From NCBI GenBank assembly GCA_013416795.1, contig RQSC01000004.1, forward strand, positions 102,234 through 107,467: a DNA stretch of 5,234 bases, in the 5' to 3' direction. The DNA is from Prasinococcaceae sp. CCMP 1430 (Eukaryota; Plantae; Prasinodermophyta). The position numbers were made by a program, and so were the translations under genes. The notes under the pieces are model-generated. The model worked only from the letters and a program-made list of their open reading frames with translations. It was not told the origin of the DNA and ran no database searches. Positions 1 through 5,234 of the stretch are shown one piece after another (position 1 is the stretch's first letter; each line of letters starts with the position of its first letter).

Positions 1-56
1 AGGCCGCCGAGGCCGCGTTCGCGCCCGAGGCCGTCGCCGACGGGCTGCTCTTTTGA
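1..56 (+). CDS. Probable 3' end of a gene running in from the left of the window (…AAEAAFAPEAVADGLLF*)
   Basis: The frame starting at nt 3 has GC3-rich codons (gcc gcc gag gcc gcg ttc gcg ccc gag) and ends at TGA 54-56. It is too short to identify. Confidence 0.4.
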   Translation, partial: AAEAAFAPEAVADGLLF

Positions 57-224
57 GCGCTAGCGCGTGCTCCCGCGCGCCGCACACCGCCCGCAACCCC
101 TGCTGCGGCCCATGCTCGACGCGCTCGAGGCGGGCGGGGCCCCGTGAGCGGTGGCGACGCTTGGCGATGGTTTTAAATACGTGCGTACTCGCTCCTCCTC
201 AAACCGCCGCGCAGGCGCGCGCGC

Positions 225-899
225 TCACTCGCGGATGGAGTCTGGGTCCTCTCTGAGCACAGCGTTCAAGCGCTCCTCCTCAACGTCTTCGGCGACGTCC
301 TCGCCGAGACCGAGCCGTGCCTCGGACTCTGTGTCGTCGCCGTCGGCGATTGCGGCGTCGGCCTGTTCGGCGCTGCGAATTTCCTCGCGCAGCTCGTAGA
401 GATCGTGCTCCAGCCGCGCGCGCCCGGCCCTGCGAGGGTCGACCTCGGCACCCCCGCGCCTTCCACCGCCAAGAAGCCCGCCGAGCCCGCCTCGCAGCCC
501 TCCCCCTAAGTTGCTGCTCGCCCCGTCGGCGTCGGCTCCCCCGGCGCTGCCGAGCGTCTTCTCCAGGTCGTCCTGCGCACCCTTGAGCAGTGCCTCCACG
601 CGTGCGAGCTCATCTGTGAGGCGGTCTACGCGCGCCTCGCACGCGCTCGCCCTGTGCGCCAGCACGGCGTCGCCGGAGCTTGCGCGTCCCATGTCGGCCA
701 CATGCGCCTCCAGCTCGTCGAGGCGGCGACGCGACACCGCGAGCTCAGCCTCGGCGGCGTCCGCCCTCCAGGAGGCTTCGCGAGCCACGTCCTGCATCCG
801 CAGCGCGCGCGTGCGCGCCACCGAGAGATCTGCGCTCTGCCCCGCCCACGCGACCGCCACCGCCCGCACCGCGGCGCAGGCCGCCGCCGCCGCGAGCAT
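225..899 (-). CDS. Hypothetical coiled-coil protein; the 5' end may extend into the N gap
   Basis: 224-aa ORF with GC3-biased codons. It has heptad-like Ala/Glu/Leu/Arg segments (RRLDELEAHVADM, RVDRLTDELARVEALLK, RLEHDLYELREEIR), a Gly-rich linker and an acidic C-terminus. The stop is TGA at 227-225. No family recognised. Confidence 0.7.
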   Translation of the reverse strand: MLAAAAACAAVRAVAVAWAGQSADLSVARTRALRMQDVAREASWRADAAEAELAVSRRRLDELEAHVADMGRASSGDAVLAHRASACEARVDRLTDELARVEALLKGAQDDLEKTLGSAGGADADGASSNLGGGLRGGLGGLLGGGRRGGAEVDPRRAGRARLEHDLYELREEIRSAEQADAAIADGDDTESEARLGLGEDVAEDVEEERLNAVLREDPDSIRE

Positions 900-906
900 G
901 AGCGCG

Positions 907-1080
907 NNNNNNNNNNNNNNNNNNNNNNNNNNNNNNNNNNNNNNNNNNNNNNNNNNNNNNNNNNNNNNNNNNNNNNNNNNNNNNNNNNNNNNNNNNNNNN
1001 NNNNNNNNNNNNNNNNNNNNNNNNNNNNNNNNNNNNNNNNNNNNNNNNNNNNNNNNNNNNNNNNNNNNNNNNNNNNNNNN
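907..1080. other. Assembly gap (174 N)
   Basis: Run of N; it hides the region between two divergent genes. Confidence 1.
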
Positions 1081-1108
1081 CCGGGCGGCGCGCGCTGGCG
1101 TGACGCAG

Positions 1109-1397
1109 CGCGCTCGACGCGCCGCCGCCGGGCGCCGAGGTGCTCGTCGAGTACTCGGAGGCGGAGCCGGACCTCACGGACGACTTCATCGAGCTAGCGG
1201 ATGCGCTCGAGGACGCGCTTCCCGACGTCAGGGTGGAGGGCAACATCCCGCCGATCGGCGAGCCGCGGCAGGGCGCGTTCGAGGTGCGCACGGGCGGCAT
1301 CATGCTGCACTCGCGCCTCGGCACCGGCGAGATGCCGCGGCACATCGCGCTCGTGAAGAGGCTGCAGGACATCCTAGCGGAGGAGGCGGACGAGTAG
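1109..1397 (+). CDS. Last exon of an Rdx-family (SelW/SelT/SelH-like, thioredoxin-like fold) protein lacking the CxxC/CxxU motif
   Basis: The translation VLVEYSEAEP…ELADALEDALPDVRVEG…GAFEVRTGGIMLHSRLGTGEMP follows the Rdx pattern V-x-V-x-Y-(C-x-x-C/U)…LA-x-x-L…G-x-FEV…L-x-S-[KR]…G-x-x-P. The stop is TAG at 1395-1397. An in-frame TGA at 1101-1103 followed by CAG at 1106-1108 suggests a splice acceptor, so upstream exons probably lie in the gap. Confidence 0.72.
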
Positions 1398-1730
1398 GCG
1401 CGCAGTGCCATCGGGCGCGCTCGCCGAGCGCGCCGGCGCGGGCATGGCTGGGCGCATGACGCGCGCGCGGCGGAAAGCACACACCGGCGCTCCTCAAGAG
1501 GGAGGAGCGCCACCGCCGCGGCGCCGACGCCACACACACACACACACTTGCCCGCCCAGAGCGACCTCCCGCTCGCACGGGGGCGCCGGCGACTGCCGCG
1601 CCCCCCTTCACTGCCACACCTGTACATGAGTAGAAGTGTATCTTATCTAGAGTGTGAGCCCACGGCCTTCAACAGCTCGCGCGCGCGCCGCCCTCCTCCC
1701 GGGTGCTCCGCTGACGCGCTCTCTCCCTCC

Positions 1731-3024
1731 CTAGTCGAAGAGCTCGGAGAGCATCATGCCCGCGAGCAGGCCTCCGCCGATGCCGACCCCCACGCCCACG
1801 CCGCTGCCCGTGCCGCCGCCGCCGCGACCGCGGTGGACGTGGCCGTGGCGGGCGCCTGCCCCGTACGCCGCCTGCGGCTGCTGCGCGTAGACGACGCGCT
1901 GCTGCACCGGCTGCTGGTAGACGACCTGCGGTTGCTGCTGCATGACCATCCGCGGCTGAGCCTGCACGTACTGCGTCGGCTGCTGCACGACCATCCGCGG
2001 CTGCGCCTGCGCGTACTGGGGGTGAGCCACGACCGCGGGGGGCGGCGGCTGCGCGTACTGCGGCGGGTACGCCGCCTGCGGCTGCGCGTACTGCAGCTGC
2101 TGCGGCGGCTGCGCGTACTGCTGCTGGGCGGGCTGCGGCGGGGCGTACCCCTGCTGCGGCACCTGGGGCGGAGCGCTGGGCTCCACTCTGCCGGCGCCCT
2201 CCCTGGCCTTGGCCTTTTGCACGGCCATCCACTCCTTGAGCGAGTCGAACGCGGCCGTCCACTCGGCGAGGGTGATCTTGCCGTCCTTGTGCAGGTCGAG
2301 CGAGGCGAAGAGCTCCATGATGTCCGCCTTCGTGGCCTGCGGGATGAGCTCCGCCATCGCCCGGCAGAGCTCCTCGAAATCGATGGACCCCGGGTTGTCG
2401 GCGTCGCACTGGTAGAAGAGCGTCTCGGCCGTCTGGCGCGTCACGCCGCCGCCCTGCGCGCACGCGCACGCGCACACACGCGCGCGAGCACGCGCACGTC
2501 CGCACGCGCACACGGGCACGCACACACGCACGCGGGAGAAGCATGCGCGCCCAGGAGGACGGGGGGGGGGGGCGGTGCGGGGGGGTAGCCGCGGTCAGCA
2601 TGCAGCCAGCGCCTCACGGTTGCCCCCTGCGACGCAAGGGGCTAGGGCGGAGAGGGGGGTCGCGTGTGCGCGCGAGAGAGAGGAAGAGAGAGAGAGAGAG
2701 CTCTTGTAGTCGCACCGCGCATCTCACCCTGTCCTGGGCGGGCGCCGCCGCCGCGGGCGGCTGCTGCGATTGCTGCTGCGCGGCCCCCTGTCCGGGCTGG
2801 TAGCCCTCCGGCGGCAGCGGCACCTGCACGATGTCGCCGGCCTTGAGGCCCTGCGGCACGTCGAACTCGCACGTGGCGCCCGCATTGGGCAGGCCCTGCG
2901 GCACGGCGACCGCGAGGCGCATGCCCGCGCTCACGCCCGGCGGCAGCGCCACGGCGAACGTCCCCGAGCGCTCCGCCTCCGCGGCGGACTGCGTCATGGG
3001 CTGCTGCGCGGGGCGCTGCTGCAT
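1731..3024 (-). CDS. Spliced EF-hand protein, exons 3024-2728 and 2453-1731. It has N-terminal VxVPxG..AG repeats, two EF-hands, a Gln/Pro/Tyr-rich region and a Gly-hydrophobic C-terminus.
   Basis: The EF loops are DADNPGSIDFEE and DLHKDGKITLAE, each flanked by helices. The phase-0 splice joins …PAQDR|GGGVTRQ in frame. The stop is TAG at 1733-1731. The start is uncertain: ATG 3024 (cacc ATG), ATG 3039, or an upstream exon. Confidence 0.8.
1934..2018 (-). repeat. Coding tandem duplication: two 40-nt copies, 45-nt period, encoding QY(A/V)QAQPRMV(V/M)QQ
   Basis: 1934-1973 and 1979-2018 differ at 3 positions. Related GGCTGCGCGTACTG (QYAQP) units recur between 2047 and 2120. Confidence 0.85.
2454..2727 (-). 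other. Spliceosomal intron (274 nt) of the EF-hand gene
   Basis: Donor AGG|GTGAGA at 2727, branch-like GCTGAC near 2599-2594, acceptor GCGCAG| at 2454. It contains a (CT)n tract, a C12 run and (GT/GC)n repeats. Removing it keeps the reading frame. Confidence 0.8.
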
Positions 3025-3117
3025 GGTGCTGCGCCCCATCAGCGGGACGGCCCGTGGGGCGCCGACGCGCGCGCCGAGTGTGGCGCGCGCGCGCCCCAGA
3101 CGGAGACGCGCCCGGCA

Positions 3118-3326
<209 letters not shown>

Positions 3327-3461
3327 CGGGCGGCAGCGCCCGCGCACCAGGGGAGCCACACAGCGTTTTTTTTGTCGCGCCAATGCGTTTTGATGGGGCG
3401 CCGTTCCCCGAAGGTCTCGGCGCACCCACCGGGGCGCAAGCGCAAGAGAGCTCGTACAGGC

Positions 3462-3482
3462 GGGGGGGGGGGGGGGGGGGGG
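3462..3482. repeat. G21 homopolymer
   Basis: Seen directly. A similar G12 run lies at 2561-2572. Confidence 0.95.
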
Positions 3483-3899
3483 AGCGCGGTTCCGAGGCAG
3501 GACCCCGCCCGCCCCCAGCATCTCGGCACGTCGCGTCGCGCACGGGGTGCCTTGGCGCGGCGTGTGCGCGGGCGCGCGGGCGCAGCAGCGCAGGCGGTGT
3601 GGGGCTGTTGAGCAGTTGGCGGCTTTTTGTGACTGCCGGCGAGGCTGCCGAGCGCTCACTCGATACCCTCGGCTGCGCCACAACGCGCACGTCGCGTCCC
3701 CCATCCCCACTCCCCCTGCCCTCTTCCCACCCGGCGACGCCGACGGCAGGCGCACGGGCCGCCGGTGCGACATGCTCTCGCAGCTCGCGCGGCGCGCGGC
3801 CGGAGTGGCACGAGGGAGCGTGTGGGGCGTCCGGAGAGACGAGCCTCGACTGCAGCCCGAAGCGACGACACCAGGCCATGCAGTAGCCGCGCTCGGTGA

Positions 3900-4901
3900 T
3901 GCGAGGTTGTTGTTGTTGAGCGCTGCCCTGACCACGTCCCTGTCGATCTGGGACTGGGCGAGCCCTGGAGGGGCCAGGATGGTGTAGTACTCTGCGTCCT
4001 CTTCCAGACGCTCGACGTACGTAGCCAGACTGTTGCCACAGTCGTGGAAGAGGGAGCATGCCTCCATGGAGCGGCGCAGGTCCTCGTGGGCCGATGCAGA
4101 GGCCACATAGCGGAGCTTGAGCTCGTCCAGGAAGGCCAGCACAGAGGGCTGGTCGTCTGCTGAGCAGAAGGCGCCCGGCCGCTCGTCGCGTAGGGAGTAC
4201 CAGGTGGCAGCGCTACCCTTGAGGCGCGTACTGAGCTCGTGGATCAGGACGGAATCAGGGACGCCGCCTGCCCGGTGGCCAGCCCAGTGTTGGCGCAGGT
4301 GGCGAGTGTACCTGCGGGCCTTGCAGATGAAGTCGGCCACCTGCCGGGGCTGGTCGGGGCTGCCGGTAGGCTCGAACGCCTGGGGCAGGTGGGCGTCGTG
4401 GCCCTTGCAGAAGGCCACAGGGGCAGCGGTGGGCGCCTCGTTCAGGTGTAGGCGCGCCAGAGCTGCAGAGAGCGCCGTGCGCACCGTGTGCTGCTCAGCG
4501 CTCTGCAGAGCGTCGCCCGCGTGTGCGAGGAACGCATCAGCGAGTGCGGCAGCGCGGTCATGGACCGCGGTGCGCTGCTCGTGCCCCCTGACCGTCCCCT
4601 GGGGGGAGGCAGGCAGGGAGGTGAGCGCCGTCAGTGCCGGCAAGGGCGCAGCGGACGGCGTCGCCGCAGACGGGGCTGCGTCGGGCGGTGCACGCAGGCG
4701 GGTGAGCGCCTCTTGCAGCCGTTGAGTCTCCAGCTGCTGGTTGGCGAGCAGCTCGCTCAGCTCGCTCAGCTGGGTGGCGTGAGCGGCCTGGGCCGCCTGC
4801 TGGGCGGCCTGGGTCGTCTCCAGAGTGTCCAGGCGCTGCGCAGCAGCCGTAGCCTGCCGCGTGGTGGGCGCCTGGGGGGTGGTTGCGTCGTCGGCAGCCA
4901 T
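3900..4901 (-). CDS. gag: Retrotransposon Gag-like capsid protein (Ty3/gypsy Retrotrans_gag type). The recognisable part is about 330 aa; the frame stays open to 3039.
   Basis: The ATG at 4901 has a good context (gccgctATGG). An N-terminal coiled coil (QRLDTLETTQ…LQEALTRL) is followed by capsid-like motifs: FEPTGSPDQPRQVADFI, LSTRLKGSAATWY, VLAFLDELKLRY, SLATYVERLEEDA, DVVRAAL. No CCHC knuckle is visible. Confidence 0.75.
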
Positions 4902-5185
4902 AGCGGCGGTGCGGCGCAGGGGGATGCGTGTGCAGCGCGCGCTGCGCACGCCCCGGCTTCTGTCCTCCAATGAGGGGAGTAAGGTGCCTCTAGAGCGCGC
5001 TAGAGGGGAGGGGTGACACAAGGAGTGCTGTGGAACGTCTCAAGTGTGGCCCCTAGCGAGAGGGGCCCCGATCTTACCGTTGCGGCGCGTGCGCGCAGCG
5101 CACGCGCGCGTACGCGCAAGATTCCGCTCGGGGAACCGCGCGGCGGATAAGATCGCCTGAACCCTGCCTGTGTACCCTAACTAGG

Positions 5186-5213
5186 TTAGGGTTAGGGTTA
5201 GGGTTTAGGGTTT
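5186..5213 (+). repeat. Short telomeric-type repeat block: (TTAGGG)3 TTTAGGG TTT
   Basis: Read directly. It is preceded by an inverted ACCCTAAC (5174-5181) and followed by 21 nt of non-telomeric sequence. The - strand reads AAACCCTAAACCCTAA, which is telo-box-like. Confidence 0.9.
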
Positions 5214-5234
5214 GCGACATGTTTGTGCCTTTCA

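Follow-up and report, generated by a model that had tools for sequence, protein, structure and literature searches.

Organization of the locus

The window analysed here (the whole stretch of 5,234 nucleotides) ends on its right side in a piece of a retrotransposon that is read on the minus strand. From the window edge inwards, a long terminal repeat (LTR) with a telomere-like block near its start is followed by a primer-binding-site (PBS)-like motif, a leader and the beginning of a gag gene; similarity to other members of the family then ceases, and the DNA that follows leads to a host gene (Table 1). This neighbour, an EF-hand gene modelled with two exons, has the gag fragment about 870 nt upstream of it. 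As a scaffold, the window contains a gap of 174 N at 907-1080. Except in stretches that overlap this gap, its GC content is 64-77%, which fits the 69.8% GC of the Prasinoderma coloniale genome, a genome with 6.5% repeats (PMC7455551). Long ORFs that are open by chance are found in all six frames of the window.

An ATG at 4901 on the minus strand starts a frame that remains open as far as 3039. Between 4901 and 3909 this frame contains no stop codon and no frameshift. The possibility that the whole “long ORF” down to 3039 might be gag was considered and rejected: the segment 3039-3908 has no relatives, its translation is rich in Arg, Ala, Pro and Ser and crosses simple repeats (a poly-G run at 3462-3482 and a 200-nt CA-type microsatellite at 3118-3320), and the frame can be attributed to chance in DNA with 72% GC. 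The CA microsatellite is the sole part of 3039-3908 that matches any other locus (L001 and L006; related loci are given by L numbers throughout).

A preliminary description of this DNA had noted a block of (CCCTAA)n, a hairpin-rich leader of about 270 nt and a gag-like ORF without pol, and had proposed that they form a gag-only unit. The individual components were confirmed. The block is present, albeit short; 272 nt (4902-5173) separate it from the gag ATG; and a tblastn search for pol in the window was negative. When the RNA corresponding to 4902-5234 was folded, its z-score was −4.55, and none of 100 shuffled sequences was equally stable.

Table 1. Features at the right end of the window, listed from the window edge inwards.
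Feature	Positions	Strand	Description or basis
5′ LTR, 264 nt	4971..5234	−	TGAAAGG at the window edge (5234) to CCCCTCA at 4971
Putative U3 (promoter part of the LTR)	5091..5234	−	Window LTR aligned to the ends of L002 and L007-L009
Telomere-like block in putative U3	5174..5213	−	Two CCCTAAA-type and about three CCCTAA-type units, then inverted TTAGGGT (8-bp palindrome)
Putative R (putative transcript start/end site)	5077..5090	−	Contig-end repeat and LTR alignment
Putative U5 with conserved hairpins	4971..5076	−	LTR alignment and RNA folding
PBS-like motif	4951..4969	−	TGGAGGACAGAAGCC..., 1 nt past the terminal CA of the LTR
Short untranslated leader with GC palindrome	4902..4950	−	Precedes the gag ATG
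gag, N-terminal ~331 codons only	3909..4901	−	Coiled coil (~4695-4862), Pro/Ala linker, helical region
Breakpoint at (AAC)4 run	3893..3911	−	Similarity to all family members ends
DNA outside the element	3039..3908	−	GC-rich intergenic DNA upstream of the host gene; gag frame open by chance

Relatives of the element and identification of the LTR

The closest relative of the fragment is found in L001, a 92%-identical copy of window positions 5233-3911 that goes on into a CCHC knuckle, a protease (PR) and the start of a reverse transcriptase (RT). Its LTR (L001 9003-9265) shows 95% identity to that of the window. Full-length relatives are also available. L002, L007, L008 and L009 represent the same 5.95-kb contig, obtained from four samples with two assemblers (assemblies ERZ17098505, ERZ17099871, ERZ27287754 and ERZ27287791). 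They carry the LTR-PBS-gag module of the window, behind which lie regions for protease, RT, RNase H and integrase, then a purine tract and finally a second occurrence of the LTR. In the L002 pol, Pfam matches were obtained for Asp_protease_2 (1.3e-8), RT (3.5e-22), RNase H (7.8e-25) and integrase (3.2e-19). A third, more distant lineage is represented by L010, whose pol is about 44% identical and where the order is purine run, LTR, PBS-like motif and gag. The gene order of the relatives supports the view, already put forward in the preliminary description, that the locus holds a retroelement of the Ty3/gypsy kind and that the ORF is its gag.

The closest pol relatives of the family show 37-45% identity and bear a chromodomain; an entry annotated as ‘Transposon Ty3-G Gag-Pol polyprotein [Vitis vinifera]’ matches pol at 31%. 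No chromodomain was detected with Pfam in the integrase tail of the window's family. A Tudor-like tail on the L002 integrase was suspected by eye and found no Pfam support. For two of the pol relatives, P0036 and P0038, a faint match to PF21743 (Tudor) is listed.

In the sister lineage, homologues of the terminal sequence of the window lie upstream of gag in L003 (329-548) and L006 (1-227); they are about 220-227 nt long, with ends of the type TGAGAGG...CCCCTCA. In L002, the segment 5833-5951, located past pol and after the purine tract, continues into L002 1-119 and is 97-98% identical to the pre-gag segments L003 329-447 and L006 1-119. The repeat-bearing sequence thus precedes gag and recurs behind the purine tract that follows pol, which identifies it as an LTR. 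Its ends are imperfect terminal inverted repeats. A second LTR was sought in the window and not found, and among the copies recovered none combines two separate LTRs with target-site duplications; LTRs are collapsed in these assemblies.

Neighbouring signals are also shared. A TGG-initiated, PBS-like motif is located at the equivalent place in L002, L003, L006 and L010, that is, in three lineages if the window is included, and a purine run directly precedes the LTR in L002 and L010. A tRNA scan for a partner of the PBS-like motif gave a single match, which lies inside a coding region and has a 3′ end that does not match the motif. Several hairpins of U5 and the leader are kept in both the window lineage and its sister. 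One U5 stem is of GGCCCC type in one lineage and of GGCGCC type in the other, with pairing preserved; two compensatory pairs were counted among five sequences, a comparison of weak statistical power.

The four 5.95-kb contigs begin and stop at one and the same LTR position and carry a 14-nt terminal direct repeat. Such an arrangement matches the order R-U5-PBS-gag-pol-PPT-U3-R that characterizes the genomic RNA of retrotransposons, and the 14-mer may tentatively be taken as R. From alignment with these contigs we infer the limits of U3, R and U5 given in Table 1. A PBS function for the TGG-initiated motif and a promoter role for the telomere-like repeat are likewise putative.

A telomere-like module inside the LTR

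On the plus strand, Tandem Repeats Finder detects at 5184-5212 a repeat of period 6, with 4.7 copies and 91% matches. The hexamer TTAGGG is found at 5186, 5192, 5198 and 5205, four times where 0.65 single matches would be expected in the whole window. A CCCTAA at 5175, in inverted orientation, pairs with the repeat as an 8-bp palindrome interrupted by a 3-nt spacer, and the order on the plus strand of 5174-5213 is therefore inverted CCCTAA-type unit, spacer, and four TTAGGG/TTTAGGG units. The minus strand of the block contains the plant telo-box core AAACCCTAA.

The block does not reach the window edge: 22 nt of non-telomeric sequence lie in between, and across copies the distance of the repeat from the LTR start is 18-22 nt. 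L001 keeps the block, with one deletion of 1 nt with respect to the window. In L002, L003, L006 and L007, a telomere-like palindrome and tandem units are found at the equivalent place of the LTR in a different arrangement, and the LTR of L010 opens with TGTAAACCCTAG, which is telo-box-like. The telomere-type heptamer is present in the LTRs, and occurs just once more across some 25 kb of flanking sequence. Judged from these comparisons, the telomere-like repeat is an intrinsic component of the LTR, within U3, and neither a telomere nor a cap added by telomerase. That three diverged lineages share telomere- or telo-box-like motifs close to the 5′ limit of U3 is a mildly new observation; the limited library of literature searched yielded no earlier description of telomere repeats within gypsy LTRs.

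Relative to the predicted transcript start, the block spans −86 to −43 in L002 and, by alignment, about −122 to −80 in the window; the motifs are probably located upstream of the transcription start. Because of this position, and because the heptamer is almost confined to LTRs, a cis-regulatory role in U3 is proposed: some 80-120 nt upstream of the transcript start, the repeat would behave as a telo-box-like element of the LTR promoter. The idea of a telo-box promoter, contained in the preliminary description, can be retained insofar as the repeat lies in the putative promoter half of the LTR; the promoter would belong, however, to a transposon and not to a host gene.

The copies for which flanking DNA is available seem not to lie at chromosome ends. 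The element has a thioredoxin gene as neighbour in L001 and a pyruvate phosphate dikinase gene in L006, and the products of both cluster at 90% identity or more with Prasinoderma coloniale proteins; L001 contains 9 kb of gene-bearing DNA beyond the LTR start; and the copy in L003 follows an unrelated ORF. A pelagophyte host, considered at first on account of GC content, was discarded in view of these clusters. As far as these short contigs show, the copies in L001, L003 and L006 are interstitial. Pol is found in relatives, the same LTR lies on either side, and copies sit beside ordinary genes with the repeat as a part of an ordinary LTR, which is essentially the arrangement that the preliminary description had set out beforehand as contrary to its proposal.

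A gag protein recognized by its context

The window gag is 65-69% identical to P0001 and P0002 and 47-61% identical to the gag homologue of L002 (gagB). Beyond the family, it is an orphan for the methods employed, in which interrupted ORFs were searched piece by piece. Pfam matched no gag family on the window ORF. The helical region of the window gag includes the stretch that corresponds to a weak match between the L002 homologue and Retrotrans_gag (E = 0.11). Word-index searches with the whole gag and with its conserved half against 5.8 billion proteins returned just three metagenomic fragments of the family, and a HMMER search of 1.84 billion representative proteins with a gag profile returned pieces of the same family plus P0007 and P0008, which were rejected as spurious matches to repetitive bacterial proteins. 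Nothing was found when JGI metagenome contigs were scanned with the gag profile and with pol, and a sequence search of the PDB with gag gave nothing significant. The gag of L010 was considered as a bridge to known gags and discarded, as it shows no detectable similarity to the gag of the window's family.

Structure prediction was of limited help. AlphaFold (AF2) models built from alignments of three to four sequences had low confidence (pLDDT 56 and 50), and their sole confident part was the coiled-coil helix 14-69. Comparison of both models with the PDB using Foldseek gave no significant match; for the capsid-region model, itself of low confidence, the top match was the C-terminal domain of the rat Arc capsid, with an E value of 1.6. 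The identification of the ORF as gag rests on its position and context, on the CCHC knuckle of the relatives (found in L002 gagB, P0005 and L001) and on all-helical predictions; in other words, sequence methods fail to recognize the gag of this family, and it is called from context. The same applies to the gypsy-type capsid mentioned in the preliminary description, which finds support in the PR-RT-RNaseH-INT order encoded behind the same gag in relatives, and not in the protein itself, which lacks a Pfam match.

The copy is truncated

Similarity in blastn stops at 3911 when the window is compared with L001 and at 3922 when it is compared with L002. In a three-way DNA alignment, the window departs at about 3905-3911, and L001 and L002 stay alike beyond that point. 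Since similarity ends at around 3893-3911 while full-length relatives continue, the window gag is truncated. Past the end point of the window, the L002 gag has more helices, a Pro-rich linker and the CCHC knuckle, whose position lies past the break. The preliminary description of gag as an intact-looking ORF is thus correct for the open frame from 4901, and incorrect for the gene, of which about 331 codons are left. Comparable decay is found elsewhere, with internal deletions in L004 and L006. The latter contig, moreover, starts exactly on the first LTR base, and because of this coincidence the right edge of the window, again the first base of an LTR, is most simply read as a contig break at a repeat boundary.

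A side observation that does not sit easily with a dead element concerns the reading frame: the window gag is open over 331 codons, whereas about 20 indel events (27 gap columns) are found within the L001 gag. Substitutions between the two copies are distributed over the three codon positions as 8, 14 and 26, with enrichment of the third. Some residual coding use of the window gag is thus conceivable in strict terms.

Origin of the fragment

Altogether, we consider it very probable that 3909-5234 (minus strand) is a dead, 3′-truncated copy belonging to an autonomous family of Ty3/gypsy-type LTR retrotransposons in Prasinoderma-like green algae. The surviving parts would be the 5′ LTR, the PBS-like site, the short leader and the first 60-62% or so of gag. 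The C-terminal capsid helices and CCHC knuckle of gag, pol, the purine tract and the 3′ LTR would have been lost at about 3893-3911 through deletion or rearrangement, an assembly join being less likely. The last possibility deserves attention, however, as the breakpoint might be a chimeric join between a multi-copy retrotransposon and unique DNA, with the real element being complete or located elsewhere. The scaffold has a gap, the junction falls within a short (AAC)n run, and assemblers do break at the first LTR base, as seen both in the window and in L006. On the other hand, the sequence itself shows no mark of a misjoin, and truncated or internally deleted copies beside host genes are found independently in L004 and L006, which indicates that such remnants are real in these genomes. 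We regard an artefact as improbable.

The alternatives that invoke a special biology for the fragment are less probable still. A non-autonomous LTR element with gag only, or a telomere-associated element, might be moved in trans and use its 5′ C-strand repeats for attachment to telomeres or for capping. Gag without pol in the window would be in keeping with such an element, as would the location of the repeat near the 5′ end with its G-rich strand toward the window edge, and deleted derivatives are common in the family. The unit lacks, however, a 3′ LTR, and its gag is cut in the capsid region, without the CCHC knuckle of its relatives; neither is the 5′ telomeric cap terminal, as the repeat is internal to an LTR that is also found at interstitial sites. 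Furthermore, the polymerase of the family is that of an integrase-bearing Ty3/gypsy element, not of a non-LTR or Penelope-like one. Both the gag-only unit and the telomere-associated element proposed in the preliminary description are therefore very unlikely. A true chromosome end, or a break healed by telomerase beside a retroelement, is hardly credible at all. The G-rich strand does run 5′ to 3′ toward the edge, and the window stops shortly past the repeat; yet the array has only about 4.7 units, the 22 nt that follow are conserved in L001, where gene-bearing DNA continues, and in the sister lineage the block is placed between the purine tract and the remaining LTR.

We assign a similarly slight probability to domestication or exaptation of a capsid-derived gene that would be driven by the LTR or by a telo-box promoter. 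The open frame of the window gag, set against the indels of its 92%-identical counterpart, the preference for third codon positions and the retention of an LTR promoter upstream would be in keeping with such a gene. However, a third-position bias is expected for two descendants of active elements, and the indels of L001 may be errors, as coverage of this contig is 0.85x. In addition, the protein is truncated and runs into simple-repeat junk without a defined end; no orthologue in another species appeared in the searches of 5.8 billion and 1.84 billion proteins; LTR and PBS-like site are still attached; and the nearest relative belongs to a transposon at another locus, one that bears pol.

A truncated Ty3/gypsy copy being the preferred reading, the locus would hold neither a telomere nor a telomeric element with gag only, nor a domesticated capsid: it would be a broken conventional LTR retrotransposon at a contig end. 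One practical consequence is that, in automated telomere calling, short interstitial runs of telomere type at contig ends can be LTR edges. A second aspect concerns the motifs of U3, which provide the testable hypothesis that LTR promoters use a telo-box code. The telo-box is bound by telomere-repeat proteins of TRB/Myb type. A bolder possibility, which we put forward with considerable doubt, is that the telomere- or telo-box-like module has been selected as a functional part of this retrotransposon clade and recruits the Myb/TRB-type telomere-repeat-binding factor of the alga to the LTR. If so, transcription of the LTR might be coupled to the growth-linked telo-box regulon of the host, or else new copies might be marked for chromatin silencing. 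In either case, a transposon would have borrowed the recognition code of telomere proteins, and the borrowing would be conserved in three lineages whose pol is only about 44% identical.

Comparison with known systems

No catalogue entry was found for this Ty3/gypsy family of Prasinoderma, a member of the third phylum of green plants. Its likeness to the Metaviridae of algae and plants (chromovirus-like branch) includes the TG...CA LTR, the PBS-like site and the purine tract, as well as two traits seen in family relatives, the CCHC knuckle of gag and the PR-RT-RNaseH-INT order. The differences are the orphan sequence of gag, which has a coiled coil in its N-terminal part; a very short LTR of 220-264 nt whose U3 contains a telomere-like module; the lack of a detected chromodomain; and, for the window copy, the fact that it is only a 5′ fragment.

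The TR-GAG elements of plants (Chaparro et al. 2015, PMC4350172) resemble the window copy in being of LTR type with gag as the sole coding region. They have two LTRs and a complete gag; in contrast, a single LTR is present in the window, and its gag ends before the zinc knuckle. Domesticated gags of the Arc and PEG10 type are single-copy host genes with an intact ORF and without LTRs, kept in synteny by purifying selection, whereas in the window the LTR and PBS-like site are attached and the ORF is truncated.

With short telomeric repeats close to its 5′ end, the element is reminiscent of HeT-A/TART, of the Penelope-like Athena, Coprina and Terminons, and of MoTeR/FoTeR. These telomere-associated elements are non-LTR or Penelope-like, are located at chromosome ends and carry the repeats at their extreme terminus (PMC12477314, PMC12857005, PMC5537684). 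Here, in contrast, the repeats are found inside the LTR of an integrase-encoding element at interstitial sites.

The resemblance to the plant telo-box is of another kind: the same core is present on the minus strand of the putative U3 of the window, upstream of the predicted start, and in an organism of the green lineage. Unlike the telo-box of host promoters, the motif described here belongs to a transposon LTR and is both tandem and inverted.

Structure and coding capacity of the sister-lineage contigs

Four contigs of the sister lineage (L002, L007, L008 and L009), obtained from four samples with two assemblers, are 5951–5953 nt long and 99.9% identical over their whole length. In all four, both contig ends fall at one shared point inside the LTR, and a 14-nt direct repeat is found at the termini. 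As judged from sequence, their layout would be R-U5...U3-R, that of genomic RNA or cDNA rather than that of a genomic locus.

A single reading frame in L007 holds gag, the protease and RT-RH-INT. In both L007 and L002, the end of gag is marked by a TGA codon, and two additional in-frame TAG stops are found where sister copies have sense codons. Such a common frame, interrupted by one TGA and two TAG codons, suggests an expression strategy based on read-through, and also suggests that the element, though abundantly recovered, is a defective copy.

When L001, the contig with a 92%-identical copy of the window element, was aligned with L002 (L001 9147–11727 against L002 1–2660), LTR and gag showed identities of 0.59–0.73, which is a comparison between two lineages. 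From around L002 1900–2000 (protease) onward, identity rises abruptly to 0.96–0.99. The jump reflects either a recombinant element whose LTR-gag module has been swapped or a chimeric contig of low coverage.

L003, another contig with a sister-lineage LTR, carries a 126-aa ORF beside that LTR. No Pfam match was obtained for this ORF, but on visual inspection it looks like the C-terminal region of a reverse transcriptase of the non-LTR type. Hence, the LTR may be a nested insertion.

Features located in the window and in related contigs
Feature	Sequence	Position	Strand	Remarks
224-aa ORF	window	225–899	−	runs into N gap
N run (scaffold gap), 174 nt	window	907–1080		
85-aa ORF, Rdx (selenoprotein W/T-like) match	window	1140–1397	+	directly after N gap
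Predicted EF-hand host gene, at least two exons	window	1731–3037	−	ORF, repeat and Pfam analysis
CA/CACG microsatellite, 200 nt	window	3118–3320		between EF-hand gene and transposon fragment
Poly-G run, 21 nt	window	3462–3482		between EF-hand gene and transposon fragment
Stop codons	L007	771, 1677, 2532		L002: each −2
126-aa ORF, abutted by the LTR	L003	3–383		TARA contig
LTR-to-gag region of more distant relative	L010	5936–6231		together with proteins P0036–P0038

Host DNA beside the transposon fragment

Exon 1 of the EF-hand gene starts with an ATG at 3037 or 3022. The intron (about 280 nt) is GC-rich, with abundant GCGCAC-type repeats (around 2460–2740), and the second exon encodes an EF-hand pair (Pfam, 6e-9) followed by a repetitive Gln/Pro-rich tail. 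The CA repeat also matches intergenic DNA of L001 and L006, the latter a further contig with a sister-lineage LTR.

On the left side of the window, the 85-aa ORF matches positions 15–74 of the 74-position Rdx profile (E = 1.1e-5); its N-terminal redox motif would lie inside the N gap. The 224-aa ORF gave no above-threshold match to any family; towards its C-terminus the sequence is acidic and coiled-coil-like.

A third lineage

The pol of L010 is about 44% identical to that of the window family. Its LTR, of about 174 nt, begins with TGTAAACCCTAG followed by C-rich degenerate repeats, and the CCCTAA motif occurs twice immediately upstream of the gag ATG. Relatives have chromodomains, and a faint Tudor match (PF21743) falls on the integrase tail in P0036 and P0038. 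Sequence similarity between the gag of L010 and that of the window family is not detectable; both begin with a coiled coil.
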